Source of the DNA: Minisyncoccota bacterium
GTDB lineage: Bacteria > Patescibacteriota > Minisyncoccia > Minisyncoccales > CG1-02-41-26
DNA: 64,000 bases
Direction of reading: 5' to 3'
Assembly: GCA_028718785.1 (NCBI GenBank)
Contig: JAQULB010000004.1
Coordinates: forward strand, 2,525 to 66,524
Under the pieces are notes generated by a model. It was not told the origin of the DNA. It did no database searches and worked only from the letters and a program-made list of their open reading frames with translations. This document shows, in pieces, positions 1 to 64,000 of the stretch. A program made the translations under genes and the position numbers. How positions within the stretch are numbered: position 1 is the stretch's first letter; each line of letters opens with the position of its first letter.

Positions 1-71
1 GCTTGGAACAGCGTGGATTTGCCCACATTTGGCAACCCCACAATCCCAACCGATAGTTTTGAAGTTGACAT
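1..71 (-). CDS. ychF: Ribosome-binding ATPase YchF, first ~23 codons only (gene continues past the window start)
   Basis: Hand translation of the minus strand from the ATG at 71-69 gives MSTSKLSVGIVGLPNVGKSTLFQA. This is the N-terminal P-loop (GxPNVGKST) typical of YchF/Obg-family proteins. It is missing from the ORF track because the window edge truncates it. Confidence 0.6.
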   Translation of the reverse strand, partial: MSTSKLSVGIVGLPNVGKSTLFQ

Positions 72-1641
72 AATTATTTATGTTAAAAACTGGCAAATGG
101 CCAAAAACTTGCAGTTCTTCTTTGGTCCCGATTATTCTATCTATAATATTCATTACAATAGCTCTTTTTTTCTCAAAATTCAAAGCCCCTAAAACCTCTG
201 CAGATTCTTTAGCAAAAGCTTCAATTTCATCTTGATTGGGTAAGTTTGTGTTTGTTTGCTCCTCTTCTTGATTTATTTCTAAAATCTGCGCTTCAAGTGT
301 TGTTATTCTTTCTCTTGTCTGAGTAGAGTATTCTTTTAACTTTTCTATCGTAAAAAGCCCGGCTCCGTACGCCCTGTTATAACGATCTTCCTCGCCTCTT
401 AACTTTACAATTTCTTTTTTAAGTGTATCTAAATTACAAAACGCTGGCTTAACTGCTATTTTTTTATTGTTTAACCAATGTTTAACTTGTTTTAATAACA
501 GGTCGGGAGATGTCATTAGTTTCTCTATTTTACCCCAAATGAGCTTGTCGGCAATTCTCGCATTAACAGCTTTTTCTTTACAAAGCGTCCCAAGCGGAAA
601 ATTAAGAGTCCTGTCAGTGCACCTATAATAAAGATGTTTTCCATGCTGTGGCCCCTCCCCCACCCTCCTTCTGCCACAAATACAATATATTTTACCCCCA
701 ACTAAATATTCATTTATTTTATTTCTTTTAGATAATGCGTAATTAGTTTTGAGCCGATCCTCTGCCTTAAAAAATGTATCTCTATCAATTATAACTGGCA
801 CAGGAATTTTTGAAGCTATCCATTCTTCTTCTGGTTTAGTCCTGCGGCTAGATTTTTTCATCTTTTTATATTTTTCTGTATTCAGTGGCCTTGTTGGCAC
901 AACGGCATAAGAACTCCCCCAATGCGCCTCGCCAATATACGCTTTATTTCTTAAAAGATGGCCTACTGTGCTTGTATTCCATACTCCCCTTTTGCTTTTT
1001 CTCGGTTTTATGTCTAAATCTTGCAACTTTTTAACCACCCCTCTTAATGTTAAGCCATCTTCAGCAACCCATTTGAAAATACTTTTAATAACATCCGCCT
1101 CTTTGTCGTTTATTTCGTAATAGCCATGTACATTTTCTTTTTTAGGGATATAGCGATAACCATATAAGGCCTCGCTCACCAAAAGATGCCCCTCCTTAAC
1201 CTTCCTCAACTTGCCTAACCTAAACCGTTCAGATATTTTTGCTCGCTCATATTCAGCAAATAATCCTCTAACGCCATGCAAAATTTTATCCTCGCTATTT
1301 TTTGGAGCGGATATTGTAATAAAAATCACCTCAATTCCAGCTTCCCTTAGTTCATCCATCACTAATTCTTGATAAGAATAACGCCTCGCCAGCCGATCTG
1401 GATCATATACTAAAACCACCTCCCAGATTTTTTCTTTTGCGTCTTGTCGCAGCTTATCAAGGGCGGGCCTTGCCAAAATGTCACCAGACCAGCCATCATC
1501 AATGTATTCTTGAACAATCGTATAGTCATTTTTTTCAGCATACTCTTTAAGAACACCGATTTGGGTTTGAATTGTTTGTTGTTCTTCCTGCCTCGAGGTA
1601 CTCACTCTTGAATATGTCGCTATTAATTTTGTTGTTTTCAT
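1..1641 (-). CDS. Large serine recombinase / integrase (no stop codon reached inside the window)
   Basis: Hand translation from the ATG at 1641-1639 gives MKTTKLIATYSRVSTSRQEEQ..., containing the resolvase catalytic motif YxRVSTxxQ. A recombinase domain, a Cys-rich zinc-ribbon (CICGRR...YYRC...LC) and a coiled-coil follow. 547 codons stay open to position 1. Confidence 0.9.
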   Translation of the reverse strand, partial: MKTTKLIATYSRVSTSRQEEQQTIQTQIGVLKEYAEKNDYTIVQEYIDDGWSGDILARPALDKLRQDAKEKIWEVVLVYDPDRLARRYSYQELVMDELREAGIEVIFITISAPKNSEDKILHGVRGLFAEYERAKISERFRLGKLRKVKEGHLLVSEALYGYRYIPKKENVHGYYEINDKEADVIKSIFKWVAEDGLTLRGVVKKLQDLDIKPRKSKRGVWNTSTVGHLLRNKAYIGEAHWGSSYAVVPTRPLNTEKYKKMKKSSRRTKPEEEWIASKIPVPVIIDRDTFFKAEDRLKTNYALSKRNKINEYLVGGKIYCICGRRRVGEGPQHGKHLYYRCTDRTLNFPLGTLCKEKAVNARIADKLIWGKIEKLMTSPDLLLKQVKHWLNNKKIAVKPAFCNLDTLKKEIVKLRGEEDRYNRAYGAGLFTIEKLKEYSTQTRERITTLEAQILEINQEEEQTNTNLPNQDEIEAFAKESAEVLGALNFEKKRAIVMNIIDRIIGTKEELQVFGHLPVFNINNYVNFKTIGWDCGVAKCGQIHAVPS

Positions 1642-1846
1642 AATCGTTTTTAGTTTTCCTCAACCGCATAACCTCTTCAAAAAGAATTTCAAAAGCTTTA
1701 TTAAGGTTATCGGCTGATTCTACATAATTATAACGCAAAGAGGGACAACGAAAAGACGGTTTGTTACTACACAAAAGCCCTCGTTGCCCCTCCTTAGGTT
1801 TTATCTTTATATCGTCTATTTTGCTTTTGTGTAGTAGTGATTTCAT
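1547..1846 (-). CDS. Hypothetical small protein upstream of the integrase
   Basis: ORF track only, with no recognisable motif. A 95-nt out-of-frame overlap with the integrase start lowers confidence. Confidence 0.25.
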   Translation of the reverse strand: MKSLLHKSKIDDIKIKPKEGQRGLLCSNKPSFRCPSLRYNYVESADNLNKAFEILFEEVMRLRKTKNDYENNKINSDIFKSEYLEAGRTTNNSNPNRCS

Positions 1847-1927
1847 TATACCATTTTATTCTTTAGTATCAAATACCCTGTAAAGCTTTAACTAGTTAAA
1901 ATATGCCGCATGGAAAGCAGTTTTACT

Positions 1928-2179
1928 TTAAATTGTGTTGTCCTCAGTTGCTTTTTTCTTTTCAGACAACCAGCTAAGATGCTTTAAAATTTGCCTTGCG
2001 TCTTGCTTGTCATAGTCGTCTTTTTCAACCAGTTTATAAAACCAGCGATGGATCATTTGTTTGCTAAAATTTTGGTTTTTGACTGCTTCCACGAAACAAA
2101 CATAAGAACTCCAATAAGGATTTTTATTTACAAAACTATTAAATCGCCTTTGTATGGATCGCATATTTTTATTTATCAA
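1928..2179 (-). CDS. Hypothetical protein of the integrated element
   Basis: 83-aa ORF co-oriented and tightly packed with the neighbouring element genes. No motif recognised. Confidence 0.35.
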   Translation of the reverse strand: MINKNMRSIQRRFNSFVNKNPYWSSYVCFVEAVKNQNFSKQMIHRWFYKLVEKDDYDKQDARQILKHLSWLSEKKKATEDNTI

Positions 2180-2546
2180 ATTCTGGTTTTGCCAAAGCCC
2201 TCATATAAAGGGTTAGTTCTTCCAAGTTGCCAGCTTCATGCGTTAAAATAGTTTCAACTGGCTTTCCGTCAACATAAGCCCAAATCATCTTTATAGCAGC
2301 AGTGTTGCCTTCAACAGCCAAACCCAATATCCTGTCAACAATAAACTCAAGATAGGTCTTTTTCTGCCCGGGAGGAATTTCATCAAGCTCTTGCCTTATT
2401 ATTGCTGTTATAGAAATAAATCCCTTGGGCTTGCCACCTAATTTGGGGTGTCCTTCAATAAATTGCCCTGTTTTTTCATCCCTTACCACTATATCCCCAC
2501 TATTATCTGGTTCTTGTTCTATTTTTTGCTCATTTTGTTCACTCAT
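2169..2546 (-). CDS. Hypothetical phage-type protein (GHPKLGGKPKG motif, reminiscent of the DUF5681 family)
   Basis: ORF track, 130 aa from a GTG. I prefer the ATG at 2546 (MSEQNEQ...). The Gly/Pro/Lys motif resembles phage DUF5681 proteins, from memory only. Confidence 0.45.
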   Translation of the reverse strand: MSEQNEQKIEQEPDNSGDIVVRDEKTGQFIEGHPKLGGKPKGFISITAIIRQELDEIPPGQKKTYLEFIVDRILGLAVEGNTAAIKMIWAYVDGKPVETILTHEAGNLEELTLYMRALAKPEFDK

Positions 2547-2556
2547 ATTGTTTTTG

Positions 2557-2570
2557 TGCACGATCGTGCA
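2557..2570. promoter_or_regulatory. Perfect 14-bp palindrome TGCACGATCGTGCA (operator-like)
   Basis: Read directly from the sequence, about 10 nt upstream of the 2546 start. The same TGCAC-N4-GTGCA architecture recurs at 8997-9010 and 12236-12249. Confidence 0.5.
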
Positions 2571-2602
2571 ATTTCTTTATGACCTTTGAATTTTAGTAAT
2601 TC

Positions 2603-2694
2603 CACCCAAACTACCCAAACTACCCAATTTTCAAGTCAAAGCTACCATGGGGACCGACTTTAATTTATGGTAGTTTTGGTAGTTATGGTAGTAA
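2603..2694. repeat. Inverted iteron arrays (candidate replication origin of the element)
   Basis: The left array is CACCCAAACTACCCAAACTACCCAA (2603-2627), with CTACCATGG in the centre. The right array is ATGGTAGTTTTGGTAGTTATGGTAGTAA (2667-2694), the reverse-complement unit. The arrays overlap the 3' end of the primase-helicase gene. Confidence 0.55.
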
Positions 2695-4122
2695 TTTCTC
2701 CTGTTCAGCCAATTCTGCATAATACTTCTCCTCACTTGTCAAGCTTTCTTCCTTTTTTTGCCTTAAAGCCAAATTCACTATCCCCACAAAACTATCCTCA
2801 TCTTGCTTTCTTTTACCTACGATATATCCCTCACTTCTTACCATCTGTCCTACTTGTTTTATTGTCAGAAGCCTTAATCTCTTTTCTCTTAACCATAAAT
2901 TGAAGTTAACGGTAAAATCTTGCAATTTTGTATTCTCTCCAACTACATCTTCATAATTCTCCTCAATAAACTTTGGCAAGGGGTTAGACCTTTCTTCATA
3001 CCGTCGTTCTCTTTCATCGTAATTACCTTCGTTTGTGAATTGGTGTGTTTCGTATAACTTTTTTAAGGTATTAACGCACTTCAAACAAAGATTTTCATAT
3101 TCTTGCTCTGAAACTACTAAAATTACATCTGACTTTATTTCGAACCTATTTGGGAAGTCTGTAATTGCCCATCTCCTATAAAATCCCATAGACCTATCTG
3201 GCGTTGTTGGCAAGCTATTCGTTGATATAATAATTGTAGTGATAGTCGGTGCTGAAAAAGAATTTTTACCCTTAAACTCATATTCTATCTTGTCTTCTCC
3301 AGTCAACATCTTTAGGGTGTTTGTGTTTGAAAGGTCTCCATAACCAACCTCTCCTGCGAAAGCCACTAATTTTTTATAAATAGCACTCTTGGCGAAGTCG
3401 TTTGAAGATAACTTTTTTAGTTCTACTGCCACGCAATTTTCACTGCCTACCAATTTCTCTATAACCTTTAAGAAAGTTCCTTTGCCGTTGCTTCCACCTC
3501 CTGTAAGTGCTATCACTCGTTGCATAAACAAATCATCTGTCAGTGAATAAGCCAAATATTCATATAAGCTTTGAACATAACTTTCATCTTGCACTCCATC
3601 TCTCACTGCCCACTGGTGCAAAAGTTTATCTAATTCTGGTGCTTCTTCCGATTCTCCTAATTTATGTGGTATTGGATTAGTTAAAAAGTATTCATGGCTT
3701 GCCTCTACCTTCTCCCCTGTCTTTGGATTTACTAAAGTATTTAAGAATTGTATCCAACCTTTTGGTTTTTCTTTTGGTGATTGTTCCCTGCCAACCTGTT
3801 TTAACGCAGTCAATATTTCTGCTTTAGTTCTATTGGTAATAGTATCTATTCCCATCTCCTTTCTAATTCCGTTCAATAAATCAACTTCATCTTTCATCTC
3901 ATAGCAGTATCTTTCAGCGTTCCAGAACCAGAATATTCCCTCTGGTGAATAAAATAGTGGTTGTTCTTTTATGAACGCTTCTGCTTGCCCTATTTTGGTA
4001 AAGACCTTGCCTCTTTTTTCTTCTTTTATTTCTTTATTTTTTCCTATAATATCCTCTAATTCTTTTTCGTTTCCCTCAAATCCAGTTTCTTTTGGGCTAC
4101 TATCTAAATTATTTTCTGACAT
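2683..4122 (-). CDS. Phage/plasmid primase-helicase, P4 / D5 family
   Basis: 479 aa. The Walker A is ALTGGGSNGKGTF, followed by a typical D5/P4 C-terminal helicase region (ISTNSLP, YRRW). Confidence 0.85.
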   Translation of the reverse strand: MSENNLDSSPKETGFEGNEKELEDIIGKNKEIKEEKRGKVFTKIGQAEAFIKEQPLFYSPEGIFWFWNAERYCYEMKDEVDLLNGIRKEMGIDTITNRTKAEILTALKQVGREQSPKEKPKGWIQFLNTLVNPKTGEKVEASHEYFLTNPIPHKLGESEEAPELDKLLHQWAVRDGVQDESYVQSLYEYLAYSLTDDLFMQRVIALTGGGSNGKGTFLKVIEKLVGSENCVAVELKKLSSNDFAKSAIYKKLVAFAGEVGYGDLSNTNTLKMLTGEDKIEYEFKGKNSFSAPTITTIIISTNSLPTTPDRSMGFYRRWAITDFPNRFEIKSDVILVVSEQEYENLCLKCVNTLKKLYETHQFTNEGNYDERERRYEERSNPLPKFIEENYEDVVGENTKLQDFTVNFNLWLREKRLRLLTIKQVGQMVRSEGYIVGKRKQDEDSFVGIVNLALRQKKEESLTSEEKYYAELAEQEKLLP

Positions 4123-4227
4123 AATCTTCTGCAGGCTGTTAGGTACAGATGATAGGCAGAAGATTAATTAAGCTATTATCTGCCACCTAGCAAACCCTTA
4201 AATTATTCTTTTTTTATTGACCTTTAT

Positions 4228-4821
4228 TTATTGCAACGATAGCACTGCATCTTTGAAACTTAATCCTCTCACTTTCATCACGAAATCGATTGCGTCCCCC
4301 GTTGCCCCACAAGCGTGGCAATAATAGAAATTGCCCTTTATGTTTAACGATGGGTGCTTTTCTTGTCCTCCAGCGTGAAAGGGGCACCTAACCACATAAC
4401 CTCTTACTTGCCCATACATCTGCTCGTAAATTTGCTTTAATAACCGACTTTTCGCCACTTGCATCTGGTAGTCTGTTAATTTACCCTCAGTTTCTTTTGG
4501 TGGCTCAATAAAGCAAGCTATTCTTTGGGCTTCCCTGTTTATTTCTTTTATCGGCTGTAAATCGAACACTGATATAGTCTTTGCCTTAAACCACCTATCG
4601 AACTCGTTCTGGTACTGGTATGCTTTATGCTTTTCTAATTTTCTTTTGGCTTCTTTGACTAATTGCTCTTTTCGTTCAGTTAATTCTTCCAACCTTTCAA
4701 CAAAATATTCTTTCGCTTCGGGGAATATTTCTAACCACTGCTTTTCAGATAACCACTCTCTTCGGCTTTCATATTGTTTTTCAAGTTCCAGTGTTATTGA
4801 TTCGGTTTGGTCAAAATTCAT
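4228..4821 (-). CDS. CHC2 (DnaG-type) zinc-finger protein, primase-associated
   Basis: The C-terminal sequence CPFHAGGQEKHPSLNIKGNFYYCHACGATGDAIDF is the CHC2 zinc-finger signature. Confidence 0.75.
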   Translation of the reverse strand: MNFDQTESITLELEKQYESRREWLSEKQWLEIFPEAKEYFVERLEELTERKEQLVKEAKRKLEKHKAYQYQNEFDRWFKAKTISVFDLQPIKEINREAQRIACFIEPPKETEGKLTDYQMQVAKSRLLKQIYEQMYGQVRGYVVRCPFHAGGQEKHPSLNIKGNFYYCHACGATGDAIDFVMKVRGLSFKDAVLSLQ

Positions 4822-4825
4822 AATT

Positions 4826-5038
4826 TTATTTGTTTAGATGCGGGTATCTTTCAATAAACCTCATGTCTTCTCCCTCGTCCAATACCCATTTAAGAATATC
4901 GGCCTTTCCTTCTAACCACCTTAAAAATTCTTCATTTTCGCCCTCAGCATTCCTGTGGTGAACAATATGGTCGGAAGTAGAAAATACAGCATCATCGTAA
5001 TTTTTTAACATTTCCCTAATTTCTTGTTCTGTTTTCAT
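4826..5038 (-). CDS. Hypothetical protein of the integrated element
   Basis: 70-aa ORF, 4 nt from the downstream gene. No motif recognised. Confidence 0.35.
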   Translation of the reverse strand: MKTEQEIREMLKNYDDAVFSTSDHIVHHRNAEGENEEFLRWLEGKADILKWVLDEGEDMRFIERYPHLNK

Positions 5039-5081
5039 ATTTGTTCTGTTTTTTTATTTTATGACTTTTTGAACATAGGTT

Positions 5082-5279
5082 TTACAGGTCGCCAGTTTCT
5101 TTTCTGCGTTTTTGAATTTGTTTATACTCCGCCTCTGTCATTGGGCGATAAGTTAACTCAACAAGCCGAAGAAGGGCAACTCCTTTTTCGTAAGCTTCAT
5201 TTCGGCTAATGGTTTTTCCGAAATGGCTTTCGTAAATCTTCTGAAATTTTTCAATTTGTGTGTTGGATAGCATAAACAA
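5082..5279 (-). CDS. Hypothetical protein of the integrated element
   Basis: 65-aa ORF, the first gene of the minus-strand block. No motif recognised. Confidence 0.35.
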   Translation of the reverse strand: MFMLSNTQIEKFQKIYESHFGKTISRNEAYEKGVALLRLVELTYRPMTEAEYKQIQKRRKETGDL

Positions 5280-5281
5280 AA

Positions 5282-5356
5282 ATCCGTTAAAAGCAGGGCG
5301 GGCTCCATTTGGCGATTTCGCCTACCCGGTTTTTAACGGATCTTTTTCGCCAAATG
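5282..5356. repeat. GC-rich element with interleaved inverted repeats (A-B-A'-B')
   Basis: ATCCGTTAAAA (5282-5292) pairs with TTTTAACGGAT (5330-5340). CCATTTGGCGA (5305-5315) pairs with TCGCCAAATGG (5346-5356). Confidence 0.4.
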
Positions 5357-5367
5357 GATTTGCTGTC

Positions 5368-5403
5368 AAATAAAAATAGCCAGAACATATTGTTGTTCTG
5401 GCT
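5368..5403 (-). terminator. Intrinsic-terminator-like hairpin (T-run on the minus strand)
   Basis: AGCCAGAACA-tattgt-TGTTCTGGCT is preceded on the plus strand by an A-run, which is a T-run on the minus strand. Confidence 0.45.
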
Positions 5404-5629
5404 ATTTAAAAACCCAAAAAGAAAGAATTACAACAACAATATGTTGGTAAAACCTCTTTTTGGGTCTTGGTCTTTCTGTGGCATTAGTTTATCCAAATAG
5501 AAAGATTTTGACCGATAAATTTTAATTTATTTTTATATTACAGTAACTTGAAAACTGGGTCAAGTCACGCAATTAAGCCCCGGAATCCACTAAAATCTCC
5601 TCATTTTTACCATCTTTTTAGTTTCTAAC

Positions 5630-5658
5630 TTCCAAAAATCAAAGATTTATGCTATATT
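5630..5658 (+). promoter_or_regulatory. Candidate sigma70-type promoter (TTCCAA-17-TATATT)
   Basis: The -35 is TTCCAA at 5630-5635, the spacer is 17 nt, and the -10 is TATATT at 5653-5658. It lies upstream of the GC-rich leader and the 5845 ORF. Confidence 0.35.
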
Positions 5659-5695
5659 AAAAATAATAATTGAATTGCCTAAACTCGTTTTTTAT

Positions 5696-5815
5696 CGGGC
5701 ATGGCATAAAACCACATGCATACTGAACCAGTCGTTCAGCTCCATGCATGTGGTCTACGCTCGAAAGGGCGTGGGAGGACGCAAGTTCTCGGCTAGCGGC
5801 GGGTTTTGTGTTTTC
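5696..5815 (+). ncRNA. Candidate structured RNA / 5' leader (family unassigned)
   Basis: A GC-rich island in AT-rich DNA. It has a long hairpin, CCACATGCAT..CTGAAC-cagtc-GTTCAG..ATGCATGTGG (5712-5753). A second hairpin, CGCTC-GAAA-GGGCG (5758-5771), has a GNRA loop and a U-G wobble only on the plus strand. Confidence 0.3.
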
Positions 5816-5844
5816 CATTAACAAATAAACTATAATTAAAATAT

Positions 5845-6462
5845 ATGCCTGAACAAGGAATACAAAAAAACCCAATAGAGAAGAAAAAGAAAACTAATGG
5901 TTGTTTAGTGGTTTTTCTTGTTATTGTCGGGGTAATTATTATCGGTGTGCTTTCTAGTAGTGGTAGTAAGAATAAAAGTGCGGAAACATCAAAGAAAGAA
6001 ATGCCAGCCGTCTCCTCTTCAATGAATCAAGTTTCAAGTGCGCCAACTTCGCAGGAAACATCAGAAAAAAAAGCTCAAACTGAAGCAAAAATGAAACAAA
6101 TAGAGAAAGAAATGGAATACAGAACAAAGATAATAAAAATTTGCCAAACAATTTTAGTGGCACAACAGGGCCTGCGTGATTTTCTACTGAAAAATCCTTT
6201 CCCCCCTTCTTGGACAGATAGTGAAACAGCAATGGTGGCAGATTGGATAAACACTATGAGAGAGAGTTATGAGGATACAAAATATATTCAAGCCCCAGAG
6301 GAATTAAAGGAACAACACCAAACTTTTTTAAGGGGAATGAAATACTACAATGACGGCATAGAGGAGCTTGTAAAAGGGTTAGCTCTTTCCGACTCCTCTT
6401 TGATTGAGCAAGCGACAAAGACGATGAATAAGGGAGCGGATCTTTTAAGTGAGGTTCGTTGA
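5845..6462 (+). CDS. Hypothetical membrane-anchored protein
   Basis: 205 aa with an N-terminal TM helix (CLVVFLVIVGVIIIGVL), then a low-complexity linker and a helical domain. Confidence 0.5.
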   Translation: MPEQGIQKNPIEKKKKTNGCLVVFLVIVGVIIIGVLSSSGSKNKSAETSKKEMPAVSSSMNQVSSAPTSQETSEKKAQTEAKMKQIEKEMEYRTKIIKICQTILVAQQGLRDFLLKNPFPPSWTDSETAMVADWINTMRESYEDTKYIQAPEELKEQHQTFLRGMKYYNDGIEELVKGLALSDSSLIEQATKTMNKGADLLSEVR

Positions 6463-6482
6463 TATATCGCTAATTAAAAAAT

Positions 6483-7010
6483 ATGACAAATAATAACACG
6501 GAAAAAATAATCGGCTGGTATGAAATAGCTACTGACCATTTCTTTTGCGTTGAGTGCTTTCTTAAATTAAAAAATTTAAATAAAAAAAGCTATGAAGCAA
6601 TGGTTGATTTTCTCAAGAATCGAATCCAAAAGAAAAAAGACTACAAACTAACATATAAACCAATACAAAAAGAGGATTTAGGGGAGGATGTTTATACTTG
6701 TGATAAATGCGGAAGGGATTATGGAAGAGGGAAAGAGCCAAATAAAGAAGAGGAAAAAGTAGTTAAAAGAGAAATCCAAGAAACAAAATGCACCTGTAGT
6801 GCTTGTGGAAATGTTTGGTTTTATGGCAAAGAAGATGTCGCAAAAGAAAGGGAGAAAATAAGGGACAACGCAGGTAGGGCTATGGCTTGTTGCGGTGGTT
6901 GTTTATTACCGATGTTGCTTACTCCGCACAGAGAACCTATAGACCTTGATAAATGTCCAAAGTGTAATTCGAAAGCAATAACAAAAGAAACAGTTGTTCA
7001 CAATGTCTAA
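6483..7010 (+). CDS. Hypothetical multi-zinc-ribbon protein
   Basis: 175 aa with four CxxC-type pairs (CVEC, CDKCG, CTCSACG, CPKCN). Confidence 0.5.
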   Translation: MTNNNTEKIIGWYEIATDHFFCVECFLKLKNLNKKSYEAMVDFLKNRIQKKKDYKLTYKPIQKEDLGEDVYTCDKCGRDYGRGKEPNKEEEKVVKREIQETKCTCSACGNVWFYGKEDVAKEREKIRDNAGRAMACCGGCLLPMLLTPHREPIDLDKCPKCNSKAITKETVVHNV

Positions 7011-7221
7011 AATAATAATTCTTTTAATAAGGATATATCAAAAAACACTTTCTCATCTTTTAGTTTATTTAGGAGTAAGGTGCCGTTTTTACCCAACTTG
7101 TTCAGAATATGCAATTTTGTCTCTCGAAAAATATGGCTTACGAATTGGCATCAAAAAAATATATCATAGATTATACAGATGTCGCCCTGATAATTTTGAA
7201 AGTTGTATAGATTTTCCATAA
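7003..7221 (+). CDS. yidD: Membrane protein insertion efficiency factor YidD
   Basis: The sequence MSKIIILLIRIYQKTLS...CRFYPTCSEYAILSLEKYG...RLYRCRPDN is the YidD signature. The start was moved to the ATG at 7003. Confidence 0.85.
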   Translation: MSKIIILLIRIYQKTLSHLLVYLGVRCRFYPTCSEYAILSLEKYGLRIGIKKIYHRLYRCRPDNFESCIDFP

Positions 7222-7268
7222 ATAATATTACAAAGGTTTAATAAATAAAAGTAATTATCTAAAATTAT

Positions 7269-7382
7269 ATGTCAGAAAAAAGTGTCAAAGAAGCAAAAAG
7301 CTATCCAATAGCCGGGACTTTAATCATAATTATTATGGTTATAGTAGCTATTTATATTGGCAGCTATTTCGGTAGTCGATAA
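7269..7382 (+). CDS. Possible 37-aa single-pass membrane peptide
   Basis: Hand-found ORF MSEKSVKEAKSYPIAGTLIIIIMVIVAIYIGSYFGSR, below the ORF-track cutoff. Confidence 0.3.
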   Translation: MSEKSVKEAKSYPIAGTLIIIIMVIVAIYIGSYFGSR

Positions 7383-7470
7383 TTAAGGATACAAACATAA
7401 AAGCTGTTATTGCTTATATAAACAAAGGTCAGAGTCATTAAAAATTAAATTAAAATTACAATTAAAAAAT

Positions 7471-8982
7471 ATGACAAAAATATTTCAGAAAACATATTTT
7501 TATGTTTCGCTTATTAGTTGTTTAGCTCTTTTGTTTTGTCTTGCGCCAAAGATTACCGAGGCCGCTTCTTTGAACTTCGCGCTCAATCCCTATCAAGGTG
7601 AAATTAGACCGGGCGGAGCAATTTTAATTGGAACAAACCCAATTTTTGATACCAATGAAGCCACTATTGAGGCCTGGATTAACCCGAAAAGCTATCCAAC
7701 GGGTATTGGCGAAGATGAAGGGCGAACTATTTTATGGAATGGCGATGGCACAGGAGGACACGATCCTTATTGGATTTTGTTAAATACCAGTGGGCGGTTA
7801 GAGGCCAGAGTTGACTATGACTCGCCTTACCAACAGCATATTTTCGTTTCCTCTGACCCCATAGAGCTGAACACTTGGCACCACTTTGCTTTAGTTATTG
7901 GGGCAGTTTCAACGGACTTATACATTGATGGCGTAAAACAGCCCGGAACATTCCTAAATGGCGGTCCAGCTTGCAAAGGCACAAACTATTTAGCTGTGGG
8001 GCGAAGTATGTGGCACTGGAATCCTTATGAGGGTTTAATAGACGAAATGAGAATTTGGAAAGTAGCCAGAACAGTAACGGAGATTCAAAATGATAGATGG
8101 ACTGGAAGCGTATCAGGCGATAATCCAGATTTAGTTGCTTATTGGGACTATGAGCAGGGCGCTAACTCAAGCGTGCTTTACGATTTAACGCCAAACCATC
8201 TTAATGGAGGGATTCAGGGTTGCACTTGGACTAATGAAAGCGCGCCTGCTCCTCCTTGCCAGGCAGATGTCTGGTCGTGTGGTGAGTGGAATGCTTGCTC
8301 TATTTCTGGCACTCAAACAAGAACCTGCGCTAAAACTTTTGAATGTTCAACCGTAGACACCCCCTCCCCAGCAACCTCGCAGAGCTGTGTTTATACCCCA
8401 CCAACCTGTACCTCTTGGATTTATTCGGATTGGTCTGCTTGTCAGCCAAATGGCACTCAAACAAGAAGCATCGCAAGCTCTACTCCTAATGGCTGTGCTG
8501 GCGGTAATCCAGTTTTAACTCAAAATTGTATTTATACACCATCACCATGTACTGCCGATGTTTGGTCGTGCGGTGAATGGGGATTTTGCTTTGTAAATGG
8601 AAAACAAAGCCGAAATTGCACTAAAACATTTGATTGCTTAACTGCAAATACACCCTCACCAGCTACTTCGCAAAAATGTACTTATCAGAAACCCACATGT
8701 ACTGCAGACACATGGACTTGCGGTGCATGGGGAGAATGCTCGCTTTCTGGGATACAGAATCGTAGTTGCACTAAAACCTTTGACTGCCCGGATATTCAAA
8801 CAGCGCCACCGACAACCGAACAATATTGTAAGGCCCCGAATAAGCCCACAAATCAATCTTCTTCAAGTGATGAGGCTACGATAGCGCAATTAAAATCACA
8901 AATCGCAGACCTTCAGAGACAAATAATGATTTTGCTTACTCAACTAATTCAGGTATTGCAACAACAGTTAGGCCACCGATAA
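7471..8982 (+). CDS. Secreted LamG/concanavalin-A-like lectin-domain protein with four Cys/Trp-rich thrombospondin-type-1-like repeats
   Basis: It has a signal peptide and a LamG-type region (EAWINPKSYP..DEMRIWKVARTVTEIQ). Four ~48-aa repeats follow the pattern C..D.W.CG.W..C...G.Q.R.C.KTF.C......P, then a C-terminal coiled-coil. Confidence 0.75.
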   Translation: MTKIFQKTYFYVSLISCLALLFCLAPKITEAASLNFALNPYQGEIRPGGAILIGTNPIFDTNEATIEAWINPKSYPTGIGEDEGRTILWNGDGTGGHDPYWILLNTSGRLEARVDYDSPYQQHIFVSSDPIELNTWHHFALVIGAVSTDLYIDGVKQPGTFLNGGPACKGTNYLAVGRSMWHWNPYEGLIDEMRIWKVARTVTEIQNDRWTGSVSGDNPDLVAYWDYEQGANSSVLYDLTPNHLNGGIQGCTWTNESAPAPPCQADVWSCGEWNACSISGTQTRTCAKTFECSTVDTPSPATSQSCVYTPPTCTSWIYSDWSACQPNGTQTRSIASSTPNGCAGGNPVLTQNCIYTPSPCTADVWSCGEWGFCFVNGKQSRNCTKTFDCLTANTPSPATSQKCTYQKPTCTADTWTCGAWGECSLSGIQNRSCTKTFDCPDIQTAPPTTEQYCKAPNKPTNQSSSSDEATIAQLKSQIADLQRQIMILLTQLIQVLQQQLGHR

Positions 8983-8992
8983 GAACCAATAA

Positions 8993-9060
8993 AAATTGCA
9001 CAGGTGTGCAAAAATAGAACTTGGCGTTTTTAGAAATTAACCCGAAGTTGTTTTTACCTG
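8993..9060. repeat. Degenerate repeat copy A, containing the TGCAC-AGGT-GTGCA palindrome at 8997-9010
   Basis: It shares three blocks with copy B (12232-12300): TTGCACA-N2-TGTGCA, GCGTTTTT-N-GAAATT and GTTGTTTT. More TGCAC motifs occur at 9083-9204. Confidence 0.5.
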
Positions 9061-9249
9061 AAAAGTATCCCTTTGGCGTTGCACAAATAGGTCATTTAAT
9101 GATCCAAAAAGCTTATTTTTATTGAACAAATTGGAACTAAAAATGCACAATGGTGTAAAATAACTCAATAAATAAACTTTGCACAATTCGTGCACCTTTG
9201 CACCTTTTTGTATTAGTAATCCTTGAATTTCTACCGGGTAGCCTCTACA

Positions 9250-9389
9250 ATGCCCCTTTTTGCCCCAAAATGCCCGCTCACGCCACGATTCAGAGGCATA
9301 GGGAGCTTAAGTAGTAGGTAGATACTACTTTGGACAAACGGTTGCCGAACCCCTTGCCTGTAAGCATAGGAAAAGGCAAAAAAGGGCAT
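9250..9389. other. GC-enriched structured island (candidate ncRNA or palindromic-element remnant)
   Basis: The 15-bp inverted repeat ATGCCCCTTTTTGCC (9250-9264) / GGCAAAAAAGGGCAT (9375-9389) encloses the hairpin AAGTAGTA-ggtaga-TACTACTT. It also encloses a half-copy of the GGCAACC palindrome, ACGGTTGCCG at 9338-9347. Confidence 0.3.
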
Positions 9390-9530
9390 TTTATTTGCCA
9401 CTTGCGGCTCGGTTTTATTACAATGTACTTTAATTCTGCCCCCTGCACAGGAATTGAATCCTTCTTTACAATTAGCTTTTTAGCGCTAAAATCAAATTAA
9501 AACAGAGGGATAAGTTAAAGTTTTGAGATT

Positions 9531-10175
9531 ATGCCCAATCGATTCCTTGAAAAAAATAAAACCTATTTTGAGCTCATCGGGGTTATGGCAGCAATTGGAG
9601 CGATTTTTTTGACTATTCCAACGCCCGAAAATGATAAGGCTCAAAATGCCCTGATGAACATCCAGTTAATTTGGCTAATAATAATTTCTGTCTCTCTTTT
9701 GTTGCTTTTTTATAAATTTTTTAGATTCTTTCTTCTTGTAGAAGATTTGGCAGAAAAAAATGGCTTACATTTTTATAGTTCATTGGCAGTGATACCATTT
9801 TTTATGGGTGGTTTAATTCTTTATCATTTATGGAGGTACATTTTTATAATATATGGTAGTAATTACAAAGGTTCTATTTTACAGTATTTGTTGGGGATAG
9901 TATTTTCCATATATATAGCTTTTACCATTTTTGTTTCTAAAAAATTTATCCAAGATTATTTACACAAAAAGATCGGCCCATATCTTTTTAAAATTTTTTC
10001 CTATTTGTTGATTTCTAGTGCAGTAGTTTCTTTTTTATTCTATTTACTAAATTTAAGATTCCAAATTGATCGGTGGTTTTCTTCTTTTCTTTTAACCTTC
10101 TTGATAGCATATTGTATAGTTGTGTTTTATAGTTATTGGTATATTAAAAATAATCCTCATATTAAGAAACTTTGA
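9531..10175 (+). CDS. Hypothetical polytopic membrane protein
   Basis: 214 aa with about six hydrophobic segments. No family recognised. Confidence 0.5.
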   Translation: MPNRFLEKNKTYFELIGVMAAIGAIFLTIPTPENDKAQNALMNIQLIWLIIISVSLLLLFYKFFRFFLLVEDLAEKNGLHFYSSLAVIPFFMGGLILYHLWRYIFIIYGSNYKGSILQYLLGIVFSIYIAFTIFVSKKFIQDYLHKKIGPYLFKIFSYLLISSAVVSFLFYLLNLRFQIDRWFSSFLLTFLIAYCIVVFYSYWYIKNNPHIKKL

Positions 10176-10347
10176 CTAAAAAAGTTCCGTGTCGTAAATT
10201 GCTCGCATGTTGAACAATGTTCTAACCCCGATATAACAGTAAGGGCGATATTTCGCAGAAGCGGAATTTGATAAAAGGGCCACATTGGAATTAAATAATA
10301 CTAACAGGGAATAATTTATAAATACCTATTACGAGAGTCGCTTAATG

Positions 10348-10377
10348 TTTTTTGGGTTGAAGTAACCCAAAAAAATT
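10348..10377. terminator. Bidirectional intrinsic terminator
   Basis: TTTTTTGGGTT-gaagt-AACCCAAAAAAA. Confidence 0.5.
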
Positions 10378-10401
10378 CATTTGGCTATTTCTACTGAAAG
10401 T

Positions 10402-10962
10402 ATGCGGAAACCGAATACTCAAGATTTACAAAACTTTACAAAAGAATATTTTAAAAAGAACCCCCCTATTGTTAAGTGGAAAAAGATAGACTGCAATGGG
10501 TTAGCAGATACAGAAAATAATATAATCTATTTAAACCCTGAAAATTCTGAAAAAGAATTTGGTTGTCAGGTGACTGAGGGTTCCTATAAACCAAAAACTA
10601 GAATAAGATTTAAAGATGGTGAACAATATTTTGCTGTCCTTCTCCACGAAATAGCAGAGTTTAAGTTCTACGGTAAGATAAAACCTCCTAAATGTTTTAA
10701 GGAAATCAAGAATAAAATAATAAAAAAACTTCGAAGAGAGGCCGTTGAAAAATCAAAAAAATTAAAAACAGAATATAAGGAGCCTACTTTGGATGATGTG
10801 GCTTACTTGGCACAAGATTGCTTTGAAGACCCTGGAGATCACTGTGAATTTCGTGCTTGGCTTTTAGGAAGACTAAATATCGACCACATTAAAGTGGAAG
10901 ATTGGGCAGTTCAAAAATTTAAAAAGAGAAGAAAAGACATAGCTATTCTTCTATCGGATTAA
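10402..10962 (+). CDS. Hypothetical protein (LLHEIAEF, a possibly degenerate zincin-like motif)
   Basis: From the ORF track. I prefer the ATG at 10402, because the track start at 10381 is a TTG directly abutting the terminator. Confidence 0.45.
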   Translation: MRKPNTQDLQNFTKEYFKKNPPIVKWKKIDCNGLADTENNIIYLNPENSEKEFGCQVTEGSYKPKTRIRFKDGEQYFAVLLHEIAEFKFYGKIKPPKCFKEIKNKIIKKLRREAVEKSKKLKTEYKEPTLDDVAYLAQDCFEDPGDHCEFRAWLLGRLNIDHIKVEDWAVQKFKKRRKDIAILLSD

Positions 10963-10984
10963 AAAATACATTGAAATTCAGACA

Positions 10985-11047
10985 GTCACTCCAAGCCACG
11001 CTTTTTGGCGTTTTTAAAAAAGTTCGGATTCCATAGACATGCACAAT
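10985..11047. repeat. Degenerate repeat copy C
   Basis: It contains GTCACT, CTTTTTGGCGTTTTTAAAAAAGTT and ATGCACAA. It shares GTCACT with copy B and TTGGCGTTTTTA with copy A. Confidence 0.4.
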
Positions 11048-11048
11048 A

Positions 11049-11750
11049 TCATACAGTGGGATTACCTGACCCAGAATCTGGATCTTCAGGATAGAATCTA
11101 CTTTTTTGGACTATATGAAATTGTTTAGCTTTTTCCCTCATTTTCTCAACTTCAATCTTCGGCATTTGTTTAAATGTTTTATTCTTAGCATCAATTGTTG
11201 CCACCTTTGTTTCTCCACCAACTCCACTTCCTCCTTGGCGTGCAGTTTCTTCAATACATAATACAGCCATCTCGGCTACTCCGTTCATTTTCACTTCTGT
11301 TTCATATACGCTAGTTAAGATATAATCAGCAATATAAGGAACTCCGATACATTCATAGCCAACCATGCATTTTCTTGGAACAAAATTATCGTTACTTTCC
11401 AATCTATAAATTTCCGCAGTTTCCTCCTTTGAATAACCAACTAAAATAAGAGATAGCCTGGGTCTTTTTTCTGGAGATAGATGTTCAAAAAAATCATTAA
11501 ATTTCGCTTTACCTTTTTGTCTCATTTCTTCGGCTAAATGCAAAACTCCTTGGCTATAATTTAACTCTCCTTTTATTTGGTCGAGAAAATATGTTGCTAA
11601 TCCCCCATCTCCCGATATACCAACAGCATTACTACTTCCAATAGAAAAAATTTTAATCACCTTGTCGTTGCTAGTTAGCTCACCCGTGGCCTGGCTATCA
11701 GAAGCAATAACAATTCCATCTTTAGTTTTTAGACCTATAACGAGTGTCAT
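11049..11750 (-). CDS. Proteasome beta-subunit-like Ntn peptidase (stand-alone, Anbu/BPH/HslV-like)
   Basis: The N-terminus is M-TLVIGLKTKDGIVIASDSQAT. Thr1 follows Met directly, with Asp17 and Lys32/33 at proteasome-type positions. The GSGVGG region is also typical of the T1 family. Confidence 0.8.
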   Translation of the reverse strand: MTLVIGLKTKDGIVIASDSQATGELTSNDKVIKIFSIGSSNAVGISGDGGLATYFLDQIKGELNYSQGVLHLAEEMRQKGKAKFNDFFEHLSPEKRPRLSLILVGYSKEETAEIYRLESNDNFVPRKCMVGYECIGVPYIADYILTSVYETEVKMNGVAEMAVLCIEETARQGGSGVGGETKVATIDAKNKTFKQMPKIEVEKMREKAKQFHIVQKSRFYPEDPDSGSGNPTV

Positions 11751-12104
11751 TTAATTGAGGTTTACCTTTACTTCCAAGGGACTAATTGGCTCCTTGGGAT
11801 TATATTGAGGGACATATTGTTTATACATCTGTTTTTCTACAGCTTTTCTTTTTTCATCCCCTTTAATTGGAGCATATCTAAAAGAAAATTCTCCCTGCTT
11901 TAAGAAACTATCTTCTTTAGATAGGAGTAAGCTCAATTCATTTTTTATGTCAGTAGCGCTCCCAATGAAAATAACATAAAACTTACCATCGGATTCTTTT
12001 TTGGATATACGAAAAACACCTTCAACTATACCATTTAATCTATCCATCCCCTCAGGGGTTAACGGTACGAGGGTGGACCATACTAAATTTATATCGTAAT
12101 TCAT
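11751..12104 (-). CDS. GIY-YIG-like domain protein (Arg of the canonical motif not evident)
   Basis: Motifs are GVFRISKK..GKFYVIFIGSATDIKNEL (GIY...YIG-like) and EKQMYKQYVPQYNP (E...P.YN). The stop abuts the peptidase ATG. I use the ATG at 12104 with AAGGA upstream, as the track start is a TTG. Confidence 0.5.
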   Translation of the reverse strand: MNYDINLVWSTLVPLTPEGMDRLNGIVEGVFRISKKESDGKFYVIFIGSATDIKNELSLLLSKEDSFLKQGEFSFRYAPIKGDEKRKAVEKQMYKQYVPQYNPKEPISPLEVKVNLN

Positions 12105-12231
12105 AGGTTCCTTAAAATATATTATGATTATACACTTTACCAAGAATAAAATCTACATCAAGCTTTCATAAAAATAAATTATGTTCCCCGATAAAATACA
12201 GGCGCTTTATAAGGAGTGGTTGAGGTTTGAC

Positions 12232-12300
12232 TTTTTGCACAAATGTGCACAGAAGTCACTTTTTAGCGTTTTTGGAAATTTAGTTGCGGTTGTTTTCGCC
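12232..12300. repeat. Degenerate repeat copy B, containing the TGCAC-AAAT-GTGCA palindrome at 12236-12249
   Basis: See copy A. It lies about 130 bp upstream of the GIY-YIG-like/peptidase operon. Confidence 0.5.
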
Positions 12301-12514
12301 CGTGGAGTAGTATTTTTACCTACTCTCTTTTTTTTTACCGATTATTAAAGAGAAACAAACTTTTATTTATAATACTCTGAGTAAGTTGGCAGTTTTATTG
12401 AAAATTCAAACGGTATCAATTTTACGCTATTATCGCCCACACAATGTCGGGTAGTGTCCCAACTATGCCGATTGATAAGCTCATATTTTAAATTTATTGC
12501 TTATAAAAATTAAT

Positions 12515-13135
12515 TTATAAATGACGACTGTCATTAAACGCCTCAATACTCCAAACATTGTCTTTTTTTTCACAAAGCGTAATGCTGGTGTTGTAGATTC
12601 TAAAAGTATCTGTAAAGCTATAAAAAATTTCAGGCGTTACCATATTCCCCAAAGCCATTAACAATGCAATCATTTTAATTGTGCCTCCATGCGAAACAAC
12701 CAAAATATTTTCTTGCCTTGCTTCTATGGTTAAAAAATCTAAAAACTTTTTCACCCTGTTTTTAAAATCAATAAAATTTTCCTCGTCAGAATAATGCCAA
12801 TCTGGGTCGTTTTGATGGGCATTAAGTATTTTATGCAATTCCAGCGAAGCTGGATCGTCTCTTTTCTTGCCAACAAACTCTGATGGCCTTTTCCACTCTT
12901 GAATTAAATCAGAATAAACTATTTCTTTTTTTAATTTTTTATTTATAATTTCAGCGGTGTGCTTCGCCCTTTTCATAGGACTTGAAAAAATAACATCAAC
13001 TGGAATTTTTAAAAATCTTTTAGTCAAAACCCCTGCTTGCTTTAAGCCCCTTTCAGATAACTCCACAGTATGGTCTTGGCGTATATTTAAAACATTGTGC
13101 CCTGTTTCCCCATGCCTCACAAAATACACTTTCAT
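12515..13135 (-). CDS. Histidine phosphatase family protein (phosphoglycerate-mutase-like)
   Basis: The N-terminal VYFVRHGETGHN carries the RHG motif, and a SHGG motif occurs later. Confidence 0.85.
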   Translation of the reverse strand: MKVYFVRHGETGHNVLNIRQDHTVELSERGLKQAGVLTKRFLKIPVDVIFSSPMKRAKHTAEIINKKLKKEIVYSDLIQEWKRPSEFVGKKRDDPASLELHKILNAHQNDPDWHYSDEENFIDFKNRVKKFLDFLTIEARQENILVVSHGGTIKMIALLMALGNMVTPEIFYSFTDTFRIYNTSITLCEKKDNVWSIEAFNDSRHL

Positions 13136-13140
13136 ATTTT

Positions 13141-13683
13141 TTAAATTTCTAATTGCATTATTATTTTTACAATAAGTTTTCCTTTGTATTGAACAGAATT
13201 GGGGATTTTCGCCACTGGCTTAAAACCCATCTTCTTATATAAAGCAATGGCTGGTAAATTGCCTTCATAAACTCCTAATTCAATTATTTTTGGAGTTGGT
13301 CTTAAATCTGCCTTTGCCATTTTGATTGAATTTTCCATTAAATACTTGCCCAAGCCAATTCCGCGAAACCCCTGTTTAACAGCAATGCCAAGCCCGCCAA
13401 TATGGTTGCTTCTTTCTCGTTCAAGTAATATATTGCAAGTTCCCACTATTTCTTTGTTATTTTCAGCGATTAAATAAACTGCTTTGCGTTGTTTTACCTC
13501 TTTTAAGCGGCGTTTTAGCCATTCTAATTCGTCTTTTTTTGTCTTTTTAGTATTCATTAAAATCATGGCGTCCTCAGCAATCAAAGAATTAACAAATTTT
13601 TGAAATTTTTCTGGCTGGTTAACATCGCTTGGCGTCAACTTGCGAATTATTATTTTTTTGTCCCCAAAAATTCTCGTTTCCAT
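13141..13683 (-). CDS. GNAT family N-acetyltransferase
   Basis: GIAVKQGFRGIGLGKYLM is the acetyl-CoA-binding motif. The start was moved to METRIFG, which avoids overlap with the upstream gene. Confidence 0.8.
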   Translation of the reverse strand: METRIFGDKKIIIRKLTPSDVNQPEKFQKFVNSLIAEDAMILMNTKKTKKDELEWLKRRLKEVKQRKAVYLIAENNKEIVGTCNILLERERSNHIGGLGIAVKQGFRGIGLGKYLMENSIKMAKADLRPTPKIIELGVYEGNLPAIALYKKMGFKPVAKIPNSVQYKGKLIVKIIMQLEI

Positions 13684-13693
13684 AAATTTATTT

Positions 13694-14368
13694 TTAAAAA
13701 ATATTGAGTAAATCTGGCAGTGAGCAAATTGTGAAGTCAACAATATCCTCTGGGATATCCTGGCGGTTAGTAGAATTAAAAAATACGGTTGTTATTCCTA
13801 ATTGTTTAGCAACATCTAAACTTCGTTCAATATTATCATCAATCATTGCGGATTCTTCTGGCTTGGCTTTAGCGTCTTTTAAAACTGCTTTAAAAAAGGC
13901 AGGGTCTGGTTTGTGCAAGCCATAATCCTCTGATATTCCCAAAACCTTAAAGTGGCCAAATAACCCAGCTTGTCTTAAAACATTTTTTATATCTGAAGAG
14001 TAATTAGAAATTATGCCCAAAGAGTAATTTTTTGAAAGTTTTTTAATCACTTCCAAGGCGTTTGGGATAATGGGCATGTTTTGTAAAATTTTTGTTCCTT
14101 GAGCGTGGATTTCATTCTTAATTTTTTCAGCTAATTCTTTGTCGCCTGTTAGTATCTCTAAAATATTTTGCCTTAAAGAGCCATGCATTTTGCTGGCTTG
14201 TTTAACCACATCTTCAAAATCTTCTTCTGATATTTTGGGTTTTATTTTTTTGGCCTGTGAGAGCAAAATGTCTTTACGCCAAATATTATATTCTGATTCA
14301 TCTCTTAACACCCCGCCAATATCAAAAAATATCCATTTTATTCTTTGTTGTGATGTTTCAGGTTTCAT
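13694..14368 (-). CDS. HAD-superfamily hydrolase
   Basis: WIFFDIGGVL fits motif I. IISN, K-P and IDDN fit motifs II-IV. Confidence 0.8.
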   Translation of the reverse strand: MKPETSQQRIKWIFFDIGGVLRDESEYNIWRKDILLSQAKKIKPKISEEDFEDVVKQASKMHGSLRQNILEILTGDKELAEKIKNEIHAQGTKILQNMPIIPNALEVIKKLSKNYSLGIISNYSSDIKNVLRQAGLFGHFKVLGISEDYGLHKPDPAFFKAVLKDAKAKPEESAMIDDNIERSLDVAKQLGITTVFFNSTNRQDIPEDIVDFTICSLPDLLNIF

Positions 14369-15126
14369 ATTTCAAGTTTTAAGATTCTAACCGCTTTGCG
14401 GTAGTTACAGTATGGGCAGTTAAAACTGGATTCTGGTATTGTTTCGCTTTCTAAACAGGCCTTTATATCAAACAGGGTTTGCTCTATCCAAGACGGGTTG
14501 CCTTTATACGGAAGCAGTTTTACATCAAACTCTAACTTTCCATCAAAGGCCTGTTTGTCGGTTATGCCATTGCAATAAACAAAATAGCCAATATCTGAAA
14601 CCTTAAAGCCGTTTTGTCTAAAAAGCCATTGATAAACTTCCATTTGGCGTTTATAACCAATTTGCCAGTCAGCGTCAAGGTTTACTTCACCATCTTTAGA
14701 GGTGGCTTTGTAGTCAACAATTATAAGTTCTTTTGTTTTGGTGTTTTCCCACACATCGTCTACTCCCCCTGTAATATAAAAATTAGTGGACTGATGCAAA
14801 TAACATATTCCCCCACTCAAAGCGTTTCGCCACTCATCCATTAATTCATTTTGATATGGCACAACATTATCAAGGCCATATTTTTCAATAAACGGATGGG
14901 CTGTTTGCTTGGCCCGATGGATATCAAATTCTTTTTTTAAAAGCGTGTCCACCGCTGTGTTTAAAGTAAAAGGAAATCCTGGGGGTTGAGGTATGCCTAA
15001 TTTTCTATCTAAATAAAAACATCTTGGGCAGTTTAAAAATAAATCAATTTTTGAACGGCTTATTCTGTAGGGTTCTTTTTGCCCTGAAGTGTAATTACCT
15101 CGCTTGGTGTAAATTTTTTCTTGCAT
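14365..15126 (-). CDS. PD-(D/E)XK nuclease, Cas4/RecB-like with Cys cluster
   Basis: It has an N-terminal CPRCFY, a GGVDDV...IVDYKAT core (D...D/ExK) and a C-terminal CPYCNY. Confidence 0.7.
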   Translation of the reverse strand: MQEKIYTKRGNYTSGQKEPYRISRSKIDLFLNCPRCFYLDRKLGIPQPPGFPFTLNTAVDTLLKKEFDIHRAKQTAHPFIEKYGLDNVVPYQNELMDEWRNALSGGICYLHQSTNFYITGGVDDVWENTKTKELIIVDYKATSKDGEVNLDADWQIGYKRQMEVYQWLFRQNGFKVSDIGYFVYCNGITDKQAFDGKLEFDVKLLPYKGNPSWIEQTLFDIKACLESETIPESSFNCPYCNYRKAVRILKLEI

Positions 15127-15344
15127 ATCTTAGAAGTCGTTAATGAATGAAATGAATTTACGAATTCTTAGATCCTGTTAAACGCTCTCTCAAAAAGCGT
15201 TTAATCGGGAATTCCTTTATTTAATTTCAATAATTTTGAAGCACATTGCCATAATAACATTTTGAATTTTGCAAAACAAACACGCTTTTACTGAGAATCC
15301 AATAAAAGCGCGTTAAAATATTCTAATATCTCTACCTCTCAAGG

Positions 15345-15572
15345 TTAATGGGCAAAATCAATTTCCGCAATTTTACGGGAATTAGTTTTGCCCGCTAAGA
15401 TCTTTATGTTATTTTGCGGTATTTTAAAATATTTTGCAAGGATTTTAATAACAGCAATGTTGGCTTTGCCTTGTTCTGGAAGTTGCTTAACATGAACTTC
15501 AAAATTGTTGTTCCCCATTTCAACTACTTTTTCCTGTTTGGCCTTTGTTTTAACTTTTATATTTACTTTCAT
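15345..15572 (-). CDS. DUF167 (YggU) family protein
   Basis: The sequence MKVNIKVKTKAKQEKVV...VHVKQLPEQGKAN..ILAKYFKIP...I..G..SR.K resembles YggU. The start was moved to M24 of the track ORF. Confidence 0.7.
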   Translation of the reverse strand: MKVNIKVKTKAKQEKVVEMGNNNFEVHVKQLPEQGKANIAVIKILAKYFKIPQNNIKILAGKTNSRKIAEIDFAH

Positions 15573-15615
15573 TGATATAGCGCAATTCTGCCGATCGTTC
15601 AAATTGCGTATAGAT

Positions 15616-16089
15616 TCAAATTTTATAGCTATCGCCCCCAAGGTTTTCTAAATACATTTTAGCTCCTTCTAAAATTGCTATTTTAAAATATTGTTCCAAA
15701 TTGTCTTTTGTTAATTTAACCCACTGAAAGCCAGTATGTTCCTCGCTTATTTTTATGTCTCCTTTAATATATTTTGCTTCAAAAAATACATTAAGCGCGT
15801 GAGCCGGACCCCCTAACGGACTTTCAGTTTTTGTGCTTGAAGCGCGCCCCAATCCCACTGGCTTTAATGTTAAATCAAATTTAACCTCGCCAATTTCTTC
15901 TGTTAATTCTCTTTTTATAATTTTATCAAAAGGCGTTTTAAATTCGTCAAAATTTATTCGCCCACCCGGTAAATCATAAAAACCTTTATAAATACTGTCT
16001 TCTCTGGAACTTAAAATTAAAACCTCTCCCTTATCATTTTTAAGGAAAACTTTTAACGAAACTTGATAGAAATCTTTTTGATTTGGCAT
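15616..16089 (-). CDS. NUDIX hydrolase
   Basis: The Nudix box is GGRINFDEFKTPFDKIIKRELTEEIGE. Confidence 0.85.
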   Translation of the reverse strand: MPNQKDFYQVSLKVFLKNDKGEVLILSSREDSIYKGFYDLPGGRINFDEFKTPFDKIIKRELTEEIGEVKFDLTLKPVGLGRASSTKTESPLGGPAHALNVFFEAKYIKGDIKISEEHTGFQWVKLTKDNLEQYFKIAILEGAKMYLENLGGDSYKI

Positions 16090-16140
16090 ACGATTTTACT
16101 TTACCACTTTAAGAAAAAAGTTAAAGGCGTGACAGCTCGG

Positions 16141-16482
16141 TCACGCCTCTTTTTTTTCTAAAAATTCCCACACTGTTGCTTTTAAATCTTGAAAGTTCAA
16201 AAATTCATCTTTAACTCTTTTTAAAAGATCTCTTTGGGGTTCAAGAACATCATTTAAACCCCTTACATCTCCATTTTCGTCTACATTATCAAAAATTGAT
16301 TCTATGAAATTTAAACCAGTTTTCGCGTTGTCTCTCACTTTCCTCCCTGCTTCTGTATGCGAAGCATCACCAAAAATAAGTATGCCAATTTGCCATGGAG
16401 CATCATACAAATGCCCTCTAATTATAATTGCCATTAAAACAGATATTTGTTCAGGATCTAACACTTTCTTCCTTCTTGCCAT
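16141..16482 (-). CDS. Hypothetical protein
   Basis: 113-aa ORF with no motif recognised. Confidence 0.4.
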   Translation of the reverse strand: MARRKKVLDPEQISVLMAIIIRGHLYDAPWQIGILIFGDASHTEAGRKVRDNAKTGLNFIESIFDNVDENGDVRGLNDVLEPQRDLLKRVKDEFLNFQDLKATVWEFLEKKEA

Positions 16483-16533
16483 TGCTAACTCCTCCTACAT
16501 ATTTTTAATTTGCATAGATCTATTCTATGTGGC

Positions 16534-17223
16534 TTACTTGTTCTTGCTTAAAATGTAAAAATTTGCTTCACCGCCGCAATATTTTTGGATTAAATCAGCT
16601 AATTCTTTGGTTGCTGTTTCCACATCCCCACAAGTTGCTGGAGACAATGCTTCTACTACAATTATAGCGTTTTTTGTTTCTTCGGTGAGCTTGGTGCGTT
16701 CTGCCTCCCGCCAATTCCATCTGCGACAGGCCACCCCTTCTCTGTCTTTGTAAACCACTTCGCCTTTTTGGGGCGACTCGTTTTCTGTTCCACCCAAGCG
16801 AATAAAGGGCTCTGTGCCATCAGAAAAAGCCAAAGTTAAATCCCCTGCTATATTATCTGTATCTTCACCCCCAACCGGTAAAACATATTTTAAAGAAACA
16901 TAGTTATATAAATCAACAAGCTTGTTAATATGGCGCAATTGGTCGCCTTTTAGCACTCGCCTAATCAAGGCCTCAGCTGAACAGCGATATTGATGCGGAT
17001 CGGAGCCAAATTTACGATAAGCCATTCTCCAAGCGTTAAGTTGAGGATGCTCGCTAAGATTTTCCAATTCAGATAATTTAGCGATTTGCTCTTTTTCAAT
17101 TTCACGTAAAAGCTGAGTAATTTCTGCCTCCCCTCCTCTATTATTAATATTTTTTAATAAAATAACTCCAGCAATAAAATCTGGAAAAGTATCAAATATT
17201 TCTTTTTGAATTTTAAACTCCAT
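16534..17223 (-). CDS. B3/B4 tRNA-binding-domain protein (PheT-beta-related)
   Basis: The region AWRMAYRKFGSDPHQYRCSAEALIRRVLKG..INKLVDLYN..S....LPVGGED is typical of stand-alone B3/4 domain proteins. Confidence 0.75.
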   Translation of the reverse strand: MEFKIQKEIFDTFPDFIAGVILLKNINNRGGEAEITQLLREIEKEQIAKLSELENLSEHPQLNAWRMAYRKFGSDPHQYRCSAEALIRRVLKGDQLRHINKLVDLYNYVSLKYVLPVGGEDTDNIAGDLTLAFSDGTEPFIRLGGTENESPQKGEVVYKDREGVACRRWNWREAERTKLTEETKNAIIVVEALSPATCGDVETATKELADLIQKYCGGEANFYILSKNK

Positions 17224-17227
17224 AAAG

Positions 17228-17920
17228 CTACTTTTTAATAATTAAAACTTCATTTAGCCAAATATCGTCATAGCTTCCCTCTTTAAACGACTCTGGAACC
17301 CTTATTTCTACTGGCTCCATTTGCCATTTAATGTGGTATTTTTTCTCCAGTTTAATTAAAATATCCTCTAATTTTTCTCTCGACTCTATTATGCCTATAT
17401 TTTTACTGCCAGGAAAGGTGTGCCAAATCGGGGCAATTCTTATTTCACCTCCAATTTTTAAGGCCTTAATAGCATTAATAATGGGCTTTTTAATTTTATG
17501 AGTCGGAAAAACAGCGCCAACAGAAATAATTAAATCGACCTCTTCTAATGGTAATTTTTTAGAATAATTTCCTTTTAAAATATGCCCCCTGTATCTTTCC
17601 TCTACCTCTTTTGGCTTTACTAAAACATCTAATCCATAGATTTCTTTGCCAATATTATTATCAAGGCAATATTTTACAAACTCCGCTTCTTCCCCACAAC
17701 CCAAATCTAAAATAATTTTATTGTTCAAATAATCTTTTTTTATATCCAACATTCTTAGATAGCGGATAAAACTTTTTTCATTAATACCACTAATCAAATC
17801 CTCCGCGTCATTTGGCATGTAGCTTTCTTCAATGTACCGCCTAAACCTTGAATCCCATTTTTCTTGTGGCAACTCAATTTGCTTTGCTAAAAATTCTTTT
17901 ACTTCTAAATTATATTCCAT
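17228..17920 (-). CDS. Class I SAM-dependent methyltransferase
   Basis: ILDLGCGEEAEF is motif I, followed by a Rossmann-type pattern. Confidence 0.75.
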   Translation of the reverse strand: MEYNLEVKEFLAKQIELPQEKWDSRFRRYIEESYMPNDAEDLISGINEKSFIRYLRMLDIKKDYLNNKIILDLGCGEEAEFVKYCLDNNIGKEIYGLDVLVKPKEVEERYRGHILKGNYSKKLPLEEVDLIISVGAVFPTHKIKKPIINAIKALKIGGEIRIAPIWHTFPGSKNIGIIESREKLEDILIKLEKKYHIKWQMEPVEIRVPESFKEGSYDDIWLNEVLIIKK

Positions 17921-18014
17921 AATTTTTTAAAAAATTGTTAAGCTCTTCAAAGTTATTGCTATGTATATATGGTGGCAAAGCACCCCGTCAAAATCAAAAA
18001 TAACCGCTTTTATC

Positions 18015-18054
18015 ATATTTACTTAAATTTAGCTTTTTGGCTGAGTTTGACAAT
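18015..18054. repeat. Direct repeat S1 (partner is S2 at 18231-18271)
   Basis: ATATTTACTTAAATTTAGCTTTTTGGCTGAGTTTGACAAT versus ATATTTACTTAAATCTAACTTTTTTGGCTGAATTTGGCAAT. Confidence 0.6.
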
Positions 18055-18076
18055 AAAAACAGCTGTTTTTAATTTT

Positions 18077-18124
18077 AAAAAACGTAGTCATCCGTGCCGA
18101 TCGGCAAACTTTTGACACGTTTTT
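18077..18124. repeat. Short variant of the GC-rich long-hairpin element (copies at 53586-53666 and 54592-54671)
   Basis: AAAAAACGTAGTCATCCGTGCCGA-TCGGCAAACTTTTGACACGTTTTT matches the two ends of the 80-bp element. It lacks the central ~32 bp. Confidence 0.6.
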
Positions 18125-18138
18125 AGGAAGTAAGTCCT

Positions 18139-18236
18139 TTACTCCTGCTCGTTGTTGGTAAATTGGCAAATGTCGCGGAAGTCACAGAACTGGCAGTGAA
18201 AGCCCGGGGTGGCCTTAAAGTTGCTTTTATATATTT
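18139..18236 (-). pseudogene. Orphan duplicate of the last 30 codons (plus stop) of the helicase-nuclease gene
   Basis: By my base-by-base comparison there are 10 mismatches in 98 nt against 19990-20087. It reads KSNFKATPGFHCQFCDFRDICQFTNNEQE*, against ...FKDIC... in the intact gene. Confidence 0.8.
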
Positions 18237-18271
18237 ACTTAAATCTAACTTTTTTGGCTGAATTTGGCAAT
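18231..18271. repeat. Direct repeat S2 (partner is S1 at 18015-18054)
   Basis: See S1. It directly follows the helicase 3'-end remnant. Confidence 0.6.
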
Positions 18272-18355
18272 TTTTTCGTAGTAAAAGAAAAGGCCTACTG
18301 GTACGATGGAACAAATGTTTTGTTACCCATGTATCTCATCTCATACATATTAAAG

Positions 18356-18387
18356 ATATAGGCATCGCGTTTTTGCGATGCCTATAT
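18356..18387. terminator. Strong hairpin immediately after the radical-SAM stop codon
   Basis: ATATAGGCATCGC-gttttt-GCGATGCCTATAT has a 13-bp perfect stem. The flanking T-runs are weak. Confidence 0.4.
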
Positions 18388-18389
18388 TG

Positions 18390-19904
18390 TTAAATACTCT
18401 CTAAGCACGCTTCTTTTTTTGTTAAATCTTCTATGGTAAGGGGTTCGCCCTTATAGCTATCAAACGGTCTTTGGATATATGGTCCCCCGAAATGGGGAAT
18501 GCCGTCCATTATAACTTGATAGGGGTCTCCCACCTGCATATTTCCCAACCAAGCAATAAGTCGACAGTAAGCTGTGTCTGTAAAAATGCTAACCCTCAAT
18601 CCCGAACTTCCAAGGGCATGCTTTAAGCTATAGATAACGCGAAAGGCCTTCTTTTTCGCTGTGTAAGCATCTCTCTCTGTCATACTATTAAGTTTTCTTA
18701 CGAAATGCTTTGTATCATAGCTATTTAAATCGAAATCCACGATCTCGTCATTAGAAATGGATTTGAAATAATCTTCTGTGCCAGGAAAAGCAACGAGATT
18801 GAATGGCGTTATTAAATCAAAGTTATCCTCCATCAACTTTGCTTCCGTTATAATAGCTTCAACTGTTTGATTCGGCCAACCGATTATCCAGCCAGCATCC
18901 ACCTTAATTCTATACTTATGAAACTCCGAAACTAATCTTTGGTATTTATCGGGGTTGTTTTGATTTTTATTCGCTCCTTTCAGGTTGACTAAATCAAAAG
19001 ATTCAACGCCTAAAAAGACCTGCTTTATTCCAGCTAAAGCCAAATCTCGAATATCCGATAATCTGATGGCTGTATCTACTTGAGCAAAAATCTTTAGTTT
19101 TTTATTCAATCGTTCATTGAGCTTTATTAGCCCCCATACCAAATGGTGATAGTTTGGAGAACGCTTGAAGTTATCATCTAAAATCATTATTGGTAGACCA
19201 AGTTTATGGGTTTTTTCAATCCATTCAATTACTCCCTCTACATTTCTTGCTCTACTTAAACACATCTCTCTGCCTCGTAAAGTCGTTACGCAACAAAAAG
19301 AACATTTAAATGGGCAACCTTCACAAGTATCAATTCCTGCCATTGAATTTAAACCGTGTTTATATTTCTCGTCAACAATATCTGGAACTGTGGGAAAAGG
19401 CGCTTTGTTTAAATCCACAAAAGACCTTTGCCAATATAAAATCCTTAGCGAATCGCTTACAAAATCATCAATGATTTTTGGTGTGGTTTCCTCTCCTTCA
19501 CCAATGTTAAAAGAAATGCCCTCCCTATTTAGTAAATTATAAACTTTCCAATCTGCAAGGGTAACGCCAGCGCCCCCAATAATTACCTTGGTACCCGATT
19601 TTATAAATTGGCGAGCAATGTCAATAGCTCGAGGCAGTTCAAAAGTTTTTGCGCTAATAAAAACTATTTTATCTACAAAGTTTTTATTGATAATAATACT
19701 TTGAATATATCCATCGCCCCTTTCTAATCTTTCGTTAACGCAAAATACATCAATTTCTACACCTAATTTTTTTGCCGTTGTATTAATTAATCCCTTCATC
19801 ACGCCAAAAATAGGCGGAATCATCAAAACCAAAGAAAACTGAGATACTAACCCCCTATTGTTATAAGAACTTGGAGAAATAATCCAAATACCAAACTTTT
19901 TCAT
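18390..19904 (-). CDS. B12-binding-domain radical SAM protein (class B)
   Basis: CEGCPFKCSFCCV contains CxxxCxxC. The N-terminal Rossmann-like region resembles the cobalamin-binding domain of class B radical SAM enzymes. Confidence 0.85.
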   Translation of the reverse strand: MKKFGIWIISPSSYNNRGLVSQFSLVLMIPPIFGVMKGLINTTAKKLGVEIDVFCVNERLERGDGYIQSIIINKNFVDKIVFISAKTFELPRAIDIARQFIKSGTKVIIGGAGVTLADWKVYNLLNREGISFNIGEGEETTPKIIDDFVSDSLRILYWQRSFVDLNKAPFPTVPDIVDEKYKHGLNSMAGIDTCEGCPFKCSFCCVTTLRGREMCLSRARNVEGVIEWIEKTHKLGLPIMILDDNFKRSPNYHHLVWGLIKLNERLNKKLKIFAQVDTAIRLSDIRDLALAGIKQVFLGVESFDLVNLKGANKNQNNPDKYQRLVSEFHKYRIKVDAGWIIGWPNQTVEAIITEAKLMEDNFDLITPFNLVAFPGTEDYFKSISNDEIVDFDLNSYDTKHFVRKLNSMTERDAYTAKKKAFRVIYSLKHALGSSGLRVSIFTDTAYCRLIAWLGNMQVGDPYQVIMDGIPHFGGPYIQRPFDSYKGEPLTIEDLTKKEACLESI

Positions 19905-19989
19905 TTTAGACCTCCCTATGTTGTCTATTCTTATTTTTAATTTTTAATGGACAATCTTAATTTACTACTTAAAAAAAGTTTTAACAAGC

Positions 19990-22900
19990 TTATTCCTGTT
20001 CGTTGTTGGTAAATTGGCAGATATCTTTGAAATCGCAGAACTGGCAGTGAAAACCCGGGGTGGCCTTAAAGTTGCTTTTATATATTTTTTCAATTGTTTG
20101 GATAATTTCATCTTTTAATTTTTGTTTTTCTTGCTCTGTGCCCAAAAAGCTTATTTTTTCTCCGCTTTCTAAATAATAGTAAGCCAATTCAACTGGATTT
20201 AATTTTAGGTTTTCTTCTGTTGCTATTTGATAAAGCAAAAGCTGGGTCTTATCATCCTTTTCTAATTTATCTTTCTTTTTTCCAGTTTTGTAATCGATAA
20301 GACACACGCCCCCGCCCGCATCGCTACGCGAGCAAGCACTCGCTTGCGAAGCGTTGCGGGCAGGCCCATTAACTTCATCAATGCGGTCAATTTTTCCAAT
20401 CAAGGTGTATTTACCCGCTTTTAAGCGAAAACTTACCTCTAAAGCCAGTTTATCGTTTATTTTTAAAATTTTAGGAGGATTTTTTACAAAATCATCATAA
20501 AAGTTTTTTAAAATCTCTTTGCCTAATTTTTTGTATTCCTCTTTTTGGGCTTTGCTTTCATACCACTCTCCTATCCAATTCTTTTCATAAATCCCCGCCA
20601 AATCCTCAAAACCCGCGGCAACCCGGTTGCCGTGGGTTTCAAAGGCAAAGAGGGATTCTTGGGTTTTGTCGGCTGTTTGGAAATAACTACGCAAGAAATC
20701 ATCTAATGTTTTATGCAAGGTTTTACCAAACGAGAAACTGGCCTTTCCTTTAATGGGTATTTTTAAGATGTGGGCTAATTTGTATTGATAGGGGCATTTA
20801 TTAAAAGCTGTTAATTGGGTGTATGAAAAATGGTCGGGAATAGACCATTTTTCAATATTTAACTCTATGGGTTCTTTGGCTGGCTCGTCTATTTGCTGGG
20901 CTTGTTTTCCTTTGCTTTTTGGCAAGGGTTTTTGGGCCAAGCCAAGCTCCACTAAGAAAAGCGAGGGTTTTTTGCTGGTTTTACCCCCGTAATTTGAGGC
21001 CGAGGTTAAAAATAAACCCTGCTTGGCTCTGGTCATGGCCACATAAAAAAGCCGGCGTTCTTCTTGCAAATGAATATCCCCCTCCCCGGCTTGTTCTTTA
21101 ACAAGCGGTTCTGGAATTTCAATGGCATCTTTTCTTTCAATTGAAGGAAACCGCTTATCAACCATACTAACCACGAAAACATATTTAAATTCTAAGCCCT
21201 TAGCTGAGTGAACAGTCATTATTTTGATTGTGTCAGGGCCTTGGTCAATATCAAACTCCATTTTACCTTGCTCTCCGCTTTCAATTTCCAAAGTTAATTG
21301 GGCTAAAAAATTTTTTAGCGATGGATCAATTGACGCTTCTTTAAAACCCTGTATTTTTTTGTAAAACTGACTCAAAAAATCAATTTCCAGCAATTTATCT
21401 TTTTCAACCAAATATTTTAAAAAGCCCGAGTTATTTAAAAAAGCTACAAAAATTTCCCCAACTGATTTGGTTTTTGCCATTTCAGTATGGCGGGTTATTA
21501 AAGAAAGTAAAAAGGTAATTTTATTTAAAGTTTCGTGAGTTATGCCTTTTACAACTGAAATCTTAGACAATGTTTCATAAACCGACTGAGAGCGCTTGTG
21601 GCTTTCTTGAGTGATAAGCATTATGTCTTTAATATCTATACTTAAAAATGGTAAAGACAAAACTCGATAAAGCGCTAAACTTTCGTGGTAATTATCTAAT
21701 AGTTTTAAATAAGAAATAACATCTAAAATAATTGGCTTTTGAAAAAGCCCCCGCGAGGCCAAAAATTGATATTGTAATCCAGCCCTGTCTAAAGCCAAAG
21801 CAAACGGCACAGCTGAATCATTGGCTCTTACTAAAATTGCAAAATCGCTAAGCTTGGTGTCTGGTTCTTTTTCTAAAATTAAAACAATAGTGTTAGCTGT
21901 CTCTTTGGCTTCTTCGTTAAGCGATTTAAAATGCAAATATTTAACAAAACTTGGCTGTGATTTTTGAGCTTGAAGTTTTTTGTCTATTTTGGAAATAAAC
22001 TCCAATCTATTGGGATTGTTGGCTTGGATAAATTTGTATGACAAATCCAAAACCTCTTGCCCAGACCTATAATTTTTAACTAAACAAATTTCTTTGGCTT
22101 GTGGAAAATCCCGCTTAAACTGTTTTATATTGCTAACTGATGCGCCCCTCCATTTATAGATTGAATTATGAACAACAATTCCATTAGCAAAAAAATTATG
22201 AGTTTTATCAACCTCTAAATCATAAACTGCAATATTTTTATTTTCCTCTTTAATCTCGACAATCTCATCGTAAATAATTTCTCGACCTTGCCTAACAGGT
22301 AAATAATGGCCTAAAACTAAATTTTTAGCTGGTATAACTATTGCGGGGTAACTTCTGGGTCGATCGCTATCCTTCAAAGGATGTTGCAACGCTATATTAA
22401 ATTTTGTTTCCACAATTCCTTCTGTTAAATTTTCGAGTTGCTTGGCTATTTTGCCAATTTCTTGAAAATCCACATTTTCAATTCTAAGCTTCATACCGTT
22501 TTTGGCCTTTAAAAGATTGTATTTTGCTTTTTTTAGCTTCTCTATCGTTGCTTTATCTGAAGTTTCTAAACTTAGAACATGCTTTATAGCAGGGTTAAGT
22601 AAAAATTGTTTTTCTTTTTTTCTAATAATATCTCTGCTACGATAATTTCGGTGGCACATTCTTATATTAATTTTAATTCTCACCTTATTACCCCTATTAA
22701 CGGCATCAAGGGCAAAATGATGAGCGCTTAAATCAATATTTAAATCTTGGGATAGCCGAGCAATATTTTTATCCACTGTTAAATCTCGATAAAGTTTAGA
22801 CAGTAATTCATCTTTAATAACTATATTCTTGCGAACCTGAAAACAGCTGGTTGGTATGCCATACTTTAACGACCATAATGTTTCGTGATATCGTGCTTCT

Positions 22901-24090
22901 ATTTCAGTATTAAACGCCTTAATTGCTAAAATTTTATCAGCTGAACGCTCTAATCTTATTCTAATAATTAATGCATTGGTTACTCCTATCCTCCAGCCAA
23001 TGTCTTGCCTGTGCATTAAATAAACATAGTAAAATTTTTTACTATTATGAGTTTGGGGCACGAAACAAAACATTTTATGGTTATCTGTAGTTTGAACTTC
23101 AAAACCTTTTTTTGTTTTGATAGTTATTAGCATTGCTTGCTTCTTTTTTTTCGAAACTTTAAGTACTTTTGAAACCCCAATGTGCCCCTTACCCACAGCA
23201 GTTAAAACTTCATCACCCACCTTTATGTTCTTAATTGATTTTTTACCTTGAAATGTAGAAACTAAAACATCACCAGGAAGACACTGGTCATCGTCGGCTG
23301 TAACTGTTAAGTTATTTTTTGGCTGGGCTAATAGTTTTATAAGTTCGTATTGGGCTTTGTTTGTGTCTTGAAATTCATCAAGCAAAATATATTTAAATTT
23401 TTCTCTGTATTTTTGCAAAATAGCTGGCCGTTTCTGGAACAATTGCAAACAATAGTTTATTAAATCGCCAAAATCCAAAAAATTATTTTCTAATAATAAT
23501 TGCTGGTAGGCGTGATAGGCCTGAGCCACCTCCCCCACTCTGACCTCTTCACTATCCTCTATTAACTCATCTAATGATGTTTTTAATGAATCCGCATAAT
23601 CTAAATATTCTTTTGGGTAAATCATTTGATCTTTGCATTTTGAAAAATGGTCAAGCAAGGCCCTGATAAACTTATTGGGATTACCCAATGGTTTGTAATA
23701 TTTTAAGTTAAGGTTTTCTAAATTTTGTCGCATTAAAAGCCAGGCGCCCGTTTGATCTAAAAGTTTAAAATCAGGCAGGCCAATATCCAAACCATTTTCT
23801 TTTAAAATTCGCTCAGCAAAACTATGAAAAGTGGAAACCCAAATATCGCTATAGCCAAAATCCATTTCCCTGTCCACCCGCTCTTCCATTTCTAAAGCCG
23901 CTTTTTCGGTGAAAGTTAAAGCCAAAATTTCCTCGGGCTTAGCTAACTCTTTTTCTATTAAATAAGCAATGCGATCGGTGATAACTCGAGTTTTTCCCGT
24001 GCCAGCTCCCGCCACAATTAAAAGCGGGCCATCTTGATGCATAACCGCCTGTTTTTGTTCTGGGTTTAGTTTTTGCAAATCAACTACCAT
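19990..24090 (-). CDS. UvrD/PcrA-type helicase fused to a C-terminal Cas4-like PD-(D/E)XK nuclease; interrupted by an intein
   Basis: Walker A is AGAGTGKT, with DEFQDT and then TADDDQ|intein|SIYKWRGA (motif III). The C-terminal part has GKIDRID...IDYKTG and a 4-Cys set (KCPY...HCQFCDFKDIC). Confidence 0.9.
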   Translation of the reverse strand: MVVDLQKLNPEQKQAVMHQDGPLLIVAGAGTGKTRVITDRIAYLIEKELAKPEEILALTFTEKAALEMEERVDREMDFGYSDIWVSTFHSFAERILKENGLDIGLPDFKLLDQTGAWLLMRQNLENLNLKYYKPLGNPNKFIRALLDHFSKCKDQMIYPKEYLDYADSLKTSLDELIEDSEEVRVGEVAQAYHAYQQLLLENNFLDFGDLINYCLQLFQKRPAILQKYREKFKYILLDEFQDTNKAQYELIKLLAQPKNNLTVTADDDQCLPGDVLVSTFQGKKSIKNIKVGDEVLTAVGKGHIGVSKVLKVSKKKKQAMLITIKTKKGFEVQTTDNHKMFCFVPQTHNSKKFYYVYLMHRQDIGWRIGVTNALIIRIRLERSADKILAIKAFNTEIEARYHETLWSLKYGIPTSCFQVRKNIVIKDELLSKLYRDLTVDKNIARLSQDLNIDLSAHHFALDAVNRGNKVRIKINIRMCHRNYRSRDIIRKKEKQFLLNPAIKHVLSLETSDKATIEKLKKAKYNLLKAKNGMKLRIENVDFQEIGKIAKQLENLTEGIVETKFNIALQHPLKDSDRPRSYPAIVIPAKNLVLGHYLPVRQGREIIYDEIVEIKEENKNIAVYDLEVDKTHNFFANGIVVHNSIYKWRGASVSNIKQFKRDFPQAKEICLVKNYRSGQEVLDLSYKFIQANNPNRLEFISKIDKKLQAQKSQPSFVKYLHFKSLNEEAKETANTIVLILEKEPDTKLSDFAILVRANDSAVPFALALDRAGLQYQFLASRGLFQKPIILDVISYLKLLDNYHESLALYRVLSLPFLSIDIKDIMLITQESHKRSQSVYETLSKISVVKGITHETLNKITFLLSLITRHTEMAKTKSVGEIFVAFLNNSGFLKYLVEKDKLLEIDFLSQFYKKIQGFKEASIDPSLKNFLAQLTLEIESGEQGKMEFDIDQGPDTIKIMTVHSAKGLEFKYVFVVSMVDKRFPSIERKDAIEIPEPLVKEQAGEGDIHLQEERRLFYVAMTRAKQGLFLTSASNYGGKTSKKPSLFLVELGLAQKPLPKSKGKQAQQIDEPAKEPIELNIEKWSIPDHFSYTQLTAFNKCPYQYKLAHILKIPIKGKASFSFGKTLHKTLDDFLRSYFQTADKTQESLFAFETHGNRVAAGFEDLAGIYEKNWIGEWYESKAQKEEYKKLGKEILKNFYDDFVKNPPKILKINDKLALEVSFRLKAGKYTLIGKIDRIDEVNGPARNASQASACSRSDAGGGVCLIDYKTGKKKDKLEKDDKTQLLLYQIATEENLKLNPVELAYYYLESGEKISFLGTEQEKQKLKDEIIQTIEKIYKSNFKATPGFHCQFCDFKDICQFTNNEQE
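20305..20367. repeat. GC-rich palindromic insertion, in frame inside the helicase nuclease domain
   Basis: The sequence is CCCCCGCCCGCA-TCGCTACGC-GAGCAAGCactcGCTTGC..-TGCGGGCAGGCCC. It reads NGPARNASQASACSRSDAGGG, between the GKIDRID and IDYK motifs. Confidence 0.65.
20611..20641. repeat. REP-like palindrome AAACCCG-CGGCAACCCGGTTGCCG-TGGGTTT inside the helicase ORF
   Basis: The same 17-nt core, CGGCAACCCGGTTGCCG, occurs at 35931-35947 and 36162-36178. Here it is read as HGNRVAAGF. Confidence 0.7.
22165..23283 (-). other. Intein (373 aa) in helicase motif III, with a GIY-YIG-like central domain
   Basis: The N-terminal junction is DDDQ|CLPGDVLV, block B is TTDNH, and the C-terminal junction is HNFFANGIVVHN|S. 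Both boundaries were checked at nucleotide level (TGT at 23283-23281, AAT at 22167-22165). Confidence 0.85.
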
Positions 24091-24321
24091 ATCTTTATGG
24101 CAATTATGCCATTAAGCAAGTTTTGTTGCAATGAAAAACCCTCTTATTCTATAAATGTAGAAAGAGGGTCCATATAAGGGAGGTTAATAACCACCCATTA
24201 TCTACTGTGTTATCTTTAACACAGTAGGAAAAAATTTAGCTCCACAAGAAGAGCGAGATGACGCGGGGTAGTACCCCGCAAAACAACAACCACAACGATT
24301 TTTAAAAGAAGATTACTCTTT

Positions 24322-24371
24322 CTTGCGGAGCGGTTTAAGGAAAATTACTTTTCCCCAAAACGCTCCGCAAG
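24322..24371. repeat. Long hairpin H1 (paralogue of H2)
   Basis: CTTGCGGAGCG-[28 nt, itself self-complementary around GGAAAATTACTTTTCC]-CGCTCCGCAAG. Confidence 0.55.
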
Positions 24372-24454
24372 AATTTAATGCTGGTTTAAATATATCAAAC
24401 TTTAAAAATTTCGTCAAGCTTTTTGCGCAAAATAAAAAACTTTTGTAAAAGAAA

Positions 24455-24488
24455 GGCCCCCTCCTTATTGGGGCCATAAAATTTTTTT
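24455..24488 (+). terminator. Intrinsic terminator on the plus strand
   Basis: GGCCCC-ctccttatt-GGGGCC followed by ATAAAATTTTTTT. Confidence 0.5.
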
Positions 24489-24661
24489 AGCTTCCTGTTT
24501 ATAAACAAAAAAACAAAAAACCATAGAAGCTTCAAACTTTTTCTGCCATTTTTATAATAATTATGGTCTTTCTCCGGCCAAAAGCGCGGGAAAAAAGAAC
24601 CACTTTTAAAGCAGAAGGTTTTTATGCTTCCATACAGAGTAACGAATTGCTCCATTTTTCA

Positions 24662-24707
24662 TATGGAGCGCTTTGGAGAAAATTATTTTTCCCCAAGGCG
24701 CTCCATA
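24662..24707. repeat. Long hairpin H2 (paralogue of H1)
   Basis: TATGGAGCGC-[..GGAGAAAATTATTTTTCCCC..]-GCGCTCCATA. The basal stem differs from H1 on both arms in a compensatory way. Confidence 0.55.
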
Positions 24708-24778
24708 AAATTTGGAGCTATGTAATAAAGAGCAAATATACTCAAATCCTATCAAAAACTATTTTTTTGTCAATAGTT

Positions 24779-25390
24779 TTAAGCAATCATTTCTTTTATT
24801 TTCATTCTAACAATTTTTTCGCTTCTTTCTTGCTCGTCAAGCTTTGAGGTGATAAATTTTATTTTTCTTTTTGTTTCAGGAATAATAACATACTCTAAAG
24901 CATTAACGCGCCTTCTGGTTTTTTCAATTTCATAAGATAACAACCGACAAGAATGTTCGTTGCCAGCCAAATCTATCATTAACTCTAAAGCGTCCCAAAA
25001 ACTATTTAAACTTTCCCCCATTCCCAAAGGCGAAGAAAAATCAGAGTAACATTTAACATCTCCTCCAATAAAGCGCTGAAATTTTGGTATCCAAACGCTC
25101 ATTATATTTTGAGTTTTAACATCTATGCTTATTTTTGAGGAAGGCAAAGAAAACATTTCTTCCACCTCCCCAGAAAACATATTTGATGTTGATAAAACAA
25201 ATTTTTTTGAAGCAAAAGAAAGCTTTTCCTCTAAAAGGTTTCTTTGGGACTTTGTTTGCCTGATAATTTCCATAAACTTTTTCATTAAGCCGTCCCGTTT
25301 TTCTTTTAAAAGTTTATAGCCCCTTTGAGCGGTTTTTGCCTGGCGCTTTAATTTTAAAAGCTCCATTCTTGTTGCTTTGATATTTTCCAT
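24779..25390 (-). CDS. atpD: A/V-type ATP synthase subunit D
   Basis: MENIKATRMELLKLKRQAKTAQRGYKLLKEKRD is the canonical subunit D N-terminus. It is the last gene of the operon. Confidence 0.9.
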   Translation of the reverse strand: MENIKATRMELLKLKRQAKTAQRGYKLLKEKRDGLMKKFMEIIRQTKSQRNLLEEKLSFASKKFVLSTSNMFSGEVEEMFSLPSSKISIDVKTQNIMSVWIPKFQRFIGGDVKCYSDFSSPLGMGESLNSFWDALELMIDLAGNEHSCRLLSYEIEKTRRRVNALEYVIIPETKRKIKFITSKLDEQERSEKIVRMKIKEMIA

Positions 25391-25527
25391 GTTAGAAATT
25401 TTTAATTGAACGGCGAATTTATGAGTCGTGAAATTTAAAAGTTCTTACACCCCGTTAAATAATTTTAAATTAGTAAATTTAAAATTAAAATTTGTACTCA
25501 AATTTTATTTAACAGGGTAAATTCGTA

Positions 25528-26940
25528 CTAAACTCGCTCTTCGCCCTTCGGGCTTGAACTCATTAAGTACTTATTTATGTGTTCCTCTTTCAATCTCTTC
25601 ATTTCTTCTTTTGGCAATATGCCAATTAGTTCCCAGCCCAAATCTAATGTTTGCTGGATTGTTCTGTCTTCTGTGTAGTTTTGATTAACAAACTTTTGTT
25701 CAAAATCATCAGCAAACTTTAAGTATTTTTTATCCACATCAGTTAAAGCTGACTCCCCTAAAATTAAAGCTAACTCTCTTACTTCTCTGCCTCGAGCGTA
25801 AAAAGCAAACAATTGGTTTAAAACTCCAGAATGGTCTTCTCTGGTTTTTTTATCGCCAATGCCCTTGTCTTTTAACCGAGATAAAGACGGTAAAACATCA
25901 ATGGGAGGATAAATATTCTTTTTGTGCAAGTCCCGAGAAAGCAAAATTTGCCCCTCGGTGATATACCCAGATAAATCAGGAATTGGGTGGGTGATATCAT
26001 CTTCTGGCATTGTTAAAATGGGAATTTGGGTGATAGAACCCTTTTTATTTTTTATTCTGCCCGCTCTTTCATAAATAGTGGCCAAGTCAGTATATAAGTA
26101 TCCCGGATATCCCCTTCTTCCCGGCACTTCTTTTCGGGCTGCTGACACTTCTCTTAAGGCCTCGCAGTAATTTGTCATATCAGTTAAAACCACCAAAACC
26201 TGCATATCTTTTTCAAAAGCCAAAAACTCAGCGGCTGTTAAAGCGATCCTGGGCAGTGTAATTCTTTCCACCACTGGATCGCTAGCTAGGTTAATAAACA
26301 CCACCGCTTTTTCTAATGCCCCTGTTTTTTTAAACTCATCAATAAAAAATTGGGCTTCTTCAAAAGTAATTCCCATGGCTCCAAAAACCACAGAAAATTT
26401 TTCAACTTCCCCTTTTTCGTTTTTTGTTAAAACCTTGGCTTGCCTGGCAATTTGAGAAGCCACCATAGCATGAGGAAGTCCAGCCGCTGAAAATATTGGC
26501 AGTTTTTGTCCTCTTACTAAAGTATTTAAACCATCAATAGTGGAAATGCCTGTTTGAATAAAATCATTGGGATATTCTCTTGAATAGGGGTTGATTGGAG
26601 AGCCGTTAACATCTAAATATTTTTCAGCTATAATTTCTGGCCCGCCATCTTTTGGTTTGCCGGCGCCATCAAAAATTCGCCCAACCATATCGCTTGACAC
26701 CCCAAGCTTCATTGTTTTAGCTAAAAATTTGGCTTTTGAGCCCTTTAAATTTAATCCTCTAATATCTTCAAACACCTGAATAATAGCTGTGGTTTCGTTT
26801 GCTTCTAAAACCCGGCCTCTTTTTATTTGACCATCCTGCATTTCAATTTCCACCATTTCCTCATACTTTATATTTTCCACTCCACCAACCACCACCAATG
26901 GCCCAGCTGCCTCTGTAATTGTTTTGTATGTCTTTAACAT
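25528..26940 (-). CDS. atpB: A/V-type ATP synthase subunit B
   Basis: 470 aa, the non-catalytic B-type sequence ([29 protein letters not shown]). Confidence 0.95.
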
Positions 26941-26949
26941 ATATTTTAT

Positions 26950-28704
26950 TTAAACAATTTGTTCTATTTCTTTATTAAGCAAAACAAATTGCTCTATTTC
27001 TTCTTCTTTAATAAGCTTCATTCTTGAGACCTTTTCCTTTAAACTATTTGTTAAAATATCTTTGGCTAATTTTCCCTGACTGATAGCTTGTTCTCCTTTA
27101 ATAAAAATATCAACAATTGTTTTCACCATTAAGTATTGCTTTTTTAAAGAAGTAAAAGAATCCACATCAGTAAAAGCGTTTTGATGTAAAAAGTCCTCCC
27201 TGATAATGCGAGCAATTTCAAGTAAAAACTGGTCTTTTTGAGACAAGGCCTCAATGCCAACCAACCGAACAATTTCTTGAAGCTCGGCTTCTTTTTGCAA
27301 AATAGCCATTGCTTTTTTTCTAAATTCAGTAAAGTTTTCTCCGCCTTGCTTGTCAAAAAATTCTTTTAAATTGTCTTCGTATAAAGAATAGCTGTTGAGC
27401 CAATTAATAGCTGGAAAATGTCGTTTATAAGCTAACGAGGCATCTAAGGCCCAAAAGACCTTTGTAACCCTTAAAGTATTTTGGGTTACTGGCTCTGATA
27501 AATCCCCACCCGGAGGAGAAACCGCTCCCACAACTGTTAAAAACCCCTCTCTTTTGTCTTGCCCCAAACATTGCGTGTAGCCAGCTCTTTCATAAAAGGC
27601 CGCTGTTCGAGAGCCAAGATATGCTGGGTAGCCCTCGTCCCCGGGCATTTCTTCCAATCTTCCGGAAATTTCTCTTAACGCCTCTGCCCACCTTGAAGTG
27701 GAATCAGCTAATAAAACCACCGAGTATCCCATATCGCGAAAATATTCAGCAATGGTTATGCCTGTGTAAACCGATGCCTCTCGAGCAGCCACAGGCATAT
27801 TTGAAGTATTGGCCACCAAAACTGTTCTTTCCATTAAGGGTCGGCCGGTTTTGGGGTCGTTTAATTCAGGAAACTCCATTAACAAATCAGTCATTTCGTT
27901 TCCCCTTTCTCCACAGCCCACAAAAATAATTACATCAGCATCAGACCATTTTGCCAATTGGTGCTGAACAACTGTTTTCCCGCTGCCAAACGGCCCTGGC
28001 ACACAGCCCGCCCCGCCTTTGGCAATTGGAAAAAACATATCAATAACCCTTTGTCCTGTTATCAACCCCAAAGATGGGGTTAATTTTTTGGCAATTGGTC
28101 TGGCGTTTCTAATGGGCCATTTATGACTCAAGCATACCTCTATTTTTTTGCCATTTTCATCTTTTATTTCAGCAATTACTTCAGAAACAGTATAGTCCCC
28201 TTTTGGAGCAATTGAAGTTATGGTTCCTTTGTTAAAAACAGGAGGAGCCATAATTTTATGAGTTAAAAGTTCGGTTTCTTTTACCTCGCCCAAAATATCT
28301 CCGGCTTCAATCTCGTCGCCTTGTTTTTTAAGGGGAGTAAGGGTCCATTTTTTGTTTGCGTCTAACGCCAAACACTCAATTCCCCGAGCAATAAACTCGC
28401 CTGATTTTTTGGCTAAATCTTTTAGAGGTCTTTGAATGCCATCGTAAATATTGGAAATTAACCCAGGACCCAATTCAACAGTTAAGGGATTTCCTGTTAA
28501 ATAAACTGGCTCTCCCGGGCCAATGCCTGATGTTTCTTCATATACCTGAATATAAACATCGTTGTTTTTTATCCTAATTACTTCTCCAATGATTTTTTCA
28601 TTGCCCACTTTTACCACCTCATACATTTGAGCTTCAGAGAGTCCGTTGGCCACCACTAAGGGGCCAGCCACCTTAATAATTTTTCCTGTTTTTTCTTCTG
28701 CCAT
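26950..28704 (-). CDS. atpA: A/V-type ATP synthase catalytic subunit A
   Basis: 584 aa with Walker A GPFGSGKTV and GERGNEM. It includes the non-homologous insert typical of A subunits. Confidence 0.95.
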   Translation of the reverse strand: MAEEKTGKIIKVAGPLVVANGLSEAQMYEVVKVGNEKIIGEVIRIKNNDVYIQVYEETSGIGPGEPVYLTGNPLTVELGPGLISNIYDGIQRPLKDLAKKSGEFIARGIECLALDANKKWTLTPLKKQGDEIEAGDILGEVKETELLTHKIMAPPVFNKGTITSIAPKGDYTVSEVIAEIKDENGKKIEVCLSHKWPIRNARPIAKKLTPSLGLITGQRVIDMFFPIAKGGAGCVPGPFGSGKTVVQHQLAKWSDADVIIFVGCGERGNEMTDLLMEFPELNDPKTGRPLMERTVLVANTSNMPVAAREASVYTGITIAEYFRDMGYSVVLLADSTSRWAEALREISGRLEEMPGDEGYPAYLGSRTAAFYERAGYTQCLGQDKREGFLTVVGAVSPPGGDLSEPVTQNTLRVTKVFWALDASLAYKRHFPAINWLNSYSLYEDNLKEFFDKQGGENFTEFRKKAMAILQKEAELQEIVRLVGIEALSQKDQFLLEIARIIREDFLHQNAFTDVDSFTSLKKQYLMVKTIVDIFIKGEQAISQGKLAKDILTNSLKEKVSRMKLIKEEEIEQFVLLNKEIEQIV

Positions 28705-28716
28705 ATATTTAATAAA

Positions 28717-29028
28717 TTAATTTATAAAGCTTTCGCTTCCCAACGCCCTTTCTAATATTTTTTTTAGCCCCTCTTTGGCTTTTCCAGAGTCCTTATTAAT
28801 CCCTGGAATAACCAAACAAGCTGGCAAAGTTTCTTGAAAAAGATTGCTAATTTCTTTGTCAAAATTTTGGGCAATATCTTCGTTGATTAATAAAATAGCT
28901 AAGTCCTTTTCTTTAATCGCTTTTATTTGCAAAAGCAATTCTTCTTTATTGGAAACACCAAAAGTTTCAACGCCCAAAGCGCCAAAAGCCAAAACTGATT
29001 TGTTATCTCCTAATATTCCAATTTTCAT
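28717..29028 (-). CDS. atpF: A/V-type ATP synthase subunit F
   Basis: 103 aa starting MKIGILGD...GF.ALG, in the operon position between C and A. Confidence 0.8.
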   Translation of the reverse strand: MKIGILGDNKSVLAFGALGVETFGVSNKEELLLQIKAIKEKDLAILLINEDIAQNFDKEISNLFQETLPACLVIPGINKDSGKAKEGLKKILERALGSESFIN

Positions 29029-29036
29029 AAGTAAAT

Positions 29037-30041
29037 TTAAGCAATAGGCAATAGCGCTCCCTCAATATCTTGCACAGACAGCCCATTCTCTTTAGCAAAT
29101 AAAATCAATCTTATGTTAGCGTAACTGTTCATTTTCTTTTGAAAAAAAGCCAAAACTTTTTCAATACCACTCCCCCTTTCTTTTTCTTTTTGAAAAACTT
29201 TTTTAGCAATATACCCATCGAGTTTTCTTTCAAGTAAAATATCAACAGCTCCCCCCTCCGTTCCTTCAAGTAAAAAACCAAGTTCTAATGTTTCTAAAAA
29301 CCTTTTTAAATTAGCGCTTGATTCCTCTTCCTTGCCAATCGACAGTCCTTTAATTTGAGAAATGGTCAAATTTCCTCCCTCTAAAAAATCTTGATTGTTA
29401 TTGCCTAAAAGATTTCTTAAATTAGCTAAATCCATTTCCAAACGAGTCATCTCCCCTAAAGATTTTTCTCTTTTTGCTAAAATTGTTTTTATCTTAAAGT
29501 AAGCTGTGTCAACCGATTTTTCAATAATTTGAGATCCAATATCTTGACCATCTTTTTTATATCTGCTTATAGTTTTTACCGCCTCCAAAATTAATTGTTC
29601 AACATAAATGTTAGAAAGTTTTTCTGTGACGCCATCGCGATTATTTCCTTCAAGAAGAATTTTTAAAAAAGATTCCTCTTTAGCGTATGGTTGAAGAGAA
29701 CACTCAAAGGGCCTAAATTTTTTTATTTCTTGCTTAAAAAAATATCTTTTAAGCATATCTTTTATATTTAAAGCGTCAAACTTTAAAAACAAAAAGCTTG
29801 CCAATAATTCATTATCATCTAAAACTTTAGTTAGTTTAGATTTTAAAGCAACAAGGTCTTGTAAAATAACATCCTCAATATTTTTTTGAGAATCTGTGAC
29901 AATAATCTCGCTAAAATCTGTGTCAAACAAAACCATAAAAGCGCTTGCTTTGTCTGGGGACTTAAGCATTCTTTCTTGGTCAAGGTTGCTTAAAACCTTT
30001 TTTTCCCAAACATTTATAACCCCTGTGGCAAATTCATACAT
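29037..30041 (-). CDS. atpC: A/V-type ATP synthase subunit C (d-type)
   Basis: 334 aa, helical, in the operon position between E and F. Confidence 0.75.
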   Translation of the reverse strand: MYEFATGVINVWEKKVLSNLDQERMLKSPDKASAFMVLFDTDFSEIIVTDSQKNIEDVILQDLVALKSKLTKVLDDNELLASFLFLKFDALNIKDMLKRYFFKQEIKKFRPFECSLQPYAKEESFLKILLEGNNRDGVTEKLSNIYVEQLILEAVKTISRYKKDGQDIGSQIIEKSVDTAYFKIKTILAKREKSLGEMTRLEMDLANLRNLLGNNNQDFLEGGNLTISQIKGLSIGKEEESSANLKRFLETLELGFLLEGTEGGAVDILLERKLDGYIAKKVFQKEKERGSGIEKVLAFFQKKMNSYANIRLILFAKENGLSVQDIEGALLPIA

Positions 30042-30046
30042 ATTCT

Positions 30047-30604
30047 TTACGCAAAAAGCATTTTAATTAATTCTGGGTTGGCTGTTTCTTGTAATTGAAA
30101 AATAAGCTGAGAAATTCTCAAATCTATTTCAATGTCATGAGACACAAACATAAAGCCCTCTTCTTTCAAGGCGTTTTCCACTTTTACTTCCTTATCCACA
30201 ATTCCTTCCAACGCTTTGGCTGTTCTTTCACCTGCCTTAATATGCCCCTTCTTGTCTTTGGGCAAAAACAAAGCCATATGCTTTATCAATTTTTTAAACT
30301 CTGCGTCATTAAGAGAAGAAACTTTTTCTTGGGCTTTGCGATAAATATCTTTAATAAGCTTATTTTTTTCTTCCTGCATCTTAAAGTTTAACTCTGTTTG
30401 CAGATTTTTTTCAAATTCCTCAATTTCTTTAGCTGCTTTCCTTAAAGCCATTTCTTTTTGTTCCTCCTGCTTTTTACCAACAGCCAAATTGTATTCTTTT
30501 TCCAAAACCAAAACATCTTCTTTGTTCTTTTTAAGAATTTCTTGAATTTGGCTTTCGGCCTTTTCTTCAATTGATTTTAAAATATCATTAACCATATTAA
30601 ACAC
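30047..30604 (-). CDS. atpE: A/V-type ATP synthase subunit E
   Basis: 185 aa with a long N-terminal charged coiled-coil and a globular C-terminus. It sits after K in the operon. Confidence 0.8.
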   Translation of the reverse strand: MFNMVNDILKSIEEKAESQIQEILKKNKEDVLVLEKEYNLAVGKKQEEQKEMALRKAAKEIEEFEKNLQTELNFKMQEEKNKLIKDIYRKAQEKVSSLNDAEFKKLIKHMALFLPKDKKGHIKAGERTAKALEGIVDKEVKVENALKEEGFMFVSHDIEIDLRISQLIFQLQETANPELIKMLFA

Positions 30605-31067
30605 TTATGCCTTGTATTAACAAAATAGTAGCCAATAAACCCAAAACAGCGTAAGTTTCCACCATAGCAGCCATAATAACGCCTTTTCCAGCGTCTTGTG
30701 GTTGTTTAACTAAAATATTCATTCCAGAAACCGAAACCTTTGCCTGATACAAAGCTGAAATAATTCCATTAACAGCAACTGGCAAACAAGCCGCAAAAAT
30801 CATTAATCCAGTTTGCCAAGAAATATCTGGCATATTGCCGCTTAAAAGCCCAAGCTTGATAATAACCCAAAAAGTTCCAATAAACCCATAAATACCCTGA
30901 GTTGATGGCAATGCTTGAAGCAATAAGACCTTTCCAAATTTTTCTGGCTCTTCTGAAACCACCCCCGAACCAGCTTGTCCAGCTCGGCCCACTCCAATAA
31001 TTGAACCGATGCCAGCTACCGTAACGCACATGGCCGCTCCCGCTATCGCTAAAAATAAACCGATCAT
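30597..31067 (-). CDS. atpK: A/V-type ATP synthase proteolipid subunit K
   Basis: 156 aa, a duplicated hairpin c-subunit (four TM helices, Gly-rich GxGxGxG). Confidence 0.9.
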   Translation of the reverse strand: MIGLFLAIAGAAMCVTVAGIGSIIGVGRAGQAGSGVVSEEPEKFGKVLLLQALPSTQGIYGFIGTFWVIIKLGLLSGNMPDISWQTGLMIFAACLPVAVNGIISALYQAKVSVSGMNILVKQPQDAGKGVIMAAMVETYAVLGLLATILLIQGISV

Positions 31068-31156
31068 ACGATAAATAATTTTTAATTTTTAATTTTTAAT
31101 TTTTAAAACGCTAAAAAATTGAAAACTAAAATAATTAAAAATTTAATAAATTAACT

Positions 31157-33079
31157 TTATTGAATTCGACTATATTTTAATTCTGCTTTAATGGGATTAA
31201 ATCTTTTGCCTCCTCCTTCTAAAAATTTGGGGAAGAACTCCACAAATTGCAATCTTCCCGAATGAATAAAAGCCCCCAAAGCGTTAATCCCCAAATTAAA
31301 TATGTGCCCGCCAATTAAAACCAAACCAGTTAAAATCCATCCCACATAAGGCACCATTCCTCCCAACAAAAAAGCTATTTGATTAACGATTAAAGCTATA
31401 ACAGCTGTGGACAAGCCCAAAGCCACCAACCTGGAATAAGACAAAACATCAGACATTGTGCCAATAATTCCCTGCAAAATTTTTATAGACCCAACCAAGG
31501 GCTTTAAAAATATTTTCTGGCCAAACGACTCCCCTATCAACAGAAATCCAACAGATAAAACCAAGAATACAGTGGCTATAGTTTGCGCTTGAGGAACCTT
31601 TACTTTAGACAGAGCAAAAATAATTAAAGCAATGTAAAATATCAGCCAAGCCAAACCGTTAATAAACATTTCTTTGTTTTTTCCTCTTTTTCCAGTAATC
31701 ATTTTAATAATCTGAGCAAAAGCTACTTGTAAATATCCAATACCAAAAGACAAACCCATAAACAAAATAGTATCCTCTATGGGGTCAATCATTTTCAATC
31801 TATACAAAAACGGAAATTTTTGCAAAGTTTGAGTGGTTGAGCCAAAGTAGCTTCCAAATAAAATTCCCATTATTAAAGTGGAAATTCCTCCATAAAACAA
31901 TAATTGCATAAGCTTGGTGTCGCCAAGTTTATTTTTTAAAAATAACAAAGGTGGCAAGGTGAACACAACCAGCAAAATTCCATACCCAGCGTCAGTTAAA
32001 CAAACCCCGAAAAATATTATAAAAAACAAAGCCAAATAAGGAGTGGGATCTACTTCCCCGGGTTTGGGCATTCCAAAAATTTCAGTAACATATTGGAACG
32101 GCCTAACTAATTTGTGGTTTTCTAAAACAACTCTTGGCTCTTCGCCTTTTCCTGAAGCAACCTCTATTAGGTTAAAGTCCTTAGCAAAAGAGGAAACTTT
32201 CTCTTTTAGATCCTTAACTTCTTTTTCATATCCCCAAAAAACAACATAGTCCAAAATTCCCTTAAAAAGTGTTTTGTTTTTTATTTCCCAATTTATTTTT
32301 TCAATTTCCAAAATATCCCTGTAAATTTTAAATTTCTCAATATCTTTTGCCATTAAAGAAAGCTCTTGACGCAACGCCTTTTCAACTTCTACATTTTCTT
32401 CTACTTTTGCTTGGATATTAACTCTTTCTTGGATTGGGCTTTGCTCAAAGTTATAAGCAATTACTTCGCCCTTTAAAGATTTAAGTCCAAATAAAACTTT
32501 TTCTTTGTTTTCTTTTAACCCAGCGATTAAATAAGTTTCTTTTGCTTGAAGGGTTGCCAATTGTTTTTGAAACAACTTATTTTCTTTTCCAAAAGCGATA
32601 AACTTTTCTTTTTGAGTTTTATAAATAGCCCCTACCAAAAAGAAGGTTGTTTGGGTGTCTTGGGGCTTAAACGACAAGGCATTGAATTTTTCCAATTCAA
32701 TAAGCTTGCTTTGAGCGTCTTTTCCTTCTTTTTTAAGAATGTCAAATTTTTTCTCTATTTTTTCTATTCTTTTGGCTTGCTGAAATATTCTTTCTTGCTC
32801 ACCACCCTCTCTAAAATCGCCACCAATCAAGGCCTTGGAACTTTTGAGTTTTGCTATAAAAGAAAGTTTTTTTGTAAAAGGCGCCAAAAAACCAATGGCA
32901 AAATCCATGGTGGCCAATTTATAACCCGCATTTTGAAGATTTTTTAAAACCTCCTCTTCTTTGGCTTCTTGTTTATTTTCAATTACTTCAAAGGCCCCAG
33001 AATTTGCGATAAAAGCGGATATCTTGTTTCGGCTTTCTTTGGGGAAAGCCAAAATGTATTTTTTAGCTACTTTGAGCAT
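31157..33079 (-). CDS. atpI: A/V-type ATP synthase subunit I (a-type)
   Basis: 640 aa with a soluble N-terminal half and a polytopic C-terminal half containing SYSRLVALGL (conserved Arg). Confidence 0.9.
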   Translation of the reverse strand: MLKVAKKYILAFPKESRNKISAFIANSGAFEVIENKQEAKEEEVLKNLQNAGYKLATMDFAIGFLAPFTKKLSFIAKLKSSKALIGGDFREGGEQERIFQQAKRIEKIEKKFDILKKEGKDAQSKLIELEKFNALSFKPQDTQTTFFLVGAIYKTQKEKFIAFGKENKLFQKQLATLQAKETYLIAGLKENKEKVLFGLKSLKGEVIAYNFEQSPIQERVNIQAKVEENVEVEKALRQELSLMAKDIEKFKIYRDILEIEKINWEIKNKTLFKGILDYVVFWGYEKEVKDLKEKVSSFAKDFNLIEVASGKGEEPRVVLENHKLVRPFQYVTEIFGMPKPGEVDPTPYLALFFIIFFGVCLTDAGYGILLVVFTLPPLLFLKNKLGDTKLMQLLFYGGISTLIMGILFGSYFGSTTQTLQKFPFLYRLKMIDPIEDTILFMGLSFGIGYLQVAFAQIIKMITGKRGKNKEMFINGLAWLIFYIALIIFALSKVKVPQAQTIATVFLVLSVGFLLIGESFGQKIFLKPLVGSIKILQGIIGTMSDVLSYSRLVALGLSTAVIALIVNQIAFLLGGMVPYVGWILTGLVLIGGHIFNLGINALGAFIHSGRLQFVEFFPKFLEGGGKRFNPIKAELKYSRIQ

Positions 33080-33375
33080 AAAGTTTTCTCCACTAAATAT
33101 TCAACTGCCTTACTGGTGTTGCTTTTTTTAATATCTTCTAATTTATCAAGGGCTTTTTGGGTTTTTTCTTGAAAGGACTGCCTAATAATTTCTATCTTTT
33201 TTTCTTTAGCAGACCTAATTTGCGCTTCTTGAGCAGAATCCAAGCAAACCCTTGCTAACTTTTCTGCTAATTGATTTTTTTTATCTTGCAAAATTAAATC
33301 CGCATTTCTTTGGGCTGTTTCAATTTTCTCTTTTACTTCTTGCTCTTTTTGTAAAACTATGGAAAGTTCGTTCAT
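33067..33375 (-). CDS. atpH: A/V-type ATP synthase subunit H/G-like (peripheral stalk)
   Basis: 102-aa all-coiled-coil protein, the first gene of the operon. It overlaps the subunit I start. Confidence 0.6.
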   Translation of the reverse strand: MNELSIVLQKEQEVKEKIETAQRNADLILQDKKNQLAEKLARVCLDSAQEAQIRSAKEKKIEIIRQSFQEKTQKALDKLEDIKKSNTSKAVEYLVEKTLCSK

Positions 33376-33411
33376 AATTTAGGTTTAAGTTTTGGTTTAA
33401 TTTTAAAAATT

Positions 33412-33449
33412 TAAAAACCGCAGTCAAATAGCTGCGGGTTTGCTTTTTA
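33412..33449. terminator. Bidirectional intrinsic terminator between the P-type ATPase gene and the ATPase operon
   Basis: AAAAACCGCAG-tcaaatag-CTGCGGGTTTGCTTTTT. Confidence 0.6.
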
Positions 33450-33514
33450 TAAAAAGCATAGTAAACCGCTCGCCTTAATCTTAATTAAGTTAAAGATTTT
33501 CTTATGATATTTTT

Positions 33515-35410
33515 TTATGGTTGATAAGTCAAGGGTATGGGTCTTGACTTTTTTAAAAAACTTATTCTAAAAACATTAAAAATGGGTAAAAAATCAGTTA
33601 AAAAATTGTATAAAGCAGCTGTCATTGGATTTAAAATCCCTACAAAAACTAAAAACAAGCCAATGGCATTTAATACGCCCCAAAGCCAAAAATTGTGCTT
33701 TATAATTTTAACTGCCTGCTGGCTAAAATCAATAATTTGAGGCACCTTTTTTAAATCATCTTTCATTAAGGCAACGTCTGAGGCCTCAATGGAAGCGTCG
33801 CTTCCTCCCTTGCCCATAGCAATACTAACATCAGCTAAAGCCAAAGCAGCCGCGTCATTAACCCCATCCCCCATCATTGCTAAAATCCCTTTGTTTTGTT
33901 TTTTAAAATTTTCAATAAACGCCACTTTGTCTTGGGGTTTTAAGCAGGCCTTAAAATTATCAAAGCCCACTTCTTTCACCACCCTTAAAGCCACCTTTTC
34001 GTTATCGCCAGTGAGCATACACCAAGAAACCACTCCCAATTCCCTGGTTTTTGCCAAAATCTCTCTCGCGTTTGGCCTTAAAGCGTCCTCAAAAGCTAAA
34101 AATCCAACCACCTTTCCATTACACCCGTAAGCTGTAATGCCAAAGCCCATTTGCTTGCTTTTATTAAATATTATTAATTGTTCGTTTGTGGAGGTGAAAC
34201 CGCTTTGCTTTAAAAAATCCCAATTCCCAGCAATTATGTTATCTTTATTTTTTTTAATCACAATCCCCTCGCCCGGTTTTTCTAAAAATTCATCTGGGAG
34301 CTCAATTTTAATATTTCTTCCTTGTAAATATTTTATGGCCGCCTGACTAATTGGATGATGTGAATTAATGCTGGCTATTCCCACAATTCTTAAAAAACTT
34401 TTTTCATCAGTATTGTCAAAAAAATTTACTTGGCTTATTTTTGGTTTGCCATAAGTTAAGGTGCCGGTTTTATCAGTCATAAAATATTTTATTTTAGCCA
34501 AATTTTCTATTACTCCCCCACCCTTCACCAAAACCCCCATTTTAGCAGCTTTAGCAATAGCTAATGTAAACCCCAAGGGCACAGCCACCGCAATATCATC
34601 AGCGCAAGTAACCAATAACACCGATAAAACTAAATTTACATTTTTAAAAAACAAAAATAGCAAAATACCTCCCACCATAGTGGCTATTATATACCAGGTA
34701 GTAAATTTATCAGACATTCTTTCGCTTTGACTTTTTTTGCCGGTTGCTTCTGTGATTAAGGCGATTATTTTTTCCACTGTGCTATCTTTGCCGATTTTTT
34801 CAGCTTTTACCAATAAAGAACCGCTTTCATTTATTGTGGAACTTAAAACCTGTTCGCCTTGCCTTTTTACAATTAACTCGCTTTCACCTGTAATTGTTGC
34901 TTCATTAACAGAGGCTTGCCCAGAAACCACCACCCCATCAATTGGAATCACATCGCCCGACTCAACAACCACCAAATCCCCCACTACTAATTGTTCAGCT
35001 GGTATTTCAATTGTTTGTTCATTTCTTTGCGCCTTAACTTTTTGAGGCCGATATTTTAATAAATGTTCTAAAATATGTTGAGCTTTTCTATCAGTCCATA
35101 AAGCAAATATACGAGCAAAAGCCAACATTAAACTAATAAAAGCTGCTGAATGCCATTCTCTTGCCACAAAAGCAAAAATTAAAGCAATGCTGGCTAATAA
35201 ATCAATAGTGAGCTTTTTTTTAATCAAAGCCACAATAGCGCTTTTTAAAACTGGCAAGAGCCCAATTACTGAAAAAACAATAAAGATTTTCTGGCTAAAC
35301 TCCCAACCCAAAAAATGCAACATTAAAGCCACTCCAATAATTGAAGCTAAAAAAATGTTGAACCACAACCGAAACGAAAAATCATTAATTTTCTCTAAAA
35401 CTTTTTTCAT
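33515..35410 (-). CDS. P-type cation-transporting ATPase (P1B-like, no N-terminal metal-binding domain)
   Basis: Motifs DKTGTLT, TGES and GDGVNDAAAL are present. TM6 reads VTCADDIAV instead of a CPC-type motif. Confidence 0.9.
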   Translation of the reverse strand: MKKVLEKINDFSFRLWFNIFLASIIGVALMLHFLGWEFSQKIFIVFSVIGLLPVLKSAIVALIKKKLTIDLLASIALIFAFVAREWHSAAFISLMLAFARIFALWTDRKAQHILEHLLKYRPQKVKAQRNEQTIEIPAEQLVVGDLVVVESGDVIPIDGVVVSGQASVNEATITGESELIVKRQGEQVLSSTINESGSLLVKAEKIGKDSTVEKIIALITEATGKKSQSERMSDKFTTWYIIATMVGGILLFLFFKNVNLVLSVLLVTCADDIAVAVPLGFTLAIAKAAKMGVLVKGGGVIENLAKIKYFMTDKTGTLTYGKPKISQVNFFDNTDEKSFLRIVGIASINSHHPISQAAIKYLQGRNIKIELPDEFLEKPGEGIVIKKNKDNIIAGNWDFLKQSGFTSTNEQLIIFNKSKQMGFGITAYGCNGKVVGFLAFEDALRPNAREILAKTRELGVVSWCMLTGDNEKVALRVVKEVGFDNFKACLKPQDKVAFIENFKKQNKGILAMMGDGVNDAAALALADVSIAMGKGGSDASIEASDVALMKDDLKKVPQIIDFSQQAVKIIKHNFWLWGVLNAIGLFLVFVGILNPMTAALYNFLTDFLPIFNVFRISFLKKSRPIPLTYQP

Positions 35411-35415
35411 ATTTC

Positions 35416-36147
35416 CTACCCAGAGGCCGGGCCTCTGGATGTTTTTTCCTTATATTGCACCCAATTATCAACAAAATCCTTACACGATTTTTCTCCGCCC
35501 ATAATTTCTGATAAAAATGCTCGTTCTGTTACTGATGGAAAATTTTTCTTTCCCAAATAGTCCTGATAGCTTGACCATTTATAATTTTCTAAAAATTCAA
35601 TAACTTTTTCAATGTTTCTAATCCCATTTTCTTTCCACCCCGGCTCGATTAAAGCAATAGGATTAGTATGAATATAAACAAAAACTGTTTTTAGTTGTTC
35701 GTCATTTTCTATGCGCACCGCCCTAAACCTACCTTGAAAAAAGTATCCTTTATTTTGCAATTGATATTTTTCTTTAAAATAAGAGGCATAACCTGCGCCT
35801 AATTTTTGCATAAATCTACTAATTCCATTATCTTGAACTTGTCGTAAAAGTAAATGCAAATGATTGGGCATGAGGCAAAAAGCTAAGACATCAACAAACC
35901 CATCTCGCTTATCCGGCTCTTCAGCAAATACGGCAACCCGGTTGCCGTATTTTTTCTTGTTTTTCCACTGTCTTCTTTCCTCCCTCCTCCTTCGAATTTC
36001 TACAAAATTTGAATTATTAAATTCGTAAATTGAAAAAATACCCCTGTATTGATCGTTTACATCTTGGAAAAGTAAGCTGTCTCCTATCCTCCTAACAGTA
36101 ACGTGGTAAATCTCCATATTCTCAAGTTGTTCTTTTCTTTTTGGCAT
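35416..36147 (-). CDS. HUH (Y1) transposase of the IS200 / REP-associated (RAYT) type
   Basis: YHVTVRR, LMPNHLHLLL (HUH) and FVYIHTNP (catalytic Tyr motif) are present. The gene is flanked and interrupted by the GGCAACC palindrome. Confidence 0.75.
   Translation of the reverse strand: MPKRKEQLENMEIYHVTVRRIGDSLLFQDVNDQYRGIFSIYEFNNSNFVEIRRRREERRQWKNKKKYGNRVAVFAEEPDKRDGFVDVLAFCLMPNHLHLLLRQVQDNGISRFMQKLGAGYASYFKEKYQLQNKGYFFQGRFRAVRIENDEQLKTVFVYIHTNPIALIEPGWKENGIRNIEKVIEFLENYKWSSYQDYLGKKNFPSVTERAFLSEIMGGEKSCKDFVDNWVQYKEKTSRGPASG
35421..35439. repeat. GC-rich palindrome CCAGAGGCC-G-GGCCTCTGG at the 3' end of the transposase ORF
   Basis: Read directly from the sequence. It encodes the C-terminal tail TSRGPASG and is followed on the plus strand by a T-run. 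Confidence 0.5.
35927..35951. repeat. REP-like palindrome AATACGGCAACCCGGTTGCCGTATT inside the transposase ORF
   Basis: 25-bp perfect palindrome, read as YGNRVAVF. Confidence 0.7.
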
Positions 36148-36159
36148 AGAAATTTAATT

Positions 36160-36180
36160 TACGGCAACCCGGTTGCCGTA
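36160..36180. repeat. REP-like palindrome TACGGCAACCCGGTTGCCGTA, about 12 nt upstream of the transposase start
   Basis: 21-bp perfect palindrome in the transposase/rarA intergenic spacer. Confidence 0.7.
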
Positions 36181-36186
36181 TTGTAA

Positions 36187-37401
36187 TTATTTTAGGTATT
36201 TTCGGTTTTTCAGTTTGTCGGGCAAGTAGGCCTGATCTTCTTGATAATCAAAATCTGGGCTATATTTATAATCCGCTCCATAGCCCAAGTCCTTCATCAA
36301 TTTTGTGGGAGCGTTTCTAATGTGTAGGGGCACAGGTAAATTGCCAAACTCCTCCACATCTTTTTTGGCTTTTCCATAGGCCATATAAAGCTCGTTGGAC
36401 TTTTTGCATTTTGCCATATAAACCACGGCTTGAGCCAAAATAACATTACACTCGGGCATACCAATAAAATGGCAGGCATTGTAAGCTGCCACTGCTTGCT
36501 CTAAAGCCCTTGAATTTGCCAAGCCAATATCCTCTGAGGCAAACCGCACCAGCCGACGGGCAATATACAAAGGATCCTCCCCTGCTTCAATCATTCTTGA
36601 TAGCCAGTATAAGGCCGCATTAGCATCACTTCCCCGCATTGATTTATGCAAAGCTGAAATTATATTGTAATGTTCGTCCCCATCTTTATCATAAAGCAAA
36701 TAAGATTTTTGAAAGGCCTCTTTGATAATATCAAAAGAGATGCTTTTTGATAAACTTGAAGCATACTCTAAAACATTTAAAGCGGTTCTAGCATCCCCAT
36801 TGGCCATTTGGGCTATTTTTTTTAAAACGCCTTTTTCAATTTTTAGTTTTAAGTTTCCCAATCCCCTTTCTTTATCAATAACAGCTTTTTCTAACAGACA
36901 TTCAATTTGGATTTCTGAAAGCTGTTTTAAAACAAAAACCCTACATCTTGATAACAAAGCCCCCCGCACTTCAAAACTTGGATTTTCGGTTGTGGCGCCA
37001 ATTAAAATAATTAGTCCCTTTTCCACATGGGGCAATAAAGCGTCTTGTTGGATTTTGTTCCACCTGTGAATTTCATCAATAAATAAAATAATTTTTCTGC
37101 CTTGCCACTCATCGCTTTGAGCCCTTTTAATAACTTCTCTCAGTTCTTTAAGTCCGCTAGTTACAGCGCTAAATTTAACAAAATCCGCTTTTGTTTGAAG
37201 GGCAATAATATTAGCTAAAGTGGTTTTACCGCTGCCCGGTGGCCCCCAAAAAATCATTGAAGGAATTTTGTCCTGAGCAATTGACTGCCTTAATATTTTC
37301 CCTTCTCCCAAAATATCCTCTTGACCCAAAAACTCGTCCAATGTTTTTGGCCTCATTCTGTCTGCTAAGGGAGCTTGCATTTTATTTTTTTCATCTGCCA
37401 T
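36187..37401 (-). CDS. rarA: Replication-associated recombination protein A (AAA+ ATPase)
   Basis: LADRMRPKTLDEFLGQ, GPPGSGKTT and DEIHRWNK are present, with a MgsA-type C-terminal domain. The start was moved to MADEKNK. Confidence 0.9.
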   Translation of the reverse strand: MADEKNKMQAPLADRMRPKTLDEFLGQEDILGEGKILRQSIAQDKIPSMIFWGPPGSGKTTLANIIALQTKADFVKFSAVTSGLKELREVIKRAQSDEWQGRKIILFIDEIHRWNKIQQDALLPHVEKGLIILIGATTENPSFEVRGALLSRCRVFVLKQLSEIQIECLLEKAVIDKERGLGNLKLKIEKGVLKKIAQMANGDARTALNVLEYASSLSKSISFDIIKEAFQKSYLLYDKDGDEHYNIISALHKSMRGSDANAALYWLSRMIEAGEDPLYIARRLVRFASEDIGLANSRALEQAVAAYNACHFIGMPECNVILAQAVVYMAKCKKSNELYMAYGKAKKDVEEFGNLPVPLHIRNAPTKLMKDLGYGADYKYSPDFDYQEDQAYLPDKLKNRKYLK

Positions 37402-37537
37402 ATCTTTTATATTCACTTTACTCCCATAACAAAAACAGGGCAATAAGCCCTGTTTTTATTTAACAATAAAAGAGATAATAGCCCCAATCGCTATTAGTAA
37501 AATTACCACTGACATTAGTTTGTAAATATCCATAATT

Positions 37538-38386
37538 TTAACTTGTAATTTCCCGTAAAAATTTATTTACAAAATCCATTGAACCATCATTTAAAATAAT
37601 AGCATCAAAATATTTTTTGTAGGCTCCTAAGTTTTCCTCTACTTTTTCATTTAAAAATCCAATCTTTATTAAATTGTCATACTCAAACCCCTCTGTCATT
37701 GCCCCATCCTCTATATTATCGCCTAACAAAATAACATTCTTTCTACTCTCTACTTTGGCAAAAATTTCTGGAAATTCTTTTATCAATATTTCATCCTTGA
37801 TTAGAGTATGAATAACTGGCAATTTTGGCCTTGTTGCTTTTCCTTGTTTATCCCACTCAAAAGAATTGGAGATTACAAAAATATCATCAGATAAAAAACC
37901 TTGCTTTTTTAAAAATAGCCCAATGGCTTCCCCCGCTCCAGAAGCAGAAATAATCACTAAAGGAATATCATTTTTGTTTAAAATTTCAAAAAATTCTTTT
38001 GCTTTTTCTCTAAACTCAACAAGTCCGGTATCAATAATTTTTTGTAAATGGATTTTGTTAAATCCAAAGCTTATCATTAAATCGAATGCTTTACTCCACC
38101 ATTCTGCCATCATTTTTTTCTTTTCTTCTTTTGACAATAAGCCATCAATTTCCAAGGGGTGATAATAATCAAAAAGCCCTTGAGATTTCTGCCTGTATTC
38201 TTGCGGTAAAATATTGCTTTCTCGCAAAACCGTCAACAACGACCCCACTTTTTTCTGATTAACAAATGTTTTAGTTAAAGTCCTGTCAAAATCTGCCAAA
38301 ATGTGTAAAGCCAAAGCCCCGCCCTTTTTCATCTCGGCTTTAATTTGCTCAAACTTTTCTTGGTTTGCAATAATTATATTTTCCAT
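37538..38386 (-). CDS. HAD-superfamily 5'-nucleotidase (cN-III / UMPH-1-like)
   Basis: ILADFDRTLT is the DxDxT motif in the context typical of pyrimidine 5'-nucleotidases. A GDN.ED motif occurs near the C-terminus. Confidence 0.6.
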   Translation of the reverse strand: MENIIIANQEKFEQIKAEMKKGGALALHILADFDRTLTKTFVNQKKVGSLLTVLRESNILPQEYRQKSQGLFDYYHPLEIDGLLSKEEKKKMMAEWWSKAFDLMISFGFNKIHLQKIIDTGLVEFREKAKEFFEILNKNDIPLVIISASGAGEAIGLFLKKQGFLSDDIFVISNSFEWDKQGKATRPKLPVIHTLIKDEILIKEFPEIFAKVESRKNVILLGDNIEDGAMTEGFEYDNLIKIGFLNEKVEENLGAYKKYFDAIILNDGSMDFVNKFLREITS

Positions 38387-38403
38387 ATAATTTTATTTTA
38401 ACA

Positions 38404-38814
38404 TTAAAGCTTTAAATCGCTAAGCTTATCGTTTAGGTCGTCTAAATTTTCAAACTCAATAATTGAATTTGCCATTTCTTGTAAAAAAACTGTTTGAATA
38501 TCTTTTTTTATAGCTAAAACAATTTTTTTATTTTTAGCTAAAGCATAGCCAACTTCCAAAAGCATTCCCTCGCTTTTTTCTTGGCTTTTAACAATAACTA
38601 AAACGCAATCCGTTTTGTCTATTTCTTTTAGGGCGTATTCTAAAATTTGTTTTTTGGTAAAATTATTCTCTTGAAAATAACCTTCTTTTTGAAAAGAATA
38701 AAAGCACCCAAAGCCGGCTGTTTCTATGCCTTGACAAATCCTTTTCATTATAATTTTTAATTCCTCCCTATTTTCCCCAGTTATTCTGTACGATAAAAAT
38801 ATTTTCTTTTTCAT
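38404..38814 (-). CDS. Nucleoside 2-deoxyribosyltransferase-like protein
   Basis: KIFLSY..., D.V..V......EGMLLEVGYA and KKIV form the pattern of the NDT-like Rossmann fold. Confidence 0.45.
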   Translation of the reverse strand: MKKKIFLSYRITGENREELKIIMKRICQGIETAGFGCFYSFQKEGYFQENNFTKKQILEYALKEIDKTDCVLVIVKSQEKSEGMLLEVGYALAKNKKIVLAIKKDIQTVFLQEMANSIIEFENLDDLNDKLSDLKL

Positions 38815-39962
38815 TTATTTAAAATTTTTCTGTAGTAAAATAGCGGGATAAGCAAAATTATTTGGGCAACTATTAAAGCTGCAATCAAGCCAATCCTGTC
38901 AGCTATGTAACCTAATAATACCGCAAAAATTCCAAAAAGAATATTGCCAGCCAAAGAATTTAAAGAGCCCATTGTTGCCCTTTGCTTGTTGGTAAACTCT
39001 TTTTGTAAAAGCGAATTCGTGGCCACAGATCCCACCCCAAAAGTTATGGATGTGCTGGCCATTAAAACTGGAGAAACAGCTGTTGGAAAAATTATAGCGA
39101 TTAAATTTACAATGCGATTGGAAATAATTTCAAAATTTAAAACCTTAAACAGCCCAAACTTGTTAATTACCTTGCCGCTAAAATAATAGCTAAAAGCCCC
39201 GCAAATATTGCCAAACATTTGGGGTATGCCCAAAGCCCACAAAGGCCATAAAGTTTTAAAAAAGGCCTGCCTCAAAAAGTAAGCCGACTCTCCCACTGAA
39301 AACCGCAAAGCCGAAGCTATTGTTGCCAAGCGCAGATTGTTGTTAATTTTAAACTGCCCTAAAGATTCTTTTATATGCTCAAAAATATTTCCGCTGGCCC
39401 TTACGTGCACTTGGGGCTCTTTTATTTTAAGAGCAACTATAAAAGCGCATACTTGGGGCACCACCGAAGCCCACATAACCAAAGCAAAAGATTTTGACGC
39501 CATTAAACTGCCAATTATAGCTGCCCCAGCCAAAGCAATTTGAAACATTGAACTTATTTTACCAAGGTGGGAATGATATTCTTTTTCTTGGCCTGTTTCT
39601 TTCAAAGTGTCCATAAGCAAAGCATCGTTGTTTCCGCTGTAAAAAGCCCTGGAAAGCCCTTGAAATAATGCGCCCAAAAACAATACCCAGTAAGAAATGC
39701 CAACTGCGTATAAAGCAATACAAATTGCAGAGCAAGCTGCCCCAAGGATAGTTGTTTTTTTCCTGCCCAAAAAGTCCGAAACAACCCCTGTTGGCACTTC
39801 AAAAATGGCTGAGGAAACATAAGCCACAGAGAAAATGCTCATCCCTAAAGCGAATGAGCCCGTAACTTTTTGAAAATAAATAATTGCCACTGGCGCGAAA
39901 AAAACAAAATCCGTAAAAAAATTAAACCACCCCAGCAGCTTTATGTTCCTTTTTAGTTGCAT
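38811..39962 (-). CDS. MFS transporter
   Basis: 383 aa with about 12 TM segments and a GVVSDFLGRKK motif between TM2 and TM3. Confidence 0.8.
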   Translation of the reverse strand: MQLKRNIKLLGWFNFFTDFVFFAPVAIIYFQKVTGSFALGMSIFSVAYVSSAIFEVPTGVVSDFLGRKKTTILGAACSAICIALYAVGISYWVLFLGALFQGLSRAFYSGNNDALLMDTLKETGQEKEYHSHLGKISSMFQIALAGAAIIGSLMASKSFALVMWASVVPQVCAFIVALKIKEPQVHVRASGNIFEHIKESLGQFKINNNLRLATIASALRFSVGESAYFLRQAFFKTLWPLWALGIPQMFGNICGAFSYYFSGKVINKFGLFKVLNFEIISNRIVNLIAIIFPTAVSPVLMASTSITFGVGSVATNSLLQKEFTNKQRATMGSLNSLAGNILFGIFAVLLGYIADRIGLIAALIVAQIILLIPLFYYRKILNK

Positions 39963-40489
39963 AGGAATTCGTTCCTCAAAAATTCAAGCCCAACCTTGTC
40001 AACAAGTTCCCCCTCAAAGTTCTCTTTTTCGCTCGGTAAATCCTCTTTTTTAAAACCTACCTTCTCGTAGGCTCTTATTGCTCGCGGGTTATTTCCCCTT
40101 GCTTCAATCCAAATTTTATTAATATCAAAATTATCAAACAAATATTTTATTAAAGCTTTTAAAGCATCTGTACCATAACCCTTTCCCGTTTCCGCCTCAT
40201 CTCCAATAATAATATCAAGTTCAACTTTTTTGTTTTTCAAATCAATCTCATTATAATTTATCTGCCCAATTTTCCCTCCGTTTACAACAATCCAAAAACA
40301 TTGCCCTTTTTCTGGAGAATTTATATCAAAATAGCTATCATTCCAATCTTCAAAAAACTTTTCTTTCGTAATCCCATTTGCGCCATACCAAAACTTGCTC
40401 CCCTCTGTTTCAGTGGCTAATTTATAAAATTCGTCTTTCTCCTCTGATTTTATTGGAGTTAAAATAACTTTTTCACCTTTAATTTCCAT
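39953..40489 (-). CDS. GNAT family N-acetyltransferase (RimJ/RimL-like)
   Basis: GKGYGTDALKALIKYLF and NPRAIRAYEKVGF are present. The start was moved to MEIKGEK. Confidence 0.75.
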   Translation of the reverse strand: MEIKGEKVILTPIKSEEKDEFYKLATETEGSKFWYGANGITKEKFFEDWNDSYFDINSPEKGQCFWIVVNGGKIGQINYNEIDLKNKKVELDIIIGDEAETGKGYGTDALKALIKYLFDNFDINKIWIEARGNNPRAIRAYEKVGFKKEDLPSEKENFEGELVDKVGLEFLRNEFLCN

Positions 40490-40544
40490 ATTTTTTAAAA
40501 TAATAGAAGTATTCCCTAATTTACCATTTTGATACTCCTCGAAA

Positions 40545-41063
40545 TTATTCACTGTCGTTAAATACATCAAGAACTGAGGTCAGCGCGTACTGTAATTTAA
40601 TTTCCTCATTTTTTAATATATCCATTTCATCCAAATAACGCCAATTCACGAAATCGACTTTATGATCAATTAAGAGTTGCCTGAAACATTTACAATCATT
40701 GGCAAAACTTTTCTCAGAGAGCTGGTGGTATCTACTTTCGAGCTTACCCTGCAAGTTCAATGGAAGACTGTCAAAAAGAAGGAGCAGATCATGTATCTGG
40801 AGTGGAATTATTTTCTCTTTCGTAATTAAGGATTTCAACGATAACTCAATCGCAAAAGGTAACACGAAGTTCACAACGTACTTACATCCAAGCGCTAGAG
40901 TTTCCAAGCCATCGGCCCCACTTGTTGTCTTTGCATCACCTAAAAGAGATCGACTTAATCTGCCGTCTCTCTTGACATCTAAGCTCAGTTTTTGAAGCGC
41001 AAAGACAACCCACTGTATAGCTAGCGCTTGCCCATGTTTTAATTTTTCTGGTTCATGGTTCAT
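40545..41063 (-). CDS. Hypothetical helical protein, possibly HEPN-like (RQLLIDH = Rx5H)
   Basis: 172 aa and visibly less AT-rich than its neighbours. An Rx4-6H-type motif lies near the C-terminus. There is no other support. Confidence 0.35.
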   Translation of the reverse strand: MNHEPEKLKHGQALAIQWVVFALQKLSLDVKRDGRLSRSLLGDAKTTSGADGLETLALGCKYVVNFVLPFAIELSLKSLITKEKIIPLQIHDLLLLFDSLPLNLQGKLESRYHQLSEKSFANDCKCFRQLLIDHKVDFVNWRYLDEMDILKNEEIKLQYALTSVLDVFNDSE

Positions 41064-41080
41064 GTAAAAAGTTATATTTC

Positions 41081-41350
41081 TTACACTGGTCTTACTGGTG
41101 CATTTTTAATTAATATTAATTTTTTGGTGCGAGAGAGGCGTTTTAGTTGGGCTTCGCGGGCACGGGCTTGATTTAAAGTTGGAAATTCTTCTGAGTATTT
41201 TAAAACAACTGGCCGACGGATTTTGGTATAGTGAGCTCCCATTTTTGACCCATTGTGTTGTTTTAGCCGTTTTTCAAGATTGTTGGTACAGCCGACATAG
41301 AGGGAGTTGTCGGAGCATTGGAGGATATAGACAAAATAAGAGTATTCCAT
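41081..41350 (-). CDS. GIY-YIG nuclease family protein (YhbQ/SLX1-like)
   Basis: YFVYILQCSDNSLYVGCTNNLEKRLKQHN...AREAQLK. Confidence 0.85.
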   Translation of the reverse strand: MEYSYFVYILQCSDNSLYVGCTNNLEKRLKQHNGSKMGAHYTKIRRPVVLKYSEEFPTLNQARAREAQLKRLSRTKKLILIKNAPVRPV

Positions 41351-41498
41351 AACGAAGTCCCTCGCTTTTGCTCGGGATTAAAATTTCAAGGAGTTTACCT
41401 GTTTGAATGTCTATCCACTTCTTGGTGCGTTCTGCTGAACGCATCCGCGAAGCGAATTTGAGCTTTTTAAAAGATTACTTTTAAAAACTCGAATTCGG

Positions 41499-41569
41499 CT
41501 GCGGGACTAGGATTCGAACCTAGATAAACGGAGTCAAAGTCCGTTGTCCTGCCGTTAGACGATCCCGCA
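41499..41569 (-). tRNA. tRNA-Gln (anticodon UUG)
   Basis: Folded by hand. The acceptor is UGCGGGA/UCCCGCA and the D stem GUCU/GGAC. The anticodon arm is ACGGA-CUUUGAC-UCCGU, the T arm CUAGG-UUCGAAU-CCUAG, and the discriminator is G. CCA is not encoded. Confidence 0.9.
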
Positions 41570-41591
41570 AGGTTAAAATAATGCCTTTATA

Positions 41592-42701
41592 CTACTGATT
41601 TTTAAAGCAAACGTCAACCACGGCCAGCTCCAATGGAAGCTGGATTATTGAGGCGTATTTCATTTTGTTTTCTGCCTCCATAAACTTTTCAATAATAAAC
41701 TTTAACTCTTGCTCTGTGGAGCTTTTTGCTAAAGCCATTAACTTTTCTTTTTCCTCGTTTGTTAAGCTTAAAAGCAAATCGCTTTCTAATGTTGGCTCAA
41801 TTTTTAAAAACAAGGCCTCTTGCAAATATTCCAATAAGTCCTTGGTGAATTCTTTTAAATCAACTCCAGAAAACCGCATTTCGCTTAAAAGATTGAAAGC
41901 CAGATTAGCTTTTTGAGTTTGCAAAAATTCCAAAAAATTAAAAATAGCGGTTTTATCAGCTACGCCCAAAATAATTTGCAAGGTTTCAGCTTTTAACACT
42001 CCCCCGCTTTCTGTGAAACTCACAGCTTGGTCAAGCAATTTTTCTGCGTCCCGCACCGAACCGCTGGCTTTTATGGCAATTAGCTCTAAGGCCTGCTTTT
42101 CAAACTTGATTTTTTCTTGTTTTAAAATATATTCCAAACGGCTAACCAATTCTGGTAATTTTAATTTTTTAAAAGTAAACTGCTGACACCGAGAAACTAT
42201 AGTGGCAATCATTTTGTGAAGTTCGGTGGTAGCTAAAATAAACACAGCATGAGCGGGTGGCTCTTCTAATGTTTTTAATAAAGCGTTAGCCGCTTCTTTG
42301 GTTAATTGGTGGGCTTCATCAATTATAAAAACTTTGTATTTAGATTTTGTGGGGCTAAACCTTATCCCCTCTTTTAATTCTCTTATTTCATCAATTCCCC
42401 TGTTACTGGCTGCGTCAATTTCAATTAAATCAATGGAGTTTCCATGGTTTATTTCCAAGCACGAGTCGCACTTATCGCAGGGCTCAAATTCGCCATCTTT
42501 TCTATTTTGACAATTTATAGCTTTTGCAAATAACCGAGCAACGCTTGTTTTACCACACCCATGCGCTCCAGAAAACAAATAACCATGCCCAATTAAATTG
42601 CGCGCAATTGAGTTGGTTAAAGTTTGGATAACTGTTTCCTGACCCGCCACCTCGCTAAATAGCTTTGGCCTGTATTTTCTGTATAAAACAAGATTTTGCA
42701 T
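41592..42701 (-). CDS. dnaX: DNA polymerase III subunit gamma/tau
   Basis: YRKYRPKLFSEVAGQ, GAHGCGKTS and a Zn module CxxC are present. The start was moved to MQNLVLY because the track N-terminus runs through a terminator hairpin. Confidence 0.9.
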   Translation of the reverse strand: MQNLVLYRKYRPKLFSEVAGQETVIQTLTNSIARNLIGHGYLFSGAHGCGKTSVARLFAKAINCQNRKDGEFEPCDKCDSCLEINHGNSIDLIEIDAASNRGIDEIRELKEGIRFSPTKSKYKVFIIDEAHQLTKEAANALLKTLEEPPAHAVFILATTELHKMIATIVSRCQQFTFKKLKLPELVSRLEYILKQEKIKFEKQALELIAIKASGSVRDAEKLLDQAVSFTESGGVLKAETLQIILGVADKTAIFNFLEFLQTQKANLAFNLLSEMRFSGVDLKEFTKDLLEYLQEALFLKIEPTLESDLLLSLTNEEKEKLMALAKSSTEQELKFIIEKFMEAENKMKYASIIQLPLELAVVDVCFKNQ

Positions 42702-42772
42702 ATTTGGCTTAACAAAGTCATGCTGGGCATAACCTTGTATCCAATTTATCAAAATTTCCAGTAAAAAACAAA

Positions 42773-42810
42773 TGAGCCCAAAAACTTTTTTCAAAAAGTT
42801 TTTGGGCTCA
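42773..42810 (-). terminator. Intrinsic terminator of the upstream small gene
   Basis: TGAGCCCAAAAACTTTTT-tc-AAAAAGTTTTTGGGCTCA has an 18-bp perfect stem. A T-run follows on the minus strand. Confidence 0.7.
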
Positions 42811-42821
42811 TTTAAATTTAT

Positions 42822-43064
42822 TTAAGGGCCACCAACACCATTTATTGGGAGGCATTTTTCCGTCTCCCCTATTCTATAATTTTCTTCATGCCAAAGCTCT
42901 TTTTTTAACTCCTCTTCGTTAGGCAAATTCTTAAATTTCTCTGGCACATCTTTTGTTGTGAGAGAAATATTGGTTAACACAATGATATTTTTTTCAAAAT
43001 CACTTGGTAGAAAAATGGATACTGTCCCATCATTGTTATGAACCGCAACATAATGATTTTGCAT
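42822..43064 (-). CDS. Hypothetical protein
   Basis: 80-aa ORF followed by a strong terminator. No motif recognised. Confidence 0.45.
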   Translation of the reverse strand: MQNHYVAVHNNDGTVSIFLPSDFEKNIIVLTNISLTTKDVPEKFKNLPNEEELKKELWHEENYRIGETEKCLPINGVGGP

Positions 43065-43216
43065 AATAGCTTCCTCCTTAAATTTTTTAATTTTTAATAC
43101 TGGTTTTATATCTACTCTTTTTTCATAAAAAAATCAACTTTTTCTGTCTTTTTTATAATTAAAAAGGGCTTTGAAATGTGCAGTTCCATTGCCCTATTTT
43201 CACCACCTCCTTTGTG

Positions 43217-43447
43217 CTAATTTTTGCTTTTAGTAAACGAACATACTAAAAGCAAAAAAATTATCCCTGCCAGCGCTATGCTGGCAAAAATAATTGTTAT
43301 GTTGTCCCCCGAAGGGGACAACAACCAATCTCCAAAAAACCTTACTTTGTCACTTACCGTGACAAAGAACTTCTGGGAACGATAGCAACCGAAACTTATC
43401 GCCCCAGAAATTAAAGCAAAAATTAAAAAAATTATTTTTCCCTTCAT
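43217..43447 (-). CDS. Hypothetical small membrane protein
   Basis: The start was moved to MKGKIIFLIF, which has GGAGG 6 nt upstream. It has two hydrophobic helices. Confidence 0.45.
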   Translation of the reverse strand: MKGKIIFLIFALISGAISFGCYRSQKFFVTVSDKVRFFGDWLLSPSGDNITIIFASIALAGIIFLLLVCSFTKSKN

Positions 43448-43579
43448 CTTTATCCTCCAAAATAAAGGGTTAAAATTCAATTTAAAACAACATATATATT
43501 ATAGCATATTATGCCAATTAGTCAAGGTTGGCAGGGCATTTTAAAAAAGCTACAATATATCAATTTAAGCCATTTATTT

Positions 43580-44995
43580 ATGCTCCAAATTTATAATACT
43601 TTATCAAGCAAAATTGAACCCTTATCCCCTATTAAAAAAGGTAAAATTAACCTGTTTGTTTGCGGACCAACAGTTTATGACTATTCTCACATTGGCCATG
43701 CCAGAACTTATGTGGCTTTTGATATGTTTGTTAATTACCTAAAACATCTGGGGTTTGATGTTTTTTATTTACAAAACATAACTGACATTGACGATAAAAT
43801 AATAAAAAGAGCTAAAGAAAAAAATGTTAGCCCAAAAGAATTAGCGTATGAATTTGAAAAAGAATATATGGCTGATATGAAAACCTTGCAAGTAAAATCC
43901 ATTACAAAGTACGCCAGAGCCACAGAGCATATAAAACAAATTATCTCTCAAGTGGAACGGCTTTTAGTCAAGGGGTTTGCTTATCAAACAAGTGATGGCA
44001 TTTATTATGATGTTTCAAAATTTATTGGCTATGGCAAGCTTTCTGGCCGAACTGTTGAGGGGGCAGAAGATGGCACCTCAAGAATTGACGAGGGCGTTGC
44101 AAAAAAAAATAAAGCGGATTTTTGCTTGTGGAAGCTTGCTCTGAGTGAAGCCAAAGAATTTGAGCCCTCATGGCCAAGCCCTTGGGGAGCTGGCAGGCCG
44201 GGCTGGCACATTGAAGACACTGCCATTACTGAAAAATACTTTGGGGCCCAATACGACATTCACGGAGGCGCAAGAGATCTTATATTCCCCCACCACGAAG
44301 CAGAAATAAGCCAAATGGAGGCAATCTCTGGAAAATCGCCTTTAGTTAAATACTGGATACATACTGGATTTTTAACCATTGATGGTCAAAAAATGAGCAA
44401 GTCGCTTGGCAATTTCACAACTATAAGGGATTTCTTAAAACAAAACACCCCCCAAACTTTGCGAATGTTTATATTCTCCAGCCATTATCGCTCCCCTATT
44501 GATTTAAAAGATACCTCAATTGCGGAAGCCAAAGCCAATGTTGAAAAACTGCAGGACTTAATAACTAAACTGCAAGAAGTTAAACTCCTTGCAAAAGAAC
44601 CAAGCAAGGAGTTTAATTCCTTGCAAGAAAAATTTTGGGATGAATTAGAAAATGATTTTAACACTCCCAAAGCCAAAGCAATGTTGTTTGAGATAGCTAA
44701 TTTGGCTAATGAAAAAATTTCCAAAAACGAATTAACCCAGGAAGAGGCAGAAGAAATTTTAAAATTTTTAAAGAAAATAAATAAAATATTTTTATTTTTA
44801 GATTTTAAAAAGAAAAAAGAAGCTGAAATCCCAGAAGAAATAAAAAAATTAGCCAAGCAAAGAGAAAAATTCCGCCAAGCCAAAGAATGGCAAAAAGCTG
44901 ACGAGATGAGGAATTTAACTGCTTCAAAAGGCTGGTCAATCTACGACACAGACAATGGTTATGAATTGAAACCAAAAGATCCAACAATAGATTGA
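43580..44995 (+). CDS. cysS: Cysteine--tRNA ligase
   Basis: HIGHARTY (HIGH), KMSKSLGN (KMSKS) and WPSPWG are present. The start was moved to MLQIYNTLS. Confidence 0.92.
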   Translation: MLQIYNTLSSKIEPLSPIKKGKINLFVCGPTVYDYSHIGHARTYVAFDMFVNYLKHLGFDVFYLQNITDIDDKIIKRAKEKNVSPKELAYEFEKEYMADMKTLQVKSITKYARATEHIKQIISQVERLLVKGFAYQTSDGIYYDVSKFIGYGKLSGRTVEGAEDGTSRIDEGVAKKNKADFCLWKLALSEAKEFEPSWPSPWGAGRPGWHIEDTAITEKYFGAQYDIHGGARDLIFPHHEAEISQMEAISGKSPLVKYWIHTGFLTIDGQKMSKSLGNFTTIRDFLKQNTPQTLRMFIFSSHYRSPIDLKDTSIAEAKANVEKLQDLITKLQEVKLLAKEPSKEFNSLQEKFWDELENDFNTPKAKAMLFEIANLANEKISKNELTQEEAEEILKFLKKINKIFLFLDFKKKKEAEIPEEIKKLAKQREKFRQAKEWQKADEMRNLTASKGWSIYDTDNGYELKPKDPTID

Positions 44996-45063
44996 GCGCT
45001 AAAGTTTAAAAACAATATACAACCTATTTAGTTAAAAATCCATTTTTTATAAAAAATGGATTT

Positions 45064-46290
45064 TTAAATTTTCTTTCGACCGTACATACTTAAAAAAAGC
45101 TGGCTGGGAGACCCCATATCAAGTTCTAATTGTTTTTTGGGATCTTGTCCCTCGATAGTTTGAAGAATTTTGTTCCCAAACTGCCTTAAACGAGCTCTCT
45201 CCTTCACTCCATTAAAACAGCTTGCTAACTCCATTAAAATTTTCTCTCCTTTTTGAAAAGGTAAAGAAATTTGGTATGAAATTGGCTCCTTAAAGGAAAA
45301 AACATATTTTATCAAGCCCCGAAATTCTCTCCAGTCAACACCCTCAAATGAGAATCTTCCATTTTTAACCATAGCCAAGGATATTATAGACCGAAGCAAG
45401 TAATCTTGCATCGAATTCAAATGCTCCCTTGATGGTTCCAATGGAATATCGTTCTCCAACCACATTTTCCATTCAGAAATAACAGTTGTTTTTCCAAAAT
45501 GGATTAAGTGGCCTATGTGCGGTTTTGGGGGGCAATCCTTTTGATTAAAATTAACCACAGCCACATGATCAACTCTCCGCCTACCCAAATAATCATCCGG
45601 CAAACAGGGAACCTCAAAAAAATGATCTAGTTCGCCCATTCTTTGAGGTAAATGAATATAAAAACTTGCCCAAGCCAACCAAGTTAGACCAGATAAATAT
45701 ATTCTATACGCCTGACCTTTGGTTGGCAAAAAAGGCAACTCTCCCACTTGATTTTGCAATTCTCTTTTCAGAGCAGAGGTGGCTTTTTCTGCTTTTAAAA
45801 AGTTCTGTGTCCAAATTTGCGGTGTTTGATATAAATCACAACAATCTTGCCAAATAGAAAGCAAATTTGCAAAATTTTTCTCTCCCACAAAGCCATGCTC
45901 TGTTATAATCCGCAACGCTTGGTGTGATTTAACACCAAATAATGTTTTTGGGTTAACCTCCCCTGGCTCTTTTTCTTTTACTAAAAGAGCTAATTGGCGC
46001 AAACTATTGGGAGTAATATTTTTTATATCTCCCCAAGAAACTTTCTCAGAGAACCCTTTGGCCAGCTTACCAAGATAAATTAAAACATCTTTTTCTGTCT
46101 TCCCCAGTCCGCAACGAATAAAAACATTTAAAAGCAACGGCCAAAACGACCACGCCTTAATAACAAATTGCTTAACAAGGATATCAATATCCTCATCAAA
46201 CATTATTTCCATCATCTTAGAAATCCCAAGATCGGTAGGAAAAAGCTCTAACTGCTCGGGCTGACTATTTTTTGTGGCTATTTGATTCAC
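45064..46290 (-). CDS. Hypothetical 408-aa protein with a possible PD-(D/E)XK-like core
   Basis: RRRVDHVAVVNF...TTVISEWKMW fits D-x(n)-ExK. No other family signature was recognised. Confidence 0.4.
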   Translation of the reverse strand: MNQIATKNSQPEQLELFPTDLGISKMMEIMFDEDIDILVKQFVIKAWSFWPLLLNVFIRCGLGKTEKDVLIYLGKLAKGFSEKVSWGDIKNITPNSLRQLALLVKEKEPGEVNPKTLFGVKSHQALRIITEHGFVGEKNFANLLSIWQDCCDLYQTPQIWTQNFLKAEKATSALKRELQNQVGELPFLPTKGQAYRIYLSGLTWLAWASFYIHLPQRMGELDHFFEVPCLPDDYLGRRRVDHVAVVNFNQKDCPPKPHIGHLIHFGKTTVISEWKMWLENDIPLEPSREHLNSMQDYLLRSIISLAMVKNGRFSFEGVDWREFRGLIKYVFSFKEPISYQISLPFQKGEKILMELASCFNGVKERARLRQFGNKILQTIEGQDPKKQLELDMGSPSQLFLSMYGRKKI

Positions 46291-46429
46291 CCCCTTATTT
46301 TTTAGATTAAGTCATTAAATTTTTAAACAGCTTTGTTAAAATCTTGGCACAATAAAAATAAAAAATCAACTTCTTTGTTTTGTTTGACACAAAAGGAACA
46401 AAAGATTAAAATGGCTTCAATAAACAGCT

Positions 46430-49345
46430 ATGCCTCAAAACCAAAATATTGATAAATCCTTCAACAGAACTCAAGATAAACTGCCTCCTCAAAACATACC
46501 AGCGGAAAAATCGCTTTTGGGCTGTTTGATGATTGACCAAGACGCTATTTATAAAGTAGCGGATTTTTTGCAAATAAAGGACTTTTACAAACCAACACAC
46601 CAAATTATTTTTGAGTCCATTATTGAGCTTTTTACCAAAAGAGAACCCGTTGATTTGTTAAGCGTTTCCTCAAAACTCTCAGAATACCAAAAGCTTGAAG
46701 AAACCGGCGGAGCCAGCTACTTAACCGATCTTATCAACACCGTTCCCACAGCCAGCAATGTTTTACACTATGCCAAAATAATTCAAGACAAACGAGTTTT
46801 AAGAGATTTAATTTCTGCTGGTTATGATATTAGCAATTTAGCGCTTCAAGAAGCCGAATCCATTGATATTTTGTTAGACAAAGCAGAAAAAAGAATTTTT
46901 TCCATTGCCCAAAAATCGCTTTCTCAGTCATTCACTCATGTAAAAGATACTTTAGAAGACACTTGGAAAAGAATTGAAGAACTATCAAAACAAAAAGGCA
47001 GCTTGCGAGGCATACCCACTGGATTTCGCGATTTAGACAATATGTTAGCTGGTTTACAGCGCTCTGATTTGGTTATTTTAGCTGCAAGGCCAAGTTTGGG
47101 AAAATGCGTGAGCAAAGACACGGAAATTGTTATGTCAAATCCGGGTGGCGTTTGCACAATAGAAGAGCTTGTTAATAACCAAAAAAGAGAGGTTTTGGGA
47201 TTAGATAGCAATCTAAAAGTTAAACCTCAGTTAGTAAGTGATTTTATCAACAATGGCGTCCAGCCAGTTTTTCGGGTTGAAACTGCGTCTGGTAGAGAAA
47301 TAGAAACCACCATTACTCACCCCTTTTTAACTATTAATGGCTGGACGCCATTAGAAAATATTCGTATCGGCGTAAAAGTAGCTGTCCCCAGAATTATTCC
47401 AGTATTTGGGTGTCAAACTATGTCTGATTGGAAAATTAAATGTCTATCTTATTTTATTGCCGAAGGTGGACTAACTAATAGAAGTCCAAGGTTCACCAGC
47501 GCAAATCCAAAAATTCTGCAGGATTTTGCAGAAAGCGTTAAAATGTTTCCAAATATTAAAATCTCTATAAATAAATCCTCTACTAATAAAAATGAAAAGA
47601 ATATAACCTATCAAGTTGCAAGGGCCAATAAAACGCCTGTTTTGGCTAAAAAAGTATTTGGAGAAAAAATAAAAAAATTAGCAAGAAAATCTAATTTAAC
47701 TCAAAAAGAGCTGGCGAAAAAAACAAGTTTATGCTATCAAAGTATTTCTTATTTTTTGAATGGACATCGTTTGCCGTCAAAAACCCATTTTGCGGTTATT
47801 TTAAACCAGCTTAAAACAACTCAAAACGAAAGAGAAAACTTGACCAACGAATATCAAACACTCTTAAATGAAAATTCTGTCACTAAATGGCTGGAAAGTT
47901 TAGGGTTAATGGGTAAGCTTGCCACTGAAAAATTTATTCCTCGCGAAGTGTTTCACTTAAAGAAAAAAGATTTGTCTTTATTTTTCAATCATCTTTTTGC
48001 TTGCGATGGAAGTTTTTGGCAGAGCAAAAAAGACCTAAAGTACCACCTTTCTTACGCATCAAGCTCAAAAAAAATGATTAGGCAAATTCAACATTTGCTC
48101 TTACGTTTTGGAATAATGGGCACTGTGCGAGAAAAAAGAATCAAAATTAATAACAAAATAAAAATAGCTTACGAATTAGAGGCCCATAATGCTCAAAACC
48201 TTTTAAAATTTATTGATGAGATTGGAATCTATGGAAAAGAAATCAAGCTTCAAAAGGCAAAAAACGAAATCATTAAAACAAAGATCGGTTGGACTCAAGA
48301 CACGCTACCGATTGAAGTATGGAATAAAATAAAAAAGCTTAAAGGAAATAAAAGCTGGGCATCTATTTATACGGCTATGGGTTTGCCACATACACACAAT
48401 ATCCACGCCTTTAAACGCTCTCCCCGCAGAGAAACAATTGAAAGGTTAGCAAAAGCTTTAAACTCTCAGGAATTAAAAGACATTGCCCAAAGCGATATTT
48501 ACTGGGATAGAATAGTTGGTATAAAATATTTGGGTAAAAAACAAGTTTACGATTTAACAGTGCCAAAAATCCACAATTTTATAGCCAATGATTTCTTTGT
48601 TCATAATTCGGCTTTGGCTGTTGATATTGCTAAAAATGTGGCTTGTAAATATAAAATGCCAGTTGGCATATTTAGCTTGGAAATGAGCAAAGACCAAATT
48701 GTTGACCGTTTAATCTCCGCTCAAGCTGATGTTGATTTATGGCGTTTGCGAACTGGAAAACTATCCGACCAAGGCCCAAACAATGATTTTGAAAGAATCC
48801 AAAAAGCCATGGCCGAATTAGCTGACGCCCCTCTCTATATTGACGATGTTTCAAGCAGTAATGTTATTCAAATGCGAGCTATGGCCAGGCGATTAGCAAT
48901 GGACAAAGGCTTGGGGCTTTTAATCATTGACTATTTGCAGTTAATGGAGGGTAGAGGCAACACTGATAATGTTGTTCAGCAAGTTAGCGAAAACTCAAGA
49001 GCTTTAAAATCAATCGCTAAAGAATTAAACATACCAGTTTTGGTTTTAAGCCAGCTTTCCAGAGCTGTGGAGCATAGAATGCCACCCGTGCCTCGTCTTT
49101 CGGACTTGCGTGATTCGGGCGCGGTCGAGCAGGACGCCGATGTGGTTATGTTTATTTACAGGGAGGATCGCTATAAGCCCAACACAGAAAGAAAAAATGT
49201 GGCTGAAATTATCATTGCCAAGCACCGAAACGGGCCAGTTGGCAAAGTTGAACTATATTTTGATGAAACCCGTGTTACATTCCGGGATATGGAAAAAGGC
49301 GCCTACCAAGGAGCTGACACTGAAGAGGAAGAAAGCATTATTTAA
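46430..49345 (+). CDS. dnaB: Replicative DNA helicase DnaB, interrupted by an intein in the P-loop
   Basis: The N-terminal domain has PQNIPAEKSLLGCL. The P-loop junction is AARPSLGK|intein|SALAVDIAKN. SLEMS, IDYLQL, LSQLSR and DLRDSGAVEQDADVV follow. Confidence 0.93.
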   Translation: MPQNQNIDKSFNRTQDKLPPQNIPAEKSLLGCLMIDQDAIYKVADFLQIKDFYKPTHQIIFESIIELFTKREPVDLLSVSSKLSEYQKLEETGGASYLTDLINTVPTASNVLHYAKIIQDKRVLRDLISAGYDISNLALQEAESIDILLDKAEKRIFSIAQKSLSQSFTHVKDTLEDTWKRIEELSKQKGSLRGIPTGFRDLDNMLAGLQRSDLVILAARPSLGKCVSKDTEIVMSNPGGVCTIEELVNNQKREVLGLDSNLKVKPQLVSDFINNGVQPVFRVETASGREIETTITHPFLTINGWTPLENIRIGVKVAVPRIIPVFGCQTMSDWKIKCLSYFIAEGGLTNRSPRFTSANPKILQDFAESVKMFPNIKISINKSSTNKNEKNITYQVARANKTPVLAKKVFGEKIKKLARKSNLTQKELAKKTSLCYQSISYFLNGHRLPSKTHFAVILNQLKTTQNERENLTNEYQTLLNENSVTKWLESLGLMGKLATEKFIPREVFHLKKKDLSLFFNHLFACDGSFWQSKKDLKYHLSYASSSKKMIRQIQHLLLRFGIMGTVREKRIKINNKIKIAYELEAHNAQNLLKFIDEIGIYGKEIKLQKAKNEIIKTKIGWTQDTLPIEVWNKIKKLKGNKSWASIYTAMGLPHTHNIHAFKRSPRRETIERLAKALNSQELKDIAQSDIYWDRIVGIKYLGKKQVYDLTVPKIHNFIANDFFVHNSALAVDIAKNVACKYKMPVGIFSLEMSKDQIVDRLISAQADVDLWRLRTGKLSDQGPNNDFERIQKAMAELADAPLYIDDVSSSNVIQMRAMARRLAMDKGLGLLIIDYLQLMEGRGNTDNVVQQVSENSRALKSIAKELNIPVLVLSQLSRAVEHRMPPVPRLSDLRDSGAVEQDADVVMFIYREDRYKPNTERKNVAEIIIAKHRNGPVGKVELYFDETRVTFRDMEKGAYQGADTEEEESII
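47105..48607 (+). other. Intein (501 aa) with a LAGLIDADG endonuclease and an embedded XRE-type HTH
   Basis: The junctions are GK|CVSKDTEIV and NFIANDFFVHN|S. The LAGLIDADG motifs are LSYFIAEGG and LFACDGSF. The HTH is LTQKELAKKTSLCYQSISYFLNGHRLPS. Both boundaries were checked at nucleotide level. Confidence 0.88.
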
Positions 49346-49416
49346 AATTTTAAATCCTAATTACTAATTTCTAATAAAATATTTGAAAATTTGGCATTTT
49401 ATTTGATATTAGAAAT

Positions 49417-50070
49417 TTGTTATTAGTAATTATCGTGTTGTCTCCTTCAATTGAAAATCTAATAAAAATTTTCGCCAAATTTCCCACCATTGGGCCCAAA
49501 ACAGCGGCTCGTTTTGTTTTTTACTTACTTGACTCCCCTGCTTTAATAAGCGATGAATTGATAAAATCAATCCAAAATTTAAAAACCAACACAAAGGTCT
49601 GTCCTTTGTGTTTTAGGGTATTTGAACCCCTCGCTACGCTCGGGGCAGGCCCCTCCAACGAAAAAAATATTTGTGAAATTTGCGCTAACCCATCTCGGGA
49701 TAAATCTCTTGTTTGCGTTGTGGAAAAAGAAATTGATTTAGAAGCCATTGAAAAAACCGCCACCTACAAGGGCCTTTATTTTATTTTGGGAGGCGTGTTG
49801 CCAATTTTAAAAAAAGAAACTGTTGAGCAAACTCTTACAACAAATGTAGAAAAATTACGCGACCGCGTAAAAATTACACATGAAGTTAAAGAAATTATCT
49901 TGGCTATAAACCCCACCCTTGAAGGCCAAAATACAATTTTATGGCTGAAAAGAAAACTTGAAGGGTGTAATATAAAAATTAGTTGTTTGGCTCAAGGAAT
50001 CCCCTTGGGCGGTGAAATAGAATACGCTGACGAACAAACCATTGAGTCAGCAATACAAAATAGGAGGTAA
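49417..50070 (+). CDS. recR: Recombination protein RecR
   Basis: FPTIGPKTAARF (HhH), a C4 zinc finger (CPLC...CEIC) and a Toprim domain are present. The exact start is uncertain; a GTG at 49435 is possible. Confidence 0.9.
   Translation: MLLVIIVLSPSIENLIKIFAKFPTIGPKTAARFVFYLLDSPALISDELIKSIQNLKTNTKVCPLCFRVFEPLATLGAGPSNEKNICEICANPSRDKSLVCVVEKEIDLEAIEKTATYKGLYFILGGVLPILKKETVEQTLTTNVEKLRDRVKITHEVKEIILAINPTLEGQNTILWLKRKLEGCNIKISCLAQGIPLGGEIEYADEQTIESAIQNRR
49626..49655. repeat. GC-rich palindromic mini-insertion inside the RecR zinc finger
   Basis: CCCCTCGCTACGCTCGGGGCAGGCCCC is read as PLATLGAGPS between the two Cys pairs. It shares TCGCTACGC and GGGCAGGCCC with 20305-20367. Confidence 0.6.
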
Positions 50071-50073
50071 AGA

Positions 50074-50229
50074 ATGCCATACGATGATCTTTTAAAAAAA
50101 TTAGAGGAAGCAAACAAAAAGAAACAAGAGGATGAAAATCCTCCATTTTTGGAGATAGCTTCTTTTCTCGCTACTTTGTGCCTTTCCTTGTTTCATTTAA
50201 TCCCTTGGATGTGTACATGGACTTTCTAA
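50074..50229 (+). CDS. Possible 51-aa protein coupled to recR
   Basis: Hand-found ORF MPYDDLLKKLEEANKKKQEDENPPFLEIASFLATLCLSLFHLIPWMCTWTF. AGGAGG lies 6 nt upstream, inside the recR end, and a terminator follows. Confidence 0.35.
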   Translation: MPYDDLLKKLEEANKKKQEDENPPFLEIASFLATLCLSLFHLIPWMCTWTF

Positions 50230-50251
50230 TCCACATTCCTTAATCAAAAAC

Positions 50252-50280
50252 GGCTCCCTCATGGGAGCTCGTTTTATTTT
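50252..50280 (+). terminator. Intrinsic terminator of the recR unit
   Basis: GCTCCC-tcat-GGGAGC followed by TCGTTTTATTTT. Confidence 0.6.
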
Positions 50281-50316
50281 ACTTTATTTATTTCGTCTAA
50301 AATTACTTTTTATAAC

Positions 50317-50362
50317 AAAAAACTACACTTTCTGTCCCATAGTTCAAAAAGTGTAGTTTTTT
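50317..50362. terminator. Bidirectional terminator-like hairpin downstream of rplU
   Basis: AAAAAACTACACTT-[18 nt]-AAGTGTAGTTTTTT. Confidence 0.5.
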
Positions 50363-50393
50363 GTTTGAAATGTTCTATGTTCTATGGCCTATG

Positions 50394-50729
50394 TTATGCG
50401 ACTTTCGTAATTTCCACCTCGGTAAATTGCTGGCGGTGGCCTTTTTTCACGCTCACCCGCTTTTTTGCTTTATACCTCAAAGCAATAACCTTGTCGGCCT
50501 TGCCTTGGTTTAAAACCTTGCCAACTACCTTGACGCCTTCAACCAATGGAGCGCCAATTACTACTTGGCTCGCCGAAGCTTTAGCGGAGGTGGCGCCTTC
50601 CTTAACGGTAAGCAAAACTTGGTCAAAAATAACTTCTTTGCCAACCTCAGCTTCTAATTTCTCTATTTTTAATTTTTGGCCGGGAGATACAACATATTGT
50701 TTGCCTCCGGTTTTTATAACTGCTAACAT
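50394..50729 (-). CDS. rplU: 50S ribosomal protein L21
   Basis: MLAVIKTGGKQYVVSPGQKLKIEKL is the canonical L21 N-terminus. Confidence 0.92.
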   Translation of the reverse strand: MLAVIKTGGKQYVVSPGQKLKIEKLEAEVGKEVIFDQVLLTVKEGATSAKASASQVVIGAPLVEGVKVVGKVLNQGKADKVIALRYKAKKRVSVKKGHRQQFTEVEITKVA

Positions 50730-50871
50730 AATTTTTAAATTTTTAATTTTGTAATTTTTAAATAATTTTTAATTTCTTAATGTTTAAAAATTCAAAAATT
50801 AATATTTATTTATAAAATTAAAAATTGGAAATTAAAAATTCCAATATATGCATACTTTACACTAATTCGCT

Positions 50872-51966
50872 CTACTGGTCAAGCGTTGGCTTATCTATCG
50901 ATAGTGGTTCTATCTGTCTCTCTCCTTCAGTAATCCTTATTATATCTTTATCAATTTTGCCAAATTCTTTATAAGTAGCGTTATAGCTATTTACCATTGT
51001 GGAAATATTGCCTCCCAACTTTTGCATATAGCTATCAAATGCCCCCAGATGCTTGCTTAACACCTCTACATTCTTTTTTATATCTTTAGCTGACTCTTCA
51101 ATTTTAAAAGCCCGTAAGCCCTGTAAAATGGTTTGTAAATAAGCGTAAAAAGAATTTGGGGATACAATATGCACATTCTTTTCCCAAACAGCATACTCCA
51201 ATAAATCGCGAGTGTTGGCTTTAACAGCGCCAACCTCATTAACCATTAAATCATAATAAATACCTTCAGCTGGTATAAACATTAAGGCAAAATCAAATGT
51301 GCCCTCTTCTGGCCTAATGTATTTTGAGGTTTCGTCGATCCTGTTTTTTAAATCTTGCTTAAAGACCTTTTCTAATTGCTCTTTTTTTGTGGCGTCTTTT
51401 TCGTTGATAATTTTATTGTAATTTTCTAAAGAAAACTTTGAGTCAATGGGAATTATCTTTTCCCCAATAAACAAAGCCGCGTCCACAATTTGCCCATCTT
51501 TAAATTCATACTGCATTTTAAATTGCTTGGGGGTGAAAGCGCTTTCTAAAAGTATTTTCAACGAATACTCTCCCAAAATTCCTCGTTGCTTGGGATTTTT
51601 TAAAATATTTTCTAATGACTGCAATTGTTCTGCAAACCCCATTACTTGCTTGTTTGTGTCATCAAGTTTGGTTAGCTTTTCTGTAACATCGCGCACAATT
51701 TTTGATGTTTCTTTAAGCTGGCTTTCAGTGTGCTCTCTGGTGGTTTTTAATTGATTTTCCAATGACTCAATATTTTTTTCCCTTGTTTGCTTTATTTCTT
51801 CTCGGATGTTTTTTAAATCTTCTTTTAAAACTTTAAAAATTAGCTCCTGATCTTGAGTGTTGTCTTTTTGCCCCACGCTGGCAATTTGCTTTTTTAAATA
51901 AAAAACCAAACCCAAAAACCCAAGCAAAAGCGCGCTTAATAAAATTGTGATGATTGCTTCTATCAT
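50872..51966 (-). CDS. rmuC: DNA recombination protein RmuC
   Basis: It has an N-terminal TM helix, a long coiled-coil, and a C-terminal nuclease-like domain with FALMFIPAEGIYY. Confidence 0.85.
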   Translation of the reverse strand: MIEAIITILLSALLLGFLGLVFYLKKQIASVGQKDNTQDQELIFKVLKEDLKNIREEIKQTREKNIESLENQLKTTREHTESQLKETSKIVRDVTEKLTKLDDTNKQVMGFAEQLQSLENILKNPKQRGILGEYSLKILLESAFTPKQFKMQYEFKDGQIVDAALFIGEKIIPIDSKFSLENYNKIINEKDATKKEQLEKVFKQDLKNRIDETSKYIRPEEGTFDFALMFIPAEGIYYDLMVNEVGAVKANTRDLLEYAVWEKNVHIVSPNSFYAYLQTILQGLRAFKIEESAKDIKKNVEVLSKHLGAFDSYMQKLGGNISTMVNSYNATYKEFGKIDKDIIRITEGERQIEPLSIDKPTLDQ

Positions 51967-51977
51967 ATGTAATATAA

Positions 51978-52053
51978 TGGCGGCCTTACGGGGAATCGAA
52001 CCCCGGTTACTTGATTGAGAATCAAGTGTCCTGGGCCACTAGACGATAAGGCC
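51978..52053 (-). tRNA. tRNA-Glu (anticodon CUC), CCA encoded
   Basis: Folded by hand. The acceptor is GGCCUUA/UAAGGCC, with the D region GUCUAGUGG...AGGAC. The anticodon arm is CUUGA-UUCUCAA-UCAAG, the T arm GGGGUUCGAUUCCCC, and the 3' end is GCCA. Confidence 0.9.
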
Positions 52054-52112
52054 GTCGGGTAAGCCACTAAACTTATTCTATCAAAAATATCAATCAAAAC
52101 AAGTAAAAACGG

Positions 52113-52156
52113 TGGGTTGGTTGATGCCTCTCTGGACATCTTTAACCTCCACCGTT
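52113..52156. terminator. Bidirectional terminator-like hairpin upstream of tRNA-Glu
   Basis: AAAACGGTGGGTT...AACCTCCACCGTTTTTT, with T-runs on both strands. Confidence 0.45.
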
Positions 52157-52173
52157 TTTTCGCAATCGCCACA

Positions 52174-52353
52174 CTAATCAGCAATTTGCGAATTTTCATC
52201 AAGGGGATAAATTTTTGGTTCACTCATAACTCCCCTTGTCTTTACTTTAATTTTTCGCCCACAATTTGGGCACTCTTCCTCCTTGCTTGAATGTGGATCA
52301 ATATAAACCCTAAAAGTATACTCCTTACAATCGCAAGGATATTCTATAGGCAT
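52174..52353 (-). CDS. Possible 59-aa zinc-ribbon protein
   Basis: Hand-found ORF MPIEYPCDCKEYTFRVYIDPHSSKEEECPNCGRKIKV... (CxC...CxxC). It falls one codon below the track cutoff. Confidence 0.4.
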   Translation of the reverse strand: MPIEYPCDCKEYTFRVYIDPHSSKEEECPNCGRKIKVKTRGVMSEPKIYPLDENSQIAD

Positions 52354-52431
52354 AACTAACCCCCTATATGTTATTACCTCACCAAAATTTTCTTAACCCT
52401 CAGCTTTTTTTAACCTCCTTTTGTTAATTAT

Positions 52432-52614
52432 CTATAAACCAATCGCTTCTGCGACAACATATTTACCCCCCACATAAACATAAGGCACACCATTTCTGAA
52501 TACCACATCAGCATTAGTCAATTGAATAGTCGTGGTATTGGAAGTGGTTTCCCCAACGCTACTCCCTTTATTTTTTTTCTTTCTTCTATTTTTTTTCTTT
52601 CTCTTTGATCCCAT
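52432..52614 (-). CDS. Hypothetical small protein with a highly basic N-terminus
   Basis: MGSKRKKKNRRKKKNKG..., with AAGGAG about 12 nt upstream. It is the first ORF after leader 1. Confidence 0.45.
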   Translation of the reverse strand: MGSKRKKKNRRKKKNKGSSVGETTSNTTTIQLTNADVVFRNGVPYVYVGGKYVVAEAIGL

Positions 52615-52679
52615 TCTTTAAATACTCCTTTTTTAATTTATTCTTAGTTAAATAAAATTTTTAAACAACTGCAAAAGCT

Positions 52680-52839
52680 AAAGCCCCCTTCCATAAATTA
52701 CGGAAGGGGGCTGGTTTGAAGTTTTAAAATTTAATTATTTTCAAATCTCAAACTAACTTCCTTCCCGGATTGGGAGCAAATAGTCCATTTAGTGGTGTAT
52801 TGGAAATTAGCTTGAGTCAACATTTTCTTATTTATTTAC
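52680..52839 (-). ncRNA. Candidate structured leader / sRNA 1 (homologous to leader 2)
   Basis: The 5' arm ACTCAAGCTAATTTCC (52817-52802) pairs with the 3' arm GGAAGTTAGTTTGAGAT (52761-52745), with G-U wobbles only on the minus strand. It ends in the terminator AGCCCCCTTCC-9nt-GGAAGGGGGCT (52680-52710). Confidence 0.4.
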
Positions 52840-52845
52840 ATTTCT

Positions 52846-52873
52846 ATAATAGCAAAATAAAAATTGTTGTCAA
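52846..52873 (-). promoter_or_regulatory. Near-consensus promoter TTGACA-16-TATTAT
   Basis: On the minus strand, the -35 is at 52873-52868, inside the upstream terminator stem, and the -10 is at 52851-52846. Confidence 0.5.
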
Positions 52874-52903
52874 TGGCAAAAGTGAAAACTTTTGCCATTG
52901 ACA
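52868..52903 (-). terminator. Intrinsic terminator of module 2
   Basis: TGTCAATGGCAAAAGT-gaaa-ACTTTTGCCATTGACA has a 16-bp perfect stem. A T-rich run follows on the minus strand. Confidence 0.7.
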
Positions 52904-52908
52904 TATTA

Positions 52909-53085
52909 CTATTTCGGCTCTTTCGCTGTTTTACCAACAACAACTACTCCACCTTCGCCAGTCGGAATTTTATCATCATATACTCCTTCAGGCGCTCCGA
53001 ATTCGTCTTTACCACGACTTTTTGCAATAATTTTATTTCTTTCACGAAGAAATTTTTCTGTATATAACATCCTTTTTTCAAACAT
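52909..53085 (-). CDS. Possible 58-aa protein
   Basis: Hand-found ORF MFEKRMLYTEKFLRERNKIIAKSRGKDEFGAPEGVYDDKIPTGEGGVVVVGKTAKEPK. GGGAGG lies 5 nt upstream and a terminator follows. Confidence 0.45.
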   Translation of the reverse strand: MFEKRMLYTEKFLRERNKIIAKSRGKDEFGAPEGVYDDKIPTGEGGVVVVGKTAKEPK

Positions 53086-53121
53086 TTTATCCTCCCATAA
53101 AATTATTTTAACAGTTAGCGA

Positions 53122-53265
53122 TCATTGAGCTAACACTTTAGAAATCTCCTCGTATAAATGGGGGCTGTTAGAGATAAAAAACACGAAACAACCACCCAAA
53201 ATAGTTGCTCTATAATTTACCTTATCTTTTTCCAGTATATCTTTTACCTGCCGAAAAACATGCAT
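53122..53265 (-). CDS. Possible 47-58-aa protein
   Basis: Hand-found ORF MHVFRQVKDILEKDKVNYRATILGGCFVFFISNSPHLYEEISKVLAQ. Upstream TTG/GTG starts extending to 53301 are possible. Confidence 0.35.
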   Translation of the reverse strand: MHVFRQVKDILEKDKVNYRATILGGCFVFFISNSPHLYEEISKVLAQ

Positions 53266-53320
53266 CTGTTGTTTTTCAACCAATAAAACCAAACTAATCA
53301 CCTCGCTTTTAATGTGCTAC

Positions 53321-53496
53321 AGAAACTAAAACCAGCCCTCTCAAAACGAGAGAAGCTGGTGTAAATTTTCTAAGATTTTCTTTTAATTCTTTTTATTTAG
53401 AAAACTCAAACTAACCTCCCTCAATGGGGCATAAAAGAAATAAAAGAAAAAGAAATTTCTTTTTGAGTTAGTTTGAATTAAACTTTTCATAATTAT
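53321..53496 (-). ncRNA. Candidate structured leader / sRNA 2 (homologous to leader 1)
   Basis: The 5' arm CAAACTAACTC (53475-53465) pairs with the 3' arm GAGGTTAGTTTGAG (53418-53405). It ends in the terminator CCAGCCCTCTC-aaaac-GAGAGAAGCTGG (53332-53359), with a T-run on the minus strand. Confidence 0.4.
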
Positions 53497-53502
53497 ATTT
53501 GA

Positions 53503-53531
53503 AGTATAAAAAATTACCCCCACAATGTCAA
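53503..53531 (-). promoter_or_regulatory. Near-consensus promoter TTGACA-17-TATACT
   Basis: On the minus strand, the -35 is at 53531-53526 and the -10 at 53508-53503. Confidence 0.5.
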
Positions 53532-53585
53532 GAGCTTCGTATTCAACATGCTAAAACCTATCAAAGCTTTCTAAAAAATACTCTT

Positions 53586-53666
53586 AAAAAGCGTATCAAA
53601 GTTGGCCGACTCGCCTTGCTGGAGCCTTCGGCGTAGCACAGGTCGGCACGGATTGATACGCTTTTT
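53586..53666. repeat. GC-rich ~80-bp long-hairpin element, copy X (inverted relative to copy Y)
   Basis: AAAAAGCGTATCAAAGTTGGCCGAC...GTCGGCACGGATTGATACGCTTTTT. By my alignment its reverse complement differs from 54592-54671 at 5 positions. Confidence 0.7.
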
Positions 53667-53779
53667 AACTTTTAACAAAATAAATTGCGTAATTTTATTA
53701 ATTGTTAAAACTGCGTATAAAAAAATCCCGTAAAAATTTTAACTAGCCATTAGCAAAAAAGTTAAAATTTTTTACAGAA

Positions 53780-53826
53780 TAAAAGAAAAAAGCGGGGGCT
53801 TTTACAATGTGGTGGTTGTAAAAGCC
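53780..53826 (-). terminator. Intrinsic terminator of the 158-aa gene
   Basis: GGCTTTTACAA-8nt-TTGTAAAAGCC is followed on the minus strand by CCCGCTTTTTTCTTTT. Confidence 0.65.
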
Positions 53827-53860
53827 ACGCCTTTGAGATGTTGCCTCTCCAGCTCCCGCT

Positions 53861-54337
53861 TTATATTGTATATCTAAGGCCAATTAGTTTTTTCTCGCCC
53901 TCAACTTTTATGGCCTCAAATATCGCTTTTTGCTCTTGGACGCAAACTTTTCCTATCACCGAAACCCCCTCAAAGCAGATAGCCCAAATGCCATCTTGGG
54001 GGCTATTAACATAAAGGGTTGCTGGTGATACATGAAATATTGTTTGGCCTGCTTTTCTCACAACAGCCTCTACAATATCTCCTGTATCCTCTGTTTCTTC
54101 CACTTCCACCCTTAGTCCAATTAAATTTCGTTGACCATCAACCATAATGATTTCAAATACAATCATTTCCTGGTTTATTTGGCTAACATAGATTTTTCCG
54201 GCTACTGAAACGCCCTCAAAAGAGATTTTCCAAACATCCTCCCCCATACTAACAACGCAAAGATTTGGATTCTCGGAAGATGTGTGGAATATTCTTGCGC
54301 CCGCCCGTCTCATAAGAACTGCTATAATATTTTTCAT
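53861..54337 (-). CDS. Hypothetical protein made of two tandem ~75-aa homologous domains
   Basis: AAGGAG lies upstream. The two halves align: IIAVLMRRAGARIFH..VWKISFEGVSVAGKIYV...LIGLRVEV against IVEAVVRKAGQTIFH..IWAICFEGVSVIGKVCV...LIGLRYTI. Confidence 0.6.
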   Translation of the reverse strand: MKNIIAVLMRRAGARIFHTSSENPNLCVVSMGEDVWKISFEGVSVAGKIYVSQINQEMIVFEIIMVDGQRNLIGLRVEVEETEDTGDIVEAVVRKAGQTIFHVSPATLYVNSPQDGIWAICFEGVSVIGKVCVQEQKAIFEAIKVEGEKKLIGLRYTI

Positions 54338-54399
54338 TTCTTATCTCCTTATACAATAGTTTTAGCGGATGTCGGACTTCCGCTACTTTTTTTAATGAA

Positions 54400-54555
54400 C
54401 GTAAATAAAAACCTCCCCATTGCTGGGGAGGCCTAAAGTTTTTAGTAATCTCTCTATTTTATAACACTAAAAACCTTCCCAGCTTGGGGCTCCGATAACA
54501 AAACCAACAATAAACCAAAAAGATTTTTTTGTGTTATTTCACTTTCCATAATTAT
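54400..54555 (-). ncRNA. Candidate structured leader / sRNA 3
   Basis: The 5' arm AAATAACACAAAAA (54539-54526) pairs with the 3' arm TTTTTAGTGTTATAAAA (54473-54457). It ends in CCTCCCCA-ttgc-TGGGGAGG (54412-54431), with TTTTTATTT on the minus strand. Confidence 0.35.
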
Positions 54556-54561
54556 AGCTTG

Positions 54562-54589
54562 ATTATAACCAAACAAAAAAATATGTCAA
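54562..54589 (-). promoter_or_regulatory. Consensus promoter TTGACA-16-TATAAT
   Basis: On the minus strand, the -35 is at 54589-54584 and the -10 at 54567-54562. Confidence 0.55.
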
Positions 54590-54591
54590 AT

Positions 54592-54671
54592 AAAAAGCGT
54601 GTCAATCCGTGCCGACCTGCGCTACGCCGGAGGCTCCAGCAAGGCGAATCGGCCAACTTTGATACGTTTTT
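54592..54671. repeat. GC-rich ~80-bp long-hairpin element, copy Y
   Basis: AAAAAGCGTGTCAATCCGTGCCGACCTGCGCTACGCCGGAGGCTCCAGCAAGGCGAATCGGCCAACTTTGATACGTTTTT. It lies about 100 bp downstream of the ftsI stop and could act as a bidirectional terminator. Confidence 0.7.
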
Positions 54672-54775
54672 TTAAAAATAAAATAAGTTGAAGTGTTGAA
54701 ATTAAAATTTGAAAAAAATATAACAACCTACATCCTTGGACTTTGGAGTTAAGTTTTGGAAAAAAGCTGGGCATC

Positions 54776-56449
54776 CTATTTTGTGGGAGGGATTTGTTTT
54801 AAATCAATTATGTATTTTGCCAATTTGCCAAAAATTGGAGCGGCGCAAGAGCTGGCCGCGTCTGATTGCTTTGGATTATCCATACGGATTAATATCGCAA
54901 ACTTTGGCGAAGTGGCTGGAGCAAAACCCACAAAACTTTGGATTGTTCTATCTTCATAATATCCTCCATTTGGGCTTGGTATTTGGGCTGTTCCAGTTTT
55001 TCCAGCCACTAAATAGTCAGGCACTTTTGCTCGCCGACCTCCCCCATTTTCCACCACTGAAACCATCATTGCCGACAATTCAATGGCTGTGTTTTTGGAA
55101 ATAACTTGCTTTGGAGAAGTTGTATTTGGTTGCTCAACCTCGCCTTTTGAAGAAATAATCTTTTCAACCACATAGGGTTTATTCATCTTCCCCTCATTGG
55201 CAATGGCGCTTATGGCTTGTAACATTTGTAAAGAAGTTATTTGAATCCCTTGCCCAAAACTAGCCACAGCAAAATCTCTTGGATAACCATTTTTTAAGGC
55301 CTGATTGGTTGAATATGTTTCACCAGCCACATCAATTCCTGTTTTTTCAAAAAAACCAAACTTTTGAATATACTTTAAAAGCCCTGTTTTACCTAATTTT
55401 TGTTCCACAAAAACCATTCCTGTATTTATTGAGTTTTCTAAAACCCCAACCATTGTTTGCTCTCCCCAGGCCTTTTTGGCGAAATTATAAATTGAAGGCC
55501 CTCCAACATTAGCTGAACCACTGTCAAAAAAAGTTGTTTCTGGAGTAATTAATTTTTCTTCAAGCCCCCCTGCCATTACCACTGGCTTAAAAACAGAACC
55601 GGGCTCAAACAATCCCTGTATGCAAGGGTTGGAAAAAACAGAAACATTTTTTTCTTGGCCATACTGGTTTGGATCATAAGTTGGCCAAACAGCCATTGCC
55701 AAAATTTTTCCAGTTGAGGGCTCTTCCACCATAATCTGCCCCGAATCCATTTGCCATTCATTAAAGGCCTCTTCTAATAATTTTTGAGCGTAATACTGAA
55801 TATTATAATCAATTGTTAATTGTAAATCTTTACCTAATGTTTGAGTTATTTCATTTCCTGTTTTAAAAACAGAAGATATAATTGAAAAAGTTGTATTTTT
55901 GCCTTTTAAAAAATCCTCGCCCTTGAGAGTGTTATTGTAAAAAGATTCTATGCCATATTGCCCATTTCCTTCACCGTTTACAAAACCCACCAATTGACTG
56001 GCAAATTTTTTGTTTGGGTAAACTCGATTAAAAATTTCATCTATATAAACCCCTTTTAGATTTTCTTGTTTAAACGCCTTGTATTGCTCGGTTGTTAGTT
56101 CTTTTTTAATTGTTTCCCCTTTATCAATTTGAAGGGTTATGGTTTCAATTGTATCCCCCAAAATTTCCGATAACTTTTGAATGGTTTGTTCTTTTTCTTC
56201 TTGCGGTATCTTGCTTGGAGAGATATATACTATTGGACTAATTACGGTTTGAGCCAAAATTGTTTTTCCATCGTTGAAAAAAATTGTTCCTCTTTGAGAA
56301 TTCGTTTCTTCAACTGGAATTTGCTGACCCATAGCCAAAGCGCCATAATACTCCCCTTTTACAACTTGTAAATAAAAAAGCTTTCCCAAAAGTAAAGCTC
56401 CAAAAAGAAGAAAAAAAATTAAATAAACATTAGCGGGTATTTGTTTCAT
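54776..56449 (-). CDS. ftsI: Peptidoglycan D,D-transpeptidase FtsI / PBP2-type
   Basis: It has an N-terminal TM helix and dimerisation domain. The transpeptidase motifs are SVFKP (SxxK), SIN (SxN) and KTGTA. Confidence 0.9.
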   Translation of the reverse strand: MKQIPANVYLIFFLLFGALLLGKLFYLQVVKGEYYGALAMGQQIPVEETNSQRGTIFFNDGKTILAQTVISPIVYISPSKIPQEEKEQTIQKLSEILGDTIETITLQIDKGETIKKELTTEQYKAFKQENLKGVYIDEIFNRVYPNKKFASQLVGFVNGEGNGQYGIESFYNNTLKGEDFLKGKNTTFSIISSVFKTGNEITQTLGKDLQLTIDYNIQYYAQKLLEEAFNEWQMDSGQIMVEEPSTGKILAMAVWPTYDPNQYGQEKNVSVFSNPCIQGLFEPGSVFKPVVMAGGLEEKLITPETTFFDSGSANVGGPSIYNFAKKAWGEQTMVGVLENSINTGMVFVEQKLGKTGLLKYIQKFGFFEKTGIDVAGETYSTNQALKNGYPRDFAVASFGQGIQITSLQMLQAISAIANEGKMNKPYVVEKIISSKGEVEQPNTTSPKQVISKNTAIELSAMMVSVVENGGGRRAKVPDYLVAGKTGTAQIPSPNGGYYEDRTIQSFVGFAPATSPKFAILIRMDNPKQSDAASSCAAPIFGKLAKYIIDLKQIPPTK

Positions 56450-56473
56450 ACATTATTACTCATTCATTTTACC

Positions 56474-56809
56474 CTATCTTCCCGCTCTTACCAAGTAATC
56501 GTTTGATAAAGGAATATATTTTATACTGTCATTTTTAACAAAATTTAAAGCTAACACTTCTTGCTCTATTGTTCCCAAAGATGAATTTTCGATATTCTGC
56601 TGGCTAAAAGCTAAGTTTTGAGATTGAGTTTTTAAAAGTTCTTTTTGAACATTGCTTAATAAATAACTATCATTGATTAATTTTTGAATTTGATAAAAGT
56701 AAAAACTTAAAAGCAAAAAAGCCACCATCCCCAAGATTGCCAAAAACATTTTTTGCGATAAAAAACTGAAGAGTTCGTTTGATTTCTTAACTATTGCTTT
56801 TGTTTTCAT
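56474..56809 (-). CDS. ftsL: FtsL-like cell-division membrane protein
   Basis: 111-aa single-TM protein located between rsmH and ftsI. Confidence 0.55.
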   Translation of the reverse strand: MKTKAIVKKSNELFSFLSQKMFLAILGMVAFLLLSFYFYQIQKLINDSYLLSNVQKELLKTQSQNLAFSQQNIENSSLGTIEQEVLALNFVKNDSIKYIPLSNDYLVRAGR

Positions 56810-56814
56810 ATTTA

Positions 56815-57702
56815 TTAGTTATTTATTATTTGCGCCACTCTTAACTTCGCGCTTCTTGCTTTGGGGTTTAATTTTGTTTCCTCAAAGCTTGGTGTTATTG
56901 GTTTTTTAGTTAATATTTTAAGCTTGCTATCTTTTGCTTGCTCTTTAAAAAACTTTTTTACTATTGCGTCTTCCAAAGAATGAAACGCTATCACTGCTAT
57001 TCGTCCATTTTCTTCTAAAACTTCAAGCGCTTGAGGCAAAACATTTTTTAAATTGTCTAATTCGTTATTCACAGCAATCCTTAAGGCCTGAAATGCTCTT
57101 GTTGCAAAATGGGCTTTGCCAAATTTATAGCTTCTGGGAAAACTTTTTCTAATAATCTCCACAAGCTGGAAAGTTGTTTCTATTGACTGCCTGCTCCTAA
57201 CATCAGCTATGTTTCTGGCAATGTTTTTGGCAAACCTTTCTTGACCATATTCTTTAAAAATTCTTGCTAATTCCTCTTCATTCCACTCATTAACTATTTC
57301 CCGGGCAGTTAGATTTTGTTCTTGATCAAACCTCATATCAAGCGGTTCATCTTTTTGAAAACTGAATCCCCGTCCGCTACTTTCAACCTCAAAAGAAGAA
57401 ATTCCCACATCCAATAATATGCCATTAATTGGGCCAAAATTTTCCCTATTAACAATATCTTTTAAATTTACATACGAATCATTTACTAAAATAATCTTTC
57501 CTTTATTTTTGATATTTGATTTTTGATATTTGATTTTGTCTTGGTCCCACTCTATCCCCAGCACTCTGCCATTTGGTTTTATTTTTTCCAAAATAGCTTC
57601 TGTGTGTCCGCCAAAACCAAAGGTGCAATCCACAAAATTTTGATTTGGCTTTGGATCTAAATACTCTATGACTTCGTCTTTCAATACAGGAATATGATTC
57701 AT
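56815..57702 (-). CDS. rsmH: 16S rRNA (cytosine1402-N4)-methyltransferase RsmH
   Basis: MNHIPVLKDEV, DCTFGFGGHT, DLGISS-like VGISS and FHSLED are present. Confidence 0.92.
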   Translation of the reverse strand: MNHIPVLKDEVIEYLDPKPNQNFVDCTFGFGGHTEAILEKIKPNGRVLGIEWDQDKIKYQKSNIKNKGKIILVNDSYVNLKDIVNRENFGPINGILLDVGISSFEVESSGRGFSFQKDEPLDMRFDQEQNLTAREIVNEWNEEELARIFKEYGQERFAKNIARNIADVRSRQSIETTFQLVEIIRKSFPRSYKFGKAHFATRAFQALRIAVNNELDNLKNVLPQALEVLEENGRIAVIAFHSLEDAIVKKFFKEQAKDSKLKILTKKPITPSFEETKLNPKARSAKLRVAQIINN

Positions 57703-57821
57703 TTAAATTTCTAAATCCTAATTTCTAATGACAAATAAAATATCAAAATCCAACCATCTAATAACCGAATTTTGACATTTGAAATTTTATTAGACATTAG
57801 AGATTTGTCATTAATCATTTT

Positions 57822-58253
57822 TTACACTCCTAATTCTTTTAACCTTTCAGCAATATTGCCTGCTTCTTTTTCGGTTTGTTGTTTGTAAGTATTCCACTTT
57901 GCTTCATCCCAAATTTCAATTCTGTTAAAAAGCCCAGCAATAATAGTTTTTTTAGAAAGCCCGGCGTATTCTTTTAAATAATCGGGCATTAAAATTCTAC
58001 CCAAAGCGTCAATGGAAACTTCCATAGCTCCTGCCAACATCATCCTGCTAAACCCCCTAGCATCGGCCTGTGATAATGGCAACTTACTTAACTTTTCGGC
58101 CAATATCTGCCAATCTTTCATTGGAAATAAAAATAAACAATTATCTAATCCTCTGGTGATAACCGCTTTTTTACCCAAAGCAATTCTAAATTTCAGAGGC
58201 AAAGCCAATCGTTTTTTATCGTCTATTGAGTATTGGTATTCACCAAGGAACAT
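57822..58253 (-). CDS. mraZ: Transcriptional regulator MraZ
   Basis: MFLGEYQYSIDDKKRLALPLKFR plus a second SpoVT/AbrB-like repeat. Confidence 0.92.
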   Translation of the reverse strand: MFLGEYQYSIDDKKRLALPLKFRIALGKKAVITRGLDNCLFLFPMKDWQILAEKLSKLPLSQADARGFSRMMLAGAMEVSIDALGRILMPDYLKEYAGLSKKTIIAGLFNRIEIWDEAKWNTYKQQTEKEAGNIAERLKELGV

Positions 58254-58319
58254 AATATTTTTGTTGAAATTTATGAGGTAGCGAAATAAATTTCGCTACA
58301 AAAATGATTACCCAGCCCT

Positions 58320-58541
58320 CTACCCAATAATTCTCTTTTTTAATCCCTGCCATGCGCTACCATACTGTTTCAGTTTCCTCTCTCTTTGCCTGGCCAACCT
58401 CTCTGTCTGATACGCTTCATAGTAAGTTAAATTACAAGATACCTCTCTATTGTGTTGACGAAATCTTTTCTTCAAATCTTCCGTATAGTCAATATAAAAA
58501 TCTTTATTTTGTATTTGTTGTAATATATAAACATAGTACAT
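58320..58541 (-). CDS. GIY-YIG domain protein (short, somewhat degenerate)
   Basis: MYYVYILQQIQNKDFYIDYTEDLKKRFRQHN...ERKLK. Confidence 0.6.
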   Translation of the reverse strand: MYYVYILQQIQNKDFYIDYTEDLKKRFRQHNREVSCNLTYYEAYQTERLARQRERKLKQYGSAWQGLKKRIIG

Positions 58542-58585
58542 ATAGAACAGAGGGCTGGGTTCTCGCTCGTTTCACTCGCTCAAAG

Positions 58586-58763
58586 TTATCCACAGAAACA
58601 CGGGTTTATCCCCACTTTTCTCCACAGCTTCCCACACATCTCCATTATTGCACCACAAAGAAACACTGTCAACCACTCCCCCACCACTCTATAAAAACCA
58701 AAAACCCTTATAAAATAAGGGTTTTTGGCTTTTTAAATCTATTAACTCGCCAAGTTATCCACA
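58586..58763 (+). promoter_or_regulatory. Cluster of DnaA-box-like 9-mers
   Basis: TTATCCACA occurs at 58586-58594 and 58755-58763, TTATCCCCA at 58606-58614, and TTCTCCACA at 58618-58626. All are in the same orientation. Confidence 0.5.
58698..58731. terminator. Bidirectional intrinsic terminator downstream of the surface-protein gene
   Basis: AAAAACCCTTA-taaaa-TAAGGGTTTTTGG. Confidence 0.6.
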
Positions 58764-58770
58764 AGGCAAA

Positions 58771-60096
58771 TTATTTTCTTTTTTTGATTAAAGAGTTTAA
58801 TTTCTTTTGCGCCCTAAAGCCATTGGTTTCTTCTTTTCTCACGGTTGCCCATTTATCAAACCCAAGCAGTTGGGATTTAAAAATAAACAACAATAAAGCC
58901 GCCAACACTAAAGGCAAAAGCAAAGACCCAAACAAATCGCTAACTATTCCTGTGTTCACATCTGTAGCTGCTCCTGCAACCGCTCTTTTTACCACCACAA
59001 CCGTGGCAGTGTCAGAAATGGAAACGCCATTGTTATAAACTAAAGCCGAGTTTATCAAACTGTTTGTGCCATAGTTAAAAAATTCTTTAGTGTTAACTCT
59101 TGCCCTATAGGTAATGGTTCTTGAAGTTCCAACTGGCATATCTCCAAGCAAAATTCCGTCTAAAACGCTTCTTCCATCAGATATTCCATCAATAGTTAAA
59201 TTACCAAGATAAATTAGCCCAGATGGCATTGCGTCTTTTATATAAACAGCTGGAGCTGTTACAGAGCCAGACGAAGTAATTACCACTTTGTAAATCATTT
59301 CATCGCCAAAATTAGCGGCAATTGAATCTCCAAAAACCGTGCCATTAGTTATATCTTGAACAGTTTTTTGAACATTTAAAGTATATTGATTGTTGCTGGG
59401 AATAACTCCCCCACCTCCAACCGTAATAATAGTTGTGCCCTCAGCTGATAAGCCCAATTTTTCAACTCTTACCTTGGCAGTATAGGTGCCAGCAGTTGAA
59501 TAATTACACAAACTATCAGCAGTGTAAGAAGATGAAGGGCCTTGATACATTGTTAATTGCTTATCCCAAGAACCATCATTGTTGCAATCAAACCAATAGC
59601 GCAAGTCCCCAGCCAATCTGCCTGAAACATCGGCTTTTAAATCAACATTATTCAAAGGAGCGGGGCCAGAGTATGGAATTGCTTCCAAAGAAACTCTTAA
59701 CTCATCGTTTGAACAAAGAGTGGAAAATGTCCTATCAACCCCATAAACAGCGCCACTTCCATTATCCCCCACTGCCCTATAGTGATAAAGAGAACAAGAA
59801 TTTAAATTAGATAAAGTGGCTTGAAATGTCCCAATAGTTGTCATTACCTGGCTATTAGTTTTTGAGCCATAATTTGAGGTTAAGCCATAATCAAACCAAA
59901 TAGTGGCTGAAGTTTTCCCGCCTAAATTGCTCAATTCTCCGCTTACAACAGCAGAATTAGAGGTAATATCTGCTGACGGATGAGTGTACATTGAAACCAC
60001 ATCGGCTGAAGCTGGAAATGAAAAAAACACCAGCCCAAAAACTGACAAAACCAACGCAGCCACTGCTAAAACATTTGCTGTAATTTGTTTATTCAT
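58771..60096 (-). CDS. Cell-surface protein (signal peptide, PKD-like and DUF11-like beta domains, C-terminal TM anchor); likely sortase substrate
   Basis: It has a signal peptide. The PKD-like region is LRYWFDCNNDGSWD...GTYTAKVRV. The C-terminus is ..TDVNTG-IVSDLFGSLLLPLVLAALLLFIF-KSQ..KKRK. Confidence 0.7.
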   Translation of the reverse strand: MNKQITANVLAVAALVLSVFGLVFFSFPASADVVSMYTHPSADITSNSAVVSGELSNLGGKTSATIWFDYGLTSNYGSKTNSQVMTTIGTFQATLSNLNSCSLYHYRAVGDNGSGAVYGVDRTFSTLCSNDELRVSLEAIPYSGPAPLNNVDLKADVSGRLAGDLRYWFDCNNDGSWDKQLTMYQGPSSSYTADSLCNYSTAGTYTAKVRVEKLGLSAEGTTIITVGGGGVIPSNNQYTLNVQKTVQDITNGTVFGDSIAANFGDEMIYKVVITSSGSVTAPAVYIKDAMPSGLIYLGNLTIDGISDGRSVLDGILLGDMPVGTSRTITYRARVNTKEFFNYGTNSLINSALVYNNGVSISDTATVVVVKRAVAGAATDVNTGIVSDLFGSLLLPLVLAALLLFIFKSQLLGFDKWATVRKEETNGFRAQKKLNSLIKKRK

Positions 60097-60128
60097 AATT
60101 TTTGTTATTAGTTATTAGTTTTATGTTA

Positions 60129-60815
60129 TTAGTTAGATAGCTCTGCCTCAACCACAATTCTTTGCAGATTATGACCTGGAGGCCAACAACTCACTAATAA
60201 TAACATATTTCTATTAAAAGTCAAGTATTGGGACAGGTCTTGTCCGGCCTTTACAAAAAAGGTGTCCCTCACTATATACTTATAAATTTCCCCATGAAAA
60301 TCTATTGAAATCTCATCCCCGGGCTTTAAGTCCTTTAAATTGTTAAACACCGAATCATATCTTATTTTTGGCCAATTTGGGGGAGCAGAATGCCCCAAAA
60401 TAATGGTTGTTCCAACCGTTCCAGGCAAAGTTGAATCAGGATAATGCAAAACCCCAACATTTAAAAGAGAGGCAAAAACTTTCTGGCTTCTTGATTGGGT
60501 GAATGAAATTGGCGCGTTCACCCCGATAATTGGTATTGAAATGTAACTGGGTCTGGTTATGTCCACTGGCTTTGGTTTTGGCTGGACTTGCTGGGTGGTT
60601 GAAGAAGATTGATTGGGAAGAGACAACAACGCTATTTCAGAAAAATAAACTGAAACTTCATTTTGACCAATAGTTTTTCTGGCTAAATATCCCAAATTTT
60701 CCCCCACTGTTTTGTAATTAAAAAACCAATCAATATATCCCCAATTAAAAATAACTAAAAATATGGCTGATAAAATTAAAAAATATTTTAGTAAAATTTT
60801 AGAAGATTTGAGCAT
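60129..60815 (-). CDS. Sortase family transpeptidase
   Basis: It has an N-terminal TM helix and the catalytic His (ILGHS), Cys (LLLVSCWPP) and Arg (LQRIVV). Confidence 0.8.
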   Translation of the reverse strand: MLKSSKILLKYFLILSAIFLVIFNWGYIDWFFNYKTVGENLGYLARKTIGQNEVSVYFSEIALLSLPNQSSSTTQQVQPKPKPVDITRPSYISIPIIGVNAPISFTQSRSQKVFASLLNVGVLHYPDSTLPGTVGTTIILGHSAPPNWPKIRYDSVFNNLKDLKPGDEISIDFHGEIYKYIVRDTFFVKAGQDLSQYLTFNRNMLLLVSCWPPGHNLQRIVVEAELSN

Positions 60816-61926
60816 AGGGTTGGATTAAAGAAACAATCTCTTTTGGACCAATAATGAGCAATAAAATTAAAGCCAAAGATATTAAGGTGGCTTTTAAAAT
60901 TAAATCGTAATGCTGAACAAAAATTTTTATAATAATATTTAAAATTAAAGCCACAATATTGATAACCAAAAAAACCAAAACAATCTTTTGAGTTAAGCTG
61001 TTATAATCTTTAGCGAAAAACTTTAAAACTCTTCCCCAAATCCCAGCTAATTTTGGCTCTTGATTTTGACCCCCTAAATCCATAGTGGTGGTTGAGGTAA
61101 AAATCAACCCAGAAGTGACGTCAACAATTAAAAAACTGCTTGGACTATCACCCAAAACCTCTGGTAAAATCGTGGTGTTCCCAGCTACACCGCTGGCAGT
61201 GGTTGAAAAAACATCCACTAAGTTGGCTGTTCCTTGATTTGCCTCGGTAACAGAATTTTGGGGTTTCGCTGTAGGGTTGCCTGTAGTAGGGCTTGTTTGG
61301 GTTGTTTGGGTTGGCGGTTTTGTTTGGGGAACAGATTTTAACGCGCCAAACATTTGCACAACTATTGTTGTTTTTGAGCCCTGAAAATTTCCTTCCACAA
61401 AAGAAATTCCCACATCTTTATAATTAGCGTTTACCAAATTGGCTTTATGTGAAGGCGACTCATTCCAGGCCTGATGCAATTCAGCTGAATCCACAAACCC
61501 AATGCCTAAATTTTCCCCAGCTGACCTATAATTGTAGCCCACTTTTTTAAACCAATACCATGGTGTTATGCCAGCGGGGCTAGTGTGGCTAAAATAACCA
61601 TTTTGCATCATATCATTGGCTTTAAGTAAAGAGGCCTGATTAAGTAAATTATTCTCTTTTAATGTTCCCAATTTTAAACCAGCTCTTTCGTCATTTAAAC
61701 TATCAATTAAAACCATTCTGGAAATATCAGCAAAAAAACTAGTGTTTGGCAATTGCCAAAAAAATAAAAAAGTGCTTAATCGCAAAAAACAAGCTAAAAG
61801 CAAAATGTAAACTAAATACTTGCCTTCTAAAATTTTGGGCCTAAAGTTGTTGTCGTTGCAAGGAATAAAGAGCTTTTTTAACCAAAAACCCAAAGTTTTA
61901 ACTCTTGATAAAAAGTTTTTTATCAT
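60799..61926 (-). CDS. CAP/SCP (YkwD-like) domain membrane protein
   Basis: GYFSHTSPAGITPW...YRSAGENLG...W..SPSHKANL is the CAP domain signature. Thr/Pro-rich linkers and TM helices lie on both sides. Confidence 0.75.
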   Translation of the reverse strand: MIKNFLSRVKTLGFWLKKLFIPCNDNNFRPKILEGKYLVYILLLACFLRLSTFLFFWQLPNTSFFADISRMVLIDSLNDERAGLKLGTLKENNLLNQASLLKANDMMQNGYFSHTSPAGITPWYWFKKVGYNYRSAGENLGIGFVDSAELHQAWNESPSHKANLVNANYKDVGISFVEGNFQGSKTTIVVQMFGALKSVPQTKPPTQTTQTSPTTGNPTAKPQNSVTEANQGTANLVDVFSTTASGVAGNTTILPEVLGDSPSSFLIVDVTSGLIFTSTTTMDLGGQNQEPKLAGIWGRVLKFFAKDYNSLTQKIVLVFLVINIVALILNIIIKIFVQHYDLILKATLISLALILLLIIGPKEIVSLIQPYAQIF

Positions 61927-61958
61927 TCCTTTAAGTTAAGATGTTCTACGTTCTACGA

Positions 61959-64000
61959 CTAACGACTCCTAACCCAAACTTCAATACATCTTGGGTTTGA
62001 GTAAGAAATATCTCGAGAGCCAGTTAATGTTCGGCCGTTCACCTTGCCACAATATAAATATCTATTGGGCGTGTATTCGGTTACTTGCCAATTTCTTGTG
62101 CCTGAGTTTCCGCTTGCTGACTGACTGTGCCAGTTATTTTGATAGTAGGCCTCAATACCATCAATCCCGTCTTCATCCGCCCCAAAAATACTTATGGTAA
62201 AGGTTTCGCCTGTGTAAACCGTGGTATTTGAAACCCAAATATTGGCAGTTCCTGGATGGTTAGCGTATACAGCAATTTCATCAGAAACCTGGGCTTGGCA
62301 ACTGGCTGATTTTGTCTGGTCCCCTGCTTTTACTGTTAAATAAGCATTGTAAGTTCCTTTGGTGAAAAATGTTTTAGAAACAGTTTGTTCTGTTCCAGAG
62401 TAATCCCCAGACCAAGAAAACTGGTATGGTCCAACACCTCCTGCCACTCTTGCCACCACCCAAGATAATTCACCTCTTTTAGCAGTTGATGGGGCCGCAA
62501 AACAAGAAACTTCTAAAAATTTAGAATTACAAGTGTTGGTGGAACTATTGCAAACCTCGTCTCTTGCCTGGCAATTGTCGTAATCAACCCACTCTGTTCT
62601 TTCATAACAGGCATAACCCGAACATCCTTTTCTAATGATTTTTCTTTGCAATATATTGCTATCGTTAGAGCACCTATATTCATCTGTGTAAGTATCACTT
62701 CCGCAGTTTGTTGTATTCGACCAAGCCAAACAGCCATTGCTTTGGGATTGGCAAGTCCTAACGCTCCCTCCAAAACACTCTGAAATTCCGGGAGAGGAGC
62801 ATTCATTTAAGCAACAATTTTTTATTTCCACTGCTTGGTATTGAGGAACAGTATTTACGCTGTCTGAAGAACCATTTGGATTATTGCCAAAAACTTTTCC
62901 ATAAAAATATGATGTTCCAATTCCAGTGTTTATTAATTTAGTCCAAGTTTTTTGGCAATTTACGCCCCCATCGCAATCCTGACAATTTAAAAATCCATTT
63001 ACCCCTTCAGTATAGCAAACTTTTTGAACTCCATCAGAATCATTGCCTGTAACTGTTATGGTAATTTGAGGATACTGGCTTCCCCCGCAAATTGAATTTT
63101 GGCTCACTTGAATAACCCCAGAGGCCTGGCCGTTTTCTGGGTATTTACAAAAATTATCAGTTCCTGAACATGTTTGTCCGCTTAAACAGGGGGTGGCTGG
63201 AGACCATTCCAAACAAGAATCAGAATCATAATTTCCACAAAACCTCACAGCAGAATTGCCCTGACATTGTGTTGTTCCATTTGCCGAACATTCATCAACG
63301 CAAGAGATTTGAGGAGAAGAAAATAAAACCGAAACTGAATTAGCTGAAACCGAATTGGTTCCTCCTTCTGCTCTTTTTGCTATTGTGTAAGCGGAAAAAA
63401 CATACAAACCAGGATTTTGTTTGGTTTTAATAAAATTCTTTTGGCAAGTAGCTCCAGAACAATCAATACACTCTGGGGTTGTTGAAAAAGCGTTGTCAAT
63501 AAAACAAACTTTTTCCACCCCGTCTTGATCGCTGGCGTTTACAGAAAAACTAATATTTTCATTAACTTTTGCTGTTGTTTGACTTGCTGTTAAAGAAATA
63601 GTGGTTGGATGATCAGTTGGTTGCAAGCAGGCCCTTTGACTTTCTGAACAATAAAGTCCGCCCTGACAAGCATTAGTTGAGCTCCATTCTAAGCATCCAT
63701 CGTTATTGGTATCTTGACACACCTTGTAAGTTCCATCTGATGGACAAGCCCACTGCCCCAACGATGAGCATTGATTTTCACAAACAACTGGCTTGCTTTG
63801 AAAAACCACTTTTACAAAAAATGGATCTGTTGTTCTTTCCACTTGCCCCCCATTTGGATTTTTGCCATCAACATATCCATAAAAGAAGTATTCCCCAGGG
63901 GTTTGTTTGGTTAAAGTCCAAGTATATGTGGAAGCATTTTGGCAGGTTGGAGTTTGGTTTGTTCCATCAAGCAAGCAAACTTTAGAAATACCGTCTGTGT
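61959..64000 (-). CDS. Large secreted protein with alternating Cys-rich modules and Ig-like domains (N-terminus beyond the window)
   Basis: The frame stays open to position 64000. It has repeated modules C.(N/D)(Q/E)CS..G...C.......C......D.CLEWS....C..G..C and repeats of the ..DSDGV.KVC.. type. Confidence 0.7.
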   Translation of the reverse strand, partial: TDGISKVCLLDGTNQTPTCQNASTYTWTLTKQTPGEYFFYGYVDGKNPNGGQVERTTDPFFVKVVFQSKPVVCENQCSSLGQWACPSDGTYKVCQDTNNDGCLEWSSTNACQGGLYCSESQRACLQPTDHPTTISLTASQTTAKVNENISFSVNASDQDGVEKVCFIDNAFSTTPECIDCSGATCQKNFIKTKQNPGLYVFSAYTIAKRAEGGTNSVSANSVSVLFSSPQISCVDECSANGTTQCQGNSAVRFCGNYDSDSCLEWSPATPCLSGQTCSGTDNFCKYPENGQASGVIQVSQNSICGGSQYPQITITVTGNDSDGVQKVCYTEGVNGFLNCQDCDGGVNCQKTWTKLINTGIGTSYFYGKVFGNNPNGSSDSVNTVPQYQAVEIKNCCLNECSSPGISECFGGSVRTCQSQSNGCLAWSNTTNCGSDTYTDEYRCSNDSNILQRKIIRKGCSGYACYERTEWVDYDNCQARDEVCNSSTNTCNSKFLEVSCFAAPSTAKRGELSWVVARVAGGVGPYQFSWSGDYSGTEQTVSKTFFTKGTYNAYLTVKAGDQTKSASCQAQVSDEIAVYANHPGTANIWVSNTTVYTGETFTISIFGADEDGIDGIEAYYQNNWHSQSASGNSGTRNWQVTEYTPNRYLYCGKVNGRTLTGSRDISYSNPRCIEVWVRSR

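Follow-up and report, generated by a model that had tools for sequence, protein, structure and literature searches.

Transcription attenuators of enterobacteria, such as trpL, pheL (Phe_leader, RF01859), leuL, hisL, thrL and the ilv leaders, carry a short ORF close to the promoter in which codons for one amino acid are clustered in a run, an arrangement also met in the leaders described here. In mycobacteria, leaderless short ORFs with polycysteine runs act as attenuators, and several of them form a ribosome-directed regulon (Canestrari et al., bioRxiv 10.1101/834739). For Salmonella, PMC3641672 describes how translation of short ORFs in the mgtA and mgtCBR leaders (mgtL, mgtM, mgtP) picks between alternative stem-loops and controls transcription. 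In the present study we analyzed three leaders located in a 64,000-nucleotide stretch of DNA, referred to as the window. With a probability of roughly 60% we regard them as paralogous ribosome-mediated transcription attenuators controlling lineage-specific orphan proteins, where the speed of the ribosome on leucine or aromatic codons probably decides whether the small proteins are made.

A first-pass annotation had noted three minus-strand units of one plan between ftsI and the tRNA-Glu gene, and this plan was confirmed (Table 1). Each module consists of a near-consensus promoter, a structured leader of about 150 nt with an intrinsic terminator, orphan ORFs (the cargo) and a second terminator. 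Mur genes are indeed absent after ftsI, and the modules occupy this position in all relatives found, usually in the order ftsI, leader 3, leader 2, leader 1; a recent replacement in this genome can thus be dismissed. This gene order is a feature of the lineage. Conservation of the modules also excludes that they are decayed pseudogene debris.

Table 1. Predicted features of the three modules, listed in the direction of transcription
Feature	Coordinates	Strand	Details
A-tract / GC-rich hairpin / U-tract	54591..54672	-	between ftsI stop and module-3 promoter; fold energy -31.4 kcal/mol
Module-3 promoter TTGACA-16-TATAAT	54589-54562	-	12/12 match
Leader-3 short ORF, MESEITQKNLFGLLLVLLSEPQAGKVFSVIK and stop	54454..54549	-	ATG 12 nt past -10; no Shine-Dalgarno
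Leader-3 segment 1, P1 5' arm	54522..54535	-	P1 91% paired, compensatory changes
Leader-3 Leu-rich control codons LFGLLLVLL	54496..54522	-	
Leader-3 segment 2	54463..54484	-	core AGCTGGGAAGGTTT 54484-54471, pairs with terminator 5' half, overlaps P1 3' arm (54476-54463)
Leader-3 intrinsic terminator, then U-tract	54409..54434	-	segment 3 = 54434-54421, then segment 4
158-aa cargo protein	53861..54337	-	tandem duplication of ~70-aa domain
158-aa gene terminator	53797..53826	-	
Inverted-repeat arm B, hairpin flanked by A and U tracts	53586..53667	-	5' of module-2 promoter; fold energy -37.7 kcal/mol, z -5.6
Module-2 promoter TTGACA-17-TATACT	53531-53503	-	11/12 match
Leader-2 short ORF, MKSLIQTNSKRNFFFFYFFYAPLREVSLSFLNKKN and stop	53383..53490	-	intact in all leader-2 homologues
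Leader-2 segment 1, P1 5' arm	53466..53479	-	
Leader-2 aromatic control codons FFFFYFFY	53431..53454	-	
Leader-2 segment 2	53403..53424	-	core TTGAGGGAGGTTAG 53424-53411, antiterminator 5' strand, overlaps P1 3' arm (53416-53403)
Leader-2 hairpin P4 (GAGTTTTCTAA ... TTAGAAAATTT)	53363..53407	-	antiterminator apical part; 97.9% paired
Leader-2 intrinsic terminator	53332..53359	-	segment 3 = CCAGCTTCTCTC (53359-53348)
Module-2 first cargo ORF, 56 aa	53122..53292	-	TTG start after GAGGTG
Module-2 second cargo ORF, 58 aa	52909..53085	-	DEFGAPxxxY motif
Module-2 terminator	52868..52903	-	perfect 16-bp stem; 3' arm includes module-1 promoter -35
Module-1 promoter TTGACA-16-TATTAT	52873-52846	-	TG extension; 11/12 match
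Leader-1 short ORF, MLTQANFQYTTKWTICSQSGKEVSLRFENN and stop	52731..52823	-	conserved segment FQYTTKWTIC at 52805-52776
Leader-1 segment 1, P1 5' arm	52805..52818	-	
Leader-1 segment 2, core GGGAAGGAAGTTAG + P1 3' arm	52745..52766	-	
Leader-1 intrinsic terminator	52682..52714	-	14-bp stem + U-rich tail; segment 3 = 52714-52701
60-aa basic cargo protein	52432..52614	-	no family match
59-aa CxC...CxxC zinc-ribbon-like cargo protein	52174..52353	-	sub-threshold zinc-ribbon matches only
Long imperfect hairpin + U-run, end of module 1 before tRNA-Glu	52103..52160	-	read from sequence

Transcription is predicted to start from the three sigma-70-type promoters. Only eight sites matching at least 11 of 12 consensus positions occur in the whole window (4.2 +/- 2.3 in shuffles); three of them are the module promoters, on one strand and within a span of 1.7 kb, and an equivalent of the module-3 promoter was found in homologues. 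Terminator-like sites number 10 in the region as compared with 3.8 +/- 2.4 in shuffles. The overlap of the module-2 terminator with the following -35 box recurs in the related loci L006, L009 and L016, and the hairpin preceding tRNA-Glu has covarying equivalents in L006 and L009. Upstream of module 3, the hairpin between ftsI and the promoter is likely to be the ftsI terminator or an insulator. It is one arm (A) of the 82-nt inverted repeat I1, whose arms are 94% complementary; arm B lies upstream of the module-2 promoter.

Homology of leaders 1 and 2 had been recognized before and stands; leader 3, whose membership had escaped notice, belongs to the same family. When the window was searched with a model built solely from relatives of leader 2 (R1), leader 3 scored 52 bits (E 3e-8) and leader 1 scored 47.7 bits (E 3e-7), with no other credible match across the 64 kb. 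Likewise, the motif CCCA..GGGARG..TTAGT is present in three copies in the window, each of them inside one of the three leaders, with none expected by chance. Homologous leaders were also found in other genomes, and their helices covary: about 40 related leaders come from some 20 MAGs and metagenome contigs of related Patescibacteria, all from one narrow lineage. The leaders are nearly invariant, the FtsI proteins are 68-75% identical, and the cargo genes vary between genomes. The family is new and absent from Rfam, where the best non-tRNA match, the enterobacterial Phe_leader, stays below threshold (36.8 bits versus 55, E 8.5e-4). Its host lineage is Pacebacteria.

The long-range arms of the leaders fold as originally described (fold z-scores of -6.1, -3.5 and -4.0 across the three leaders), and the notion that their G-U pairs are meaningful on the minus strand only was supported. 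A third helix had not been described previously: the 5' half of the terminator is complementary to the conserved purine core, and their pairing creates a covarying antiterminator. Together, P1, antiterminator and terminator constitute the classical 1:2 / 2:3 / 3:4 attenuator topology, and each of the three helices covaries. In the leader-2 family, the helices of the terminator state are paired in 88.7% of cells with seven pairs changed on both sides, a level reached by 0 of 500 shuffles (slid controls 30-54%); in the leader-3 family they are 94.6% paired with seven compensatory pairs. The terminators taken singly are 97% (leader 3) and 96.8% (leader 2) paired, with five compensatory pairs each. 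The antiterminator of the leader-2 family (alignment columns 83-95 with 162-174) is 89.4% paired and shows two-sided changes at four pairs (13 cells), and neither its percentage paired nor its covariation score was reached by any of 500 shuffles (slid controls 35-60%); that of the leader-3 family is 92.1% paired with three compensatory pairs (slid controls 35-57%). The number of independent events behind these covariation values is small, and the shuffle controls take no account of relatedness. Duplexes between core and terminator were more stable for cognate (mean -16.0 kcal/mol) than for non-cognate partners (-12.1 kcal/mol), with a permutation p of 5e-5 over 19 types and of 0.004 within the leader-2 family. 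In leader 2, the 5' strand of hairpin P4 overlaps the P1 3' arm, and the short-ORF stop codon lies in the loop.

The existence of a covarying antiterminator argues for a regulated attenuator rather than a plain sRNA terminator, and thereby strengthens the attenuator reading that a terminator between promoter and ORFs had suggested. The competing proposal of abundant sRNAs with read-through leaves this helix unexplained. More generally, each leader could be a separate, highly expressed gene for an sRNA or a small protein that ends at its own terminator, with downstream ORFs reached by unregulated leak-through. Such independent genes would account for the strength of both promoter and terminator around each 140-170-nt unit and for the conserved peptides encoded by the short ORFs. 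Nonetheless we consider them improbable, as the antiterminator would have no role in a plain sRNA, no promoter-like site with at least 10 of 12 matches lies between any leader terminator and its cargo, sequence conservation continues 3' of the terminator, and the C-terminus of the peptide is dispensable.

This last point emerged from the short ORFs. The first-pass annotation did not include them, yet one is present in each leader, starting with ATG about 12 nt past the -10 element and comprising 20-38 codons. The spacing is 12-13 nt in most leaders and 6 nt in three. An ATG-started ORF through the core is found in 28 of the 28 distinct leaders first collected and in all but one of the later additions. 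That of leader 3 is intact in all 10-13 homologues, and its Leu codons vary across them only by TTA-TTG exchange at the third position. In leader-2 homologues, F/Y/W residues make up 92% of the runs; where purines occur, they occupy the second codon position in 30 of 46 cases (p 1e-5, although the sequences are not independent). In one leader-2 subgroup the invariant core is read in another frame with the ORF still open, and in the leader-3 variant L031 the Leu run is kept and the stop is placed just before segment 2; thus, run and ORF are maintained but the C-terminal peptide is not. Synonymous change is nearly absent from the leader-2 Phe codons (TTC TTT TTC TTT), and the U-tract they form can pair with the GAGGGAGG core (RNAalifold) and with AAAAAGAAA, so part of the conservation of the run may be at the RNA level. 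Translation of the short ORFs is a prediction from sequence. With a predicted 5' UTR of some 5 nt, they fit neither the leaderless nor the canonical type clearly.

The same terminator/antiterminator switch might instead be ligand- or protein-controlled, with a metabolite or protein binding the core plus mini-hairpin (CCCA..GGGARG) or P1, and the short ORF being incidental or modulatory. The alternative helices are supported regardless of the sensor, and a core that is invariant at the nucleotide level while read in two frames, as well as the scarcity of synonymous change in the Phe codons, would fit such a mechanism. The short ORFs lack Shine-Dalgarno sequences, whereas the cargo genes have strong ones, and leader 1 has no amino-acid run; both facts count against attenuation by a leader peptide and in favor of the alternative. 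Still, we hold such control to be unlikely, and the riboswitch raised initially to be the weaker option: the region enclosed by P1 is completely different among leaders 1, 2, 3 and a fourth leader type, which leaves no common aptamer, and Rfam yielded no match to a riboswitch or protein-binding leader. By contrast, a short ORF is conserved across the copies, with amino-acid runs, and the position of its ATG, the open frame, the third-position variation of Leu codons and the F/Y/W composition would all go unexplained.

We therefore favor ribosome-mediated attenuation, which could operate as follows. Each module would be transcribed from its strong sigma-70-type promoter, with the transcript starting about 5 nt 5' of the short-ORF AUG. 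When no ribosome is present, or when it runs fast to the stop codon, P1 (1:2) would pair or the ribosome would cover segment 2; in either case the terminator (3:4) would form and transcription stop about 150 nt from the start. A ribosome stalled on the control codons (Leu in leader 3; Phe/Tyr/Trp in leader 2; in leader 1, possibly, the conserved QYT(T)KWTIC segment) would leave segment 2, the purine core plus UUAG, free to pair with the emerging 5' half of the terminator (2:3), a helix lengthened apically by P4 in leaders 1 and 2. With the terminator blocked, RNA polymerase would read into cargo genes that have strong Shine-Dalgarno sequences. We infer the direction of the switch and, as its signal, the supply of charged tRNA-Leu and aromatic aminoacyl-tRNAs. 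The energies of antiterminator (-11 to -25 kcal/mol) and terminator (-10 to -26 kcal/mol) are comparable. In support of the scheme, P1 together with the terminator makes up the full-length minimum-energy fold in roughly two thirds of the 29 leaders folded. Masking only the 5' part, however, leaves the terminator as the minimum-energy structure at equilibrium in roughly two thirds of leaders, which speaks against the scheme unless switching is kinetic.

The cargo proteins are unrecognizable, as stated earlier: searches of Pfam, PHROGs and NCBIfam were negative. The 158-aa protein has two homologues among 5.8e9 proteins, and its ~70-aa domain is found only in this lineage; in L029, L030 and L031, three small loci reached via this protein itself, a leader of the leader-3 type directly precedes the domain gene. 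The first ORF of module 2 most likely starts at TTG 53292 because the resulting N-terminus is conserved in the L009 and L015 homologues; homologues follow leader 2 in L009, L015/L016 and L021. For the 58-aa protein none was found among 5.8e9 proteins. None of the cargo concerns amino-acid biosynthesis, charging or transport, the usual targets of attenuators, which speaks against an attenuator. The host's group generally lacks amino-acid biosynthesis. Operons for ribosomal peptide products typically combine a small peptide gene, an attenuating terminator and downstream genes, and the modules match this layout. The short ORFs might accordingly encode precursors of a bacteriocin or another ribosomal natural product, with leakiness of the terminator setting the ratio of precursor to processing and immunity genes, and the cargo of some relatives includes a GCS2-like ligase with GATase/C26, or M20 peptidases. 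We find this very improbable, given that most cargo proteins are 56-160 aa long and devoid of enzyme domains, that homologues show frame changes or truncations at the C-terminus of the peptide, that nucleotide-level conservation exceeds what a peptide needs, and that a homopolymer-like run is the main difference among the three paralogous peptides.

Considered as leader-peptide attenuators, the leaders share with those of enterobacteria mutually exclusive 1:2, 2:3 and 3:4 helices, an intrinsic terminator and a stop codon positioned to let a ribosome terminating there mask segment 2; the Leu run recalls leuL and the Phe-rich one pheL/pheM. They differ from them by the absence of significant sequence or model similarity, by short ORFs that lack Shine-Dalgarno sequences and begin some 5 nt after the predicted 5' end, by a control run located between the P1 arms and not inside a simple segment 1, and by three tandem paralogues, one without run, with variable orphan small-protein cargo. 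In common with the mycobacterial polycysteine ORFs they have a (nearly) leaderless sensory ORF, a run and, as proposed here, stalling that remodels downstream mRNA structure, although the output here is an intrinsic terminator. As in the Salmonella mgtA/mgtCBR leaders (PMC3641672), attenuators occur in tandem and targets are non-biosynthetic; there, however, they share one long leader and one operon, as opposed to three promoter-leader-cargo units, and the sequences are unrelated. With riboswitch and T-box platforms, finally, the leaders share a terminator/antiterminator choice 3' of the sensor, between promoter and gene, but they contain neither a conserved aptamer nor specifier/T-box elements, and sensing presumably falls to a translated ORF.

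The three modules downstream of ftsI are a real and conserved feature of their locus. In the host, a Candidatus Pacebacteria (Patescibacteria) MAG, the minus strand carries, in this order, mraZ, rsmH, an ftsL-like gene, ftsI, modules 3, 2 and 1, tRNA-Glu(CTC) and rmuC, and a Pfam scan of ten other large open reading frames (ORFs) of the window found no mur gene. Promoters and terminators lie where the first-pass annotation had placed them. Promoter sites matching at least 11 of 12 consensus positions number eight in 64 kb as against 4.2 ± 2.3 in shuffles, and three of the eight are located in this region, on one strand and within 1.7 kb. Terminator-like sites are commoner than chance (10 versus 3.8 ± 2.4).

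The module-2 terminator is a perfect 16-bp palindrome whose 3' arm includes the -35 hexamer of module 1 (TTGACA), a layout that is kept, with covarying stems, in three related loci (L006, L009 and L016). Downstream of the main -10, a second hexamer of -10 type (TATAAT, or TATAGT in relatives) adjoins the ATG of the short leader ORF; it might act as a sigma-dependent pause element or mark an alternative start site. The entire module 3 is flanked by an 82-nt inverted repeat (94% complementary), each arm of which consists of an A-tract, a GC-rich hairpin and a U-tract directly 5' of a -35 hexamer. Shorter palindromic versions occupy the same two places in the related locus L002, the ftsI-proximal one being oppositely oriented, and the repeat is absent from L006 and L009. 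The arms resemble bidirectional terminators or insulators of REP-like type, and inversion of module 3 is possible. Elsewhere, the window contains a full-length LOOT RNA (Rfam RF03000; 77.2 bits, gathering score 46.4) and a DnaB helicase split by an intein that carries a LAGLIDADG homing-endonuclease domain, as is also the case in L006.

Coordinates of features in the window and in related loci (L plus three digits) from relatives' MAGs or metagenome contigs; promoter scores are matches in the consensus scan
Feature	Locus	Sequence or score	Position	Strand
ftsI	window		54776-56449	minus
82-nt repeat arm	window		54591-54672
Module-3 promoter	window	TTGACA-16-TATAAT, 12/12	54589-54562	minus
Second -10-like hexamer	window	TATAAT	54556-54551	minus
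Leader-3 segment 2	window	AGCTGGGAAGGTTT	54484-54471	minus
Box and hairpin before cargo	window	AGCGGA..TCCGCT	54396-54350	minus
82-nt repeat arm	window		53586-53667
Module-2 promoter	window	TTGACA-17-TATACT, 11/12	53531-53503	minus
Second -10-like hexamer	window	TATAAT	53497-53492	minus
Leader-2 segment 2	window	TTGAGGGAGGTTAG	53424-53411	minus
Cargo motif carrier	window		52909-53085	minus
Module-2 terminator	window		52868-52903	minus
Module-1 promoter	window	TTGACA-16-TATTAT, 11/12	52873-52846	minus
Leader-1 segment 2	window	GGGAAGGAAGTTAG	52766-52753	minus
tRNA-Glu(CTC)	window		51978-52053	minus
Rejected model match	window		50246-50397
LOOT RNA	window	77.2 bits	5676-5790	plus
DnaB with intein	window		46430-49345	plus
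-35 in terminator	L006		~8070-8110
-35 in terminator	L016		~2600-2640
-35 in terminator	L009		~5880-5917
Fourth leader type	L018	40.8 bits	4550-4745
Leader-3-type element	L030		~1750-1810
Larger cargo	L008		19226-21325
Larger cargo	L014		372-3265
Larger cargo	L018		855-3768
Larger cargo	L002		5084-6654
Cargo motif carrier	L009		5668-5868
Cargo motif carrier	L006		7636-7893
Cargo motif carrier	L024		2295-2594
Cargo motif carrier	L015
Cargo motif carrier	L026

In all three leaders, the fold is a long outer stem around a variable interior, and a spacer separates it from the terminator (z-scores of -6.1, -3.5 and -4.0). The kinship of leaders 1 and 2 (L1 and L2) recognized in the first-pass annotation stands, but the family is not limited to those two. 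The motif CCCA..GGGARG..TTAGT is present in exactly three copies in the window, one per leader, with zero expected, and thus leader 3 (L3) follows the same plan. A covariance model trained on 14 L2 relatives only matched L3 with 52 bits (E 3e-8) and L1 with 47.7 bits (E 3e-7), and revealed no other credible leader copy in the window; one weak match was rejected because it comprises only rplU terminators.

Homologues of the 158-aa protein encoded in module 3 (NCBI PHY72_02950) number only two among 5.8e9 proteins, both located directly 3' of ftsI. Scanning a genome collection with FtsI led to three relatives (68–75% identity), and a metagenome scan with a degenerate L1/L2 core to 15 loci, of which 14 are genuine and one (L027) was discarded as a chance match within a coding region. 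Three more loci were reached independently via distant homologues of the 70-aa cargo domain, and all three possess an L3-type element directly 5' of the gene for it. Across the approximately 40 leaders seen in total, the synteny downstream of ftsI is usually ftsI, L3, L2, L1, tRNA-Glu, rmuC. The leaders are near-invariant in nucleotide sequence, exceeding FtsI in conservation, which rules out pseudogene debris. Neither leader core was found in the viral contigs scanned, and a phage origin is thus not indicated. The related locus L018 harbors a fourth leader type of the same family, whose short ORF (MLNIFKNLVIGEAKFSIIVCWWNPLIGKGVGLSCLK) contains two consecutive Trp codons and is located upstream of a gene for a 66-aa CxxC-rich protein. 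In L030, an L3-type element begins right after an apparent tRNA 3' end (GGTTCGAATC...), and no recognisable promoter was seen 5' of the element; in that genome, tRNA processing might generate the near-leaderless 5' end.

We regard the leaders as terminator/antiterminator attenuators, with a probability of roughly 0.85. Their first-pass description was incomplete, as it included neither an antiterminator nor a short ORF. The conserved purine core, or segment 2, can base-pair with segment 3, the 5' half of the terminator, and the pairing covaries. Matched changes convert GAGGGAGG:CUUCUCUC to AAAGGAGG:CCCCCUUU in L024 and the L3 pair GCUGGGAAGG:CCUCCCCAGC to GCGGGAAGG:UCUUCCCGC in L013, and in L018 the two segments pair at 12 of 12 positions (GUGAAGGAAGUU:GACUUCCUUCAC). 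Cognate core/terminator duplexes have a mean energy of -16.0 kcal/mol versus -12.1 kcal/mol for non-cognate ones (permutation p = 5e-5 over 19 distinct types; 0.004 within L2). The antiterminator (2:3) is 89.4% paired in the L2 family (both sides changed in four pairs, 13 cells; slid controls 35–60%) and 92.1% paired in the L3 family (both sides changed in three pairs; slid controls 35–57%), and none of 500 shuffles reached the percentage paired or the covariation score in either family. The leader terminator (3:4), located between short ORF and cargo and followed by a U-tract, is 97% paired with five compensatory pairs per family, and support of the same kind exists for P1, the 1:2 stem inside the short ORF. 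These counts were made on plain MAFFT alignments; in alignment A2, misaligned 5' arms in four rows render the P1 figure too low. A curated block alignment, analysed separately, also supports the helices. If the modules were plain sRNA or small-protein genes, the covarying antiterminator would have no account.

L1 and L2 have an additional hairpin (P4) between segments 2 and 3, which would stack on the antiterminator. Because the 3' arm of P1 and the 5' strand of P4 share nucleotides, the combinations P1 plus terminator and antiterminator plus P4 are mutually exclusive. The former is the full-length minimum-energy fold in about two thirds of 29 leaders. Masking of the 5' part makes the antiterminator the minimum-energy fold in only nine of them, and a purely thermodynamic switch was rejected on the basis of this equilibrium folding. 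Since most 5'-masked leaders keep the terminator fold, any switch must be kinetic.

An ATG-started ORF of 20–38 codons is present in all of the approximately 40 leaders examined. In each of the 28 distinct leaders first collected it has 27–36 codons and extends through the conserved core, as it does in later additions except L031, an L3 variant that retains the leucine run. The ATG is located 6–22 nt past the -10 hexamer (12–13 nt in most leaders, 6 nt in three) and, therefore, the predicted 5' UTR comprises about 5 nt or less; a Shine-Dalgarno sequence is absent before these ORFs. L3 peptides contain a leucine run (GLLLVLL, GLLLGLLL, GLLLLVVLL) whose codons, in the homologues compared, differ only by TTA/TTG exchange at the third position. 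L2 peptides contain an aromatic run (FFFFYFFY, FYFWFFFF, FQFFYFWFYGF, WFYFYFF) in which 99 of 108 residues (92%) are F, Y or W, and 30 of 46 purines in the U-rich tract fall on codon position 2. L1 peptides have the segment QYT(T)KWTI(C/Y)S in common and no amino-acid run. In the subgroup L013/L020/L023 the invariant core is read in another frame, with the ORF still open. This frame change and the truncation in L031 show that what persists is the run and the open frame, not the C-terminal peptide, and thus that the core is conserved as RNA. A constant ATG-to-core distance modulo 3 was dropped as coding evidence because it is forced by stops in the other frames of the core. It is unlikely that the short ORFs encode natural-product precursor peptides, given their dispensable C-terminus and the mostly enzyme-free cargo.

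The short ORF begins 2–15 nt before the 5' arm of P1, the control run is located between the P1 arms, 8–30 nt upstream of segment 2, and the stop codon follows 10–19 nt past P1 (just before segment 2 in L031). Given this stop position, a terminating ribosome would cover segment 2, the 5' strand of P4, or both. If a ribosome stalled near the start of the run, segment 2 would stay free and could capture segment 3, so that starvation for leucine (L3) or aromatic amino acids (L2) would result in read-through. The L2 run can itself pair with GAGGGAGG. Translation of the short ORF is probably the sensor; that the signals are the supply of leucyl- and aromatic aminoacyl-tRNA stands at even odds. Alternatively, the attenuator may sense a ligand or a protein, a possibility that is compatible with the invariant RNA core, the missing Shine-Dalgarno sequence, the scarcity of synonymous changes in the Phe codons and the lack of a run in L1. 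However, the leaders share no aptamer, and the features of the short ORF would be left unexplained.

The five cargo proteins of the window had been called unrecognisable, and indeed none has a significant match in Pfam, PHROGs or NCBIfam, in scans that also covered the larger cargo of relatives. AlphaFold2 modeling of the 158-aa protein from a three-sequence alignment reached a mean pLDDT of 37.7. Its domain of about 70 aa belongs to a family of only seven clusters among 1.84e9 representatives (HMM search) and constitutes most L3 cargo, either singly or duplicated as in the 158-aa protein. An 834-aa protein with ten matching repeats (P0007) was rejected as a weak HMM match in an unrelated context without leaders. 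A protein search found no homologue of the 58-aa protein. Although the leaders are near-invariant, cargo differs between genomes. In the window, as in L009 and L015, L2 precedes a pair of ORFs of 56 and 58 aa. It precedes a GCS2-like ligase together with GATase/peptidase C26 in L002, 571–584-aa proteins without assigned function plus M20 peptidases in L014 and L018, and other small ORFs in further loci. This disparity suggests that the leaders are portable expression-control cassettes. In a few relatives the leaders precede larger cargo, namely proteins of 310, 571 and 584 aa with M20-family peptidases behind them, or the GCS2-like carboxylate-amine ligase with GATase/peptidase C26. Only this cargo hints at a link to amino-acid or peptide metabolism.

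Many L2 cargo proteins, small and otherwise dissimilar, have the motif D-x-(F/Y)-G-A-P-x-x-x-Y in common. In 13 of 28 leaders (1.8 expected), the terminator is followed after 8–17 nt by a box CA[TC]T[AGT]A, often in the form GYTCATTAAA; in L3 copies a covarying hairpin comes next, immediately before the Shine-Dalgarno sequence of the cargo. Read-through transcripts might be processed at these elements or be subject there to a second layer of control.

To our knowledge, gene regulation in candidate-phyla-radiation bacteria is almost entirely unexplored, and full-text searches of a literature collection for Patescibacteria or 'candidate phyla radiation' together with leader peptide or transcription attenuation gave no relevant result. 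Pacebacteria of this lineage are symbionts thought to depend on their hosts for amino acids. If the leaders are ribosome-sensed attenuators, they represent a new RNA family absent from Rfam, and organisms generally devoid of amino-acid biosynthesis still monitor leucyl- and aromatic aminoacyl-tRNA supply. The lineage-specific small proteins would then be the likely output of sensing and an entry point to their function. It is tempting to speculate, with considerable reserve, on a modular 'ribulon' in which near-leaderless sensory short ORFs, one per amino acid (Leu, Phe/Tyr/Trp, WW and QYTKWTIC type), would share one terminator/antiterminator chassis, with the stretch from ftsI to tRNA-Glu serving as a hot spot. 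Cargo would be exchanged between genomes by recombination at the invariant leaders, and the orphan proteins would respond to starvation or host supply.

Rfam searches at gathering thresholds and at E ≤ 10 yielded in this region only tRNA-Glu plus sub-threshold matches to Phe_leader, PyrG_leader and PyrR. The best of the latter, the enterobacterial Phe_leader (RF01859), scores 36.8 bits for L3 and 26.7 bits for L2, below its gathering threshold of 55. The leaders had no T-box match, even at E ≤ 10, and differ from riboswitches in that they match no Rfam class and the P1 interior varies between paralogues. For mycobacteria, attenuators with a leaderless short ORF that carries an amino-acid run have been described (bioRxiv 10.1101/834739). 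While leader-peptide attenuators usually target synthesis, charging or transport of the sensed amino acid, the cargo in the window has no recognisable function. Leader geometry fits the textbook model of the classical leader-peptide attenuator, and a kinetic switch is likewise a trait of the classical systems. The leaders probably constitute a new attenuator family that combines classical leader-peptide logic with an unusual host, a near-leaderless short ORF and swappable cargo.
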